64,000 bases of DNA from positions 800,001 to 864,000 of the forward strand of contig CAVOKF010000008.1 in NCBI GenBank assembly GCA_963696385.1, written 5' to 3'. Below the pieces are notes generated by a model. It saw only the letters and a list, made by a program, of their open reading frames with translations. It did not search any database and was not told where the DNA came from. This document shows positions 1 through 64,000 of the stretch, piece by piece. A program made the position numbers and the translations under genes. This DNA is from an uncultured delta proteobacterium (lineage in GTDB: Bacteria; Myxococcota_A; Polyangia; Polyangiales; Polyangiaceae). How positions within the stretch are numbered: position 1 is the stretch's first letter; each line of letters opens with the position of its first letter.

Positions 1-108
1 CTTCCGCCGCCTCCGGACGCGGCTCCTCCCCCCGACGCCGGCCTTGCGCCTCCCTTCGACGCCAGCGACCTGTCCGTCGCACCTACCCTTGTCGAACTGG
101 TCCGCTGA
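1..108 (+). CDS. 3' end of a gene entering from the left (Pro-rich PDAG-type tail)
   Basis: Frame 1 is open from base 1 (LPPPPDAAPPPDAGLAPPFDAS...LVR) to TGA at 106-108, followed by a terminator. Confidence 0.55.
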   Translation, partial: LPPPPDAAPPPDAGLAPPFDASDLSVAPTLVELVR

Positions 109-142
109 GATACGGCTAACTAACCAACAACACGCAGGCAGC

Positions 143-173
143 GCCCGGCCGGGTAACCGGCCGGGCTTTTTTT
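143..173 (+). terminator. Intrinsic terminator
   Basis: Perfect 10-bp stem GCCCGGCCGG-GTAA-CCGGCCGGGC followed by T7. Confidence 0.85.
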
Positions 174-207
174 ATGAAATGAAAAGCCCCCCGCGTCCAC
201 GCATTTC

Positions 208-1296
208 TCAGTAGCGCTCCGTGTCGTTGTTCGGCGCGTTCGGCACGGGGGGATACACGTTGCCGTGAATCGTCGTCCCGCCGTAAGCGAAAGACCCCGC
301 GAATGCGAGGAACGGGGCCGGGAAGTTGAGTGCGGGCCGGCTCAGTTCGTCCAGCTTGCCCACGTGCTCGGCCCGCAGCTTGACCTCCAGCGCTTCGACG
401 TTGTCGTCGAGCTGTGCGAGCGTGCGCGCACCGAGGATGGTCGAGGCGACGCCCGGGCGGCCCTGCACCCACGCCAACGCGACGCGCGCGGTCGTGGTTC
501 CGGTCTCCCTGGCGATCGCTTCAGCCGCTTCGACGATGTCGTAGGTCCTATCGTCGTTGAGGGCCCCGACCAGGAACTGACCCCGCGCAGGCGTGTGACG
601 ACCCTTGTCGGCCCTCTTGTATTTGCCCGAGAGGGCACCGCTCTTGAGAGGCGACCAAGGCGTGACCCCAAGTCCCATTTCCAAGGCCATCGGAACGAGT
701 TCACCCTCCACGGTCCGCTCGAGCAACGAGTACTCGATCTGGAGCGCGACGAGCGGCGCCCAGCCGCGAAGCTGCGCGACGGTTTGGGCCTGCGCCACCT
801 TCCATGCCGGGGTGTCCGAGAAACCGATGTAACGCACCTTGCCCACAGCGACGAGGTCGTCGAGCGTGCGCAACGTCTCGTCAATCGGCGTGTAATGGTC
901 CCAGGCGTGCATCCAGTACAAATCGATGTAGTCCGTCTGCAGACGTCGCAGCGATTCGTGGAGTTGAGCGTGAATGGCCTTTCGGCTCGCCCCGCCCCCG
1001 TTGGGATCGCCCGTGTACATGTTTGCGAAAAACTTCGTGGCGAGAACGAGCCGCTCCCGCTTGCGCGGATCGCGACCCACGTGATCTCCCAGGATCTTCT
1101 CCGAATGTCCCCGAGTGTACGCGTTGGCCGTGTCGATGAAGTTGCCCCCTCGATCGATGAAGCGGTCGATGATTTGCTGCGAGTCGGCGACGGACGCACC
1201 CCAACCGAGGTCTTCGCCGAAGGTCATTGCGCCGAGACAGAACGGGCTGACACGCAGGCCGGAACGGCCGAGCGTCACGTAATGATTGAGCGGCAT
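208..1296 (-). CDS. Aldo/keto reductase
   Basis: LGRSGLRVS, GNFIDTANAY, SLRRLQTDYIDLY, GKVRYIGFS motifs. Confidence 0.95.
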   Translation of the reverse strand: MPLNHYVTLGRSGLRVSPFCLGAMTFGEDLGWGASVADSQQIIDRFIDRGGNFIDTANAYTRGHSEKILGDHVGRDPRKRERLVLATKFFANMYTGDPNGGGASRKAIHAQLHESLRRLQTDYIDLYWMHAWDHYTPIDETLRTLDDLVAVGKVRYIGFSDTPAWKVAQAQTVAQLRGWAPLVALQIEYSLLERTVEGELVPMALEMGLGVTPWSPLKSGALSGKYKRADKGRHTPARGQFLVGALNDDRTYDIVEAAEAIARETGTTTARVALAWVQGRPGVASTILGARTLAQLDDNVEALEVKLRAEHVGKLDELSRPALNFPAPFLAFAGSFAYGGTTIHGNVYPPVPNAPNNDTERY

Positions 1297-1429
1297 GGCG
1301 GTGTCTTCGATGCACGGGCCGAGCCCGCCGTCGCTCTCCGCTAGTGCAGCGCCAGCCTAACAACGCAGGCGTACCCAGCGGAGCGGGGTACCGTCTACCG
1401 GGAGCGCTGTACTGCGAGGCCGTGAGCGA

Positions 1430-2242
1430 TCAGCCGAACTGCGCGGATCGCTTGGTGAACGCGCCCCCCATCCAGAAGCCGACGATGGGAAACGTCACGG
1501 CGGGTCGCTCGTCGCCGAGGGCACCGAGCGCGACGAGCAGCGGGGCGTAGTGCTCCCACGTGGGCAGCGCCATCTGGGCCGCCGGTGCGCGCACCTTGAA
1601 GTCCAGCAACGCGTCGAGGTCGAGCCGCGATAGCGCACCCTCGGCCCAACCGTCGAAGTCGCGGGCCCACGCAGGCACTCCGGGACGAAACGCGTACCGC
1701 ATGTTGTGCGTGAGAAACCCGCTGCCGAAGATGAGCACGCCCTCTTCGCGCAAAGGCGCCAGGGCGCTGCCCAGTTTGAACAGCTGCTGCGTGTCGAGCC
1801 CAGGCATCGATACCTGAAGCACCGGAATGTCGGCCTCAGGGTACATCGCCACGAGCGGCACGTACGCCCCATGGTCGAGTCCGCGCCGCGGGTCGTCGGC
1901 GACGTCGATGCCCTTCTGGCGCAACAGATCGCGAACCCGATCGGCGAGTCGAGGCGCACCCGGCGACGCGTACTGGGTGAGGTAATAACGCTCGGGAAAG
2001 CCATAGAAGTCGTAGACGAGCGGGACCGAACGCGTGGCCCCGAGTGTCGTGGGCCGCTCCTCCCAGTGAGCCGACACCATAAGGATGCTCCTCGGCCTCG
2101 GCATCGCCTTCGCCCAGGCGGCGAGCTCGCCCATCCACACTTCGTCGTCGAGCAGCACCGGTGCTCCGTGCGCGGCGAAGACGGTCGGCATTTTCGACGG
2201 GAGCGTGCTCTCGAACGGTTCGTTCGAGCCAGGGGACTCCAT
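1430..2242 (-). CDS. DODA-type / LigB-family extradiol dioxygenase
   Basis: HGAP, SAHWE, YDFYGFP, RGLDHG, PTWEHY motifs; start uncertain. Confidence 0.9.
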   Translation of the reverse strand: MESPGSNEPFESTLPSKMPTVFAAHGAPVLLDDEVWMGELAAWAKAMPRPRSILMVSAHWEERPTTLGATRSVPLVYDFYGFPERYYLTQYASPGAPRLADRVRDLLRQKGIDVADDPRRGLDHGAYVPLVAMYPEADIPVLQVSMPGLDTQQLFKLGSALAPLREEGVLIFGSGFLTHNMRYAFRPGVPAWARDFDGWAEGALSRLDLDALLDFKVRAPAAQMALPTWEHYAPLLVALGALGDERPAVTFPIVGFWMGGAFTKRSAQFG

Positions 2243-2276
2243 GGTCTCAACCTGTTTCGTGTGCACGCGCGCCCTC

Positions 2277-3533
2277 TCACTGCGGAAGGCAGTCTGCCCC
2301 CGCCGTCTCCAAGGGTGAGCACGTCGTCGACGCGGGACACGTCCCGGCGGCGGTGTTGGCGTCGCCTCCGGAGGTCACATCCCCTTGTGCGTCGCTCGCC
2401 TGTTGTGCGTCGCTCGCCTGCGGCGAATCGCTCGCTACCTCGGCGTCGCTCGCCGGCGAGGCATCGCTCGCGAGCGGAGCGTCGCTCGCCACCTCGGCGT
2501 CGTTCCCCGGCGAGCCGTCGTCGTTCGCTGGCGAGGCGTCGCTCGCCACCTGGGCGTCGCTCGCCGGCGAGGCGTCGCTCGCGGAGACGCCACCGTCACT
2601 GGCAGCGACCGAGCAACCTGGGAAGCATTGGCCTAAGAGGCCCGGGTTTTGGACCGCAAAGCCGGCCGTGGATGCTCCGTTCGCGGCCGTGAACGTCGTT
2701 TGCAGAAACGCATCGCAAACGAAACCGGAGGGGCAGGCCGCCGTAGTGCCCGTCACGCAGGCCGGCGAGCAGATGCCATTGCCGACGCCCCCGTCGTCCA
2801 ATATCTCGGTAAAGCAGACGCAGACACCCGTGGTCGTGTCCGCCTCGGTGCAAGGCGCGCCAGGCTCTTTGGTCGGCGCAACGACTTGGCTCACACAAAG
2901 TCCCCTGTCGACCTGGCACGTGGTGCCGGACGGACATTGGGCGTCTGCTGTGCACGCCGACTCGCACGCTCCGATGCCGTTGGAAATGTCGCCGAAACTG
3001 TCTTCGGACAGCCCCAACACGGCGCACGCGCTGCCCGCAGCGCACCCCACCGGCTTGCTGCCGTTACGCAGCACCTGGCATTGGGGATAGCACACGCCCA
3101 GGCCGTCCCCCAGATCGATGCACACGCCAGGAGACGAGGACACATCCGGGCCATCGCAGAAATGTAGATCTCCGTCGTCGCCGGGATTGCAACTGGTCAG
3201 GACACACACCGGAGTCGGAAAGAGAACGCCTTCCTGCAAAGACGAGCTGCACACGTTGATTCCCGGGCCACCCGGCGGCTGGCAGTCGGCGTCGGACGTG
3301 CAGACTTGGCCCACGGTACCGTCGTAAAGGCTACCGCCGGCCGGGGTGCCCGCGTCGGGCGCGGTCGATCCCGCGTCACCGCGATGGACGGGCCCTGCGT
3401 CCGTCATGTTGCTGGATCCCGAAGCGGCCCCGCTGCCTGGGTTGCTCGAACACCCGCCGTAAAGGACGACGGTGCCGGCGAACAGGGCGCCGAACGCCAC
3501 GACCGATCGCGGCTGGAAATGTCTCTGGAACAT
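2277..3533 (-). CDS. Cys-rich lipoprotein with an ASDAxx repeat insert
   Basis: GGAGG RBS before ATG 3533; hydrophobic stretch ending YGGC; 29 Cys by my count. Confidence 0.8.
   Translation of the reverse strand: MFQRHFQPRSVVAFGALFAGTVVLYGGCSSNPGSGAASGSSNMTDAGPVHRGDAGSTAPDAGTPAGGSLYDGTVGQVCTSDADCQPPGGPGINVCSSSLQEGVLFPTPVCVLTSCNPGDDGDLHFCDGPDVSSSPGVCIDLGDGLGVCYPQCQVLRNGSKPVGCAAGSACAVLGLSEDSFGDISNGIGACESACTADAQCPSGTTCQVDRGLCVSQVVAPTKEPGAPCTEADTTTGVCVCFTEILDDGGVGNGICSPACVTGTTAACPSGFVCDAFLQTTFTAANGASTAGFAVQNPGLLGQCFPGCSVAASDGGVSASDASPASDAQVASDASPANDDGSPGNDAEVASDAPLASDASPASDAEVASDSPQASDAQQASDAQGDVTSGGDANTAAGTCPASTTCSPLETAGADCLPQ
2385..2583 (-). repeat. Degenerate 18-bp tandem repeat encoding about 11 ASDA(S/Q/E/P)(P/V/L/Q/G) hexapeptides
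   Basis: Recurring gcgtcgctcgcc units on + strand. Confidence 0.85.
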
Positions 3534-4004
3534 AGGCGCCCGCCTCCCACGAAGGGAAACAGCACTTCTAGCGCGATCGCGCAGGACGGCCAGTCGAGAG
3601 TCCGGCCGCCGTCGCACCGTACTCGTGACGACTCGTAACGCGGCTCGTAACGCGCGGCCGGCGTCGCTGCGACCACGGTTTTCGGGCCCGCATCACGGGC
3701 GTCGCCGACGGCCGCATCCAAGCAGATATCGTGAGACGGGCAATTTACACGGTCAGCTCAATCGGCACATCGATGGACGACGTGCTCGCGCATCGCTGCC
3801 CGGTTGAGCCATTGGGCGCGTCGCTTGTGGCGTCGGTCGGGATGCGCGGGCAACGGGCAAGAAGCACGGCGTTTGGATCACTGCGAGCGAGGCCACGCGT
3901 CGAAGCGTGGCCCATGCGGCCGCCACGAGAGGGAAGTCCTGCGCCGGGGTTGGGAAAGTGCTTAACTGACTTCGCACGAACGAGCGAGCCATGCCGGGGT
4001 TTGA

Positions 4005-5366
4005 ATGCTCCATGGGATTTTCTTCAAAGGCGTCTCCGCGATTCACCTGCGCCCGGATCGTCCCGGCCGCCGCGCGATCGCCGCGTTGATCCTGCTCATG
4101 GGGCCGCAGACGATCATGGGCTGCACGTCGTCATCCAAGTCGACGGCATGCGAAAATTCGCAGTGCGCAGCGGGCAACGCATGCATCGATGACGATTCGG
4201 GCGCGAGAGCGAGTTGCCATCGCCTCTGCACCGGTCAGGAGGATTGCCCGGCCGGCTGGTATTGCAACGACGGGAAGCCTTCGAGCTGGTGCGCCTCGTT
4301 GGCGACGCAAGTCCTGCCTAAAGCGGGCCAGTTCGGGACGGCCTGCCTGCCGAGCGGCGGCGAGGCGAACAACCCGGCTTGCGACGTAGCCGACGGCTTC
4401 TCGTGCTACGGCACTTCACCAGCCGACGCGAATGCGTTCTGCACGCTCTTCGGCTGCACCAAGGGTACCGATTGCCCGGGTGGCTGGTGGTGCGAGGTCG
4501 TCGACGTCGCCCCGAACGTGACGACGTCCGTCCGCTCGTTCGGCCCGACGCGCGCCGTCTGCCTGCCACGCCAGTATTGCGCGACCTGCCAGACCGATCA
4601 CGACTGCTCGCCAAGCGCGGATGGAACGGACGAGCACTGCGCGACGGACGCGAACGGAAACGGATTTTGCACACCCGAATGTGCGTCGAACGCCGCCTGC
4701 CCCCTCGACGCGACGTGCGTCCCGGCGTTCGATGTGTGCGTGGCGACCGCTTGCATGACCGATGGCGACTGCACCGTGGGCGGGGCAACCGAACAGTGCT
4801 TCGGCGGGTCGTGCGCGATCCCCTGCAAGACCGAGGGGGGGTCGTGCCCGCCGATCAACGGTGCCCCCGCGCACTGCAGCTCCGCGGGCTCTTGCGTAGC
4901 GCAAGCCTGCGCGAGCGACGACGATTGCCCGCCGACCGATGGAACGTTCCAACACTGCCTGGCGGGCACATGCACCCCCGAATGCGGCGGTCCGGCCGAC
5001 TGCGGCGCCGGCCAAACGTGCGGCCTGCTCTCGGTTTGCCACCCCCGCGCGGGTGTGTGCGTCGGAGACGGAGGTTTCTGTTCGCCCTGCCGTTCCGATG
5101 CCGACTGCCAGGATGGCTACTGCTTGAGCGCCCCCAATTCCACCGAGCGGTTCTGCAGCCAAACGACGACAGCGGCATGCTCGGCCGACGCCGGGCCAAT
5201 CGGGATCTGCCCGGCACGCCCGAACGACGCGCCGTACATGGGCGTCACATGCACGTCCGCAGACGATGGATTCGCACCGGCCAATCAGTGCGTCGCGTTC
5301 GTCAGCATCGGCACGCTGACCGGAGACCAACAGGAGACTCCAGGATGTTATACCATCGATCGCTGA
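4005..5366 (+). CDS. Highly Cys-rich lipoprotein
   Basis: Signal ending TIMGC; 53 Cys by my count in repeated C-x3-C-x5-C modules. Confidence 0.8.
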   Translation: MLHGIFFKGVSAIHLRPDRPGRRAIAALILLMGPQTIMGCTSSSKSTACENSQCAAGNACIDDDSGARASCHRLCTGQEDCPAGWYCNDGKPSSWCASLATQVLPKAGQFGTACLPSGGEANNPACDVADGFSCYGTSPADANAFCTLFGCTKGTDCPGGWWCEVVDVAPNVTTSVRSFGPTRAVCLPRQYCATCQTDHDCSPSADGTDEHCATDANGNGFCTPECASNAACPLDATCVPAFDVCVATACMTDGDCTVGGATEQCFGGSCAIPCKTEGGSCPPINGAPAHCSSAGSCVAQACASDDDCPPTDGTFQHCLAGTCTPECGGPADCGAGQTCGLLSVCHPRAGVCVGDGGFCSPCRSDADCQDGYCLSAPNSTERFCSQTTTAACSADAGPIGICPARPNDAPYMGVTCTSADDGFAPANQCVAFVSIGTLTGDQQETPGCYTIDR

Positions 5367-6130
5367 AACGAACTCGGACGAGCGAGCGCGCTCGCCGTTT
5401 GGCCGGCGCGCTCGGCCGATCCATCCTCGCCGCTCTTGCCGGTTGCGGAAGCGCAGGCTCGGGGTCCGCCGGGCCGGCTTGCGATCCGTGCGACGGCGGC
5501 AGCGCCCTGGTGACGACGCCGCTCACGGGGCACTACAACAATCCCGACGGAATCCCCTACCCGGACCCGGCCACCGGCTACGGGCGCAGTTCGCGCAGCG
5601 GAACGACGCCCGGCAGTGTCATACAAAACTACCGCTTTCTCGGCTATCCAAACTCCGATACCTCCATGGGTCTGCAAACCGTAGCATTCGCGGACTTCTA
5701 CGACCCTTGCATGAAGCAGCCGTACAAGCTCCTTCATGTCACCGTGGCCAGCGTTTGGTGCGAACCCTGCAATGAGGAGACGACTGCTCTCGCGCAGGGC
5801 GCCGCCCAGCTGTCGATGGATGGCGCGGTCGTCTTCCAGGTGCTCGACGACGGTCCGATCAAGGGGACACCGGCGACGAAGGCCGATCTCGTTTACTGGA
5901 TCATGGATCACTCCACGACGTTCACCGAAGCTCTCGATCCCGAGCTCGCCAATCTCGGCTCGCTCGTCGACGCCGCGACCGTCCCATGGAACTGCGACAT
6001 CGATCCGCGTACCATGGAAATTCTCGATCAGAGCAGCGGTTGGACGGGCGACATCACGAGCGAACTCGCGCCCGGCTTTGCGGCGCTGCCGGCAACCCCC
6101 AGCTACCCGATACCGACCGAGTGCAATTGA
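5363..6130 (+). CDS. Thioredoxin-like (TlpA/redoxin) lipoprotein
   Basis: C-terminal part of ORF 4379-6130; lipobox LAGC; VASVWCEPC motif; start is CTG 5363 or TTG 5399. Confidence 0.75.
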   Translation: MKRTRTSERARRLAGALGRSILAALAGCGSAGSGSAGPACDPCDGGSALVTTPLTGHYNNPDGIPYPDPATGYGRSSRSGTTPGSVIQNYRFLGYPNSDTSMGLQTVAFADFYDPCMKQPYKLLHVTVASVWCEPCNEETTALAQGAAQLSMDGAVVFQVLDDGPIKGTPATKADLVYWIMDHSTTFTEALDPELANLGSLVDAATVPWNCDIDPRTMEILDQSSGWTGDITSELAPGFAALPATPSYPIPTECN

Positions 6131-6687
6131 ACGCGGCCGCGCCCATTTCGATCGCTGTGGCTGCGGCCATCGGCTGCGCCCCCGCGTCCGGACCGCTCTC
6201 GGCCACCCCGCCCCCCGACCTGCCGTCGGACCGATCGACGGCCACGTCCGCGCCGGACTTCTCGGCGTCCGAACTCGGCGGCAAACTGTTTCACCTGCGC
6301 GATCACATCGGCAAGGAGGTCATCGTCCTCGATTTTTGGGCGACGTATTGCGAACCGTGCAAATCGGAATTCCCTCACCTTCGATCGCTGTACCAAAAGG
6401 ACAGGGACCGAGGGTTGCTGGTGGTCGGCGTGTCGATGGACGGGCCCGAAACATCCGCGGACGTGTCGGCGTTCGTGCGCCGGTTCGAGTTGGATTTCCC
6501 TATCGTGCTCGACGAAGATTCGCGGATCGCGAGACTGTACAACCCGAAGAAATCCATGCCCCTCAGCGTCATCGTCGACCGGACGGGGCGAATTGCGATT
6601 GTTCGCGAAGGCTTCAGCCCCGGTGACGAAAAGCTCATCGCACTCGACGTGGAGCGCGTGTTATCCGATCCGCAACCGGTGAGGTAG
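6127..6687 (+). CDS. TlpA-family disulfide reductase lipoprotein
   Basis: TTG overlaps upstream TGA; lipobox AIGC; APDF...GKEVIVLDFWATYCEPC; cis-Pro SMP loop. Confidence 0.9.
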   Translation: MNAAAPISIAVAAAIGCAPASGPLSATPPPDLPSDRSTATSAPDFSASELGGKLFHLRDHIGKEVIVLDFWATYCEPCKSEFPHLRSLYQKDRDRGLLVVGVSMDGPETSADVSAFVRRFELDFPIVLDEDSRIARLYNPKKSMPLSVIVDRTGRIAIVREGFSPGDEKLIALDVERVLSDPQPVR

Positions 6688-6761
6688 GGCCCCGACGCGT
6701 CGTGGAACCGTTTTTCGACGCACGCATCGGCGTAGCGCCCGCGCCGGGTTCGCCGGGCACG

Positions 6762-8648
6762 ATGCGCCGAGGTCGGGCGAGCCAGATCGGCGCTCTCGCC
6801 GCGGCGGCGATCGTCTTCGCCACGCCGGCTTCGAGGGCGGCCGACGTCGGGAACGTCGTTGGCAAAGATTTGGTGCTCGACGTCACCGAGACGACCATCG
6901 TGGCGCAGCACTTCGACGCCCGGGGCGGCGAACTTCCGCAAGACTCGGGCTGGGGCGAATGGCTCAATCGCCTCAATGCGGCGCTGCGCTGGGGAAACTG
7001 GACGGCCGGGCTGCGCATCGACTCGCAGGTGTATTGGCGGCGTCCGATCGACAATCCGAACTTCGGATCGCTCACGCCACCCAATCAGGCTCAAGTCGTG
7101 CTCGACAACGAATCGCGCTTTCGCACATCGGTGTATCCGTCCAAAGTCTGGGCGACGTTCGCCTCCCGCGGCGTCGAAGTGACGGTCGGAGACAGCTACG
7201 TTCAGTTCGGACGAGGGCTGGTCCTGCTGATGCGTAAGATCGACGACCTCGGCGTGGACACCACGCTGCGCGGCGTGAAGGCTCGCGTCGAGCAGGATTC
7301 CTTCGCTGTGACGGCCGTCGCGGGCTTCGGCAACCCATCGCGCGTCGACGAGGCAACCGGGCGCGCGCTCTTCGTGAGCGTGCCGGCGCCCGGCGACATG
7401 GCGATGCCCATGTTTGGGAGCGACCGCATCGTCGGGGCCGAAATTCAAGCGGGCCGCGGACTGCCCGTCGTACTCGCGACGCACGCCGTCCAGGTTGCTC
7501 GGTGCGCCCCGTACGCGTACGACGCGGGCCGCCCGATCACCAACTTCGGCGCCGACCCATCGGGTGTCCTCTTTGGGACCTGCAACCCGAGCGATACGGC
7601 GATCTGGCTCGCGTCGCTGCCGAACGACCCGACGTCGCTCAACGCGCGCGACATCACGATGATGAGCGAGTCGCTCGAGGTTCCCGATCTCTGGGGGCAC
7701 GGCAAGCTCTACGTCGAAGCGGCACTGCAGCAGCGAATGCACGACAACCGCGCGGAAGACCTCGACGGGAACGGGAATGCGATTTACTCGGCGCTTTCGC
7801 TCGACGCCGGACCCGCGGCGCTCACGTTCGAGCTCAAGAGCAATCGCAATTTTTACGCCGTTCCCGCAGCCATCAACCTGTCGCGAGCGAGCGAGTTCAT
7901 CGCCGACACGTACTCGTTTCTGCCGCCCGCCGAGACGTTCAATCAGATCGATACCGAGTTCGGAAATTTCAACGCGTGCGTCGACGGCGGGCGTTTGCGC
8001 GGCGACTACCGGGTGGGCAAGAGCCTGATGCTCTGGGCCCAGGGCGTCTACGCGTACACCAAATCGGAGCAAAATGCCGAATGTGACGCCCACGGCAACA
8101 CGATCGGGACTCCCCCCGCCGCCGCCGCCAGCGTCCAGAATCGCGTCTGGGACGGCGTGGGCGGCTTCGAATGGTACTTCGACGCCCAGTCGTCACACGT
8201 GTACGCATCGGTCGGGGCCCGCGACGACACGATGGCGACGGGGGAATTTTTCTACCGCGAACTCCACGCGGAGTACTCCATCGTCAAATGGATCACGGGA
8301 CCCGTATCCATCGAGATTCAAGGACGTCACCGACTTCGCAAAGAGGCAAGCACCAACCTCGAGCCCGTTGGCGACACCTACGTCGAACAGTGGTGGCACG
8401 AAGGCGAGAACTATGTGGCGCTGAAGGTGGCCCCGAAGTGGGTATTTACTCAGGGCTTCGAGTACACGACGTTGATCGGGCAGCCCACCTATTACGTGAA
8501 CGGGGGGGCGATCTACAAGTTCACGAGCGGATCGAACGTGCGCCTGTTCGTCGGGCAGCAGAGGGGAGCCTTTCGATGCACGAGTGGAGCGTGCCGCTAT
8601 TTCCCTCCCTTCGAGGGCGCCGAGGCCGAGCTCACGCTGAGGTTCTGA
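6762..8648 (+). CDS. Outer-membrane beta-barrel protein, DUF6029-like
   Basis: Signal peptide; VGDSYVQFGRGLVL; C-terminal GQQRGAFRCTSGACRYFPPFEG...LTLRF ending in Phe. Confidence 0.7.
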   Translation: MRRGRASQIGALAAAAIVFATPASRAADVGNVVGKDLVLDVTETTIVAQHFDARGGELPQDSGWGEWLNRLNAALRWGNWTAGLRIDSQVYWRRPIDNPNFGSLTPPNQAQVVLDNESRFRTSVYPSKVWATFASRGVEVTVGDSYVQFGRGLVLLMRKIDDLGVDTTLRGVKARVEQDSFAVTAVAGFGNPSRVDEATGRALFVSVPAPGDMAMPMFGSDRIVGAEIQAGRGLPVVLATHAVQVARCAPYAYDAGRPITNFGADPSGVLFGTCNPSDTAIWLASLPNDPTSLNARDITMMSESLEVPDLWGHGKLYVEAALQQRMHDNRAEDLDGNGNAIYSALSLDAGPAALTFELKSNRNFYAVPAAINLSRASEFIADTYSFLPPAETFNQIDTEFGNFNACVDGGRLRGDYRVGKSLMLWAQGVYAYTKSEQNAECDAHGNTIGTPPAAAASVQNRVWDGVGGFEWYFDAQSSHVYASVGARDDTMATGEFFYRELHAEYSIVKWITGPVSIEIQGRHRLRKEASTNLEPVGDTYVEQWWHEGENYVALKVAPKWVFTQGFEYTTLIGQPTYYVNGGAIYKFTSGSNVRLFVGQQRGAFRCTSGACRYFPPFEGAEAELTLRF

Positions 8649-8855
8649 CCCAATGCTTCAGAACCATGCGGGGGCAAGGGATTCGAGATCCGCTTCGGCG
8701 GCGCAGTTCCGCAAGGCTACACATCCATCCGGCCGTCGTCGGTGGGACGGTCCCTCGAGGGCGTCCTTTCGCCGGCCGGCACTCGACCTGACGTCGTCGG
8801 AGCCGTAGGCTCGGCTTCGATGCCCGACTTCCCGGCTTTCACGAAGTGATCGCGC

Positions 8856-9926
8856 ATGCCATCGACGAGCACCTCCGCCGCGCCACGCGCGCGCATCCTT
8901 ACCGGCGACACCCCTTCGGGGAAGCTCCACATCGGCCACTGGGTCGGATCGCTCGAGAATCGCGTGCGACTGCAGGACGCGTACGAGTGCTACTTCCTCA
9001 TCGCCAACCTGCACGCCTTCACGACGCGCGCCGATAGGCCCTCCGAGATCGCGCACGACACGCTCGAGATCCTCAAGGACTGGCTCGCCGCCGGCATCGA
9101 CCCCGATCGCGCCACGGTCGTCGTGCAGAGCGAGGTGCCGGCGATCACGGAGCTTACTTGGCACCTGTCGATGCTGCTGCCCTTCAACCGGGTCATGCGC
9201 AACCCCACGCTGAAGGAGGAGCTCGACGTGAAGGGACTCGGCGACAAGTACAGCTTCGGGTTTCCCCTCTACGCGGTCGGGCAGTGCGCCGACATCCTCG
9301 CGTTCCGTCCGGCGCTCGTTCCCGTCGGCGAGGACCAGCTCGCACACATCGAGATGTGCCGCGAAGTGGCCCGGCGTTTCAATCACACCTACTGCGGGGT
9401 GGATCCGGCGACGCCCGACGCCGAACACGTCCGGGCGGGCGGGCTGCTCCCGATCCCCGTGGGGCTCGTGGGACGGGTGGGCCGCCTCGTCGGCGTCGAC
9501 GGCACGCAGAAAATGTCGAAGAGCCTCGGCAACGCCATCTACCTCACCGACACAACGGCGCAGATCAAGAAGAAGGTGGCGCAGATCTACACCGGCCGCG
9601 TCGAGATGAACGCGCCGGGCGACACGGACAACGCGCTCTTCCAATACGTCCGCAGCTTTGTCGCCGACCCGGCGCGGGTCGCGGAGCTGGAGGACCGTTA
9701 CCGGCGGGGCGACGCCATCGGCGACGGACACCTGAAGGCCGAGGTCGCAGCCGCCATCGACGCGCTTCTGGCGCCGATGCGGGAGCGGCGCGCGCGCTTC
9801 GACGCGCGGGGCGGCGACGACATGCTCTACGACATCATCCGGACTCACTCGGCGCGCGCGAACGGAGCCGCCGCCGAGACGCTTGGCGGGGTGCGGGAGG
9901 CCATGAAGCTGCAGTTCGTGCGCTAG
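8856..9926 (+). CDS. trpS: Tryptophan--tRNA ligase
   Basis: TGDTPSGKLHIGH (HIGH), VPVGEDQ, KMSKS. Confidence 0.97.
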   Translation: MPSTSTSAAPRARILTGDTPSGKLHIGHWVGSLENRVRLQDAYECYFLIANLHAFTTRADRPSEIAHDTLEILKDWLAAGIDPDRATVVVQSEVPAITELTWHLSMLLPFNRVMRNPTLKEELDVKGLGDKYSFGFPLYAVGQCADILAFRPALVPVGEDQLAHIEMCREVARRFNHTYCGVDPATPDAEHVRAGGLLPIPVGLVGRVGRLVGVDGTQKMSKSLGNAIYLTDTTAQIKKKVAQIYTGRVEMNAPGDTDNALFQYVRSFVADPARVAELEDRYRRGDAIGDGHLKAEVAAAIDALLAPMRERRARFDARGGDDMLYDIIRTHSARANGAAAETLGGVREAMKLQFVR

Positions 9927-10022
9927 TACCTCGATTCCGCGGAATGGAAGGGTCGTTTTCCGCGATATTCCCGACGGGATCGGGTGGTCTCACCCCTCCG
10001 TTTCATGGAATCGGGGTACTAG
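9923..10022. mobile_element. MITE-like 100-bp element with 31-bp imperfect terminal inverted repeats bounded by CTAG
   Basis: ctagtacctcgattccgcggaatggaagggt vs reverse complement of right end ctagtaccccgattccatgaaacggaggggt (25/31 identical). Confidence 0.55.
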
Positions 10023-10244
10023 TCCCCCGCGCAATCTTCGAGTCCTTCGCCGATCGCCTCGACGGCAGTCGATCCACCGACGGTGGAGCGTCCTTCAGCG
10101 CGAGGGTCATGCGCTCGCTCGCCGCGTCCAGTCCGGGCCGACGTTTTTGGTGTCTTCGTTACCCCTGAATATCCGACCACCGTCCGCGCGGCACGGTCTC
10201 TGCGTTGCGGCTAGGCTTTATTCATGAAATGGGGGAGGGGCTCG

Positions 10245-12362
10245 ATGAACCGGATCCTTTGCGCAGAGTCCGTGGGGGTCGTCGCTCTCGTCACGACAGC
10301 GGCTTGCGGCGGTCGGGTGGACGACGGCGCTCCGGCAGGCGTTGCCGGCGGATATGCCAAGGAAGGCGGTGTCGCGCTCGACGCCGGTCCCCCACCCTCG
10401 GCGGACGCAAGCGCGCTCGACGCCGGTCCCCCGCCCTCGGCGGGCAGCGCGATCGGTTGCCTGGCGACTGGCGACGCGGCGGCGACGGGGGGCGCGGCAG
10501 CCAACTTCGTCGCCGTATCCGTGGGGAATGGCTTCGTCTGCGCCCTCACCGCGAGTGGCGCGGTCGAGTGCTGGGGTTCCGGCCCAGTCGCTTCCAGCGC
10601 GTACCCAGTGACCGTTCCTGGTCTCGAGAGCGGCATAACGGCCATATCCGCTGGAAACCTCTTTGCCTGCGCCTTGACGACCAACGGCGCAGTCCAGTGC
10701 TGGGGTTATAGCCAAGTCACATCCAGCCTGTCCGCGGTGACTGTGGTCCCGGGTCTCGAGAGCGGTATTGTCGCGGTCTCAGTCGGAAGCACGGCCGATG
10801 GTCCGGGCGGGGTGGCGGAACCCTTTTCGGCCTGCGCACTCACAGCAAGCGGTGCGGTCCAGTGCTGGGGCGACAATACCTACGGTCAACTCGGCAACGG
10901 CTCCAGCGGATTTTCGTCCAGCAGCTTGGTGCCGGTGCCCGTCACGGGGCTCGACAGCGGCGTGACCGCCGTATCCGTGGGGGGTGTCGATGCATGCGCC
11001 ATCACCGCGGCCGGCGCGGTCCAATGCTGGGGCGACAACTCGTTTGGTCAACTCGGCATCGATCCGACTGCACTCGCTTCCAGCGCGGTGCCTGTGCCGG
11101 TTCCCGGTCTCACGTCGGGCGTGGTCGCCGTGTCCGTCGGAGAGGCCGCCGCCTGCGCGCTCACCGTGGAGGGCCAGGTCGAATGCTGGGGAAACGCTTG
11201 GGGCTTCATTTCCGAGGTGGCCGGGCCGTCGGGCCCGGTGCCCGTCGCAGGCCTGTCCGGCGGCGTCAGCGCGGTATCCGTGACCCGAAACGACGGCTGC
11301 GCGCTCACCTCGGGTACCGGGGTCGTGTGCTGGGGCGACAATCTCTCGCTGGGCAACGTGTATCCGCCGATGACCGTCGTGGGGCTCGAGAGCGGCGCAA
11401 CCGCCATCGCCGTGGGGGGGCCTTATGGTGACCCAGCCGCCTGTGCAGTGACGAGGGATGGCGGGGTCGAGTGCTGGGGCGGGCTCAACTCCGTTCCTAT
11501 GCCGTTCGGTCTCGCGTGCGCATACGAGAATGGGGAGGCCGCAGGCAATTCCCCCAACTCGGCGGACTCTTCCACGACGGCATGCGCCGACCCCCTGACG
11601 TTCGCAGACCCGTTCGTCGAGGCCAACGTGCGCGCAGCCATCGGAGTGCCGATTGGGCCAATCCATCCGGCCGACGTAGCGGGTCTCACCGACTTGTCGA
11701 TGACCCCCCCCGCCAACACCCCGGCGATTCCTCCCCCCGGGTACGTCGGTCCCGTCACGTCCCTCGCGGGCATCGAGTGCCTTTGGAACCTGCGCACGGT
11801 GGTCTTCGAAGCGTACTTCGTGGACCTTACGCCGCTTTCGCGCCTTCCGAACCTCACGCTTCTCGCTTTGATAGAACCCTGGGAGACCAACATTCCGAGC
11901 CTGCCTCACGTGACATTCTTTCAGGGGGACCTTCATTCGAATACGGTGGATGTGTTGGCGGCATTTTCTTCGTTGAGGGTGCTCGAGTTGCTGTTCGCCG
12001 ACCTGTCGACCCCGCAGGCCCAAGCGGCGCTCTCGGCACGGACCGGTCTGACGACGCTCTCCGCTCCAGGCGCGGGGCTCACCGACACGGCCCCCCTCGC
12101 GCCCCTGAGCCTTCTGACGGATGTCGATATCGACTCGAATCAGATTCAAGACATCTCGTCGCTTTCGACTCTTGCGAACCTCCGAAGTCTCGACCTGAGC
12201 CGCAATCAGATCACGGACCTGTCTCCCTTGGTCGCCAACGTCTCTCTCGGCTACGGGACCGCCATCGCGATCGAGGGCAACCCGATCGACTGCACGGCGC
12301 AGGCGCAAAACATCGCGGCGTTGAGGGCACGGGGTGTCACCTTGACGACGGATTGCCCGTGA
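10245..12362 (+). CDS. Lipoprotein with RCC1/BLIP-II repeats and a C-terminal internalin-like LRR domain
   Basis: Lipobox TAAC; repeated ACALTxxGAVxCWG; LRR units such as LRSLDLSRNQITDLSPL. Confidence 0.85.
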   Translation: MNRILCAESVGVVALVTTAACGGRVDDGAPAGVAGGYAKEGGVALDAGPPPSADASALDAGPPPSAGSAIGCLATGDAAATGGAAANFVAVSVGNGFVCALTASGAVECWGSGPVASSAYPVTVPGLESGITAISAGNLFACALTTNGAVQCWGYSQVTSSLSAVTVVPGLESGIVAVSVGSTADGPGGVAEPFSACALTASGAVQCWGDNTYGQLGNGSSGFSSSSLVPVPVTGLDSGVTAVSVGGVDACAITAAGAVQCWGDNSFGQLGIDPTALASSAVPVPVPGLTSGVVAVSVGEAAACALTVEGQVECWGNAWGFISEVAGPSGPVPVAGLSGGVSAVSVTRNDGCALTSGTGVVCWGDNLSLGNVYPPMTVVGLESGATAIAVGGPYGDPAACAVTRDGGVECWGGLNSVPMPFGLACAYENGEAAGNSPNSADSSTTACADPLTFADPFVEANVRAAIGVPIGPIHPADVAGLTDLSMTPPANTPAIPPPGYVGPVTSLAGIECLWNLRTVVFEAYFVDLTPLSRLPNLTLLALIEPWETNIPSLPHVTFFQGDLHSNTVDVLAAFSSLRVLELLFADLSTPQAQAALSARTGLTTLSAPGAGLTDTAPLAPLSLLTDVDIDSNQIQDISSLSTLANLRSLDLSRNQITDLSPLVANVSLGYGTAIAIEGNPIDCTAQAQNIAALRARGVTLTTDCP
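10373..10443 (+). repeat. 39-bp tandem duplication (ALDAGPPPSA x2) in the linker
   Basis: cgcgctcgacgccggtcccccRccctcggcgg at 10373 and 10412. Confidence 0.85.
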
Positions 12363-12540
12363 CCAAGAACATCGAGAAAGCAGGCCCGCGGCGTTTCGCG
12401 CACGTCCAGCACGTCACGACCGCCGGCCCCGCCCTGGACCCGCAAAGTGGACAGCCGTTGACCCAACCGCTTCGGATCGCCCGTTCGCCCCGAAGAGAGC
12501 GGCTCGCAGGGGGTGGGACATCGGGATAGGTTGATTGCCG

Positions 12541-14292
12541 ATGGGCCTGAGCGATCCATTTGGAAAGGGGGCTGTGCTCACCCGGTGGGCGCCGTGCGCG
12601 CTGGTCGCGGCGGGATGCTCAGCGCGCGCGCCGGCAGCCTCGGTCGCGAGCGGTCCTGCGTCGATCGATTCGGGCGCCGCCACCCAATTCGCCACCGATG
12701 CAGCCGCTCCGGCGTCTGGCAGCGGCACGCTTTCCGTCGACGGCGGGCTGTCGCTCGGCCCAGCGTTTCCGCCCGAACCCGTGGGCGCCGGGCAGATCAC
12801 GGACGCGCAGGCGGCCAGCCTCGCCGGCAGCTTTTCCAGCGCGGCGCCCGGGTCCGCGCCCGCGCCCTGTCTCACCGAGCCCACATTCGGCGCGATGTTT
12901 CCCACCAATTTTACGCCGCCCCTCTTCGAGTGGACGGCAGACTCCACGCTCGACGTATTCGAGCTGCGCTTGCACGTGGATGGTGAAGAGAACGATCTTC
13001 TCGTCTACACGGACCAGACCACGTTCCAGATGCCCTCGGCGGCCTGGACCACGCTCGCCGCCGGAAGCGCAGGCCAGGACGTCGCCGTATCCCTGCGCGC
13101 CGGAACTCTCGTCGGCGGGGTCGCGAGCAGCGTCGTCACCGGACCGAACGGCGTCATCCACATTGCGCCCGTGGCAGCGCCCGGGGCCGTAGTTTACTGG
13201 ACGACTTCTGCCTCGAGCGCGCTCAAGGGGTTCCATATCGGCGACAGCAGCGCGACGACCGTGCTCACGCCGGCACTGATGCAGCAAGCCAGCCCAGGAC
13301 AATCAGCGACGTGCATCGGCTGCCACGTGTCGAGCCCCGACGGGACGGTAGCCTTCGTCGATCGCCAGGACGACGCGAACGGGCCCTTCGGAATCGACGC
13401 GCGCCTGGTCGACGGGACGGGCCAGCAACCGGCCAGCGCCATCGTCTCGAACGCAGCGCTCGCGACCCTGTCGCTCACGTACAACGTATTTCCGACGCTT
13501 TCGCTCGCGCACTACTCAGCGACGGATGCCGTCGCGCTGTCGGTGCGTAACGTCAACGTCGACGGCGGCGGCTACGACGACATGGGCTCCTACGAGCTCG
13601 TGTGGACGGACTTGCACACGGGAGCGTCGGGGACGATGCAACGGACGGGCGACCCGGGACAGCCGGACAGCCCCGACTTTTCACACGATGGCGCCACCGT
13701 GGCGTACACGTCCACCACCGGCGGGCCGATTTCGATCTACGAAGCGAACGCGACGACCGACGTGTACACGGTTCCCTATGCCAATCGGGCCGGCGGCGGC
13801 GCGAGCGCTCTCGCGGGCGCCAGCGATCCTGCGTACAATGAGTACTTTCCTGCGTATTCGCCGGGAGACACGTTCGTCTCGTTCGACCGCATTGGCGCCG
13901 GCGAGTCGATCTATGCGGCACCCAACGCCGAGGTGTTCGTCGTCCCGGCAGCGGGCGGAGCTCCGACGCGTCTGGCCGCGAACGATCCGCCGCAGTGCAC
14001 AGGGGTCACGAGCCCGGGAGTCGGCAATTCGTGGCCACGGTGGGCTCCGAGCAGCAGCCTGGTCGGGTCCAAGCGGTATTACTGGTTGGTTTTTTCCTCG
14101 ACGCGGCGAAGCCCGCCGGACGCGCCAACGCCGATCCCCCAGCTCTTCCTCTGTGCGATTGTCACATCACTGAATGGCACGTCCGAGGTCGTCGATTCGA
14201 CCTACCCGGCCGTGTACATTCCGGCGCAGACTCCGACGGAGTCGAACCATACGCCGGCGTGGGATCAATTCCAGCTTCCGCCGCCGCGATAA
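12541..14292 (+). CDS. TolB/PD40-repeat lipoprotein with one CxxCH motif
   Basis: Lipobox AAGC; CIGCH; PDFSHDG, PAYSPGD, NSWPRWAP repeats; start uncertain. Confidence 0.8.
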   Translation: MGLSDPFGKGAVLTRWAPCALVAAGCSARAPAASVASGPASIDSGAATQFATDAAAPASGSGTLSVDGGLSLGPAFPPEPVGAGQITDAQAASLAGSFSSAAPGSAPAPCLTEPTFGAMFPTNFTPPLFEWTADSTLDVFELRLHVDGEENDLLVYTDQTTFQMPSAAWTTLAAGSAGQDVAVSLRAGTLVGGVASSVVTGPNGVIHIAPVAAPGAVVYWTTSASSALKGFHIGDSSATTVLTPALMQQASPGQSATCIGCHVSSPDGTVAFVDRQDDANGPFGIDARLVDGTGQQPASAIVSNAALATLSLTYNVFPTLSLAHYSATDAVALSVRNVNVDGGGYDDMGSYELVWTDLHTGASGTMQRTGDPGQPDSPDFSHDGATVAYTSTTGGPISIYEANATTDVYTVPYANRAGGGASALAGASDPAYNEYFPAYSPGDTFVSFDRIGAGESIYAAPNAEVFVVPAAGGAPTRLAANDPPQCTGVTSPGVGNSWPRWAPSSSLVGSKRYYWLVFSSTRRSPPDAPTPIPQLFLCAIVTSLNGTSEVVDSTYPAVYIPAQTPTESNHTPAWDQFQLPPPR

Positions 14293-14604
14293 GACCTGCT
14301 TGTACGATCTCGACGGCCGCTGCCGCGCGAAGGCTGCGCGGCGAGGGGGGTGGTGCAATGCGAGACGCGACGCGGCCGCGGCGGCATCGCGCCGGGCCCC
14401 ATTTGCGCTCTTGTTTGGAAGGTCGTAGGCTGGCCTCGTGAGTTCCGGTCTGCACCTGCGCGCCGCCCGATTCGTTCGCGGTGGGTGGCGATCCATCGCA
14501 CCAAGGCCGGCTTTAACCTGAGATAGGGAGGAGGCGGCCAGTCGGGTCGCCCCTGCACACCCGTGCGATTCGTTGGGGTGGCCCGCGAAGCTGCCACGAC
14601 GAAG

Positions 14605-15405
14605 ATGACGGATCGCTACACGTTTGGGGACAATGACCTCGCGGCGGCGCGCCTCGCCCTGCTTGCCGAAGTGTACAAACCGACCACACGGCAACTCCTC
14701 ACAGAGTTCGCCGCCGTTTCCGTGGATGTCGCTGTGGACCTCGGTTGCGGTCCAGGACACTCTACGGAGCTGCTTCACGCCACCGTTGGCGCCGGCGCAA
14801 CCTGGGGTCTCGACGCATCGAAGCGCCTCATCGAGAGGGCACGGGCCCGCGTGGGTGCTTCCATTGGGTTCGCGATTCACGACGTAACCACCTCGCCACT
14901 TCCGATCGGTGGCATCGATCTCGCGTATGCGCGCCACTTGCTCGCGCATCTCGCAGACCCCAGGGCCGTGCTGACGGCATGTGCCTCGGCCTCTCGCTCC
15001 GGAGGCCGGCTGGTGCTCGAGGAGACGGCGGCCCTAGATTCCTCCGAACCAGTCTTCGTGGAGTACTACGCTTGCGTGCGCGAAATGCTGCGTCACTACG
15101 GGCAAAACATGTTCATCGGCTCGAGCCTTGAACGACTTGCTCAGGCGACGCCTTGGAGAGTCGAGCGCTTCGAACGCATCTCGGTTCCGCTCGACGCGCG
15201 AACCATGGCCACGTTGCATGCCATGAACGTGCGTACCTGGAGTCAGGACGCGTTTGCGGCATCCTCGTTCGACGCGCGGACGATGGGCGCGATGACCGAG
15301 AACCTCGATGCCATCGCGTCAGGCGATCGCGAAGTTCCGCCCGTGGCCGGTGTCTTGGGTCAAGCGGTTCTTCGCCTTGATGGCGTTTGCCACCCGGGGT
15401 GGTGA
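14605..15405 (+). CDS. Class I SAM-dependent methyltransferase
   Basis: VDLGCGPG motif I; YARHLLAHL. Confidence 0.9.
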   Translation: MTDRYTFGDNDLAAARLALLAEVYKPTTRQLLTEFAAVSVDVAVDLGCGPGHSTELLHATVGAGATWGLDASKRLIERARARVGASIGFAIHDVTTSPLPIGGIDLAYARHLLAHLADPRAVLTACASASRSGGRLVLEETAALDSSEPVFVEYYACVREMLRHYGQNMFIGSSLERLAQATPWRVERFERISVPLDARTMATLHAMNVRTWSQDAFAASSFDARTMGAMTENLDAIASGDREVPPVAGVLGQAVLRLDGVCHPGW

Positions 15406-15547
15406 AAGGTGAACGGGAGCTGCAGCCGGCGACGCCACGCGACCCGCCGGCACCGGCACCTGGTGAGGCGGCTTCGATTCGACGCCAGCGACCGGCGACG
15501 AGACGGGTGGCGCAGCCGAAAGAGCGATGTCGGCGACGATCGTGGCC

Positions 15548-15736
15548 TGCGGCCTCACGGTTGTCGAGTGCCTCCGGCAAGAGAAACTTCAGTGCGACTC
15601 GCTCGTCGAGCTGCATGTAATGGGCGGCGACGAGCACGCCCATGCCTCCGGCGCCCAGCACCCGCTCCACGCGGTACTTGCCCGCGAAGACCTCGCCTTC
15701 CCGAATGCCTGCCGCTGACTCAAGACCCCGATTCAT
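15548..15736 (-). pseudogene. N-terminal fragment of a Ser/Thr protein kinase
   Basis: GKYRVERVLGAGGMGV...RVALKFL, then similarity stops; no HRD or DFG. Confidence 0.8.
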
Positions 15737-15953
15737 GATTCCGAGCCCACCTGTGTTGGCTACTTCCCTCCTCCGCCGCACGATCGCTCAGGAGTCGCCG
15801 CCAAACAAGACTTGATGATCGCCCTCGGATCGACTCGGATCACGCCGTGCTCGGCGTCCCCGTCTCCCGGCTTGCGGCCACGCTCGCCGATCTGGCAGCC
15901 CGGGCAATGAGGGCGCTCCGCCACGCGTGCCGCGCGAAGGACGTGACTTCTGG

Positions 15954-17015
15954 TCACTCGGTCTCCGTCGTGCCGTTCTTGGATGGCATCGTGCGGGTGC
16001 GGATCTCGTCGATAAAGACCGCCACCTCTCGGTTCAGAAGGTCCGCGCGATCGATCTGGACGTAGTGGTGACTGCCCTTCGCGATGATGCGGCGGCTGCG
16101 TGTCGATAGCTTCTTGAGGTCCTCCTGTCCCGCGTTCCGCTCAGTGGCCAATCGCTTGAGGACTTCCGCTGAAAGGGGCGAGCCCGGAGGCGACAGGTTC
16201 AGGTCCGACGAGATGACAAGGACAGGCAGATCGCCGAAGGGACCCGTGCCGAGAGTCTCCTGTCCGGACACTTCGCTTGCCGAAGCCTCCGCCAAGACGG
16301 CGTCGAAGTACGACGGAATACAGCTGTCCGCCTTGAGCCAGTCGGTGTAGGGTTCGAAGCCCGGCTGCACCCGCGAGCACTCGCCCATGAGGCGTGCGAT
16401 GCCTAGCGCAGTTCGCCACTTGCTCATGGACATGTCCCTGGCGGCACGGTGCCAGAGCGCTCGAACCTCAGCGGGCGCGTTGGTCAACTCAAGGGGAGCG
16501 GGAGAGTCAACGAGGACCAACCCCGCCACCTCGCCAGGAAAGCGGGAGGCATACGATCGGATGTACAGTCCGCCGATCGAGTGCCCCATCAACAGGATCG
16601 AGCCTTGCACTCCTGCCTCCGACAGGAGAACATGCAGTCGATCGGCGACACTGTTGGAGTCGCGTCCTGCGTCTTGCGCTTCGCTCCAGCCAACGCCGAT
16701 GCGGTCGTAAGAGCACACTCGGGTGGTCTTGGAGAGGGGCGGCTGCACCTTCACCCAGATGAGCGAGTCGTTGCCCATGCCTGCTTCGAGGACGACCGTT
16801 GGGGCTCCCTCGCCGGTGCAATACAAGTGCATCGGCTTGCTGTTCACGGCGTAGAGCTTGCCCGGAGGTGGGTACATACGGCGAAGATGTCGAACTGCCA
16901 ACCAGTTGTACCCCGCGCCGGCAACAGCCAAGGCGACGAGTGCCGAGAGGACGGCGATGCCTACTCGGCGAACTGCGTGCCATGGGGTCCGCCGCGCCAA
17001 TTGCTCGCGCCACAT
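15954..17015 (-). CDS. Alpha/beta hydrolase with N-terminal membrane anchor
   Basis: HLYCTGEGAPTVVLEAG, SYDRIG, GHSIGG, SHHYVQIDR. Confidence 0.92.
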   Translation of the reverse strand: MWREQLARRTPWHAVRRVGIAVLSALVALAVAGAGYNWLAVRHLRRMYPPPGKLYAVNSKPMHLYCTGEGAPTVVLEAGMGNDSLIWVKVQPPLSKTTRVCSYDRIGVGWSEAQDAGRDSNSVADRLHVLLSEAGVQGSILLMGHSIGGLYIRSYASRFPGEVAGLVLVDSPAPLELTNAPAEVRALWHRAARDMSMSKWRTALGIARLMGECSRVQPGFEPYTDWLKADSCIPSYFDAVLAEASASEVSGQETLGTGPFGDLPVLVISSDLNLSPPGSPLSAEVLKRLATERNAGQEDLKKLSTRSRRIIAKGSHHYVQIDRADLLNREVAVFIDEIRTRTMPSKNGTTETE

Positions 17016-17291
17016 CGTTCAAGCATAACGGGCGGCCGCTTGGGCCACCCGTCCCGCTTCGCCGGCCACACGGGAGGGGGTTCAAAGTTTAGCGGTCGCG
17101 TCAGTCGAAAGAGTGGCCGCGCGCGAAGCGCCGTTCCACGATATGCTCATGGTCAGCCGGGGCGCTGGAAACACCGCTTATGGCGTTCGTTGTCGCTGAA
17201 ACGGCGAGCGATTTGGTTTTCTCATCCTCTCCTTTCTGCTTTTCACGGCGCGCTCCTGGCGCACCGCCATTCCGCGAGTACACTTCCTGAC

Positions 17292-17939
17292 GTGAGAAGA
17301 GTCGCCCTCGCGCTCGTGGCAGCCGTGTCGCTAACGGCTTCCGGGGTGCAGGCCGCCGAAGTCGACGGAAGCGAGCCTGCAACTTTTGGATCACTCCATC
17401 CGGAAGTCGCGGGTCGGTTCATGGCGAACACGTTCACCCTGACGCCAGCGGACCGTGCCCCGCCGTTGATCGGGGGTGGTCCAGGGGTGCGGGCGGGCGT
17501 ATCCGTTCTGGGCGTCTACGCCGGCTTGTCCTTCATCGATCTTTTGTCCGAGAGCTCCTGTCTCGATTCCTTCCTCGGTAGCTGTGGGTCAACTCACGCG
17601 GCGTCGTACGGACTTGAGTTGGGCTACGGCCACACGTTTTTTGGACACCTACTTGTGCGTGGATTGCTTGGTATCGGGGATCGCATTCTGATCTCCGACG
17701 GAACAAGCGAGACTTGCTCGGGAACGGTCCCATGCTCGATGCCGCTCACCACGACCTCGCACACGTCAAGAGGCGACCTGTATCTCGCCCCGGCCGTGTT
17801 CGTCGGGGTCATGTTGGGCCCCGTGCTCGTCGGCGCCGACGCCACGCTCGTGTACATGCCCACGGCAGGCGCACCCGACTCGTTCTCGGCAGCATTTGCT
17901 GCGCTCTCGCTGGGTGGGCAGCTCGGGGTGCGCCTGTAG
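17292..17939 (+). CDS. Secreted protein, possible small beta-barrel
   Basis: GTG start, signal peptide ending VQA, amphipathic strands, C-terminus LGGQLGVRL. Confidence 0.6.
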   Translation: MRRVALALVAAVSLTASGVQAAEVDGSEPATFGSLHPEVAGRFMANTFTLTPADRAPPLIGGGPGVRAGVSVLGVYAGLSFIDLLSESSCLDSFLGSCGSTHAASYGLELGYGHTFFGHLLVRGLLGIGDRILISDGTSETCSGTVPCSMPLTTTSHTSRGDLYLAPAVFVGVMLGPVLVGADATLVYMPTAGAPDSFSAAFAALSLGGQLGVRL

Positions 17940-18198
17940 GTCTGCTGGTCGAGCCTGGGGCGATCGCGGCACGCTCCGCGCCGCGCAAGCCACTTGACGG
18001 AGATGATTCAGCTCGCGTTCGAGCCCGATCGCCGTCTGATGGTCGATGTGACGAAGGGGCTTGAGGAAGTTCGCCGCTTCTTTCGCGACCGAGAGCTTCA
18101 GCAAGCTGGTCTGTACACGGCTCCTTGACATGCAAGTGATTGCTCGAAACTTGAGCTGTCGCACTGGTCGAAGCGTATCCGAAGGCGGCCGCCGCATC

Positions 18199-18440
18199 AT
18201 GACGTAACGAGAAATCTGGCACGAGCTTCACCTGCGCAGCGCGCCTCACGCGGTCTACGAGGTACTGACCGATCCAAAAAAGCTCGCAGGCTGGTGGACG
18301 ACGGATACGCGCGGGCAATCTGCCATTGGCAAGACGCTTGAGTTCCGGTTCAACGGACGCCTTGCCGCCGAGGTGACTGTCACCGAGTCACCGAGCTGAA
18401 GCCCGACGCGCGCGTGCAGTGGCGAGTGAACGCCCGAGGC
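18199..18440 (+). pseudogene. SRPBCC/AHSA1-family pseudogene
   Basis: MT*REIWHEL...VYEVLTDPKKLAGWWTTD...LEFRF; TAA at codon 3, 8-bp duplication at 18379-18394, 3' truncation. Confidence 0.75.
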
Positions 18441-18692
18441 AGGATGTCGAGCGGGGCCGCGCAGGCCATCCCCCCTCCACTGAACAACAACGCATCCGCC
18501 GATTCGCTTCACTTCGCGTTCTTACCGACTCCACTCTGTGACGATCTCATGTTCCGGTACGTTCGGGATGGCCGCAACCAGTGCGTGCGGAAACCGTTCT
18601 TCGCGGTGATCGAAAGGTGTGCGGTCGACATCAGATAAGCCGCGGGGGCGCGCCAGTGGCACCGGCAGCGCGGCGCCCATCAAGCTTCGTCG

Positions 18693-19067
18693 ATGCCGAT
18701 CAAGACCAAGCGCTGGAACGATCCCCTCGAGCCCGACGACGGCCACCGCCTGCTCGTCTGCCGCTACCGTCCCCGTGGGGTCCGGAAGGACGCCGAGATC
18801 TGGGACGCGTGGTCGCCTCAGCTCGGTCCGAGCCGCGAGCTGCATGCCGCCCTTTATGGCAAGCACGGACCTCCGATCGACTGGTCCGAATTCCGCCGTC
18901 GCTACCTCGCCGAGATGGGCGGGCACCGGGAGGCGATTGTAAACCTCGGCGCTCGCGTCGCGGCCGGCGAGACAATCACCCTGCTCTGCTCGTCGGCATG
19001 CTCGGACCCCGAGCGATGTCACCGGACTTTGCTCAGCGGGCTGGTCGCGGGGGCGGGAGAGGGGTGA
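18693..19067 (+). CDS. DUF488/YeaO-family protein
   Basis: DDGHRLLVCRYRPRGV, LGPSREL, FRRRYLAEM, CHR. Confidence 0.88.
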   Translation: MPIKTKRWNDPLEPDDGHRLLVCRYRPRGVRKDAEIWDAWSPQLGPSRELHAALYGKHGPPIDWSEFRRRYLAEMGGHREAIVNLGARVAAGETITLLCSSACSDPERCHRTLLSGLVAGAGEG

Positions 19068-19164
19068 CCAAGCCTGAAAATGGCGCCGCGATCGAGAGCC
19101 CCACCGGCGCCCGGACCAGCCCCGACGGAACGCCTCCGTTCGTGCGATCATCGAAGCCATCGCG

Positions 19165-19464
19165 ATGCGACCCTCGCCCGCGGCGGACTGTCGTGCCCGG
19201 CCAGGAGAGTTCGCGCCGGTCGTCGATCGGGCAAAGTGCGAGGGGAAGTCCGAGTGCGTCGAGGTCTGCCCATTCCACGTGTTCGAGGTCGGCCGCATGG
19301 GCGACGCCGACTTCGCGCAGCTCGGCGTGTTCGGCAAGCTCAAGAGCATCGCGCACGGGCGGAAAACGGCCTACACGCCTCGGGTGTCGGCTTGCCAAGC
19401 GTGCGGCAAGTGTGTTGAGGCGCGCCCCGAGAAGGCGATCAAGCTGTCTCGCGTCCAGGTGTGA
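19165..19464 (+). CDS. 4Fe-4S dicluster ferredoxin
   Basis: CEGKSECVEVCP and CQACGKCVEARP (last Cys of the second motif replaced by Arg). Confidence 0.8.
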   Translation: MRPSPAADCRARPGEFAPVVDRAKCEGKSECVEVCPFHVFEVGRMGDADFAQLGVFGKLKSIAHGRKTAYTPRVSACQACGKCVEARPEKAIKLSRVQV

Positions 19465-19606
19465 CCCTCGTGCCAATCCTGGCCGTTTTGCCGGTCTTCT
19501 CGTTGAACCTTGCACTTCTGCGTGTTGCGACAGCTTCGCCGCCGAGGCGTCGAGGTCGTTCTCTTCGACCGCGATCTCGGGCGCGCCGAATTGTGGTTCG
19601 CGAAGG

Positions 19607-19936
19607 GTGGCGGGCAAAGCAGCGATCGGGCTACGGATCGGAAAAGTGATCCACAAGCATAAGGTGGCCAAGCACTTCTTACTCGACATCCATGATTCCA
19701 AATTCGAGTATCGCCTCCGCGAGGATCGCATCGCAGAGGAGGCAGCACTCGACGGCGTATACGTGATTCGTACGTCCTTGAGCCAAGAGTCGACCAGCGA
19801 CGAACAGGCCGTTCGCCATTACAAGAAACTCGCGAATGTCGAACGCGCATTCCGATCCATCAAGACGATCGACTTGAAGGTGCGCCCCATTCACCACCAC
19901 TTAGAAAACCTAGTCCGAGCGCGCATCTTCCTGGGT
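19607..19936 (+). mobile_element. IS1634-family transposase internal fragment
   Basis: IGLRIGKV...KVAKHF...EAALDGVYVIRTS...YKKLANVERAFRSIKT.DLKVRPIHH. Confidence 0.85.
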
Positions 19937-19967
19937 CGTCGGCCCTTCCAGAAACCCTTGTTTTTTC

Positions 19968-19991
19968 GAGCGGGAGAAGGGTTCCGAAACC
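19968..19991 (-). repeat. Degenerate copy of the tRNA-Gly 3' end (att-like scar)
   Basis: gagcgggagaaggg identical to 30754-30767, then ttccgaaacc vs atttgaaccc. Confidence 0.55.
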
Positions 19992-20291
19992 GGCCAAAAC
20001 AAAGGCGGCCGACCACGCGCACTTGCCGCGAATGCCGCTGGTTTTGCGAACCCTGACCCCGACACCGCGCAACACCGGACGCCACCGAACGCCATGGCGT
20101 TGGGCAACTGGGGGGAAACGGACGTCGCCGGGCGAAGGGCCCTGGTCGGACGTCGAAGGACGGCGGTCGTTCGGCGCCACGCTCGCCGACGACCGGGTCG
20201 GTCAGGCCGCATCGTGGTCGGGCAAAGAGCCCGCGGCCCATCATCTGATGAGTTTGCGCGTCAGGCCCCGGTCGAGCGTCGCCCCGCGACA

Positions 20292-20300
20292 TGTTACCAT
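20292..20300 (+). promoter_or_regulatory. Extended -10 promoter, probably giving a leaderless antitoxin mRNA
   Basis: TGtTACCAT; the ATG at 20307 begins 7 nt after the end of the -10 box. Confidence 0.5.
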
Positions 20301-20306
20301 ACGCGT

Positions 20307-20528
20307 ATGCGTCCGGTCGAAGCTTGCTACGAAAATGGCTTCCTGAAGCCCGCGCAACCTCTCAAACTTCGTCAGGGCGAGAAGGTCGCCGTCGTCGTTC
20401 TCCGTCGTCCTGACCCCGCACGCTGGGACATGAAGCGCCTTGCGGTCGGCAGCGCCGAGGACGAAACGCTTGCCAGCGCCGGTCTCGGCGCGTGGGCCGA
20501 TGCACTCGACGCCGAGGACCGTCGTTGA
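20307..20528 (+). CDS. DUF104/AF2212-like antitoxin
   Basis: MRPVEACYENGFLKPAQPLKLRQGEKV; stop overlaps the toxin start. Confidence 0.85.
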   Translation: MRPVEACYENGFLKPAQPLKLRQGEKVAVVVLRRPDPARWDMKRLAVGSAEDETLASAGLGAWADALDAEDRR

Positions 20529-20871
20529 GGCGTGGAGAGATCTGGTGGGCTGACTTAGGTGGCCACCGGCCGATGGAGCAAACGGGCAGGCGCCCCGTCG
20601 TGATCTGGCAGAGCGACGCGCTCACAAGCGTACTCGCGTCCGTGCACGTCGTGCCGCTTACGACGAACCTCGATCGTGCTCAGCTCGCGGGCACCGCTCT
20701 GCTGCAGGCAACCGAAGGGGATTGCCCGATGACTCCGTGGCTCTCGCTTTTCAAATGCGCGCCGTACCGAAGTCCGCGCTGGTAACGCGTGTTCGCCCTT
20801 TGACCGAGACAGAAATGTCGGAGCTCGAACTCGCGACCGATGAAGCGCTCGGGCGTGTCGAGCCCGAATGA
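20525..20871 (+). pseudogene. PemK/MazF-family toxin, frameshifted
   Basis: RRGEIWWADL...EQTGRRPVVIWQ...VVPLTT; one base missing near 20717-20721; other frame continues LPDDSVALAFQMRAV to TGA 20869-20871. Confidence 0.85.
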
Positions 20872-20942
20872 CGGCCGAGCCCTCGCCCGAATCTAGACAT
20901 TTCAAGACAACGGATTCCTCCAAAGCTGCGTGCCACAGCCAA

Positions 20943-21373
20943 TCAACCAGGCGTCGGTTGCCGCTTCTCTGCCGGGCCGATCCGCACGGGCCGTCCCTTC
21001 ACCCGAGCCCGTTGCATTCGTTCGAGGGCCCTCTCGGCATCCTCGGCCGAGCCTAACGACACGAACGCACAACCCCTAGACAGGAACACGTCCGTCAAAG
21101 TGAATCCGTGAAGCGCAAAGGCTTCGATCACATCGTCTTGCGTCACGTCCTATTGTAAATTGCCGACGTATAAGCGAGCTTCCTTCAGCAAGGATCGACG
21201 TTCGTCCCATGCGTTGGTCACCTCTACGCGCGCCGCTCCCCATTCATGCAAATTCTCTGGCGAGTCGTCCGAGGCGTAGACGCTGGGCGATCGTGGGCCT
21301 CCTCAATGGCTCGGTCCAGGTAGTCCACCAATTCCTGCGCATTCTCGCGGACAGTTGCGTGCGTGCTCGCTGA
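20943..21373 (-). pseudogene. 3' remnant of a larger gene ending in an RRM (RNA-recognition motif) domain
   Basis: ARLYVGNLQ*DVTQDD (RNP2; TAG at 21150-21152), RGCAFVSL (RNP1), GRPVRIGPA; frameshift near 21285. Confidence 0.7.
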
Positions 21374-21559
21374 GCACCAGCGACTTGATGAATTGTCGGA
21401 AGACGATCTGATCTGCCTCTCTCCCGGTGGATCGGTGCATCTAGAGATGCTCGAGAGTAAGGACTATCTGGCTGCTTGTGTCGAGGACATTCGGATGGCT
21501 GACGAAGCGGCGGCCAATCGCGTCGCTCTCAGGATCGGTGGCAACCGGCACGCCGCTCC

Positions 21560-21588
21560 CGAAAGTCGTTGCATTCCAACGACTTTCG
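21560..21588. terminator. Perfect 12-bp hairpin next to the att-like tRNA copy (no U-tract)
   Basis: CGAAAGTCGTTG-CATTC-CAACGACTTTCG. Confidence 0.5.
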
Positions 21589-21595
21589 TGCCTTG

Positions 21596-21636
21596 TAGAG
21601 CGGGAGAAGGGATTTGAACCCGTCCACCTTGGCAAG
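21596..21636 (-). repeat. Duplicated 3' half of tRNA-Gly (att site) with a 5-bp internal deletion
   Basis: tagagcgggagaagggatttgaaccc + gtccaccttggcaag matches 30752-30797 except for a missing tcgac. Confidence 0.9.
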
Positions 21637-21896
21637 AGGGTGGGCGTCAGAGCGGGAGCGGGGAAAAGCCGGGCGATCGTCGCTCTGGCTGCCCGCCAGG
21701 TCGCGCCTGCGACCCCCCTCCGGAGCCGGCCGATCGGTGTGATCGACCCCTCGCGGGCGTGCAGTGGTGCACGGACCGGCGGGGGGCGTTCGCCGTTAGC
21801 CTACGACTTCTTCACGGACCGGAGCGCAACCGGCCCGACGCTCGGAAGCCTGGGACGTGCATCCGCCGTGACGCTCGTACCTGGGTACATGGTGAT

Positions 21897-22469
21897 CTAG
21901 GTTCGCCGCCGGCGGAGGCTGGGGCACTGCGCGGCACGCTGCGGCCCGAGCAGCGTGTGCACCCACTGCTCGTGCTCCGGAAGAATGCGCATGCGAGCAT
22001 GAACTAGGGCGGAGAAGACCGCGTCGACGAGCCGCGCACCAAGTGCGGCGCCCACTGCGGGGTCCGCGAAAATCGCACCGCTCGAGAGGAGCGTCACCGT
22101 AGGCAGATGGGCCGCAGCAACACGTCGTCCCTTGCGTTCATCGATGGCGACGGGAAGTCCAAGCGCTTCACCGGCGGCCAGGGCCGCAGCCTCCCCGTCG
22201 TCCAGGTCGTCGGGCGCGTCCGCGCCGGTGAGTTCCACGAAGCGCAGGAGCGCCGGGCCGGGGAGCTGAATCTTCTCGAGGAGGCCCGCTCCGATCAGCG
22301 GCGCCAGCGGATCGCCAGACGGCCGCGGTTCGAGCGGATGCCGGATCACTTCACGGGAAGTGACGGCGACGACGATCCGTCGCCCCTGAAGCGCTGCGAG
22401 AACCCCCTCGGCCTGACCGCTGCCGAGGATGTTCAACATCACGCTCGTGTCGAGCACGACGACGCTCAT
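21897..22469 (-). CDS. PIN-domain protein (putative nuclease toxin)
   Basis: VVLDTSV, SREV, LDDGEAAALA, IDERKGRR acidic PIN signature; ATGA overlap with upstream gene. Confidence 0.8.
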   Translation of the reverse strand: MSVVVLDTSVMLNILGSGQAEGVLAALQGRRIVVAVTSREVIRHPLEPRPSGDPLAPLIGAGLLEKIQLPGPALLRFVELTGADAPDDLDDGEAAALAAGEALGLPVAIDERKGRRVAAAHLPTVTLLSSGAIFADPAVGAALGARLVDAVFSALVHARMRILPEHEQWVHTLLGPQRAAQCPSLRRRRT

Positions 22470-23617
22470 CCCGCGTGCGCCTCGATCGCGGCGTCGATCG
22501 CGTCGACGGAGGTGAAGGCGTCGATCGCGCGCCGGAGCTCCACGCGATCCATCACGAGCATGTCTGCGAGTTGGCCCTCGCTGTAGAGCCCCTGCTCGTG
22601 GGCCTCTGCGGCGAGCATCAGGAGGCGCGCTCCGGGCTCCGTGCTCTCGCCTTCCTCCTGGCTTCCGAGCACGCGTTGCACGGCCTCCTCATCGAGCCCC
22701 CGATCCTTGACGGAGTCGTAGGTTCCCTGCGGCAGCAGCTCCAGCCGCTCCAACTGGCGCGTGAATGCCTCGACCGACACTCCAAGCCGGTGTGCACCCA
22801 AGATCAGGTGCCGCGCGGAGAACCTGCCTTCTTGCCCGACGTATTCATCGAAGATTCTACGCACCGTCGCGCTGGGCATGAGGAAAGCCGCAGCGAACGC
22901 GTCAGCGAAGACGTCGTCGGGATGCTTTCCCACGAGTGTGAAGGCGATGCTTGGCTCTCGACGGGTCGTGAGGAAGTGAGCAAGCTCGTGCGCCAGCGTC
23001 CACCGGCGCCGGGCGCGCCTGTGCAAGCGGTTGAGCAGTACGCACGCGCCCAGCTCGTCATGGAACGCGTAGACACCTGCGATGGAAGAGGGCAGGGCGC
23101 GAACGAAGACGCGAAGTCCGAGCTCGAGCTCCAGGAGCCCGACGAGATCAGGAATCGGTCCGAGCCCCAAGCCGAGTCGAGAGCGCAGTTCTGCCGCCAG
23201 CTCCTCGGCCTGCTTGTCCAGGCGTCCACGCCCAGGCCTCCGCTCGGGCGGGTAGTCGATGGGGGTTACCTTGTGGAGGCGGTGCTCGAGCTCGACGTAG
23301 GCCGCCGCGAGGTCGTGAAGGAGCGTCAGGGCCTGCACGCCTTCTCGATCCGCCTTTCCTGCGCGGCCGGTGCTCTTGCGGCGAAACTGCCCGACGAGAT
23401 CGACGCGAACCGCGGTCGGCCGGAGGAACGAGTGCACGCCGACCCCATAGAGCGCGGCGAGAGCAACAAGTTCCTCGGGTCGTGGCTGTCGGTCCCCCCC
23501 TTCGATTGCAACGAGCGTCGTCCGGGCGACGCCGAGTTTCTCTGCCGCGTGCTCCTGCGTCAGTCCGGCCGCCCCGCGAGCGACTCGAAGTCGTTCCCCT
23601 AGCTTTGCTGGATCCAT
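22466..23617 (-). CDS. XRE-HTH plus ImmA/IrrE-family zinc metallopeptidase
   Basis: LGERLRVAR...LTQEHAAEKLGVARTTLVAIEGGDR; RRWTLAHELAH (HExxH); ADAFAAAFLMP; C-terminal HTH-like SEGQLADML. Confidence 0.92.
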   Translation of the reverse strand: MDPAKLGERLRVARGAAGLTQEHAAEKLGVARTTLVAIEGGDRQPRPEELVALAALYGVGVHSFLRPTAVRVDLVGQFRRKSTGRAGKADREGVQALTLLHDLAAAYVELEHRLHKVTPIDYPPERRPGRGRLDKQAEELAAELRSRLGLGLGPIPDLVGLLELELGLRVFVRALPSSIAGVYAFHDELGACVLLNRLHRRARRRWTLAHELAHFLTTRREPSIAFTLVGKHPDDVFADAFAAAFLMPSATVRRIFDEYVGQEGRFSARHLILGAHRLGVSVEAFTRQLERLELLPQGTYDSVKDRGLDEEAVQRVLGSQEEGESTEPGARLLMLAAEAHEQGLYSEGQLADMLVMDRVELRRAIDAFTSVDAIDAAIEAHAG

Positions 23618-24972
23618 GGATCACCGGGTCCTTGCTCAGAAGTCACAACCTGACGCAACCAACTTCTTTCGGGCACCGCGTTGACGAAGCCGCTCCACTC
23701 CTCCGCATGCTTCGCGAAAAGGCGGCCGAGCTTCGTCTCGACCTCGGCGGACGGCCGCCCCACGGACCTCGCCGTCTCCAGCACGTGACCGCGGTAGTTC
23801 GGCAGCTTCGCGGCTACGCCCGCGAGCTCGTCGAGATCCACCGCGGCGTACGTTCCGACCTCGCGATCAGCCGGCTGCGCATCCGCCGGGAGGTCCGCGT
23901 CGACGAGAACGTCGGCGTAGTAGGTTCCAGCGTCCTCGACGAGGCCAGCCGCCCGAAGGGACTGGCGGCGGAACATGCAGCCGGAGCAAAGCCCGCAGTG
24001 GCTCGCGGACACGTTCGGGTGCTGCCGGCGGACGTTTCGGCTGCACGAGCGCGTCCGCTGCCATCCTTCGAGGGCCTTGCGGGCGTGCAGCTCTGCAAGC
24101 ACCTCCCCCTTCGTAACCCACAAGTGCGGCAGCTCGAACGGCGGCAGCACACCCCATAGGTGCTCGAAACATGCGCCTAGTTTCTTGATGAACATGGGGT
24201 GGCAACCGGAGACGGGTTGCTCGATGCCGAACGGCACGAAGGAAGGCCCAAGGCACCCGATGCCGCTCTCGCCGATCCAGATGCGAGCGGCGTTGTTTCG
24301 GCGCCAGGCGAGGGCAGCCAACGAAAAGAACACGAGGGTCCGCGTTCGATACGACGGCTCCGCGTGCGAGCCTCCCGAAACCGTGAACGGAACCGCCAGC
24401 GCGGGCGCCGAGCGATCGCGATCCGGGAGAACCGAGTGCAGCGAGCGCGCGCCGTGCTGTGCATGGACGAGCAAGAGCGGCGCGCCGTCGTTCTGAACGC
24501 GGTGCTGGGCGACCGTGGCGAACGAGTCCAAGCCGCCGCTGTACGGCGCGACGGTCGCCCCGCGAAACTCGCGCGGCAACTGCGGCAGGAAGAGCTGACG
24601 GAGCTCGTCGGCAGCCGTGCGGGGACGAAATTCGAGGCGCCAGAAATCACCGCTCACGTCGTGCAGCAGCGACACCAGCTCCGGCGAGACGCGTTCCCAT
24701 TCGGCAGGCAGATACACGGGCACAGAGAGCGCGACCGCTCGGCCCCATCGACTGCCCCGTCGCCGCGACACGCGCCGATCCGCGAAGGCGATCGAGGCGA
24801 GCACGACGAGCAAGTCGACGTCGATCTCCTCGAGCGGCGTACTGCTGCACCGCTCGAGTGCTCCGCGATCGAACCGGAGCTCGGGGCCGAGGGCGCAAGA
24901 GATCGCATCGTCGGGCGCGGGAGCGCCGGCCTGCTCGAGGACAACGGTCGAGTGCTCTACCGCGGCGTTCAT
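23599..24972 (-). CDS. QueC/QatC-like PP-loop ATP pyrophosphatase
   Basis: YSGGLDS PP-loop; EPSYRTR; ESG; CHP; TKGE; TRSC...HCGLCSGCMFRR zinc motif; about 140-aa N-terminal extension (IAFADRRVSR...W). Confidence 0.85.
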   Translation of the reverse strand: MNAAVEHSTVVLEQAGAPAPDDAISCALGPELRFDRGALERCSSTPLEEIDVDLLVVLASIAFADRRVSRRRGSRWGRAVALSVPVYLPAEWERVSPELVSLLHDVSGDFWRLEFRPRTAADELRQLFLPQLPREFRGATVAPYSGGLDSFATVAQHRVQNDGAPLLLVHAQHGARSLHSVLPDRDRSAPALAVPFTVSGGSHAEPSYRTRTLVFFSLAALAWRRNNAARIWIGESGIGCLGPSFVPFGIEQPVSGCHPMFIKKLGACFEHLWGVLPPFELPHLWVTKGEVLAELHARKALEGWQRTRSCSRNVRRQHPNVSASHCGLCSGCMFRRQSLRAAGLVEDAGTYYADVLVDADLPADAQPADREVGTYAAVDLDELAGVAAKLPNYRGHVLETARSVGRPSAEVETKLGRLFAKHAEEWSGFVNAVPERSWLRQVVTSEQGPGDPWIQQS

Positions 24973-25376
24973 CGGCCCCCCCGTAGGTCAGCGTCTAGGT
25001 CGAGCCGAAGCTTCGTCGCGCGCGGCGGCGCCTCACCGGCAAGGTGACGACGCGCCAGACCCTCCAGATCAGCAGACCGCGCGGCCTCGCCGAAGCGACC
25101 CAGGAGCGCGGGGCAGTCGCGTGGGAAGTCGACGTTCCCCTGTGCACGAACCTCGCGCCCGACGACGCTCACGCGGTCCACGAGAGCTTGGGTCAGCGCT
25201 CGCCTGGCCGCTTCCTCGGCGGATATCCGCTGGTCTGCGATTGCTGCACCTTGACGAAGGAAGGACGCTTCGATCGCGCTGCGCGGCTCGCACGCCGGTT
25301 GAAAGGACTCGCCGGGGAACAGCGAGCCCTCGCCGGCGGCCAGCGCGCGTCGGAGGTAGTCGACGGTGAATGTCAT
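24969..25376 (-). CDS. Hypothetical protein, first gene of the QueC-like cassette
   Basis: AGGA RBS before ATG 25376; ATGA overlap with the QueC-like gene; 5' end uncertain. Confidence 0.6.
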   Translation of the reverse strand: MTFTVDYLRRALAAGEGSLFPGESFQPACEPRSAIEASFLRQGAAIADQRISAEEAARRALTQALVDRVSVVGREVRAQGNVDFPRDCPALLGRFGEAARSADLEGLARRHLAGEAPPRATKLRLDLDADLRGGR

Positions 25377-25393
25377 CGCGCATCCTGAACACA

Positions 25394-25452
25394 AGCATAG
25401 TGTCACCGGGAACAATGTCAAGTCGTGCTGGATGTATGCCTGACATTGTCAA
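25394..25452 (-). promoter_or_regulatory. Sigma70-type promoter with palindromic operator
   Basis: TTGACA (25421-25416), 16 nt, TATGCT (25399-25394); second TTGACA overlapping palindrome TGACAnTGTCA at 25441-25451. Confidence 0.7.
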
Positions 25453-25897
25453 TTCGCTCTCGGAGTGCGACGAGCCGGAGCCGGCGCTGGCCTCAGCTCC
25501 AGCGCAGGCCGGGAAACGCAGACGACAGCGGGAAGCGGCTCACGTGCCGCTCCTCGGGCCCGGCGCCGCGCGCGCGGGCCCCGCGCAGGCACTCGCTATC
25601 CTCCGCCCCCGCCCGGCGGTGCGCCGTTGGTAGCGGCAGGAGCCTGCTTGGCGCGAAGTCTTTGGATCACGGCGACCGTTCGATCCCCGATGCCCGGCGT
25701 GAAGGCATCCTTGCTCGCGTCGATGTCGGTGAACTCGTACGCGACCTTTCCGTCCCAATTCGTCGTCGGCGTGAGCTGCAAGGTCGAGGGGTCTCCGTCC
25801 AGCTCAAGCTCCGTCGGCAGGGCCAGACGCCCCCGAACTGCCCCGAGGGACAGGCCGGTGAACGAAGCGATCTCCTTCGCAAGCCCCGTGGAGCCGC

Positions 25898-26362
25898 TCA
25901 GTCCGTCTTGACGTACTTCAGATCGAAATCGAGCTCCCAGGTCTTGCCGTCTTCCGACTTCTGCCAGTGCGCCTCGATCGTGCGACTGTCGGTGCTGAGC
26001 CGCCCTTCGAAACGCTGGTTGAAGCCCGGCGCTTTCCTCCAGAGCCGCCAGACACCGTCCTCGAAGCTCATCTGGTAGACGCGCGAAACGCCGCGCGCGT
26101 CCGCGTAGAGGACGCTGTACTCCCCCGAAGTCTCGTCCCGTCCCATGAGCCAGCGAGCGTCCGGCGCGCCGTCCGTCCCACCCTGGTGGTGGACGAGGAA
26201 GTGACCGTCCTCAATCCACTCGAAGCGAGTGGCCCCACGAACGGTCGCAGGGCCACCGACCAGCTTGTGACTCTTTAGCGACCAACGGATTTCCATGTCC
26301 CATCGGCCCGAGAGCACCTCGAGCGGCTTGAGCGAGGGGTTCAACGCCACCATGGTCCTCAT
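25898..26362 (-). CDS. DUF1579-like protein
   Basis: LEVLSGRWD, FEWIEDGHFL, YADARGVSRVY, FNQRFEG, WELDFDLKY. Confidence 0.7.
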   Translation of the reverse strand: MRTMVALNPSLKPLEVLSGRWDMEIRWSLKSHKLVGGPATVRGATRFEWIEDGHFLVHHQGGTDGAPDARWLMGRDETSGEYSVLYADARGVSRVYQMSFEDGVWRLWRKAPGFNQRFEGRLSTDSRTIEAHWQKSEDGKTWELDFDLKYVKTD

Positions 26363-26983
26363 TGTTTGCTCCTCCTTCCTAATGGACGACGTACGGGCGG
26401 TCTCAGGATCGACAGCCGTGGAGCTGAGTCCAGCACTTTATCGGAACCGGGCCGCGCTTTCGGAGGCTGGGTAGCGGGCGTCACTTCTTCGGCTTCAGGC
26501 CCTTGAAGACCGACAGACGGGGCTCCTTGATGCCGCGCGCGCGATCGGCGTTCGTGACGACGTCGCCGGCGCGGAAGACGCGCTCGCCGAAGCGCACGTC
26601 CTTGCAGACGACGCCCATCGCACCGCGCTGGCCGGTGCGCGGCATCTCCGCGATCTCGCCGCCGCACGCGACCAGGAGCTCGTCGCTTGGCCAGCACGCG
26701 CGCGACTGGCGGCCAGGACCAATGGTTTACCCACCTGCCTTGCGGGCCCGTTTCGGCACGGTCACGGCAGTGAAAGAACCACCTCTGCTCGAGACACATC
26801 GTCGCACTCGCTCGCGCTCGCCGTGGCGCCGCTTTGGGGCTGGACTACGCCGCACGGCGTGCCTATGACCTGTTCGGTCGATCGAGGTCTCGTCCCAGGG
26901 ACTCTGCCCGTTACGGAGGACCCAACCATGTCGCGCCGCTCAAGCACCGGAATCCACCGCCGCTGGCGAATTCGAGGAGGCCC

Positions 26984-27484
26984 ATGATGAGTATTATCGA
27001 CGATGCGCTGAAGGCCAATCGCGAGTATTCGAAGAGGCACGACCGCAGGCTCGCGCAACGCCCGGCTCCCAGGATCGCCGTCGTCATGTGCATGGATCCC
27101 CGCGTTTCGAACCTGCCCGAAATCTTGGGGCTGCCGCTGGCGGACATGGACGTGATTCGTACCGGTGGACCGGCCGTCACGGAAGACGTTCTCGCAGAGC
27201 TCATTGTTTCTACTCGGGTGCTCGGCTCGAGGGAGATCCTGCTCCTCAACCATACCGGCTGCGGATTTACCACGTTCACGGATGACGAATTGAACGCTAG
27301 CCTCGCCGCCTCCACCGGTGATGCATCGCCGGCGCCGATGCGTTTCTTCTCCTACAAGGACCCAGCGCAACATACGCGCGAACAGATTAGGAACGTGAAA
27401 GCACATCCTTGGATCGCGAAAGACATCCCTGTGCGGGGTGTCGTGTTCGACATGGAGACGGGTCTGCTCGGAGAAATCGAGTAG
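26984..27484 (+). CDS. Beta-class carbonic anhydrase
   Basis: CMDPR, IRTGG, HTGCG zinc ligands; GAGGAGG RBS. Confidence 0.93.
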   Translation: MMSIIDDALKANREYSKRHDRRLAQRPAPRIAVVMCMDPRVSNLPEILGLPLADMDVIRTGGPAVTEDVLAELIVSTRVLGSREILLLNHTGCGFTTFTDDELNASLAASTGDASPAPMRFFSYKDPAQHTREQIRNVKAHPWIAKDIPVRGVVFDMETGLLGEIE

Positions 27485-27541
27485 GACGGCGGTCTCTCAG
27501 CGATCGGTGAGGAGGCAGGACATACCCAAGGAGATGCCGAC

Positions 27542-28447
27542 ATGCCGAGCGATGCCATGGAGCAAGTGATCGCCGCTCTCAGGGATCAGCAAATCGCGAA
27601 TGCCAGTCGGGCGGCGCCGCCGCTCAGCGAACGCCGTGCCACGTTCGCCCCTGCGGGCCGCGCTCATGCGATGCCTGACGACGTACTCGTGACGGAGGTC
27701 ACCGCTGGCGGTGTGCCCGCCCACTGGCTTGCGGCCCCCGAAGCGGACACCGGCCGGGTGCTTGTCTTCCTGCACGGCGGAGGTTTCGAGCTCGGGTCGC
27801 TTCGCAGCGACGGCGAGCTCGCCGCCCGGCTGGGACGAGCCAGTGGGATGCGCGTGCTGTTCCCCGAGTATCGCCTAGCCCCGGAGCATCCCTTTCCCGC
27901 TGCCGTCGAGGACGTCCGGGCCGCATGGCACTGGCTCCGCACCCAGCAGGGCCTGGACGCAAAGTCGATCGCGGTGGCTGGCGCATCGGCCGGCGGAGGG
28001 CTCTCGGTCGCCCTGCTCGTGGCCACGCGTGACGCAGGCGAGGAATTGCCCGCAGCCGCCGTACTCATGTCGCCGACGGTCGATCTGACCTGCTCGGGGC
28101 GGTCGATGACCGAGCGCGTCGGCCAGGATCCGCTCTCGACCCCTGCGATGCTCCGTCAGTTCGCCGCCGACTACCTGGCTGGTGCTGACCCCAAGTCTCC
28201 ACTGGCGTCGCCGCTGTTTGCCTCTCTGTCGGGGCTCCCGCCGCTTCTTGTGCAAGCGGGCACGGCCGACCTCCTGTTCAGCGATTCCGAACGTCTGGCG
28301 AAGGCAACGTCCGAAAGCGGGGTGGAAGTCACCCTGGAGATCGGCGAGGGCCTGCCGCACGTTTACCCGATCATGCTCGGCACCCCCGAGGCCGCCGAGG
28401 CCACCGAGCGGATTGGGAAGTTCCTGCGGGCGCGGGTTCGCGGATAG
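27542..28447 (+). CDS. HSL-family esterase (alpha/beta hydrolase)
   Basis: HGGGF, YRLAPEHPFPAA, GASAGG, PHV. Confidence 0.93.
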   Translation: MPSDAMEQVIAALRDQQIANASRAAPPLSERRATFAPAGRAHAMPDDVLVTEVTAGGVPAHWLAAPEADTGRVLVFLHGGGFELGSLRSDGELAARLGRASGMRVLFPEYRLAPEHPFPAAVEDVRAAWHWLRTQQGLDAKSIAVAGASAGGGLSVALLVATRDAGEELPAAAVLMSPTVDLTCSGRSMTERVGQDPLSTPAMLRQFAADYLAGADPKSPLASPLFASLSGLPPLLVQAGTADLLFSDSERLAKATSESGVEVTLEIGEGLPHVYPIMLGTPEAAEATERIGKFLRARVRG

Positions 28448-28657
28448 GCATCGGGAAGACTCCGAAGCAGCTCACTCGACGGCCAGCTCAGTGGGCGAAA
28501 GAACGCGATTTCCTATCGTGCAACAACGAGCGGATCGCCGACGAGCGCACACCGATCGACGACGATGGCGGGATAGCAAGCCCTCCGTGAAAGAGGGATT
28601 GCAGGCCTGCACAACGGGCTTAGCGATCGGGAGAATCGCGTGCTGCAGTCGAGCGCA

Positions 28658-28861
28658 TCGGTCGCGCTCACCTCGCCGGCACGGCTTTGCTGCAGGCGAC
28701 TGAGGGAGGTTTACCCGATGACTCCGTGGCTCTGGCCTTTCAGATGCGCGCCGTGCCGAAGTCCGCGCTTCCTAACCCGTGTCCGCCCTTTGACCGAGAT
28801 GGAAATCTCGGAGCTCGAGCTGGCCACCGATGAGGCTCTGGGCCGCGTAGAACCGGAGTGA
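28658..28861 (+). pseudogene. Second, 5'-truncated and frameshifted PemK/MazF toxin copy
   Basis: RAHLAGTALLQATEGGLPDDSVALAFQMRAVPKSA, +1 base near 28770, then LTRVRPLTEMEISELELATDEALGRVEPE*; homologous to 20670-20871. Confidence 0.85.
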
Positions 28862-29251
28862 TCGAACTTTCGTATCGACGACGACGCGGACTTACGTTCC
28901 GCGGAGTCTTGCCGTCCTGTTCAAGTCGGGCTCGGGAGCGCTTGGAGCGACGGCGCGCACCTTCTCGTCCGACGAACGTAGCTCCCCCTATCGGCGCGTG
29001 CCCTGCCGTCCTACCGCCCCCCGGCCGGACCTACGAAGTTTCCGACACGTCGAACCTCGGGCTCAGATCACAGGGATCGGAGTGGCCGCTGACAAAGGTC
29101 CATGCAGCAGATGTCGATCCCCGCGAGCGTTTTCAGGAGCCTGCTAGAACAGGGCCGGCGCGCGAAGTGGCGCGTGGGGCCGGGCGTTGCGTTCTCAGTG
29201 GAGACGCCGTCCCATATGGCGCCATCCAACCGCGAAGGAGAGCGCTACATC

Positions 29252-30181
29252 ATGAAAGCTGCGCGAGTTCATCGATTCGGGCCGCCCGAGGTCATCACCA
29301 TCGAGGAGACGGCCACGGCGTTGCCCGGGGATGACGAGATCCTCGTGCGGGTGGCTGCGTGCGGTGTCGGACCCTGGGATGCCTGGGTGCGCGCTGGCAA
29401 GAGCGTCATCGAGCAACCGTTACCGCTCACTTTGGGCGCTGACCTGTCGGGCACGGTGACCCAAGTTGGTTCGGGGGTACGCGGCCTGTCCCTTGGACAG
29501 GCGGTGTTCGGCGTGACTAACCCCCGATTCACAGGAGCCTACGCCGATTTCGCCGTGGCATCCGCGGCCATGATCGCGCCCAAACCGCCGGGGCTCGACC
29601 ACCGTGCCGCTGCTGGGCTTCCCGTCATCGCAGCGACGGCACGCCAGATGGTCGACGACGAGGCACGCGTGGTCGCCGGACAGCGCGTCCTCGTGCACGG
29701 CGCTGGGGGCAGCGTAGGGTCGCTCGCCGTGCAGCTCGCCATGGCTCGCGGTGCGACGGTCGTCGGGACCAGCCCGCCGGGTGCGACGGATTACGTGCGT
29801 TCGCTCGGCGTGGAGCGCGTCGTCGATGGCACCGCCGAGGACTTCACGCGCGACATTGCCCCAGTGCATGCGGTGATCGACACAGTCGGAGGCGCCACGC
29901 AGGGCAAGTTGCTCGCGGCTCTCGCTCCCGGAGGCATCCTTGTGTCGTCGGTGTCGCAGCCCGACCCCGCGCTCACCGCGAAGTTGGGCGTTCGTGGCGT
30001 CTTCATCCTCGTGCGAGTGACGCGCCAGGCGCTCGTCGACATCGGGGCGCTCGCCTCGGCGGGCCGGCTCACCTTGCGACTCGCGCCGACGCTGCCACTA
30101 TCGAAGGCTCGCCTCGCGCACGAGATGCTCGAGGGCATCCCACGGCGGCCCGTCGGGAAGATGGTCTTGCAGCCCGAATGA
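29252..30181 (+). CDS. NADP-dependent oxidoreductase (quinone oxidoreductase / MDR family)
   Basis: MKAARVHRFGPPEV, LGADLSG, VLVHGAGGSVG, GKMVL. Confidence 0.93.
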   Translation: MKAARVHRFGPPEVITIEETATALPGDDEILVRVAACGVGPWDAWVRAGKSVIEQPLPLTLGADLSGTVTQVGSGVRGLSLGQAVFGVTNPRFTGAYADFAVASAAMIAPKPPGLDHRAAAGLPVIAATARQMVDDEARVVAGQRVLVHGAGGSVGSLAVQLAMARGATVVGTSPPGATDYVRSLGVERVVDGTAEDFTRDIAPVHAVIDTVGGATQGKLLAALAPGGILVSSVSQPDPALTAKLGVRGVFILVRVTRQALVDIGALASAGRLTLRLAPTLPLSKARLAHEMLEGIPRRPVGKMVLQPE

Positions 30182-30586
30182 TTTCGATCGCTGCGAGGGT
30201 TTTCGTCGAAGGTCACGGCGAGGACGCAATCGGTCAGGTCCGCGCCGGCAGTCCTCGAAGGATAGAGCGCGAAGGAGCCGCCCGAGAAGTTCTTCGGTCG
30301 CAACGGCCACCTTCGGCTTGCCGAAGATTTTCGCGACGACCTCGGGGGGGCCCAGTTCCTCCGATGGTGAGTCGCGTATGGGCGGTAGCGGTCTTCGGAA
30401 GACACTCGCCGAAGCCGCGCCCACGTTTCCCTGGACCGGGGCTTGCGCCTTGGATCATGCGTGCCCGCCATCATGGCCGCTCATGGCGAGCGTCGCGTTG
30501 CTGCGAGCTGGGGCCGTCCTCTACGCTCGCGACTTAGGGGCAGTGTAGACGCGCAGCCCAAACGTGCGGCTAAGCCTTGTCATCTC

Positions 30587-30724
30587 TCGCGCAGCATCGC
30601 GATGCCTTGGCTTTGGGCAATGGGTGGGCAATGCGGTAGAGCCGCGCCTGTAAGTCGCGCAGCATCGCGATGCCTTGGCTTTGGGCAATGGGTGGGCAAT
30701 GCGGTAGAGCCGCGCCTGTAAGTC
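30587..30724. repeat. Exact 68-bp tandem duplication just downstream of tRNA-Gly
   Basis: tcgcgcagcatcgcgatgcc...gcgcctgtaag at 30587 and 30655. Confidence 0.95.
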
Positions 30725-30754
30725 CCGGTAGACGAACGGCTTTCTGGCCCATAG

Positions 30755-30826
30755 AGCGGGAGAAGGGATTTGAACCCTCGACGTCCACCTTGGCAAGGTG
30801 GCACTCTACCACTGAGTTACTCCCGC
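30755..30826 (-). tRNA. tRNA-Gly (GCC)
   Basis: GCGGGAG/CTCCCGC acceptor stem, CTTGCCAAG anticodon region, GTTCAAATC T-loop; CCA not encoded. Confidence 0.97.
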
Positions 30827-30865
30827 AAATCTCGGCAGAATGGAGCCCGAGAAGGATACCGGCAT

Positions 30866-30894
30866 CGTGTAGCGTGCTCGATCGGCAGTGTCAA
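30866..30894 (-). promoter_or_regulatory. Promoter for tRNA-Gly
   Basis: TTGACA, 17 nt, TACACG. Confidence 0.55.
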
Positions 30895-30941
30895 CGCGCT
30901 GGCCATTGCACCGACGCCCCCCTAACGTCGGGGCGCCGAAT

Positions 30942-32189
30942 TCAGGCATAAAACCCGATGGCCGCGTGACTTACGATCGATCCGTCGTCTTCGTCCACGG
31001 TCTGTTCATAGTGGAGTAGGCGCCCGGTCGTGCCGGCGGCGTTCGATCCGACCGATCGCAGAAGCGACCAGATCGGCGCTAGCCCACACACACGGCGTTC
31101 GTCGAGATCGGCGACGACATGCGCCCAAAAACCGCTCGCGTCGAGCGCCACCGCATGCTCCAACGACATCCGATCGGCTCGCTCGAGGTTGGTGCGCTGC
31201 TCCGTGTCGTATGCGCGCGAATCGCCAAAGCGCGGACCGACGTGTGCGAGGTCCGCACCGGCCACGACAACGACGCGGCCCGCGCGGGCCTCGACCATCG
31301 CGCGCACGCCACCGATGAAGCGCGCGATACGGGCATCCGTATCTGGCGCTTCGCCGCTCGCCTGCTGCGTGCCCAAGCCGGCCAGGACAGGGACGATGCG
31401 AAAGGGTCGACCCTTCAGCAAGTGCTTGAGAAAGACCACCTGGAATTCGAGCGAGTGCTCGCGCTTGTGGTTGAACTGATCGGCGTACGGGTCGAAGCCG
31501 TCGGCGAGCGCAGCAAGCGAGTCGATGCTCTCGGCGTCGGCATCGACAGGTCCGAGCGGTGTGCCGAAGGCCTTGCGGCACAGCGCGAACGGCTCGCGCA
31601 TGGGGGCATGCGACGTTCCAAAGACAACAAACGTGTCGGCGTCCGGCGGCAGCGAAGCGCGCATGGCCCCATACGCGTGACCGTAACCAACCGCACCCCG
31701 CCACGGGTCGATGTGGGGTGCGATGAGTCCCACCAGTCGCCCTTGTCCTGGGACGGCGGCGCCATTGGCTCGCGCGAGACACGAATCGTCGATGTAGCGC
31801 TCGAGCGCACGCCCGTCGCCATGATAGGCGCCGCCGGCATGCGAGGCCGGACGAACGGAGGCGGCAGCGAACTCGCGTTCGACTCGAGCGCGTGCGGCAC
31901 GAAACGATGGTCCCTGCAGAAAGAGACCGCGCTCGAGTTCGTCGGCCAACCTGACGACAACCTCGACGGGCACGGGCTGGCCCATCTCGTTCGAAGCCTC
32001 GCGGGCGATTTGGTCGCAGCTGGCTGTGCCATTGAAGCGCGATACGACGGCAACGAGGGCTGGCGGAATCACTGCGTGTGCCGCGGTGACTCCCTGTGGA
32101 TCGCGCAATACGAGCACGCGGCCGTGCTGACGATCCGGTACGACTATCGACTCGACGGCACGAAGCGCAGGACGAGATCGGGCATCCAT
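30942..32189 (-). CDS. MEMO1-family protein (AmmeMemoRadiSam protein B)
   Basis: HAGGAY, IAPHID, GTSH, EHSLEFQ, ADLAHVG, VCG. Confidence 0.9.
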   Translation of the reverse strand: MDARSRPALRAVESIVVPDRQHGRVLVLRDPQGVTAAHAVIPPALVAVVSRFNGTASCDQIAREASNEMGQPVPVEVVVRLADELERGLFLQGPSFRAARARVEREFAAASVRPASHAGGAYHGDGRALERYIDDSCLARANGAAVPGQGRLVGLIAPHIDPWRGAVGYGHAYGAMRASLPPDADTFVVFGTSHAPMREPFALCRKAFGTPLGPVDADAESIDSLAALADGFDPYADQFNHKREHSLEFQVVFLKHLLKGRPFRIVPVLAGLGTQQASGEAPDTDARIARFIGGVRAMVEARAGRVVVVAGADLAHVGPRFGDSRAYDTEQRTNLERADRMSLEHAVALDASGFWAHVVADLDERRVCGLAPIWSLLRSVGSNAAGTTGRLLHYEQTVDEDDGSIVSHAAIGFYA

Positions 32190-32259
32190 CGGTACCCAGC
32201 TTAGCGGACGCTTGCGATCGGCGCGCCGCGTCATGAGTTTGACGGCTAGTCTCGATACG

Positions 32260-32763
32260 ATGCGACGCACTTCCCCGCTTTGGCACCAGTCGCCCTATCG
32301 TGCGAACCTCCTCGCGCTCTACGCAGAAGCCGATGCGCTGCTTGCGGGCTGGGCATGCGCGTGTACGACCCACGTTGCACCCGAAGCTCGTTGTTGCCGG
32401 TTTGACCTCACCGGGCGCGAGCCGCACGCCACGGCCGTCGAGCTGGAAGAGGTGCGTCACGCCATGCGCGCCCGCGGGCTCTCGCCGCGGGGCCCGCGTA
32501 GCCTTCCATTGGCGCAACCGGGGCCGTGCCCGCTCCTCTCCGAAGGCGGCCGCTGTCGGGTCTACGCCGCGAGACCATTCGGCTGTCGCACGTTTTTCTG
32601 TCGGGAGGCAGAAGCGCCCTATGGATCCAGCGCCCGGCCACCGCGTGACGCAGTGAATGCGATCGGGCGTCGCATTGCGGATTTGTCCGCGCGCTTTGCG
32701 CCCCTCGACCCTCATCCTCGTCCCCTCGTGCGCGCACTCGCCAAGCCGGGCGTGACCAGGTAA
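32260..32763 (+). CDS. YkgJ-family cysteine-cluster protein
   Basis: CAC...RCC...CPLL...CRVYAARPFGCRTFFC. Confidence 0.88.
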   Translation: MRRTSPLWHQSPYRANLLALYAEADALLAGWACACTTHVAPEARCCRFDLTGREPHATAVELEEVRHAMRARGLSPRGPRSLPLAQPGPCPLLSEGGRCRVYAARPFGCRTFFCREAEAPYGSSARPPRDAVNAIGRRIADLSARFAPLDPHPRPLVRALAKPGVTR

Positions 32764-32864
32764 TCGCGTACATTTTGCAGGCGTCTTTCACGCCGAACTT
32801 CCACATCCGAGGCGAGCGAAGCTCCTGGATTGGCGGCGCGCGGCCGATTAGTCTCCGCGCCGCT

Positions 32865-34250
32865 ATGCGCCTTGCGTCCTTGCTCGGGCCGGACATCAAG
32901 CAAATCCTCAAGGAGGATCCCGACCAGATCCGCGAGCTGCTCGATGAAATCCACGCCGAGGATCTCGCCGACATCGTCAGCGAGCTCGACCCCGACGAGG
33001 CCGCCGAGCTCCTGGCTCGAATCCCTGCCGAGGACGCCGTTTCCATCTTCGAGCGCCTCGACGATCACGAGCAGGAAGAGCTCGTCGAGCAAATGCCGGC
33101 CGAGTCGGTTGCGGAGATCGCCAGCGAGATGGCGGCCGACGACCGAGCGGACCTCTTCAGCGTCCTGCCCGATGCCGTGGGAGAGCAGGTTTTCGAGGCG
33201 CTCCGAAAGGTCGACCCCGAAGCCGCTCAGGAAGTGCGCGACATCGAGAAGTGGCCCGATACGAGCGCCGGCCGCTTGATGAACACCGACTTCGTCGGTG
33301 TCTCTCCCCGCATTCTCGTATCCCAAGCGCTGGAGGAGGTACGCAGTCGCGCCCGTGAACGCGAAGAATTCGTTTACGTCGTCTACGTCCTCGAGGGCGA
33401 GAAGCTCGCGGGTGTCGTGAGCCTTCGGGATCTACTCGTCGCGGAACCCGAGCTGGGCATCGCCGAGGTGATGCGGACCAAGGTTATCAGCGTGCCGCCG
33501 ACGATGGATCAAGAAGAAGTCGCCCGGCGGATGGCAAAGTACGATTTGAACGTGATCCCGGTCGTGGCCGAAGACGAGCGGCTTCTGGGAGTCATCACGA
33601 TCGACGACATCATCGACGTGCTCGTCCGCGAGCAGACGAAGGATGTCCAGAAGATCGGCGGCATCGAGCCTCTCGACGTCCCCTACTTTCAGACCAGCTT
33701 TCTCAGCTTCATCCGGAAGCGTGCCGTCTGGCTGATTGTTCTATTCGTGGAGGAGTTCTTCACACAGACCGCGCTGCGTTCGTACGACTACATCATGGAG
33801 GCGGTCAAAGGGGCCCTTCTCTACGTCCCGCTTCTCATCTCGGCGGGCGGGAATTCGGGGTCTCAATCGTCGACGCTGGTCATCCGCGGCTTGGCGCTCG
33901 GCGAAATCAAGTTGAAAGACTGGTGGCGCATTCTGCTGCGAGAGACCGGAATGGGTGTCGTTCTGGGAACCATCATCGCGGCGATCGCCATGGGTCGCGT
34001 CTTGATGTACCCGGATCAGACGATGCTCTTCGCCATCACCGTGGCTCTCACGGTGTTGTGCATCATCGTGTGCGGGTGCACTGTCGGGTCGATGCTGCCT
34101 ATCGTCTTGAAGCGTCTCGGAATCGATCCCGCGACCAGCTCGACGCCTTTCATCGCAAGTCTGGTCGACACCCTCGGGGTCATCATTTATGCCCATGTGG
34201 CCATGACCGTGATGCACAAGGTCATCGAGGAGCGGCTAGCGGGGCACTAG
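32865..34250 (+). CDS. mgtE: Magnesium transporter MgtE
   Basis: N-domain, CBS pair, GGNSGSQ, DPATSSTPFI. Confidence 0.95.
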   Translation: MRLASLLGPDIKQILKEDPDQIRELLDEIHAEDLADIVSELDPDEAAELLARIPAEDAVSIFERLDDHEQEELVEQMPAESVAEIASEMAADDRADLFSVLPDAVGEQVFEALRKVDPEAAQEVRDIEKWPDTSAGRLMNTDFVGVSPRILVSQALEEVRSRAREREEFVYVVYVLEGEKLAGVVSLRDLLVAEPELGIAEVMRTKVISVPPTMDQEEVARRMAKYDLNVIPVVAEDERLLGVITIDDIIDVLVREQTKDVQKIGGIEPLDVPYFQTSFLSFIRKRAVWLIVLFVEEFFTQTALRSYDYIMEAVKGALLYVPLLISAGGNSGSQSSTLVIRGLALGEIKLKDWWRILLRETGMGVVLGTIIAAIAMGRVLMYPDQTMLFAITVALTVLCIIVCGCTVGSMLPIVLKRLGIDPATSSTPFIASLVDTLGVIIYAHVAMTVMHKVIEERLAGH

Positions 34251-34761
34251 CGCGACGGCACGTTGCGCATTGAAGCGGAGGTGGAGGAGGGTGGATGCCC
34301 TTGGCAATCGTCTCCCCGCAGGCACACGCCCACCCCGAGATCCTCGCAGGGTTTCCGACCACAATGGCGTGAGCGGGCACATCGCGAGTGACGACGGCGC
34401 CCGCACCGATCATCGCGCACAGGCCGATGTGCAGCGGGGCGACGAGCGTTGCATGGGCGCCGACGGTGGCGCCGTCTTCTACCCAGGTGCGATCCCAGTG
34501 CGGAGCGCGAGGGTAGGCGGCGCGAGGATGTCGCACGTTGGTGAACTGGGCGCCCGGACCGACGAAGACGTCTTGCCCGAGCACGACCCCGGCCCAAACG
34601 CTCGAATGGCCTTGGAGCCGTGTCCCCGCCCCAATCGTCGCGCCGCACGCGACGAAACAGAACGCGCCGACGACGACATCCGGCCCGAGCTCCGCCCCCT
34701 TCACGACGATGGACGGCGGGTAGATGCGCGGCGGGGCGCCGGAGCGTGGGCGACGGTTCAT
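34222..34761 (-). CDS. Hexapeptide-repeat N-acetyltransferase (WbpD/WlbB-like)
   Basis: DVFVGPGAQFTN, IGAGAVVTRDVP, VGNPAR, C-terminal CxC...CxxC. Confidence 0.88.
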   Translation of the reverse strand: MNRRPRSGAPPRIYPPSIVVKGAELGPDVVVGAFCFVACGATIGAGTRLQGHSSVWAGVVLGQDVFVGPGAQFTNVRHPRAAYPRAPHWDRTWVEDGATVGAHATLVAPLHIGLCAMIGAGAVVTRDVPAHAIVVGNPARISGWACACGETIAKGIHPPPPPLQCATCRRASAPLAAPR

Positions 34762-34814
34762 CCGGCCCGACGACGCTAGCGAATCCGGGTGAACCTGACT
34801 ACCGTTTACGCGTC

Positions 34815-35912
34815 ATGCTCCGCCCCAGGACGACGCCACCCGGCGTGATCGTTCCAGCAACCGATCGACTCACGTACCGACAATCCGGAGTCGACGCCGA
34901 AGCCGGCGACACTCTGGTCGACCGCATCAAACCGCTGGCTGCACTGACGCGGACGGCCGACGTGATCGGCGACATCGGAGGGTTTGCAGGGCTGTGCCGG
35001 GTGCCGGCCGACGTCGAAGATCCGGTTCTCGTCAGCGGTACCGACGGCGTTGGCACCAAGCTCAAAGTGTCCTTCGCGACGGGTGTGCACGACACGATAG
35101 GGTTCGACCTGGTCGGCATGTGCGTGAACGATGTCATCACGTGCGGCGCTCGTCCGCTGTTTTTCTTGGATTATTTTGCAACCGGAAGGCTCGACATAGC
35201 GGTCGCTGAAAAGGTCGTCGCCGGAATCGCGGCCGCGTGCGTGGAGAGCGGCTGCGCGCTTCTAGGCGGCGAGACGGCCGAATTGCCCGGGATGTACGCC
35301 CCCGGCGAATACGATCTCGCCGGCTTCGCCGTCGGCATCGTCGCCCGCAGCAAGATTGTCGACGGGGCCCGGGTACGCGACGGGGACACGGCGATCGCGT
35401 TGACGTCGAGCGGGCTGCATTCGAACGGGTACTCGTTGGCGCGCAAGGCGCTGTTCGATACTCTGGGTCTTCCGATCGAGGCGCGTCCGTTCGAGCTCGG
35501 GGGAAAGAGCGTCGGGGAAGCCTTACTGGAGCCGACGCGCCTCTACGTCCGGCCCGTGCAGAGGTTACTGTCGAGCGGCATCGACGTGCGCGCGATGAGC
35601 CACATCACGGGCGGCGGTATTCCCGGCAATGTTCCGCGCGTCCTGCCCGAGGGCCTCGGCATCCGCATCGACGCGACCTGGTCGCGCGCGCCGATCTTCG
35701 ATTTGGTCCAACGAGCCGGCGGCATCGAGGAGAAGGAGATGCGGCGCACTTTCAACGTTGGCGTCGGGTTCGTCGTCGTCGTCGCGGCCTCGGACGCTGA
35801 CCGCGCGATCGATACGCTTCGGGAGGGCGCCCCGGGCGCGTTTCGGCTCGGCACCATCGTGGCGATTCCGCCCGACCGTCCGTTCGAGGAACGCGTGGAG
35901 TGGCCGGGATGA
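34815..35912 (+). CDS. purM: Phosphoribosylformylglycinamidine cyclo-ligase
   Basis: TDGVGTK, FFLDY, GGETAE, GLHSNG, HITGGG. Confidence 0.97.
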   Translation: MLRPRTTPPGVIVPATDRLTYRQSGVDAEAGDTLVDRIKPLAALTRTADVIGDIGGFAGLCRVPADVEDPVLVSGTDGVGTKLKVSFATGVHDTIGFDLVGMCVNDVITCGARPLFFLDYFATGRLDIAVAEKVVAGIAAACVESGCALLGGETAELPGMYAPGEYDLAGFAVGIVARSKIVDGARVRDGDTAIALTSSGLHSNGYSLARKALFDTLGLPIEARPFELGGKSVGEALLEPTRLYVRPVQRLLSSGIDVRAMSHITGGGIPGNVPRVLPEGLGIRIDATWSRAPIFDLVQRAGGIEEKEMRRTFNVGVGFVVVVAASDADRAIDTLREGAPGAFRLGTIVAIPPDRPFEERVEWPG

Positions 35913-36571
35913 CGCTCGCCCTCGGCGTGCTTGCCTCGGGAAGCGGCACCAACCTGCAGGCTATCTTGGATGCGATCGTCTCAGGAACGCTGGACGCGAG
36001 AGTGGCCGTGGTGGTGTCGAACGTTCGAGACGCCCAGGCGCTCGCGCGGGCGCGGGCCGCGGGCATCGACGGCGTCCTCATCGAGCACACGGCCTTTGGC
36101 GACCGTAGGGCGTTCGACACGCAGGTCGTCGAGATCTTGCGCGCTCACGGCGCGGAGGTCGTGGTGCTGGCCGGCTTCATGCGGCTCGTCACGGACGTCC
36201 TGCTCGACGCCTACCCGATGCGCGTCGTCAACGTTCACCCTTCTCTTCTGCCCTCGTTTCCTGGACTGCACGCACAACGACAAGCCCTCGAATACGGCGT
36301 CCGGATCGCCGGATGCACGGTGCATTTTGTCGATTCCGGTACGGACACGGGGCCGATCATCGCCCAAGGCGCCGTCGAGGTATTCGACGACGACGACGAG
36401 GAACGTCTGCGCCTTCGCATTTTGGCCGAGGAGCATGCGCTGCTTCCGCGCGCTCTGCAGTGGATCGCAGCCGGGCGCTTGAGCGTCGTCTCGTCGGGGT
36501 CTCCGGGTAGTCGCGCGCGGGCACTCGTCGGAAGCGGGCCCATTGAAGCGAAGGGACTGCAACGACGATGA
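35909..36571 (+). CDS. purN: Phosphoribosylglycinamide formyltransferase
   Basis: SGSGTNLQA, LAGFMR, NVHPSLLP, DTGPII. Confidence 0.97.
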   Translation: MTLALGVLASGSGTNLQAILDAIVSGTLDARVAVVVSNVRDAQALARARAAGIDGVLIEHTAFGDRRAFDTQVVEILRAHGAEVVVLAGFMRLVTDVLLDAYPMRVVNVHPSLLPSFPGLHAQRQALEYGVRIAGCTVHFVDSGTDTGPIIAQGAVEVFDDDDEERLRLRILAEEHALLPRALQWIAAGRLSVVSSGSPGSRARALVGSGPIEAKGLQRR

Positions 36572-36634
36572 GACAACGCGAGCGTTGCTCATCCGACCGT
36601 TTTCCTTCGTTGGCCACCCTACCCCCTCGTCACG

Positions 36635-38179
36635 ATGTCGAAGCACTATGACGTTGCCATTCTCGGCGCCGGGATCGGCGCGCTCACGACGGCCGCCCTC
36701 CTGGCTCGTCGCTCGTGGCGCGTGCTGGTGCTCGGCCAGGGGTGGAGACCACCCACTTATCAATTCGACGGGGTCACCCTCGCCCGACGCCCTTTCACGT
36801 TCCTCGCGGCGTCCTCGCCCGCCTGGAGCAGGGTTCTCGTCGAGTTGGCGCAATCGCAAACACTGCGGCGCCGCACCATTGCGCTGAACCCCATGTTCCA
36901 GGTGCTGGCACCCAAACTTCGTCTCGAGGTGCCACCGGACGTTCAGCTCTTTGCCAAGGAAATTGATCGCACGTACCCGGAGGTACGTCGGGTCGTCGAC
37001 GAGCTCTATGCGGAGCTCGCATGGACCAACGCCGCGGCCGACGCAGCATTCGAGAGAGACCTGGTGTGGCCACCTGGCACCTTCTGGGAGCGCAGGGAGA
37101 CCGAGCGGATCGCGGAGTCGATGCCGCGCTTTGCACGCAACGCGGCGGCATTGCTGACCGAGTTTCCGCGCGATCACGACTATCGCGCGATCGTCGACGT
37201 GCCGGTGCGCTTCGCCAGTTACGCGGCCGACGTCCCTGAGTTCGCCGTCGCGCGGTTGCACGGTGCCTGGACACGCGGCGTCGTACGCTTGCACGGCGGC
37301 GAGAAAGAGCTGGTCGACTTTTTGCTCGATCGGGTTCGCGCGCACGGCGGAGAAGCGCACATCGGCGACCGGGCCTCGCGTATCGATCACAAGCGGGGCC
37401 GCGTAAGCGGCATCGTGGTCGATGGGGACGATGCATCGACGGGGGTGGAGTTTGTGGTGACCGATCATACGGCCCGCGCGCTTTTGGATCTCGCCAACGA
37501 TTTCGAACCTCCACGGCGCGCCCTGACCGCGCTGCCGCACCTGATTGCGACGGAGCGGCGACTCGTGGTCTCGATGGTCGTTCGTGACGAAGGCCTGCCG
37601 GCGCGGCTCGGCGACGAGGCATTTCTCATCGCCTCTGGCCCCCGGCGCGGCGCGGACGCCGTGAGCCCCCTCGTTCACCTGCAGCGCATGCGAGAGCCGT
37701 GCGGCATCGCCGGCGCCACACTGCTCGTCGCCGAAGCGGCGCTGGAGGACGGATCGTCCCCACCTTTAGCTCAGGGCCGCGAGACCGTCTTAGCCACAAT
37801 CGAATCGTTGCTGCCTTACATCGATCGGCATTATCTCGTCGTCGACTCCCCGCACGACGGACGCCCGCTGTGGGACTTCCGCTCGGGCGCGCGAAGGGAG
37901 GTCAATCGGGCGAGCCTGCGCGCCACCGGCGGTTCACTCGAGCCGGAGCCGATGGCGGCCCGCTGGCGCATCGATCCGCCGGCCTTCCACGGCCTCGGCG
38001 GCGAACCATTGCGCACCCCGCTCGGCGGTGCTTTCGTGGTCGGGCCCAGCGCTCTGCCCGCGCTCGGTCAGGAGGGCGAGCTTCTCGCGGCGTGGAGCGT
38101 GGCCCGACTCATCACGCGGACAGACCGCCAGAGGGAACGAATGCGACGCGAGATGTGGAGCAAGATCGAGCTCGAATGA
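36635..38179 (+). CDS. FAD-dependent phytoene-desaturase-like oxidoreductase
   Basis: N-terminal YDVAILGAGIGAL Rossmann motif; C-terminal PALGQEG. Confidence 0.75.
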   Translation: MSKHYDVAILGAGIGALTTAALLARRSWRVLVLGQGWRPPTYQFDGVTLARRPFTFLAASSPAWSRVLVELAQSQTLRRRTIALNPMFQVLAPKLRLEVPPDVQLFAKEIDRTYPEVRRVVDELYAELAWTNAAADAAFERDLVWPPGTFWERRETERIAESMPRFARNAAALLTEFPRDHDYRAIVDVPVRFASYAADVPEFAVARLHGAWTRGVVRLHGGEKELVDFLLDRVRAHGGEAHIGDRASRIDHKRGRVSGIVVDGDDASTGVEFVVTDHTARALLDLANDFEPPRRALTALPHLIATERRLVVSMVVRDEGLPARLGDEAFLIASGPRRGADAVSPLVHLQRMREPCGIAGATLLVAEAALEDGSSPPLAQGRETVLATIESLLPYIDRHYLVVDSPHDGRPLWDFRSGARREVNRASLRATGGSLEPEPMAARWRIDPPAFHGLGGEPLRTPLGGAFVVGPSALPALGQEGELLAAWSVARLITRTDRQRERMRREMWSKIELE

Positions 38180-38183
38180 TGCG

Positions 38184-39308
38184 CTACGGCGAATGCGGAT
38201 TGAGCCCCGTTTCGTGGCGAACGTCGAGCTTGGGCGCGGTCAACCCTTTCAGCCAACGCACCAGGATCGCGTATCCTTCGTGAACAAGCGCAAGCGACGT
38301 CGACTCGTTCTTTTGATGCGCTTGCGCGTTTTCGCCGGGTCCGAAGTTCACAGCAGCGACTCCATGCTCGGCGAAGCGTGCCACGTCGGTCCAAGCTTGC
38401 TTCGGCTCGACGGCGCGGACGCCGGAGGCGATGAGCGCGCGGACGAGCGGGTGCGACGCATTGGGGCGCGCGGCCGGAGACCGATCCGTTATCTCGACGT
38501 CGGCCCGGCCGGCCACCAGCGCGAGGACCTCACGCTGACTGTCGTCGAGGGTTCTATCGGGGGCAAAACGGTGATTGAGATTCAGGACGAAGCGGTCGGG
38601 GACCACGTTGCGTCCCCGCCCCCCATCGTGCGCCTGGGTGACCGTCGTAACCGTCCGGTACGTAAGTCCGTCGACGACGCTCGCGCGTGCTGGGAGCGAG
38701 CCGATTTCGCCAAGAAACGCGGCCGCACGAGTGATGGCGTTGTCGCCCTCCCATGGACGGGCGCTGTGGGCAGTGCGTCCGCGAAAGGTGACCGTGGCAT
38801 GGATGGATCCGACGCACCCGAGGTGCAGTTTGTTGTCGGACGGCTCCATGCACACAGCAAGGTCCATGGCCGCGAGATCGGGGTCTCGATCGAGGACAGG
38901 CCCGAGCTCGTTGTCGGCGAAGGGGCCTTCCTCGCGTGCGTAGAAGACAAGGGTGAGATCGCAGCCAAGCTCATCGACAGGCAACGTCTCTGCAACGGCG
39001 AGCATGACGGCAAGCCCGCTCTTCATGTCGCTCGCACCCGCGCCAACGCAGCGGCCCGCTTCAAGCCGGGCGGGGCCGTTCTCGGTACGAACCGTGTCGA
39101 GGTGGCCGACGAGGGCGATTCGTGGTCCTGGTCCCCGTGTAACCCGAACGACGATCGAGTTCCCATACCGGCGTACCGGTGCCGCCAACGCGAGCTTCGA
39201 GACGCGCGCTTGCACGGCGTCGCACAGCGATCGTTCCTCGCCGGTCGGCGAAGCTATGGCGCAGAGATCGAGCAGCGTCTGGTCGAGGAGTCGGGCGACG
39301 TCACTCAC
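38184..39308 (-). CDS. dapE: Succinyl-diaminopimelate desuccinylase
   Basis: GHLDTV, SDMKSG, REEG, AHSARPW, WTDVARF, AHQKNE; coupled to dapD. Confidence 0.9.
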   Translation of the reverse strand: MSDVARLLDQTLLDLCAIASPTGEERSLCDAVQARVSKLALAAPVRRYGNSIVVRVTRGPGPRIALVGHLDTVRTENGPARLEAGRCVGAGASDMKSGLAVMLAVAETLPVDELGCDLTLVFYAREEGPFADNELGPVLDRDPDLAAMDLAVCMEPSDNKLHLGCVGSIHATVTFRGRTAHSARPWEGDNAITRAAAFLGEIGSLPARASVVDGLTYRTVTTVTQAHDGGRGRNVVPDRFVLNLNHRFAPDRTLDDSQREVLALVAGRADVEITDRSPAARPNASHPLVRALIASGVRAVEPKQAWTDVARFAEHGVAAVNFGPGENAQAHQKNESTSLALVHEGYAILVRWLKGLTAPKLDVRHETGLNPHSP

Positions 39309-40137
39309 GCTTGGACCCCAAAATCCCGTAAGGCGGCGTTGAGGCTCACCTTCCGATCGGTTGCGCCGCTACGCTCCCCGATGAGCAGAGCGCACGGAAC
39401 TCCGAATTCGCCAGCCGCGAACTTCTTCGTGCGCACACCGGGGATGATCACGCTGCGGGGGGGACGTATCCTCGATGCTCGACAACACGGTCGCCCCGAA
39501 CGTCGAGGATCGGCGTCGACGATGTGAGCACCACGCCCGCACCGATGACGGCCTCACGTCCGATCCGAACGCCGTCGACAATCACGACGCGCGATCCGAC
39601 GAAGACGCCGTCTTCGACGATGACGGGCGACGCACCGGGGGGCTCGAGGACTCCACCTATGCCGACCCCACCGGCCAAGTGGCAATCGCGGCCGATCTGC
39701 GCGCACGAACCGACCGTCGCCCAGGTGTCGACCATCGTGCCTGCGCCAACGAACGCGCCGATATTGACATAGCCCGGCATGAGAATGACGCCGGGCTCGA
39801 GAAACGATCCATACCGCGCGACGCCGGGGGGTACAACCCGCACTCCGGCGACGTCGAGACCATGTTTCAGCGGAATCTTGTCGTGAAACTCGAAGGGCCC
39901 GATCTCGATCTTGTCCATCCGCCGGAGCGCGAAATACAAGAGGATCGCCTGCATGATCCACGCTTGGGTGGTCCAAGAGCCGCTGTCGCTCGTCGGCGGA
40001 AGGGCAACCCGAAGCTCCCCGCGATCGAGCGCGGCGATCACGGCTTCGATCGCTGCACGATGATGCCCATCTCGGAGCAGTTCGCGATCGGCAAATGTGG
40101 CCTCGACGCGTGGGCGGAGAGTGTCCTCCAGGCTCAT
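39305..40137 (-). CDS. dapD: Tetrahydrodipicolinate N-succinyltransferase with a single-base frameshift in a C7 run
   Basis: DKIPLK, RVVP, MVDTWATVGSCAQIG, GIGGVLEP; conserved C-terminus continues in another frame after 39457-39463. Confidence 0.92.
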
Positions 40138-40168
40138 GGCCCGTACTTCACTTGGCGGTCGGCGATTG

Positions 40169-41011
40169 TCAATCGCCCGCTACCGACGCGAGCGTGATGG
40201 ATCCTCGGCCAGGGCCCAGATCGAGCGCAGCGCCAAGCCGCTCGGCAACACGGCGGGCGGCGTGATCCGAGGGCGCAATCCACGGCATCACGCGGATGGA
40301 TAGGGTCGGGAGATGGGCGTCCGCATGTAGCGCGGCCTCGACGATGAACCGCGCCAGCGGCTGGCAGCGCACGCGAAGGACAAGCGATTCCGCCCTGGAA
40401 GCGTGAACGCACCCGACGAGGAGCGACATGAGCGGGCCGAGGACGTAGGGGTCCGTGACCACGGCGCAATCCAGAGTCGCCTCATCGAATCGCACCACGA
40501 CTTCGCGGCCGCGCGCCGTACCCGACATGCGCCCGACCTCGCGCGCGACGAGGTTGAGCGTGACCTCGGTGGACAAAGGGGCGCTCGCGAGATCGAGAAG
40601 CGCCAGCAAGTCAATGCAGGCCTCGAGCTCGTCGGCGAGGGTACCGGCGCGACTTGCGAGGTCCGGACGGTGGTCCGCTTGGGCTTCCACCGCATCCAGC
40701 AGTGCGTCGAGCTCGCGAACGCGCTCGCTGCCGTACGTGCCCGTTTCGTGCTTCGCGCTCTCTCCCCCGATGGCGACTTGAGCCGCCATCTGCAACGTAG
40801 CCGCGCTCGATCGCAGCTCCGGGATGAGGTCCACGATCGTTTTCCTCGGCACGCTCGGGCTACGCAGCAGCGCCTCGAGGTTGTGAACAGCCGCCAGCGC
40901 CCCTCGCGATGGGCCCCAGGCCGACGCGACGCTGGCGTTCGGACGCCGCCCGGCGGATGGCGGAGCACCGTCCGGCGAATCCGGTTTTCGTCCATTGCTC
41001 TCCGACGACAT
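40169..41011 (-). CDS. Hypothetical protein, possibly a degenerate histidine-kinase-like fold
   Basis: Long ORF; DPYVLGPLMSLL and ARRVAERLGAAL resemble eroded HATPase boxes. Confidence 0.55.
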   Translation of the reverse strand: MSSESNGRKPDSPDGAPPSAGRRPNASVASAWGPSRGALAAVHNLEALLRSPSVPRKTIVDLIPELRSSAATLQMAAQVAIGGESAKHETGTYGSERVRELDALLDAVEAQADHRPDLASRAGTLADELEACIDLLALLDLASAPLSTEVTLNLVAREVGRMSGTARGREVVVRFDEATLDCAVVTDPYVLGPLMSLLVGCVHASRAESLVLRVRCQPLARFIVEAALHADAHLPTLSIRVMPWIAPSDHAARRVAERLGAALDLGPGRGSITLASVAGD

Positions 41012-41134
41012 GCGGACCCTCGAGCTGCTACAGCCCGGCGCCGTGTTCCCGGGGCGCCGAGCCAACGCGCCGCCCCCGCGTCGTCCCATCGACTCAGACG
41101 CGCTGCCTGGTCGGCGCGCCCGAAATGGCCACCA

Positions 41135-41563
41135 TCAAGCGACCGGCGAAACCTCCACTCCCGGAAAAAAATATGCGATCTCTCGCCGGGCGTTATCCAG
41201 CGAATCCGACCCGTGCGTGGCGTTCTCGCCCACGTTCGAGCCGAACTCCTTGCGGATCGTCCCGGGCGCCGCTTTGGCAGGATCGGTGGCGCCCATCAGC
41301 TCCCGCCAAACGCTGACGGCGCTGTCGCGCTCCAGCACCGCGACCACGACCGGCGATCGGGTCATGAACTGAACGAGTTCGCCAAAGAACGGTCGATGCC
41401 GGTGGACGTCGTAGAAGCCCTCCGCTTCCGAACGCCCGAGCCGGATCATCTTCAAGGCGCGGATTTTGAAGCCGCCTTCCTCGACCCGCTGGAGAATGAC
41501 GCCGCACGTTCGTCTTTCGACCGCGTCCGGCTTCACGATGCAAAGAGTGCGTTCGAGCGCCAT
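41135..41563 (-). CDS. ndk: Nucleoside diphosphate kinase
   Basis: [25 protein letters not shown]. Confidence 0.98.
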
Positions 41564-41675
41564 GAGATCTCGTGCCCTCCGGAGGTGGTTTCCGCGCCAG
41601 ACGTGCCGCCGCGCTTGTAGGTGAAAATCGTCGGACACGCAACCGATCCGAGCCGGAAGTTTCTCGCGCGGCGAT

Positions 41676-42569
41676 TCAGTGTCTCAACATCTGCGCCAGA
41701 GTGCTGGCCATGTCGCTGGGGGTAGGGGCGATGCGCGCGCCGGCGGCCTCGAGCGCCGCAATCTTCTCGGCGGCGGTGCCTTTTCCCCCCGCGATGATGG
41801 CCCCGGCGTGCCCCATGCGCTTTCCCGGGGGAGCGGTCGTCCCGGCAATGAACGCGGCGACGGGCTTGCTCATGCGTTCGCGAATGAAACGCGCCGCACG
41901 CTCCTCGGCAGCGCCGCCGATTTCGCCGATGAGAATGACTCCATGGGTATCCGGATCCGCTTGATAGAGCTCCAGCACGTCGACGAAGTCCATTCCGCCG
42001 ACGGGATCGCCACCGATGCCGATGCATGTCGACTGACCCATGCCCCGAGCCGTGAGCTGCCCGACGGCCTCGTAGGTGAGCGTGCCGGAGCGCGACACCA
42101 CACCGACGTGTCCCGATTTGTGAATGTGCCCGGGCATGATCCCGATCTTGCAGCCCTGACCGACGCTGCCGGGCGTGATGATGCCCGGACAGTTGGGGCC
42201 AATGAGACGCGTGTTGGCGCGAAGCCCCTCGAAGACACGCCGCACCTTGAGCATGTCGATCACCGGTATGCCCTCGGTGATGCAGACGACCAGCGCAATC
42301 CCAGCGTCGAATGCCTCAAGAATGGCGTCCGCGGCCCCGGCCGGAGGGACGAAAATACAACTCGCGTTGGCGCCGGTCGCACGGACGCCTTGGACCACTG
42401 TGTCGAAGACGGGAACGCGCGCGTCGAACTTCTCGCCGCCTCGGCCGGGGGTGACTCCCGCGACGAGATTCGTCCCGTAGTCGATCATTTGTTTCGCGTG
42501 GAACGCTCCCGCGGCCCCAGTAATCCCCTGGACGAGAAGACGAGTGTCTTTTCCGACGAGAACGCTCAT
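41676..42569 (-). CDS. sucD: Succinyl-CoA ligase alpha subunit
   Basis: [27 protein letters not shown]. Confidence 0.98.
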
Positions 42570-42579
42570 GAAAGTCCTC

Positions 42580-43773
42580 TCACGATCCGACGGCTGCGAC
42601 GACCTTCTGCGCGCCCTCGGACATGGTCGATGCCGCCTGAATCGACAAACCGCTTTCACTCAGGATCCTGCGTCCGAGCTCGACGTTCGTCCCCTCGAGC
42701 CGCACGACGAGAGGCACCTTCAACCCAACCTCTCTCGCGGCCGCGACGACGCCGTTTGCGATGACGTCGCACTTCATGATGCCGCCGAAGATGTTCACGA
42801 AGATGGCCTTCACCTTCGGGCTTTTGAGGATCATCTTGAACGCTTTGGTCACCTGCTCTTGGTTCGCGCCCCCCCCCACGTCCAGGAAGTTGGCCGGTGC
42901 CACTCCGTGCCGTTCGCCGAAGTGCTTGATGATATCCATCGTCGCCATCGCGAGGCCCGCCCCGTTCACGAGACACCCCACGTTTCCGTCGAGCGCCACG
43001 TAGTTGAGCCCCGACGCCTTCGCTTCGAGCTCCACCGGGTCTTGCTCGTCCGGATCCTCGAGCTGACGCCACTCCGGATGGCGAAACTCGGCGCTGTCGT
43101 CGAGCGTGATCTTGGCGTCCAACGCGACGATATCTCCCGCTTTGGTGACGACCAGCGGGTTGATCTCGCACAGCGAGCAGTCTTCGCGAACGAACACCTC
43201 GTACAGGGCCCCCAGCGCTTTGACGAATTGGCCGAGCCATCGCTTGTCGCCGAGTCCAAGACCGAACGCGAGATCGCGAGCCTGATAGGCGGCCAGTCCA
43301 ATCGCCGGGTCCACATACAGCGTGCGGATCTTCTCCGGCGATTTTTCGGCCACCTGCTCGATTTCCACCCCACCTTCGACCGACGCCATGAGGGCGATCC
43401 GCCGCCGGTCGCGATCGATCACCATGCCTAGGTACAGTTCGCGCGCGATGTCGAGCCCTTGTTCGATGTAGAGCCGTCGGACCCTTTGCCCATTCGGCCC
43501 TGTTTGATGCGTCACGAGTTGCATCCCCAGCATCGTCTTCGCGATGGCGCGCACCTCGCTCTCCCCCGCCTTGGCGACCTTGACGCCCCCGCCCTTGCCA
43601 CGCCCTCCGGCGTGGATCTGCGCCTTGACGACCACAACCTGGTTGCCGGTCTCCTCGGCGAGCTTGCGGGCTGCGGCTCCGGCAAGGTCGACGGTCAGTG
43701 CCAGGTGGCCGCGAGGCACCGGCACGCCGTAACGCGCGAAGAATTGCTTCGCCTGGTACTCATGAATCTTCAT
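42580..43773 (-). CDS. sucC: Succinyl-CoA ligase beta subunit
   Basis: [38 protein letters not shown]. Confidence 0.98.
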
Positions 43774-43829
43774 GCGCGAGCTGCACGCTAGCACAGGCTC
43801 GGATCGCAAACCTACCGGGGTCCCGGCCG

Positions 43830-44816
43830 TCAGCGCCTGCGCTCAATGGGGCGTGCCCCCCGCTTGCTCGCGAACCAATCGCTCGACAGGTGGCGAGGAA
43901 GCGCTGACGCGTAGAGGCAATCGCGCAGCGCATTCGTCTCCCAGGTCACCTGGGAGTGAAAGACCCCGGTCCGTACGAAAACGGCCTCCGCGTGCGACAG
44001 ATCGTGACGCGATAGGGTCCCTTCTTGCTGCTCTTCCGCGCACAGGACGGCCGCGTGCTCGAGTTCCTCGCGAAGCATGCGGCTATTGGTCTCGGTCGTC
44101 GTGCCCTCGACAAAATAATCGACGAGCTTGTGGCGCCGATGCAACGGCTCGCCTCGGCGCGCAACAGCCCAATCGCGAAACGCGTCCAGTTCGGCATAGA
44201 GCGCATCGAACAAATACGTCTCACGGACGTCGACGCCGCCGCCGCGCAGGCAAGCGCCGGCCGCATGATAGCCGCCCGAGTGCGCGCTCAGACAAACCGT
44301 GCCTAGGGACGCGCTCGCGGGAAAACGCGTGTCGCCCAGCGTCGTACGGCCGGCACGGGCGGCGCTCACGACCGCGTCTTTGAGCAAGCGCTCGAGTCCG
44401 CCGGGCGATTCCAGTTTGCCGCAGGAAGAGTCCGCGGCGAGCACGGCGAGCTGGGGGACGACCAGGATCGCGTTCTGGCGACTGTCCGACACTTGCTCAC
44501 GCAGCTGGTGGGCCGCTGTGGCCTGCTCGGCGGTCGTATTGTGGCCGTGGAAATGCACGAGCACCGCCACGCCCTCGTCGTCGTAGAACCGATAATGGCT
44601 CGGGACGAATACGAGAACGGTGTCGTCCCTATACCCACCACCCTGAGCAGGAAACGGCGCATTGTCGAGACCCAGCAAAAGGGTCGTTCCGTGTCCGTCG
44701 CGTGCGACTGACTTGAGGCGCGTGGGGCCGGCCGCCAGCGGCTGCGCTCGACCGGGGCGAGCGGCCATCGTCCAGATCGTCGCCGCCGTACCGGCGATGA
44801 AACTGCGGCGGTCCAT
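43830..44816 (-). CDS. Tat-exported alpha/beta-hydrolase-like protein
   Basis: DRRSFI twin-arginine signal; HFHGH; AHSGG; LFDALY. Confidence 0.7.
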
Positions 44817-44887
44817 CGCCACAGGCATGCCCCGAATCCGCCTTCGAGAGCAAGTTTTTCGAGCGGGGCCCAGCGTCTCGGCCCCCG

Positions 44888-45826
44888 TCAGCCTTTCTTG
44901 CAGAGATCGACCACGGCTTGCACGCTCTTGGCGCTCCTGGCCAACATGGCCCGCTCCGCTTCGGTCAGCGGGATCTCGACGACCTTTTCGACGCCGGATC
45001 CACCGATGATGCACGGGACGCCCATGAACAGGTCCCGATAACCGTATTCGCCCTCCAGGTATGCGGCGCACGGCAAGAGTCGCTTCTCGTCGCCGAGGAA
45101 CGCTCTTGCCATCGCGACGGCGCTGGAAGCCGGCGCGTAGTAAGCGCTCGTCCCCATCAGGTTGACGATTTCGCCTCCGCCCTTGCGGGTTCGATCGACG
45201 ATCTTTTCGAGCTTTTCGGCGGTAATGACAGCCGATGCCGGCGCGCCGTGAATCGTGGCCATCGACAACACGGGCACCATGTCGTCGCCGTGACCGCCAA
45301 GAACCATCGCACGGACGTCCCTGACGCTCACGCCCGCTTCGCGCGCGAGAAAGAGTTGGAAGCGAGCGGCGTCGAGCACGCCGGCCATTCCGACGACGAG
45401 GTTCCTCGGTGCCCCCACCACGCGCCTGTATTCATAGACCATCGCGTCGAGCGGGTTGCTGATCACGATCACGAACGCATTCGGACAGACTTTCTTCGCG
45501 TTGCTGGCAACATCCCGGATGATCGGCAAATTTGTCGCAACCAGATCGTCGCGCGATTGGCCGGGCTTGCGCGGGATACCCGCGGTCACGATGAGGACGT
45601 GGGCCCCTTCGAGATCCGCCCAGGTACTGGTCCCCCGAATTTTCGAATCGTACGAGAGGACGGCGCCGTTTTGCTCCAAGTCGAGCGCCTTGCCCTTCGC
45701 GAGGTTTTCCTTGGCCGCGATGTCATAGAGAAAGACATCGCCGAGCTCTTCGTTCGCGCAGAGCCGTGCGAGCTCTCCGCCGATGTTGCCTGCGCCGATG
45801 AGGCCGATCTTTTTCCGGTTGGGCAT
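44888..45826 (-). CDS. mdh: Malate dehydrogenase (LDH-like)
   Basis: IGAGNIG, PRKPGQSRDDL, SNPLD, LGGHGD, SAYYAPA. Confidence 0.97.
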   Translation of the reverse strand: MPNRKKIGLIGAGNIGGELARLCANEELGDVFLYDIAAKENLAKGKALDLEQNGAVLSYDSKIRGTSTWADLEGAHVLIVTAGIPRKPGQSRDDLVATNLPIIRDVASNAKKVCPNAFVIVISNPLDAMVYEYRRVVGAPRNLVVGMAGVLDAARFQLFLAREAGVSVRDVRAMVLGGHGDDMVPVLSMATIHGAPASAVITAEKLEKIVDRTRKGGGEIVNLMGTSAYYAPASSAVAMARAFLGDEKRLLPCAAYLEGEYGYRDLFMGVPCIIGGSGVEKVVEIPLTEAERAMLARSAKSVQAVVDLCKKG

Positions 45827-45835
45827 GGACCCATT

Positions 45836-47131
45836 TTACATGTGCTCGATGACGTTGTCGCCGAACTCCGAGCACTTGATCTCGGTGCCCCCATCCATCA
45901 TCCGGGCGAAGTCATACGTGACGCGCTTGCTCGCGATCGCGCCGTCCATTCCCCGGATGACCCGATCGGCAGCCTCCGTCCAGCCCAGGTGCCGAAGCAT
46001 CATCTCGCCGCTCAGAACGACCGACCCCGGGTTGACGCGGTCGAGATCGGCGTATTTCGGCGCGGTTCCATGGGTCGCTTCGAAAATGGCGTGACCGGTC
46101 AGGTAGTTGATGTTGCCGCCGGGCGCGATGCCGATTCCCCCGACTTGCGCGGCGAGCGCATCACTGAGGTAGTCGCCGTTGAGGTTGAGCGTGGCGATCA
46201 CATCGAAGTCTTTTGCTCGGGTGAGCACCTGCTGCAAGGCAATGTCCGCAATCGTGTCCTTCACCAGAATCTTGCCCGCCTCGAGCTCGGCACGCTGCTC
46301 GGCGTTCGCCGCCGCCTCACCTCGAGCAGCCTTGGTTTTCTCCCATTGATCCCAGGTGTACACCGCGTGCGCAAATTCGCCTCTCGCGAGCGCATAGCCC
46401 CAGCGCATGAACGCCCCTTCGGTGAACTTCATGATGTTCCCTTTGTGAACGAAGGTGACGCTCTTTCGCTTGCCGGCGATGGCGTACTCGATGGCCGCCC
46501 GCACGAGGCGCTCGGTCCCCTCCTTGCTCACGGGCTTGATGCCGATGGCCGTGGTCTTGGGAAAGCGAATCTTGTGGAAGTCGGCCGGAAACTCCTTCTC
46601 GATGAACCCGAGGATCTTGCGCGCGGCATCGCTTCCGGCCTCGTATTCAATGCCCGCATAAATGTCTTCCGTGTTCTCGCGAAAAATCACCATGTCGACG
46701 TCTTGCGGCCGCTTGACGGGGCTGGGCACGCCCACGAACCAGCGAACGGGCCGCAAGCAAACGTACAGATCGAGCATCTGTCGGAGGGCCACGTTGAGCG
46801 ATCGAATGCCGCCGCCGATGGGCGTGGTGAGCGGCCCCTTGATGCCCACGAGGTACGTGCGGAACGCCTCGACCGTCTGGTCGGGAAGCCAGTTGTCGAA
46901 CAGGCCGTGCGCCTTCTCTCCAGCATAGACCTCGTACCACGCGATTTTGCGTTTGCCCGCGTAGGCTTTGGCCACCGCTGCGTCGATCACGCGCACCGAC
47001 GCGCGCCAGATGTCGCGACCTGTGCCGTCGCCCTCGATGAAGGGCACAACGGGGTTGTCGGGTACGATGAGCCGCTGGTTCGGACCCATGGTGATCGGTT
47101 GGCCGTGCGGAGGTGGCGTGAACGGCGTCAT
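45836..47131 (-). CDS. icd: NADP-dependent isocitrate dehydrogenase
   Basis: [35 protein letters not shown]. Confidence 0.98.
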
Positions 47132-47234
47132 GGCGGCTTCCTTCCTGCCTGCGAGGGGCGCGAGACTACGCCGAACGACCCCGTCTTGGACAGAGGTTCG
47201 CCCGGCTGACCCCTACTGCTCTGGGGCGGTGTAC

Positions 47235-48158
47235 TTAGACTACGGCCTTGCCCATCACGTGATACCCTTTGTCGACATAAAGCACCGAGCCGGTGATCCC
47301 GCTGGCGAGCGGGCTGCAAAGGAAGGCGGCCGCCGCACCGACCTCGCGCGCCTGCAGCGCCTCCGGCAAAGGTGAGTTCGCTCGCGTGTAATCGACCATC
47401 TGCTCGATGAAAGACTTTCCTTTCGCGCCGCCTTCGCCCGGTGCAGCCCCGATTGCGCTGGCCGCTCGCGATACGAGTGGCCCAGCACTGATGCAATTGA
47501 CGCGATGGCCCCACTTGCGCCCCACCTCCCAGGCGAGCACGCGTGTGTCGCTCTCGAGGGCGGCCTTCGCGCTCGACATGCCGCCGCCGTAGCCGGGAAC
47601 GACGCGCTCGCTCGCGAGATACGTCAGGCTCACGAAGGCGCCCCCCGGCCGCACGAGCGGTCCGGCCCGCTGCACCAGAGCAACCATCGAGTACGCGCTC
47701 ACGCTCAGCGCGGCGAGATAGCCTTTGCGGCTCGTCGCCAACAAATCTCGGTTTACCTCAGGCCCATTCGCCAGCGCATGCACGACGAGGTCGAGGCATG
47801 GTTGGCCAAAATCCGTACGCAGCCGATCGAGGCAGCCTTCGATACTGAAGTCTCCCAGCTCCTTGTATCGCTTGTTCTCCCGAACGTCGGCCGGAGCATC
47901 GTCGAGCACGTCGAACTCCGCGTCGAGCGGCAGGACGCGCTCGAACTCGAGCTTGCGACCGTCGGACAACGCGAGCGAGGCGTCGAGCTTGCCGCGACGA
48001 AGCAGCGTCTGAAATATGCCCAGAGCGGGGGGCCACGTGCCGACGCAAACAGTCGCTCCCGCCTCGGCCAAAGCCTTCGCGATGGCAAAGCCGAATCCAG
48101 CATCGTCCGCCACGCCCGCAACGAAGGCACGCTTGCCCGAAAGGTCGATGGTAAGCAT
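47235..48158 (-). CDS. fabI: Enoyl-ACP reductase (plastid/Chlamydia-like FabI)
   Basis: [43 protein letters not shown]. Confidence 0.92.
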
Positions 48159-48195
48159 GAAGGAGGCGCTCACAATCAGCCAACGGTCGAAAGAG

Positions 48196-49512
48196 TCAAG
48201 GGCTGAGCGTCCCGCCCGCGTCGGTCGCAGTGCCCAGCCGGCGGACGACGGCCACAAAGAACCCGTCCATTCCCGCGTCCCCGCCGTCCGGAGCATCGTC
48301 GAAGCGCCATGTACGAAGGAAGCGTCCGTCGGGTGTAGCGAGACCCTGCGTGCGGGCGCGGCCGAGCACGTCGCGCACCGTGACGGGCGAGTAGTCCGTT
48401 CGATTCTCGAGAAACCGCATAACGGCTTGTTCGGCTTCGCTCGGGAGAAAGGAACATGTGGCGAAGACGAGGCGCCCGTGGACCTCGACCAGACTCGCGG
48501 CCGCGCTCAACAGCGCTCCCTGCGCTTCGATGAGCCGCGCGAGGTCATCGGGGCGCAGACGCCAACGCGCTTCCGGGTTTCGGCGGATGGCTCCGAGCCC
48601 GGAACAGGGCGCGTCGAGCAGAACGCGCGATGCCAGCCCTCCCATCGCTAGCACGACGCCGTCGATGGCGGCCGGGGCCAGCAAGTCCACCGCGACGGCC
48701 CGCACGTTGCTTGCGCCCGCACGACGCGCGCGACGGCGGAGCTCCGAGAGCTTGTCCTCGGACATATCGAGCGCGACGACGTGGCCCTTGCCTCCAAGGA
48801 GGGCGGCGATCGCCAGGGTCTTACCGCCCGCCCCGGCGCAGGCATCCACGACGAGCGACCGCGGCGGCGGGGCGACGACCTGTGCCACCAGCTGGGACGC
48901 TTCGTCTTGCATCTCGAAATCGCCGCGGGCGAATCCTTGAGCCCGGAACGGCGAACGGTCGCCTTCGAGCACGATGCCTTGGGCCGAGTGCACCGTGGGT
49001 CGTGCAATCCGTCCCTCTCGCTCGAACGCACGCAGTACCTCGTCTCGGGTGGAACGCAGGGTGTTCACCCTCACGACGCGTGGGGCAGGCGCATTCATTC
49101 GAACGAGCGACCTCTCGAGCGCTTGCACGCCGAGCTCCGTCTCGATCCGCTGCACGATCCAGTCTGGGAACGAGAACGCGATGGCGAGACGTTCGGCTGG
49201 TCGTTCGACGCGGCCGATGCGCTCGCCGAGGTCCTGAACGTCCCCGCGCGCGATCGCGAAAAGGGCAGTGAAGCGGTCCGCGGCGTCATCGCTCTGCGTC
49301 GCGAACGCGAGCAAACGGTCGTACTTCACCAACGCTTGAACGGTTGCTGCGACGGCGGCCGCATCGGGCTCGGAGACCCCGCGCAGCACGCGCTCCAAAA
49401 CGTCGCTCAAGAACGGCCAGCGCCTACGGCGCGCGTCGTCGTAGGCGGCTATCGCGAGCGGACGAATTCGCGAAGCGGCTTCTTCAGTGCAGCCGACGAA
49501 TACGCGAAGCAT
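48196..49512 (-). CDS. RsmB/NOP-family RNA m5C methyltransferase
   Basis: [26 protein letters not shown]; start uncertain. Confidence 0.9.
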
Positions 49513-51385
49513 GGGGCTCCGGGGGAACGAGGCACGCGGGCCCGTTTCCAATAAGATCCACTCGATTCGCTTTTCGAAGCGCCTCGCGTCCGAGCGCGTG
49601 TTGCGCAGGATCCCACCAATAAAGCAGAGCCTTCATCATCCTTTTTTCGCGAAGGTCGCGGACCACTGCCACCGGCTCCATCGTCAAAGGATCGATCCCG
49701 GTGAAGTACATCGCCGTCGCGATCGCCATGGGCGTCGGAATGAAGTCCTGCACCTGGCGAGGGCGCATGTTCTGGCGTTTGAGCCAGAGGGCAAGTTCGA
49801 TCGTGTCTTTCAGCGTCGATCCTGGATGGGCGGTGATGAAATACGGGACCAAGTACTGTTCCTTGCCGGCCTGTTCGCTCGCCTGGCAGAACGCTCGGGC
49901 GAAGCGCTCGTAGTGCTCAATCGGCGGCTTCTTCATCTTGTCGAGAACCTGCGGATTCGAGTGCTCCGGTGCGACGCTCAGTTGCCCGCCGGTATGGTGG
50001 CGCGCTAGTTCCCGCACGAACTCCGGGCTCCGCGCGGCCAGATCGTAGCGCACGCCGCTCGCCACATAGACCCGTTCGATGCCTGGCTCGCTCCGCACGC
50101 GACGAAGAAGGTCGACGAGTGGATCGTGATCGGTGACGAGGTTCTCGCAGATACCTGGATGCACACACGAGAGCCGACGGCACGCCTGCTCGGTCCGGTC
50201 ATCCTTGCAGCGCATCTTGTACATGTTGGCGGTCGGGCCACCCACGTCGGTGATCACCCCGCGAAAGTCCTCCATGCGCGAGAGGGCGCGAACCTCTCGG
50301 AGCACGCTGTCCGCGCTGCGGCTTTGGATGATCCTCCCCTCGTGCTCGGTAATGCTGCAGAACGTGCATCCGCCGAAGCAGCCGCGCATCGTCACGATCG
50401 AATGCCGGATCGTCTCGAACGCAGGGATGCGATCCCCGCCGTAACTCCAATGTGGACGACGCGCAAAGGGCAAGTCGTAGAGGCCGTCCATCTCTGCTTC
50501 ATCGAGCGGTAGAGCCGGAGGATTGAAGTAAACGGCTTCGGATCCATGCGGTTGCAGAAGCGGGCGCGCATTGTGCGCATTGGTTTCGTACTGAAATATC
50601 CGCGACATTTTCGCGAAAGCAGTCTTGTCGCGCGCCACCTCCTCGTACGAGGGCAAGAGGACCGGCCTGCCGTCCGTCACGTACCGACTCGCGCCCAGAG
50701 CGACGTCGGTCCAAGCTCGCCGATTTTTCTTCACATGCGCGGTCCCACGCACGTCCGTGAGCTGCTCGACCCGTTCGCCGCCTGCAAGTCGCCGCGCGAT
50801 CTCCCAAGCCGGGCGCTCTCCCATTCCGAAGACAATGAGATCCGCCTTGCTATCCAGCAGAACCGAACGCCTGACGGAATCACTCCAGTAGTCGTAGTGA
50901 GCGATGCGCCGAAGCGACGCCTCGATGCCGCCAATGATGACGGGTAGCCCGGGGAACGCCTGCCGACAAAGGTTCGCGTATACGATGGTCGCCCGGTTCG
51001 GCCGCATGTTCGTGCGACCAGAAGGCGAATACTGGTCCTCGGAACGGACCTTCTTCTGCGCGGTCAGCTTGTTCAACATCGAGTCCAAGTTCCCGGCACT
51101 CACCCCGACGAAGAGGCGCGGCCGTCCCATTCGCGCGATATCGTCGATCGAGGTCCACCGCGGCTGAGCGACCACGCCAACGCGAAAGCCTCGTGCCTCG
51201 AGAAAGCGAGCGACCAGGACGGGCCCAAAGGCCGGGTGGTCGACATACGCGTCGCCGGTCACGATCAGGACGTCGAGATCGTCCCACCGGCGCGCCCGCA
51301 TTTCCTCGCGCGTCGTGGGAAGAAATGCCGTCAAGTCGCGCGCCGCGCGGCCGTGGTGAGAGGTGCGAAGCGGTACGAGCGACAT
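49484..51385 (-). CDS. YgiQ-family (UPF0313) radical SAM protein
   Basis: GDAYVDHP, EASLRRIAHYDYW, RGCFGGCTFC, GGPTANMY. Confidence 0.95.
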   Translation of the reverse strand: MSLVPLRTSHHGRAARDLTAFLPTTREEMRARRWDDLDVLIVTGDAYVDHPAFGPVLVARFLEARGFRVGVVAQPRWTSIDDIARMGRPRLFVGVSAGNLDSMLNKLTAQKKVRSEDQYSPSGRTNMRPNRATIVYANLCRQAFPGLPVIIGGIEASLRRIAHYDYWSDSVRRSVLLDSKADLIVFGMGERPAWEIARRLAGGERVEQLTDVRGTAHVKKNRRAWTDVALGASRYVTDGRPVLLPSYEEVARDKTAFAKMSRIFQYETNAHNARPLLQPHGSEAVYFNPPALPLDEAEMDGLYDLPFARRPHWSYGGDRIPAFETIRHSIVTMRGCFGGCTFCSITEHEGRIIQSRSADSVLREVRALSRMEDFRGVITDVGGPTANMYKMRCKDDRTEQACRRLSCVHPGICENLVTDHDPLVDLLRRVRSEPGIERVYVASGVRYDLAARSPEFVRELARHHTGGQLSVAPEHSNPQVLDKMKKPPIEHYERFARAFCQASEQAGKEQYLVPYFITAHPGSTLKDTIELALWLKRQNMRPRQVQDFIPTPMAIATAMYFTGIDPLTMEPVAVVRDLREKRMMKALLYWWDPAQHALGREALRKANRVDLIGNGPACLVPPEPHASRIRRLH

Positions 51386-51481
51386 CGCTGCGCCGCAGTG
51401 TGAACGAGCGCGCGTCGTTGCGCCACCGCTCAAGCGCTGTCGCAAAGTCGATCGGCCGCGTGCTAACGATGGGGGGCTCGA

Positions 51482-51919
51482 ATGGGTCGTTTGCACGCGC
51501 TCGCGCTTCTCGCCTGGGCGCTCGTCCGATCGCTTCTCGGGGGGCTGTTCGGCCGACGACGCGGTCTTGCCGACTTCGAACGCAGCTACGCGCTCGATCG
51601 GCTGCCGAGCATCGCGCCCGAAGAGCGTCACGTCATACCCGAGCTCGGCGGCTGCATCGCGTGCGGTCTTTGCAACGTCGGAGAGGGGGCCGCGATCGTT
51701 CGGTCGCGAGGAGCGTACGCGGGGGTGATGGATCTGATGCTGGCCAGCTCTCGGAGTTTTCCCGACGACGACGCGGCGGCTCGTTCATTCGAGTTCATCG
51801 GAGACGAGCGGCTCGCGACGCTCGAGGCCCGTTGCCCGACACGCGTACCGATGCGAGCCATCGCCGCCCTCGTTCGAGCGAAGGCCGCTCAGATGAGTCG
51901 CCCGCCGCGGGAGGAATGA
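51482..51919 (+). CDS. Small Fe-S-binding-like hypothetical protein
   Basis: CIACGLC and CPTRVP motifs. Confidence 0.65.
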   Translation: MGRLHALALLAWALVRSLLGGLFGRRRGLADFERSYALDRLPSIAPEERHVIPELGGCIACGLCNVGEGAAIVRSRGAYAGVMDLMLASSRSFPDDDAAARSFEFIGDERLATLEARCPTRVPMRAIAALVRAKAAQMSRPPREE

Positions 51920-51932
51920 CTGGGGTCATCGC

Positions 51933-54420
51933 TTGCGATCGCCGAGCGTCGCCTTTCTCCTCGCCGGGGCCGGATCCGTGCTTTCGTGCGGTCCGCCCGC
52001 GCGCCACCTGGAACCGGTCGCGAACTCCGGGTGGGGAGCGATTGTCCGGCGAGCAACCGGCGAGGGCCGACCAACGCTCGCCGTCGTTGCTCGCGACGGC
52101 GACGTCCGCGGCGCGATTGCCTTGGCCGTCACGACCGATGGCATCGACACCGATCGGGGCGCGCTCGTCCCAGTCGCTCTGGCTGCGCTTGTTCAACAGC
52201 GGTTGCAGGCTCGTGGAATCGACGCCGTCGCGATGGGCAGCTGGAGCGGGTGGCGATTGCATACGGTGGTTGCGTCGCCCACGGACGCCGCGAGCGTCGT
52301 GCTGGCGGCACGCGCCGCGCTGCTCACGCCGGTCGGTCCGAACAATCCGGCGATGCCGACCGTCCTGCGCAAAGCAGAAGCACTGGCACAGCGCCCGCTC
52401 CACGACGCAGCACTCGCGGACGTGGCTCGGTGCACAGGCGAGCCCTACGGATCGTTCGCAGCTCGCACCCCGAGCTTCGCGGAGCTCGAAGCCTGGCGAG
52501 CGGCGGCTCACGGATTGGGCCGCATCGCCGTTGCCGTAGCCGGTGCCCCCGCCTTGTCGGACGCGGCCGCGAACGCTCTGGAACGCGCTCCGCCGTGGCC
52601 CGTTGCTGCACCTCTTCTCGTCGAGGCGTGGCCTGCCGTGCAAGCACAGGCGACCGTGTACGACGCGTCCGGGGAACTGCCGCCTGGCGATGCACGGATC
52701 ATCGTCACAGCGCGAACTCCCGGTCCGGAACGCGCGGTCGTCGCCGCCGCGGTGCTCGGGAGCGCGCACGGGGCGCTCGCGTCGAGGTTGGCCGCGCTCG
52801 ACGCCCCCGGCCAGCTGCGCGCCGTGGTTGCCGCGGCGCACGACGACGGCGGCTGTCTGGCCGCAACCATCGATCTGGATGGACGCGATCTGGGATCGGA
52901 CTTTCCAGCGAGCATTGCGACCGCCGCCGCGCTAGCCCGTCAAGAGCTTGCGGTGGAGCTGGCCGACGCGACGCCACCCCCGAACGTGGGGCGCGATCTG
53001 GCGATGCGGGCCTCCGATCCGCGCGACGCCGCGGAGCGCGCGGCATGGTGGTCGCTGGCCGGACGCCGATCGGATGTCTCGGACGACCAAACGCGAATTC
53101 GGATCACCGTGGGCGTTGCCTCCGCACGCGATGCGGCCGAGCCGAGCGCGACGACCCGCGCGAGCGCGATTGTCGCTGAGATCGATCGCGCAACCCTAGC
53201 CTGGCATGCCGCCATCATCGAATCGCGCACCCGCGTCGAGAGCGGGCAGGGCGAGACCTGGATCCTGCTCGCATCCCCGTGCGGAACGGAGCCCGAATCG
53301 GCCGAGGATGCCGGGATTGGAGCGGCCGTCGCCCTAGCGGCCACGGAACAAGCTCGGGCAATGGCCGGCGACGCGCGCGTCGAGCCTCTCGTGGCGCCCG
53401 ACGCGATTGGTCTGTTCGTCCATGGTCCGCCGCGGCCGAACGAGACGCCGCAAGCGCAAGCGCGACGGCTGGCCGACGTGGTGGCCCGCGCCTTCGCGGC
53501 CGAGGGGCTCGAACCCGAACAGACGGCCAAGGCGCGAGCGCGGCTGCTCTTGGAGGCGTCGCGGGCGGACGCTCGCGCGAACGCCGCCCTCGCGAGCGCA
53601 CTCGCTCCCGGGCATCCATCATGGATTCGAGCCCGGCGGAACGCTTCTCGGCGTGGCCTCGGCGTCGGACGACCTGATTGCGATGCGCGCGGCCGCGATC
53701 CGCGCCGGTCCGCTGCGCGTCGCGGTGCTTGCCAACGACGACCTTGCCCAAGCCGACGCAGCGGTACAGGCCATCGATCGGTGGATCGCCCGACGGCCCG
53801 GCGAGTCTCGCGCCTGCCCGGCCATTCCGGCCGCGGTCTTGCCCCGATCGGGAACGTACTCGGTGGACCGACCCGTGGGTGCACCCTCCGAGGCGATTCT
53901 CGCACTCCCCTTGCCTCTCGGCCTTGAGCCAACACGAACGGCGACATGGCTTGCAGCGACGCTCGACGGCGATGATGGACTGCTGGCGCACGCGCTCGGA
54001 GGAGCTCGGCACGAGGCGGCCCTCGCCCGAACCTGGAATGCAACCGTTGTCGGAGTCCCCCGCGCTGCGGCGCTCGCCATTCGCGTCTCGGCGTCCGACG
54101 ATGCACTCGACGCGGCCGTGGCACAAGCCCGCGCTCTCATCGACCGGGTCCGGCAAGGAGCCCTCGGAGAAGCGGACCGCGCGCGAGCGGCCGCGGCAAT
54201 CGAGGGCGCCCGGTTGACCGCACTGCTCGATCCAAGCGAGCGCGTGCTCGAACTTTGGCGAGGCGTTGGACGAACGCCGGCGCCCTCGCTCGAAGCGTTG
54301 CGATCGTTTGCCGCCACGGTCCTGCGCGACGAAGCGCTTGTCATCGTCGCTGCGCGACCGCCGCGCATCGTCCGCCAGACGCCGAGCGCTTCCCCCACGC
54401 ACGCTTCGAAGGCTAGGTAA
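51933..54420 (+). CDS. M16 (insulinase)-like lipoprotein without HxxEH, split by a frameshift near 53625
   Basis: Lipobox VLSC; ORF 51933 reads to PGHPSW and ORF 53407-54420 continues EPGGT...; family call is tentative. Confidence 0.55.
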
Positions 54421-54461
54421 AAGCAGTGGGCCCTTCTTCGCACGCGCCGATCGGCCCGGAC

Positions 54462-55595
54462 ATGAACGCGGCATCGGAGAAAATTCCGTGGTTTCAGGTG
54501 GGGTCCGACCGGGTCCGCTTGCTCCGCGACGGCGAACAAGCGTTCCCCGCGATGCTCGACGCCATCGCAAGCGCTCAGCACGAAGTGCTGCTCGAGATGT
54601 ACTGCATCGGAACCGACACGGTCGGTGAGCGCTTCCGAAGCGCGCTCGCCGAGCGGGCCCGCGCCGGAATCAAAGTGCGCGTGATTCACGACGCGCTCGG
54701 CAGCATGGGCGTTACCGCGGGGTGGTGGCGGCCCCTTACGGACGCCGGCGGGATCGTCGCCGAATACCACTCGGTCTCTCCCTTGAACCCTCGCTTTCGC
54801 ATCGAGCGGATCGAGCGGCGCGACCATCGCAAACTGCTCGTAGTCGACCGGCTGCAGGGGTTCACCGGCGGCATCAATCTAGCCGCTCAATGGTTGCCCG
54901 TCGGCCAAGGGGGCGAGGGCTGGCGCGACGACATGGTCGAGGTACGAGGCGACGTCACCGAAGAGCTGCGGACGCTTTTTTATCGCACCTGGCGCAAGCT
55001 CACGCGAGAAGCCCCACCGCTCGACGTCCGTCGGCTGTCTCGCCGCAGAAAGCGGCCCGTCTGGGTGCTCGTGAGCCAATGGCGAACGTACCGCAGCATG
55101 CACCGTGAGTACGTTCTGCGCATCGGGCACGCGCGCAAGCGAATCGATATCGCAAATTCCTATTTCGTGCCCGACAGACGCCTTCGCGCGGCACTCTTCC
55201 GAGCGGTACGGAAAGGGGTGCATGTCCGCGTCCTCGTCCCGGGCAAGAGCGACGTGCCGGTCGTGCAGTTCGCCGTGGAAGCGCTCTTCGAGGTCTTACT
55301 TCGTCACGGGGTCGAAATCTGGGCCCAGCCAGGGACGATGCTTCATGCCAAGACGGCCATCATCGACGACGAGTTCACGACGATCGGCAGCTACAATCTC
55401 GATGAGCGATCGTGGCGAAAGAACCTCGAGGTGAACCTCGCGGTAGAGGATCACGATTTCGCGAGACACGTCCGATCATGGTACGAACGCGACCTTGCGT
55501 CGGCGACCCCCATCGCACTTTCGTCCTGGCGCCGGCGCTCGTTCGGCAGGCGTGCCTTGGAGTGGGCGGCGTTCGCGATGAGGAGACTCTGGTAG
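54462..55595 (+). CDS. clsB: Cardiolipin synthase, ClsB-like
   Basis: Two HKD motifs (HRKLLVVD, HAKTAIID); no N-terminal TM helices. Confidence 0.85.
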   Translation: MNAASEKIPWFQVGSDRVRLLRDGEQAFPAMLDAIASAQHEVLLEMYCIGTDTVGERFRSALAERARAGIKVRVIHDALGSMGVTAGWWRPLTDAGGIVAEYHSVSPLNPRFRIERIERRDHRKLLVVDRLQGFTGGINLAAQWLPVGQGGEGWRDDMVEVRGDVTEELRTLFYRTWRKLTREAPPLDVRRLSRRRKRPVWVLVSQWRTYRSMHREYVLRIGHARKRIDIANSYFVPDRRLRAALFRAVRKGVHVRVLVPGKSDVPVVQFAVEALFEVLLRHGVEIWAQPGTMLHAKTAIIDDEFTTIGSYNLDERSWRKNLEVNLAVEDHDFARHVRSWYERDLASATPIALSSWRRRSFGRRALEWAAFAMRRLW

Positions 55596-55596
55596 C

Positions 55597-56370
55597 GTGG
55601 TCCAGCGGATTCAACGCGAGGTCCGGCGCGTGTCGCGCATCGTCGGGTTCGGCGCTCTCACCGGAGCGATGGTCCCCGGATTCGTGGCGCACGAAGCCCT
55701 TACGGCAAAGGACCGGCGCGACCATGTCCGCGAACGCTGGGTGAGCGCTTGGTGCTCGGCGCTCCTCGAAATTTTCGGAGTTCGCGTCATCGTCGACGGA
55801 GTGAGCCCGTCGCCCCGGACCGGCGGGCGCTTGGTCGTCGTCAACCATCGGTCGACCGCGGACATTCTCGTTCTTCTCCGTGCATTCGGCGGCCACATGG
55901 TGAGCCGCGCCGATCTCGCAAACTGGCCCTTGGTCGGTGCCGCGGCGCGTGCCGTCGGAACGGTGTTCGTCGAGCGGGGCGACGCACTGAGCGGCGCGAC
56001 GGCGTTGCGCTTGATTCGTTCGCATCTGACCCAAGGCTCAACGATCATCGTATTCCCCGAAGGGACGACGTTCGCCGACGACGAGGTGCAACCGTTTCAG
56101 GCCGGCGCCTTCGTGGCCGCCCTGCATTCGGGCGCCGACATCGTCCCGGTGGGTCTCGCGTACGAGGCCGGATCCGGAGCCGCTTTCGTCAACGAGTCGT
56201 TCCCGGCGCACCTTGCGCGCATGGCTGCGGCGCCCCCTTCTCGGGTCGCCATGTGCATGGGACCCGCCATTGTCACGGACGAGAGTTGGCGCGCAGCCCG
56301 GCTGCGGGACGTCGCGCGTTCCGAGGTGCAGCGCCTCGTCGCAAACGCACGACGGATCGTCGACCGGTGA
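55597..56370 (+). CDS. 1-acyl-sn-glycerol-3-phosphate acyltransferase family
   Basis: NHRSTAD, FVER, FPEGT. Confidence 0.92.
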   Translation: MVQRIQREVRRVSRIVGFGALTGAMVPGFVAHEALTAKDRRDHVRERWVSAWCSALLEIFGVRVIVDGVSPSPRTGGRLVVVNHRSTADILVLLRAFGGHMVSRADLANWPLVGAAARAVGTVFVERGDALSGATALRLIRSHLTQGSTIIVFPEGTTFADDEVQPFQAGAFVAALHSGADIVPVGLAYEAGSGAAFVNESFPAHLARMAAAPPSRVAMCMGPAIVTDESWRAARLRDVARSEVQRLVANARRIVDR

Positions 56371-56389
56371 CGACGCGGCCGGCCCCGTT

Positions 56390-58473
<2,084 letters not shown>

Positions 58474-58497
58474 TCACCGAAGACTTCCGTGACATGT

Positions 58498-60588
58498 CTA
58501 CTTCGCGCACCGGAAGCCGATGCCATAGCTGCGCTTGGTCGGCGAGTCCTTGTAACGAAACGTCGGTCGCACCCATGACGCGTACGATCCATTCCAGGCA
58601 CCGCCGCGAATGACCTTCTCCGTACCCGTCGGAGGACCGCTCGGGCCCTTTTGCTCGTCGGCGCCGTATGCGGCGTACCAATCGGCGACCCACTCCCACA
58701 CATTGCCCACGACATCTTGCACGCCGTAGCGCGATGCCCCCTTCGGAAAGCTGCCGACGGGAGCCGTGTTCGGAAATCCGTCGTCGGCGTCGTACATAGC
58801 CTTCTCTTCGACACCGTTCTTGGCTCCCCACAAGACGCATTCGCGGCCGCAGGCATTGAGCCGATCGGCGGACGGATCGTCGTCTCCCCAAGGGTACTTT
58901 CTGCCGTCAGGTCCTCGCGCGGCAAACTCCCACTCGGCTTCTGTCGGCAGACGTCGCCCCTGCTCACGACAGAACTTGTCGGCCATGTCCCAATCGACGC
59001 AGTTGATCGGATGGCGCGCGCGATCGACGGGGTCGCGAGCGTTGCAGAGCGCATCGAACGCCTTGCGGTCCTTGTCGTTCAGATCGTCCCACTGGTTCGT
59101 TACTCCGGCTCGCTTGCACCGGCCCCCGTCGCTGCACGCTTTGTACTTGTCGACGGTCACCTCGAATTCGTCAATGCAATAGGGCGAAACGACGACCTGA
59201 TGCGCGGGCTTCTCGATGGGCAACCCATCGTCGCTTCCCATGAAGAAACTGCCGCCGGGAATCGCGATCATGTCGCGCGGACATGCCGAGACGGCCGCAC
59301 CCGCGACGGCTTTCGGTTCGCCAGATGGCAGCGACGCCGTACGGGGCGCACCACCCGAGGATAGGTCAGGCCCGACCGTCGCTCGGATGGCCCCGGGGCC
59401 TCGCGCGCCGAGGAAGGCCACGGCCGCGCCGATGGCGATGACCGCTCCGATCCCGAGACCGACGAAAAGCCCCATTTTCCCGCCACCCGAACGGTGAGTC
59501 GTGGACGTCCCCGTGGCCCGCGCGCGGGATGCCGTCACCACGAGCGACGACGGACCGTCCGTAGCCGACGCACTTGCGACGGTCTGCGCGGTTGCGAGCG
59601 GCGCACGCGACGGCGTGACCGGTCGCGGCGTAGGGTCGGCGGTCATTCGCAACGGATCCATGCGCATCGCCTCGCGCAAAGCATTCCAAAAATCGCCCGC
59701 CACCGGCCAGCGATCGGCCGGATTTACCGCAAGCGCCTTGAGAAATATTCGCTCGACATCGTCGGAGACGGTCGCGCCGAGAGTTCGGGGCGTCGGGCGG
59801 CGTTCGGCACGCCCGGCCGCGACGCCGAGCTGCAGAAAGTCGTCCCCCTCGAGCGGCTCGCGCCCGGTCATCGTCTCGACCATGACGAGGGCCAGCGCAA
59901 ACACATCGGTCCATGGACCCGTCGCACCGTGGGTGCGCGAAAATTGCTCCGGGGCCCCGTAAGCCGGCGTGAAGCTCGTGACATGTCCGCTGGTCTTCGC
60001 GAAACTGCCCGCAATTCTTTGCATGTCAGAGACCACTTTGGCGATGCCGAAGTCGAGGAGCTTGACGGTGACTTCACCGCGTGGATCGCCGATGACGAAG
60101 ATGTTGCCCGGCTTGACGTCTCGGTGAGCAATCCCCTTGCGATGGGCGAGCGCCAGCGCCTCGGCCGCGGGTTCGAGCAACCGGACGGTGTCCGCGACGG
60201 TTCGCGGCGCCAAGCCCCGGCGCTTCTCGTCTTCGAGGACGGCCTCGAGCGTCCCACCCTCGAGCCATTCGAGCACCATGTAGGGAACGCGCTCCCCATT
60301 CGCGGTCTCGAGCATCCCGATATCGCGCGCCTGCACGATCGCCGCGGTCCGAGCCGAGAGGTCCGCCAGCAATGCCCCTTCTTGGATGAACTCGTCGAGC
60401 AGCCTTTGACGGTCGGACGCAGACCATTCCGAGAGGGCCTTGAACACCTTGAGCGCAACGGGCCGCTTCCAGAGGATATGCGTCGCTCTGTAGACGGTCG
60501 CGAAGCCTCCCTCCCCGACGACGCCTTCGACGGCATACTTGTCGGCAATCGTGCGTCCGACAAGCTTCAGCGTGTCCGTACCCGGCAC
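58498..60588 (-). CDS. Ser/Thr protein kinase with TM helix and FGE-sulfatase domain
   Basis: GEGGFATVY, HRDVKPGN, DFG, APE; RLPTEAEWE, GNVWEW, GFRC; AAGGAGG RBS. Confidence 0.95.
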   Translation of the reverse strand: MPGTDTLKLVGRTIADKYAVEGVVGEGGFATVYRATHILWKRPVALKVFKALSEWSASDRQRLLDEFIQEGALLADLSARTAAIVQARDIGMLETANGERVPYMVLEWLEGGTLEAVLEDEKRRGLAPRTVADTVRLLEPAAEALALAHRKGIAHRDVKPGNIFVIGDPRGEVTVKLLDFGIAKVVSDMQRIAGSFAKTSGHVTSFTPAYGAPEQFSRTHGATGPWTDVFALALVMVETMTGREPLEGDDFLQLGVAAGRAERRPTPRTLGATVSDDVERIFLKALAVNPADRWPVAGDFWNALREAMRMDPLRMTADPTPRPVTPSRAPLATAQTVASASATDGPSSLVVTASRARATGTSTTHRSGGGKMGLFVGLGIGAVIAIGAAVAFLGARGPGAIRATVGPDLSSGGAPRTASLPSGEPKAVAGAAVSACPRDMIAIPGGSFFMGSDDGLPIEKPAHQVVVSPYCIDEFEVTVDKYKACSDGGRCKRAGVTNQWDDLNDKDRKAFDALCNARDPVDRARHPINCVDWDMADKFCREQGRRLPTEAEWEFAARGPDGRKYPWGDDDPSADRLNACGRECVLWGAKNGVEEKAMYDADDGFPNTAPVGSFPKGASRYGVQDVVGNVWEWVADWYAAYGADEQKGPSGPPTGTEKVIRGGAWNGSYASWVRPTFRYKDSPTKRSYGIGFRCAK

Positions 60589-60659
60589 GGTCTCCTCCTT
60601 GCCAAAGGCGCGATCATAACGAATGCGTACGCCGTGGGAGAGCTCCGAGTTTCGTGCGC

Positions 60660-60688
60660 TTGACACAAATGGGGGGGTGGCTTACCTG
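60660..60688 (+). promoter_or_regulatory. Promoter for tRNA-Phe
   Basis: TTGACA, 17 nt, TACCTG. Confidence 0.5.
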
Positions 60689-60716
60689 GTCGGGCGCCGA
60701 CGGCTCGAAGCCAACC

Positions 60717-60789
60717 GCGCAGGTAGCTCAGTCGGTAGAGCAGGGGACTGAAAATCCCCGTGTCGGCGGTTCGATTCCGCCCCTGCGCA
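60717..60789 (+). tRNA. tRNA-Phe (GAA)
   Basis: GCGCAGG/CCTGCGC stem, CTGAAAA anticodon loop, GTTCGATTC T-loop. Confidence 0.97.
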
Positions 60790-60843
60790 CGAAATCAAGG
60801 GGTTTTTGATTCCACCCGGTCCAGAGAGTGTACCGAATTGGCA

Positions 60844-61208
60844 GTGTTTTTCCACACCGGTTCCACAGTCGATCTTCGAGGATTTGGGGTGAGAATTTGG
60901 CGCGGCGAATGGTTGCACCGGGCTCCTCGGTAGCCAGTTTTCCGCACACTGGATCCGGCATCTTCGTAGACCGCTGCCCATAAAAGCCGACGCCGCGTCG
61001 CGCGAAATGCCTTGGTCCAGCGGCCTTTGCGCGACGCTCCGCCGAGAATCGCTCGGTGACAACGGCGCAAGCTTCAGGCACTTGCCCACCTGCCTCAGCG
61101 CGTAACGTACACTCCCGAGACCGTCGGCCTCGCGCCAGCAGGCTTGACGTCGCGAAAGGCATGGCGCGCTGAATCGGATGTGTTTTTCCACACGGTTCCA
61201 CAGTCGAT
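60844..61208. repeat. About 30-bp direct repeat (60844-60873 and 61180-61208)
   Basis: gtgtttttccacac(c)ggttccacagtcgat, each copy with an internal ttccaca pair. Confidence 0.9.
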
Positions 61209-62152
61209 TCCTTGCTCGGCCGCGGCTCCGGCCGATCGACCGCGCGTTTTGGGTCATGGTCGCCCGTGCGTGGTCGCGGTGGGCGGAGTGCCTCGCGATC
61301 GTCGAACCGGCGACCGTGATCGCATGGCATCGGCGGGGCTTCGCTCGGTGGTGGGCATGGCGGTCTCGCCCCGTGGGTCGGCCGCCCCTGGCGCCGGAGC
61401 TGGTGAGCCTCATCGAGCAGATGTCGCGCGAGAATCCGCTTTGGAGCCGCCGGAGAATCGCCGGCGAGCTCGCGAAGCTCGGACATGCCGTCGACAAGGA
61501 CACGGTCGCGAAGTACATGCCGAAGCCAACTCCGCGACCACGCCGTCCCCCGTCGCAGACGTGGAAGACCTTTCTCCGCAACCATCTCGAGGCAACGATC
61601 GCGATCGACTTGCTGACCGTGCCAACGGTTACGTTCAACGTTCTCTACGTCTTTTTCGTCCTCTCGCTCGACCGGCGCCGTGTGCTGCACGTCAACGTGA
61701 CGGCGCACCCGTACGCCGCATGGGCCGCGCAGCAGATCGTGAATGCCATCGGCGCGGAGAGTGTGCCGGCGCGGCTGATCCGAGATCGGGATGCCATCTT
61801 CGGCGCAGCCTTCGACGCACGGGTCGATCACCTCGGCGTCCGGCAGGTGCGAACCTCGCCACGTTCTCCGTGGCAAAACGGATACGCGGAAAGATGGATC
61901 GGTACGTTACCTCGAGAGCTGCTCGATCACGTCATGGTGCTTGGGGAGCGGCATCTGCTGCGCCTGCTCCGCCAGTATGTCGCCTATTACAACGAGGACC
62001 GACCTCACATGTCGCTCGGTCGCGACGCGCCGATCGCGCGCGCCGTCCAACCGCCCAGCGGTGGCAGGGTCGTCGCCCTTCCGCGCGTCGGGGGACTCCA
62101 CCACCGGTACTCGAGAGCTGCGTGACTGCCGAACGAGTATTTGGCCACCACA
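61209..62152 (+). mobile_element. 5'-truncated IS with rve integrase-core transposase (IS481-like)
   Basis: RENPLW...RIAGEL, LIRDRD, SPWQNGYAERWIGT, YYNEDRPH, GGLHHRY; stop at 62125; right end ...ggccaccaca. Confidence 0.85.
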
Positions 62153-62560
62153 GGGGTCGGAGTGGCGACCGGGGCTTGCGGCCCGCCGCAGGTGGCCAGG
62201 CCGAGGAGGGAACAAGCACCGAAAATCATCGAGAGCTTCATGCGGGTCGTGCAGTACAAATGTCCTGCCGCGTCCGCAGCGCGCGCCCCTCGCGGCGATG
62301 CCGGCAGGCTCGAGAGGGCCAGGAGATTGGCTGCCGCCGAGGCTCAGGTTCGCACGTTGCGTGCAACTTTGGCGCAACGCGAGTCGGCGGAGCGCGCGGC
62401 CTTGCCGTAGCCACGACGGCGGCCGACGCTGCTTTCACCCGGGACGACCGGCTGTTCGCCGAGGCCGTAGACCTGCAGCACCTGAGGCGGACGCCGCACC
62501 CCGCTGTTCGTAAGCAGACCTCGTGCCAAGTGCGGATGACGGCTCGGCCCCTCGAACATT

Positions 62561-64000
62561 CTAGCGGCCTTCAACGGACCCATCCCACCAGTCGGCGAGC
62601 GCCCACTCGGTCGCGCCGTAGTAAAGGGGGAGCGTCGGCGGCCGCTTGAGGCGACGATTGTACATGACGTAGTGGTTCTTCAGCCAGCGCCACGGCAGCA
62701 CGTAGGCCTGTGCCACCATGACGCGGTCGAACGCATGGGCCGCGGTTTCGAGGTCGTGCTCGCTCTGCGCGTCGAGGATCCGGCCAATCAGGAAGTCGAC
62801 CGCGGGCGATTTGAGCCCTAGGAGGTTCTCCGAGCCGGGGACGTCGGCCTCCTGCGAGGAGAAGGCGCGCAAGAGCTCCGGTCCCGGGTCGCGCGACTCC
62901 CGCAGCGCGATGGACGTGAAATCGAAGTCGAAATTGCGGAGGTTCTCGCGGTCGACCGCAGGATCGCCGTTGCGGTAGACGACCTCGACGCCGAGCCTCT
63001 TGACGTTGAGATAGAAGGCCTCGAGCAGCGACGGCGAGCCGGACACCCGGAGGACGAACGGCTCCCCCTTGTCGTTGCGGAGGACGCCGTCGCCGCGGTT
63101 GCGCCAGCCCGCCTCCGCGAAGAGCCGCGCGGCCTCCCGCAGGTTTGCGCGGTAGCTGCCGGGAGGCGACGTGCTCGGCTGCCTCCGCATCGGGCCGAAG
63201 ACCGCCGGGTCGAGCTCGCCGCGGTACGGCTCGAGCAGCGCGAGCTCCTCGGCGCTCGGCGACCCGCTCGCCGCGAGCGGCGTGTTGGCGAAGTAGCTCT
63301 CCTGCCGCTCGAACTGGCCGTCGAAGATCATCGTGTTGAGCCACTCCCAGTCGTACGCGTAGTCGAACGCGCGGCGCACGCGGATGTCTTGGAACTGCGG
63401 CCTGCGCAGGTTGAAGATGTAGCCGTTCATCGGCCGGGGGTTCTTGTGCGGAAGGAGCTCCTTCACGATCTCCCCGTCGTCGAAGCGCTTGCCGATATAC
63501 TGGCAGCACCAGTAGCGCATCTTGTTTTCGAACAGAAAGTCGAAGTCGCCTGCGCGCATGGCGGCGACCTGTGTGTCGATGTCCTTGTAGAGCTTGTAAA
63601 CGATCGTGTCGAAGTTGAAGCTCCCACGGCGGACAGGGATGTCGCGCCCCCAGTAGCGTGGATTGCGCGTGTAGATGACGTTCTGCCCCGAGGGCGACTC
63701 GTCCACGAGGTACGGGCCCGACGCGATAGGCGGTTCGAGCTGGAGGGCATCGAACGGCGTCCTCCTGGCATCGGGCTTCTGGCCCCACTTGGGAGAGAAG
63801 ACGGGGAGGCTGCCGGCGATGAACGGCAGATCGCGGCCCTTGCGCTTGAACTCGAAGCGAACCGTGCGTGCGTCGACGACGACGACCCTGTCGATGTCCG
63901 TAAAGTAGGAGCGGAAGCGCGGGCTCGCCTTCGGCCCGTTCAGCGTGTCGAAGGAGTACTTCACGTCCCTCGCGGTGACCGAATCTCCGTTGGAGAAGGT
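62561..64000 (-). CDS. ABC transporter substrate-binding protein, family 5 (YejA-like), 5'-partial
   Basis: FSNGDSVTARDVKYSF, SGPY, FNLRRPQFQDIRVRRA, PGSENL; open to window edge. Confidence 0.9.
   Translation of the reverse strand, partial: TFSNGDSVTARDVKYSFDTLNGPKASPRFRSYFTDIDRVVVVDARTVRFEFKRKGRDLPFIAGSLPVFSPKWGQKPDARRTPFDALQLEPPIASGPYLVDESPSGQNVIYTRNPRYWGRDIPVRRGSFNFDTIVYKLYKDIDTQVAAMRAGDFDFLFENKMRYWCCQYIGKRFDDGEIVKELLPHKNPRPMNGYIFNLRRPQFQDIRVRRAFDYAYDWEWLNTMIFDGQFERQESYFANTPLAASGSPSAEELALLEPYRGELDPAVFGPMRRQPSTSPPGSYRANLREAARLFAEAGWRNRGDGVLRNDKGEPFVLRVSGSPSLLEAFYLNVKRLGVEVVYRNGDPAVDRENLRNFDFDFTSIALRESRDPGPELLRAFSSQEADVPGSENLLGLKSPAVDFLIGRILDAQSEHDLETAAHAFDRVMVAQAYVLPWRWLKNHYVMYNRRLKRPPTLPLYYGATEWALADWWDGSVEGR

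What the first reader, a model, noticed from the sequence alone, without database searches (positions are those of the whole stretch)
21897..25452. Four-gene cassette (unknown ORF, QueC/QatC-like enzyme, XRE-IrrE metallopeptidase, PIN protein): candidate defence or toxin system
Seen: four same-strand genes joined by ATGA overlaps (24969-72, 22466-69) and a 19-bp overlap (23599-617), with their own promoter, next to the att end of a tRNA-Gly island. The three recognisable genes keep their catalytic motifs (SGGLDS plus Cys4; HELAH; PIN acidic residues) while many neighbours are broken. Established: long QueC-family proteins act in anti-phage systems (QatC of QatABCD, Cap9 of type IV CBASS), where they are reported to attach a deazaguanine base to a partner protein. 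HTH plus IrrE/ImmA peptidases act as antitoxins or sensors (RosmerTA, CapH/CapP), and PIN domains are RNase toxins. Here QatA (NTPase), QatD (TatD), a CD-NTase, TGT and queD/queE are all absent, so it matches none of those architectures. Inference: a stand-alone system in which QueC-type modification of a partner (the first ORF?) and proteolysis control a PIN effector.
Basis: partly seen in the sequence, partly recalled or inferred. Interest (0 to 1): 0.88.

Follow-up and report, generated by a model that had tools for sequence, protein, structure and literature searches.

The report
Qat-like four-gene defence operon, broken here
These four genes are a widespread, apparently undescribed bacterial operon that probably defends against viruses, in which a relative of the protein-modifying enzyme QatC is predicted to bind a new kind of partner protein next to a self-repressing regulator and an RNase, but the copy in this genome has lost part of its first gene.

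Summary
The cassette is real and conserved. Behind the enzyme stand the XRE-M78 and PIN genes in 23 of 23 species-level genome loci from several phyla, and ORF1 precedes it in 22 of 23. The enzyme has the QatC fold (TM 0.70-0.74) but forms its own clade, misses the QatC cut-off and lacks QatC's two invariant substrate-site threonines. ORF1 is an all-helical protein with no detectable likeness to QatB. It starts M-[S/R]-D, not with the modified glycine; Asp3 is kept in 99 of 100. A complex model supports binding of intact ORF1 to the enzyme on the surfaces that QatC uses for QatB (0.86, best control 0.01). A palindrome TGACAWTGTCA, usually doubled 31-33 bp apart over the promoter, lies in 55 of 60 upstream regions: a likely XRE operator. 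Defence is inferred, not shown. Eight literature searches found no description of this arrangement. Verdict: new variant of the Qat kind, not a qatABCD member.

The parts
25441..25451 (-). Palindromic box 1, TGACAATGTCA: likely XRE operator
   Evidence: Sequence; one of 3 exact copies in the 6.9-Mb genome; conserved upstream of ORF1 across phyla
25410..25421 (-). Box 2 (TGACATTGTTC, 2 mismatches), 31 bp from box 1, overlapping the -35 hexamer TTGACA
   Evidence: two boxes 31-33 bp apart in 40 of 60 upstream regions
25394..25399 (-). -10-like hexamer TATGCT, 16 bp after the -35; implies a nearly leaderless mRNA
   Evidence: Read from the sequence; inference, no transcript start measured
25353..25383 (-). 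5' remnant of ORF1 (MRDDIHRRLP), the conserved N-terminal tail; out of frame with the rest after a 131-nt deletion
   Evidence: DNA alignment with L036, L033, L034; homologue starts
24969..25376 (-). 3' part of ORF1: 135 aa from an internal ATG, covering about residues 55-181 of the 180-190-aa all-helical partner protein
   Evidence: 84% to P0060 residues 55-186; fold of the intact family member; complex model
23599..24972 (-). QatC-like PP-loop ATP pyrophosphatase, 457 aa, SGGLDS and Cys4 intact; own clade
   Evidence: PADLOC QatC 1e-38; NCBIfam QatC 140 bits, cut-off 280; PDB QatC 5e-26; TM 0.70-0.74 to 9y01_B for a 61%-identical homologue; tree
22466..23617 (-). XRE helix-turn-helix fused to an ImmA/IrrE (M78) zinc peptidase, with a weak C-terminal HTH; 383 aa
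   Evidence: Pfam HTH_31 1e-13, Peptidase_M78 2e-14; RmrA 2e-30, CapP 7e-15; HExxH in 40 of 40 non-redundant homologues
21897..22469 (-). PIN-domain protein, DUF3368/COG2405-like, 190 aa, acidic active-site residues kept
   Evidence: No Pfam hit; ESM Atlas DUF3368 0.96, 28 of 30 hits; PADLOC PDC-S70 2e-4; D7 41/44, E40 44/44, D91 43/44, E93 44/44, D110 44/44
21598..21636 (-). Copy of the tRNA-Gly 3' end (att-like), with a 5-nt gap; far end of a 9.1-kb island
   Evidence: blastn of the tRNA against the genome
30754..30826 (-). tRNA-Gly(GCC), the other end of the island
   Evidence: ARAGORN

Best explanation
A self-repressed, Qat-like anti-phage operon. The XRE-M78 protein binds the two TGACAWTGTCA boxes and keeps the operon low (inferred). 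An infection or DNA-damage signal activates its peptidase and lifts repression (inferred from ImmA, IrrE and CapP). The QatC-like enzyme holds ORF1 in a 1:1 complex (modelled) and uses ATP to modify ORF1's N-terminal tail (inferred from Cap9 and QatC; the adduct is probably not a deazaguanine on glycine). ORF1 then licenses the PIN RNase, as the QatB tail engages the nuclease QatD, and the cell stops growing (inferred). Shown here: gene content, conservation, active sites, the motif and the tree. In this genome ORF1 has lost its tail, so the copy is probably switched off for good.
For: Fixed order with no fifth gene: XRE and PIN in 23 of 23, ORF1 in 22 of 23 species-level loci (the miss is at a contig end); 9 of 9 plasmid enzyme loci opened show four genes; 20 of 21 plasmid PIN matches lie about 1.2 kb behind the enzyme. 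Pairwise identities of the four proteins co-vary over 28 cassettes (Spearman 0.48-0.73; kin not independent). Complex score 0.86 against a best control of 0.01; the mark was reached by 116 of 157 solved and 2 of 215 mismatched pairs; runs agree in at least 68% of contacts, partner pLDDT about 80. The interface uses the enzyme's pre-HP loop (249-255) and C-terminal helices (373-404), which correspond to the QatC surfaces that bind QatB, and ORF1 tail residues 5-12 (PMC13279940). Operator in 55 of 60 upstream regions, shuffles 1.6 (max 6), 0 of 20 before the sister partner genes that lack the XRE gene; the same box precedes a different partner in two loci that share XRE and PIN. Defence genes within 7 kb in 9 of 20 genome loci scanned and 4 of 6 plasmid loci. 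Patchy: this clade in 1 of 60 relatives. The QatB tail binds QatD (PMC13639016).
Against: No phenotype, binding or chemistry was measured. QatB-QatC structures exist (9y01, released 2025), so the complex pass may partly come from likeness; ORF1 residues 1-4 were not placed with confidence. No link between ORF1 and PIN was tested. 11 of 20 scanned loci had no clear defence neighbour, and there is no background rate. This island's other genes are a carbonic anhydrase, a hydrolase and a dehydrogenase. The P-loop is SDG or SNG rather than SGG in many members. XRE-M78 + PIN also exists as a module by itself (PMC2701414, PMC5499597). QatBC alone protects against some phages (PMC13279940), so the PIN may not be the effector.
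Confidence: 0.5

Rival explanations
1. The ORF1-enzyme pair is itself the antiviral effector, as QatBC is; XRE-M78 and PIN are an attached toxin-antitoxin-like module that sets expression and keeps the element in the cell.
For: QatBC alone blocks lambda-vir (PMC13279940). HTH-COG2856 + PIN is a free-standing predicted module. The module also goes with a second enzyme lineage and another partner (L167, L168), and one plasmid PIN has no enzyme upstream (L163). A sister family pairs a QatC-like enzyme with a partner and no XRE or PIN. Loss of the ORF1 tail is tolerated here with PIN intact, so ORF1 is not the PIN's antitoxin.
Against: Enzymes of this clade were never seen without XRE and PIN where the contig allowed a look in the 23 genome loci, and the four proteins' distances co-vary, which fits one working unit.
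Confidence: 0.25
2. It is a stress-response or addiction module of mobile islands and plasmids, not a phage defence: DNA damage lifts repression and the PIN causes dormancy, with the enzyme-partner pair tuning it.
For: Carried on plasmids and a tRNA island; COG2856-XRE proteins answer DNA damage in ICEBs1 and Deinococcus (PMC2701414); 11 of 20 loci lack clear defence neighbours.
Against: The only tested members of the QatC fold are anti-phage; RM, Shedu, AbiE, Mokosh-like, Hma-like and Lit-family genes flank many loci.
Confidence: 0.15
3. The copy in this genome still works: the 135-aa ORF1 piece is made from ATG 25376 and binds the enzyme, or XRE-M78 + PIN act alone.
For: Three genes and the promoter are intact; the deleted form recurs in at least two other studies; the piece keeps the modelled interface residues 68-138; an AGGA lies 6 nt before ATG 25376; two RNA contigs fall in the enzyme gene (weak).
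Against: The deletion removes or displaces Asp3 (99 of 100), Trp15 (92 of 100) and Ala38 (94 of 100) and the first two helices of the model with part of the third. Tail-less QatB still binds QatC but gives no defence (PMC13639016, PMC13279940). All other full-length family members read keep the tail.
Confidence: 0.12
4. The enzyme is a stand-in QueC for queuosine synthesis in a host that lacks the housekeeping gene.
For: No canonical queC was found in this 96%-complete genome; NCBI names plasmid members 7-cyano-7-deazaguanine synthase.
Against: 16 of 24 host genomes have a canonical QueC besides; TM to QueC is 0.30-0.32 against 0.70-0.74 to QatC; the YxQxHxxE, VPxRN and YPDC motifs are absent; QatC does not complement a queC deletion (PMC13329287).
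Confidence: 0.03

Closest known systems
qatABCD (QatB-QatC core)
   Same: Enzyme of about 450 aa with the QatC N- and C-terminal extensions, P-loop, Cys4, DxxxxR/WxR, RxR, ExG, HP and TK motifs; an all-helical partner gene overlapping its start; a modelled interface on the same loop and C-terminal helices; a nuclease later in the operon.
   Different: Separate clade (99 support); below the NCBIfam cut-off; Thr278/Thr280 not kept; partner 180-190 aa, no detectable likeness to QatB, tail M-[S/R]-D instead of MGTS; no QatA or QatD; XRE-M78 and PIN instead; a conserved operator pair.
Type IV CBASS (Cap9-CdnD deazaguanylation)
   Same: QueC-family enzyme proposed to modify the N-terminal tail of the protein encoded next to it.
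   Different: Cap9 is about 185 aa and keeps the Tyr/Asp CDG site; TM 0.31; no CD-NTase, no TGT (Cap10); the partner has no N-terminal glycine.
Predicted three-component HTH-COG2856 (DUF955) + PIN (COG2405/DUF3368) modules (Makarova 2009; Matelska 2017)
   Same: XRE-HTH fused to an M78 peptidase, directly followed by a DUF3368-like PIN gene.
   Different: Here the pair is tied to the enzyme and its partner (20 of 21 plasmid PIN matches); the passages read mention no QueC-family link.
RosmerTA (RmrA) and CapH/CapP
   Same: HTH plus zinc peptidase; RmrA profile 2e-30, CapP 7e-15, CapH 6e-7.
   Different: No RmrT match; CapH and CapP are separate proteins regulating a separate operon, while this regulator is fused and sits inside the operon it probably represses.
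Canonical QueC (preQ0 synthase)
   Same: PP-loop and zinc site.
   Different: Twice the length, catalytic signature absent, no queD/queE beside it.

Membership tests
qatABCD | QueC-family enzyme with the QatC fold (N- and C-terminal extensions) | tested here: met
   TM 0.70-0.74 to 9y01_B/9y02_B over about 460 columns, model of the L033 homologue
qatABCD | Score over the NCBIfam QatC cut-off (280 bits) and place within the QatC clade | tested here: not met
   140, 126 and 128 bits; 40 cassette enzymes form one side of a branch (SH-aLRT 99), 16 QatC another (88); quick tree only
qatABCD | Invariant Thr278/Thr280 at the substrate site | tested here: not met
   T/T in 16 of 16 QatC; in 54 cassette enzymes the first position is D30, Y6, H5, V4, F4, Q3 and the second R30, G12, S7, T3; window V/G
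qatABCD | Partner with an N-terminal MGTS glycine motif | tested here: not met
   Position 2 of ORF1: S55, R40, Q3, H1, gap 1 of 100; position 3 D99; MGTS in the 16 QatB read
qatABCD | Partner homologous to QatB in sequence or fold | tested here: inconclusive
   hhalign probability 0.5%; QatB not among the listed rows of three fold searches, best Z 6.9 to unrelated helical domains; an unlisted family is not excluded
qatABCD | Partner binds the enzyme through the active-site loop and C-terminal extension | tested here: inconclusive
   Model supports it, 0.86 against best control 0.01 (mark reached by 116 of 157 solved, 2 of 215 mismatched pairs); a model does not show binding
qatABCD | qatA (KAP NTPase) and qatD (TatD) in the operon | tested here: not met
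   XRE and PIN follow the enzyme directly in 23 of 23 loci; no QatA or QatD among the listed PADLOC hits of 106 neighbour proteins; none annotated in 9 plasmid loci
qatABCD | Anti-phage activity needing the enzyme and the partner's tail | not testable with these tools
   Needs plaque assays
Type IV CBASS | CD-NTase and TGT-like Cap10 in the operon | tested here: not met
   Four-gene unit with no conserved fifth gene; no such PADLOC hit listed for cassette or neighbours
Type IV CBASS | Short Cap9 with the Tyr/Asp CDG-binding motif | tested here: not met
   457 aa; TM 0.31 to 9nto_B; no YxDC at the site
Canonical QueC | About 220 aa with YxQxHxxE, VPxRN and YPDC; TIGR00364 over cut-off | tested here: not met
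   Pfam QueC 17.9 bits, under 22; no TIGR00364 match at the locus; motifs absent
HTH-COG2856 + PIN predicted module | XRE-HTH fused to an HExxH M78 peptidase, followed by a COG2405/DUF3368-type PIN with acidic tetrad | tested here: met
   the DUF3368 label rests on the Atlas feature search, not on a Pfam hit
HTH-COG2856 + PIN predicted module | PIN is toxic and is neutralised or controlled by the HTH-peptidase | not testable with these tools
   Needs expression tests
RosmerTA | RmrA-like antitoxin next to an RmrT toxin | tested here: not met
   RmrA 2e-30 for the XRE-M78 protein, but the adjacent proteins match PDC-S70 (PIN), QatC or nothing
CapH/CapP | Separate HTH repressor cleaved by an ssDNA-activated peptidase | not testable with these tools
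   Domains are fused here; activation and cleavage need biochemistry

The most novel reading that the evidence does not exclude
This clade has reversed the chemistry of its family. Instead of activating a small-molecule carboxylate (CDG) for attack by the partner's N-terminal glycine, the enzyme adenylates the side chain of the partner's invariant Asp3 and joins it to an amine of a nucleobase, a metabolite or another protein. That would be a new protein-conjugation reaction used as an immune switch for a PIN RNase. It fits the loss of the small-molecule site (no Tyr/Asp, no Thr/Thr), a free N-terminus that is not in a fixed register (Met kept before Arg, removed before Ser), Asp3 as the most conserved residue of ORF1, and hosts without canonical queC. 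It is not shown: the model did not place residues 1-4, and Asp3 may only be a binding contact.
Probability: 0.17. Interest if true: 0.92.

Novelty: new variant of a known kind. Interest (0 to 1): 0.7.

Why it matters
What QatC does chemically, and how the modified partner stops a phage, is stated as open in the 2026 QatBC papers read here. This operon is a natural experiment on that question: the same enzyme fold and binding surfaces, but a different partner, no acceptor glycine, a rebuilt substrate site, and a different nuclease. It shows that the QatC scaffold has been reused with at least four partner families (MGTS, MGHxR, M-[S/R]-D, MDGD). It also supplies a concrete binding site for an XRE-M78 regulator and a context for the long-predicted HTH-peptidase + PIN modules. 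Intact copies lie on sequenced plasmids of cultured soil and marine Alphaproteobacteria, so it can be tested at once.

Tried and rejected
ORF1 family: no Pfam, PADLOC or NCBIfam match; PDB sequence search gave only helical chance hits; ESM Atlas gave unnamed clusters; three fold searches gave nothing above Z 6.9 and did not list QatB, although the QatB-QatC entries are in the Foldseek library; this shows neither a new fold nor a different one. ORF1 against the MGHxR partners: only a weak N-terminal likeness (LPxxxxW; probability 8-9%), not taken as homology. Assembly error as cause of the deletion: rejected, since L034 has it and contigs of runs X4 and X5, from two studies other than the possible source, cross the junction with no difference; contigs drop rare variants, so an intact minority is not excluded. 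Expression: two RNA contigs in the enzyme gene (run X19, same study as the possible source; no silent stretch laid) are no evidence of transcription. Phage carriage: no match in 50,697 phage records; IMG/VR was not scanned. Dependence on host CDG: 16 of 24 hosts have canonical QueC and 22 of 24 a PTPS/QueD-family gene; the genomes are incomplete and QueE was not searched, so undecided. A rule that QatC-like cores always carry a nuclease: only 5 of 16 MGHxR-type enzymes have the REase tail, so not claimed. The careful tree did not finish; the quick tree is used and long branches make the order of clades unsure. Supplement of PMC13329287: one file held, no PF06114 in it; its neighbourhood table may not be in that file and could list this context. 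Earlier scan notes: nothing.


Full report
Observation. The 457-aa enzyme has SGGLDS and four cysteines; the 383-aa protein is an XRE helix-turn-helix fused to an M78 peptidase (Pfam 1e-13 and 2e-14); the 190-aa protein has no Pfam match but falls with DUF3368-type PIN clusters in the ESM Atlas (0.96, 28 of 30 hits). The unit lies 260 bp inside a copy of the tRNA-Gly 3' end (21598-21636), 9.1 kb from the tRNA itself. The island's other genes that I scanned are a carbonic anhydrase, an alpha/beta hydrolase, a zinc dehydrogenase and a 154-aa protein without a match; I saw no integrase among them.

The first gene is broken here. Homologues are 180-190 aa and begin MRDDIH, MRDGIY or MSDGPH. The window has that start at 25383, but 131 nt are missing after codon 10 against L036 and L033. 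The start now runs out of frame to a stop at 25069; an internal ATG at 25376 gives a 135-aa piece without the tail and the first helices. The deletion is real: L034 has it, and contigs of two runs from other studies cross the junction without a difference (X4 25031-25477, X5 25253-25555). So the claim that the cassette is intact among broken neighbours does not hold. One inference follows: the tail can be lost while the PIN gene stays whole, so ORF1 is unlikely to be the PIN's antitoxin.

The cassette is conserved. A scan of one genome per species gave 32 loci. In the 24 best, of which I dropped L022 as a second fragment from the genome of L021, XRE-M78 and PIN follow the enzyme in 23 of 23 and ORF1 precedes it in 22 of 23, the miss being at a contig end. 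Record titles name Myxococcota-type, acidobacterial, verrucomicrobial, planctomycete, alpha- and gammaproteobacterial hosts. The 8 weaker loci belong to other lineages. Clustering 243 neighbour ORFs from 35 loci showed no conserved fifth gene. On plasmids, 9 of 9 enzyme loci that I opened show the four genes, and 20 of 21 matches to the PIN lie about 1.2 kb behind an enzyme match; the exception, L163, has no enzyme within 4 kb. Among 60 relatives of this genome one has the same clade. No phage record matched. HExxH is kept in 40 of 40 and the PIN acidic residues in 41-44 of 44 non-redundant homologues.

Neighbourhood. I scanned 106 of the 243 neighbour ORFs against PADLOC-DB 2.0. Of 20 genome loci covered, 9 had defence-type genes within 7 kb (type I RM and SoFic; Mokosh-like; Hma-like twice, one by clustering; TIR; HEC-05 and AbiE; methyltransferase and DrmC-like; DUF499/DUF3780; Shedu and PDC-M01). 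I did not count five generic hits (kinase, AAA activator, ThiF, UvrD, cyclase). Four of six plasmid loci with 6-kb flanks carry annotated defence genes. There is no background control, so this is suggestive only.

The enzyme. A model of a 61%-identical homologue (pLDDT 93) matches QatC at TM 0.70-0.74, QueC at 0.30-0.32 and Cap9 at 0.31. It stays under the NCBIfam QatC cut-off (140 of 280 bits). In a quick tree of 72 rows (from 87, thinned at 80% identity), the 40 cassette enzymes are one side of a long branch (SH-aLRT 99), apart from 16 QatC (88) and 13 enzymes of a sister family (98). The two threonines that are invariant and essential in QatC (PMC13279940) are T/T in 16 of 16 QatC and T or S in 13 of 13 sister enzymes, but vary in the cassette clade; the Tyr/Asp of QueC and Cap9 is absent too. 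This genome has no canonical queC by two searches, 16 of 24 hosts do.

The partner. ORF1 folds as a helical body with free tails of about 12 and 22 residues (pLDDT 88.6). It shows no sequence likeness to QatB (0.5%) and no clear fold match. Position 2 is Ser, Arg, Gln or His, never Gly; Asp3 is kept in 99 of 100 rows, the other being a gap (over half of the rows are from one MSDGPH subgroup). The complex model of intact ORF1 with the enzyme, ATP and zinc scored 0.86 against a best control of 0.01; that mark was reached by 116 of 157 solved complexes and 2 of 215 mismatched pairs, the runs agree in at least 68% of contacts and the partner's pLDDT is about 80. It supports binding and does not show it; the counts hold only roughly with my alignments, and solved QatB-QatC structures may help the score. 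The contacts lie on the enzyme's loop before the HP motif (249-255), its C-terminal helices (373-404) and the N-terminal extension, the regions that QatC uses for QatB (PMC13279940, PMC13376578); ORF1 residues 5-12 touch the enzyme near 209 and 314, and residues 1-4 are not placed.

The operator. TGACAWTGTCA, with up to two mismatches, lies in 55 of 60 distinct 110-nt upstream regions; 40 have two boxes 31-33 bp apart; shuffles give 1.6 (at most 6) and 0.03; the 20 upstream regions of sister-family partner genes, which lack the XRE gene, have none. TTGACA is also a -35 hexamer, which explains half of the second box but not the palindrome or the pairing. Two loci with a different enzyme lineage and a different partner, but the same XRE and PIN, have the same box (L167, L168), so the box follows the XRE gene. 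Binding is inferred. The core equals that of E. coli matS, GTGACATTGTCAC (PMC8669397), with other flanks.

Mechanism. Shown: content, order, conservation, active sites, motif, tree, deletion. Modelled: ORF1-enzyme binding. Inferred: auto-repression; release by the peptidase on a damage or infection signal; ATP-dependent modification of the ORF1 tail; activation of the PIN RNase through ORF1, by analogy with the QatB tail, which binds the nuclease QatD and carries a low level of NDG (PMC13639016). I give this chain 0.5; the main rival is that ORF1 and the enzyme act alone, as QatBC can (0.25). The boldest reading is that Asp3 is the activated carboxylate (0.17).

Comparison and novelty. It works like QatBC but fails membership on the cut-off, clade, substrate-site threonines, glycine tail and qatA/qatD. 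The HTH-peptidase + PIN half is a predicted module in print (PMC2701414, PMC5499597). Searches for the arrangement listed no paper that describes it; most subscription journals are not in that library, PADLOC-DB is of 2023, and DefenseFinder was not available. What I saw of each paper: PMC13329287, parts 1-3 of 5 and one supplementary file searched; PMC13279940, parts 1-3 of 6; PMC13376578, PMC13639016, PMC5499597, PMC2701414, PMC8669397 and bioRxiv 10.1101/2025.04.06.647259, passages found by term; PMC13228613 and bioRxiv 10.1101/2022.04.27.489752, the search listing only (a term search in the first found nothing). RosmerTA biology, ssDNA activation of CapP and the rule for methionine removal before Arg are recalled; PADLOC supplied the names RmrA, CapP and CapH. 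Supplements I could not see, above all the neighbourhood table of PMC13329287, may already list this context.

Verdict. A real, widespread, apparently undescribed variant of the Qat kind with a new partner family and a predicted operator; function inferred; this copy probably dead. Interest 0.70.

Noticed in passing
L026, L027, L031, L094, L098, L100, L106, L117, L121, L124, L141 and others: A sister family of QatC-like enzymes (600-730 aa) preceded by a 250-265-aa partner that starts MGHxRLGxLP[KR]xxxW (21 loci). It keeps the T-R-T site, has no PADLOC, Pfam or NCBIfam match for the partner, and a weak profile likeness to QatB (37%). The enzyme's C-terminal domain varies: a DpnII/MboI-like REase in 5 of 16, other domains elsewhere. 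Looks like a second undescribed Qat-like system.
   Followed up: partly
L167:1969-5420 (G032:C115), L168:2064-5755 (G001:C442): A further lineage: QatC-like enzyme with XRE-M78, PIN and the same TGACATTGTCA box, but a different partner starting MDGDIF; it falls outside the cassette clade on a long branch.
   Followed up: partly
window 20097-20785 (+): AF2212-like antitoxin gene followed by a PemK/MazF-like gene of only 97 aa whose match stops at profile position 60 of 109, probably frameshifted. It lies just outside the att copy.
   Followed up: partly
G000:C2:105562-105606: A second copy of the tRNA-Gly 3' end (45 nt, 98%) on another contig, suggesting a further element that integrated at the same tRNA.
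   Followed up: no
G000:C4:95881-96936: Another XRE-M78 fusion (31% identical) elsewhere in the genome; two more exact TGACAWTGTCA sites at C8:8985 and C8:644049.
   Followed up: no
G000 whole genome: No canonical queC found in this 96%-complete genome, though a PTPS/QueD-family gene is present.
   Followed up: partly
L003, L008, L020, L077, L096, L042: Several other copies of the cassette show frameshifts or splits in one gene. Some may be assembly errors; if real, inactivation of the operon is common, which would fit a cost to the host.
   Followed up: no
window 18693-19464 (+) and 20943-21146 (-): A DUF488-N3 (active subclade) gene, a small ferredoxin and a short RRM-domain gene lie just beyond the island end.
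   Followed up: no
L158:1136-3265 (NZ_CP150126): A qatC annotated as 709 aa with no separate qatD after it, possibly a QatC-QatD fusion.
   Followed up: no
G357:C1:1245619-1246560: The genome of L011 holds a second QatC-like gene besides its cassette.
   Followed up: no
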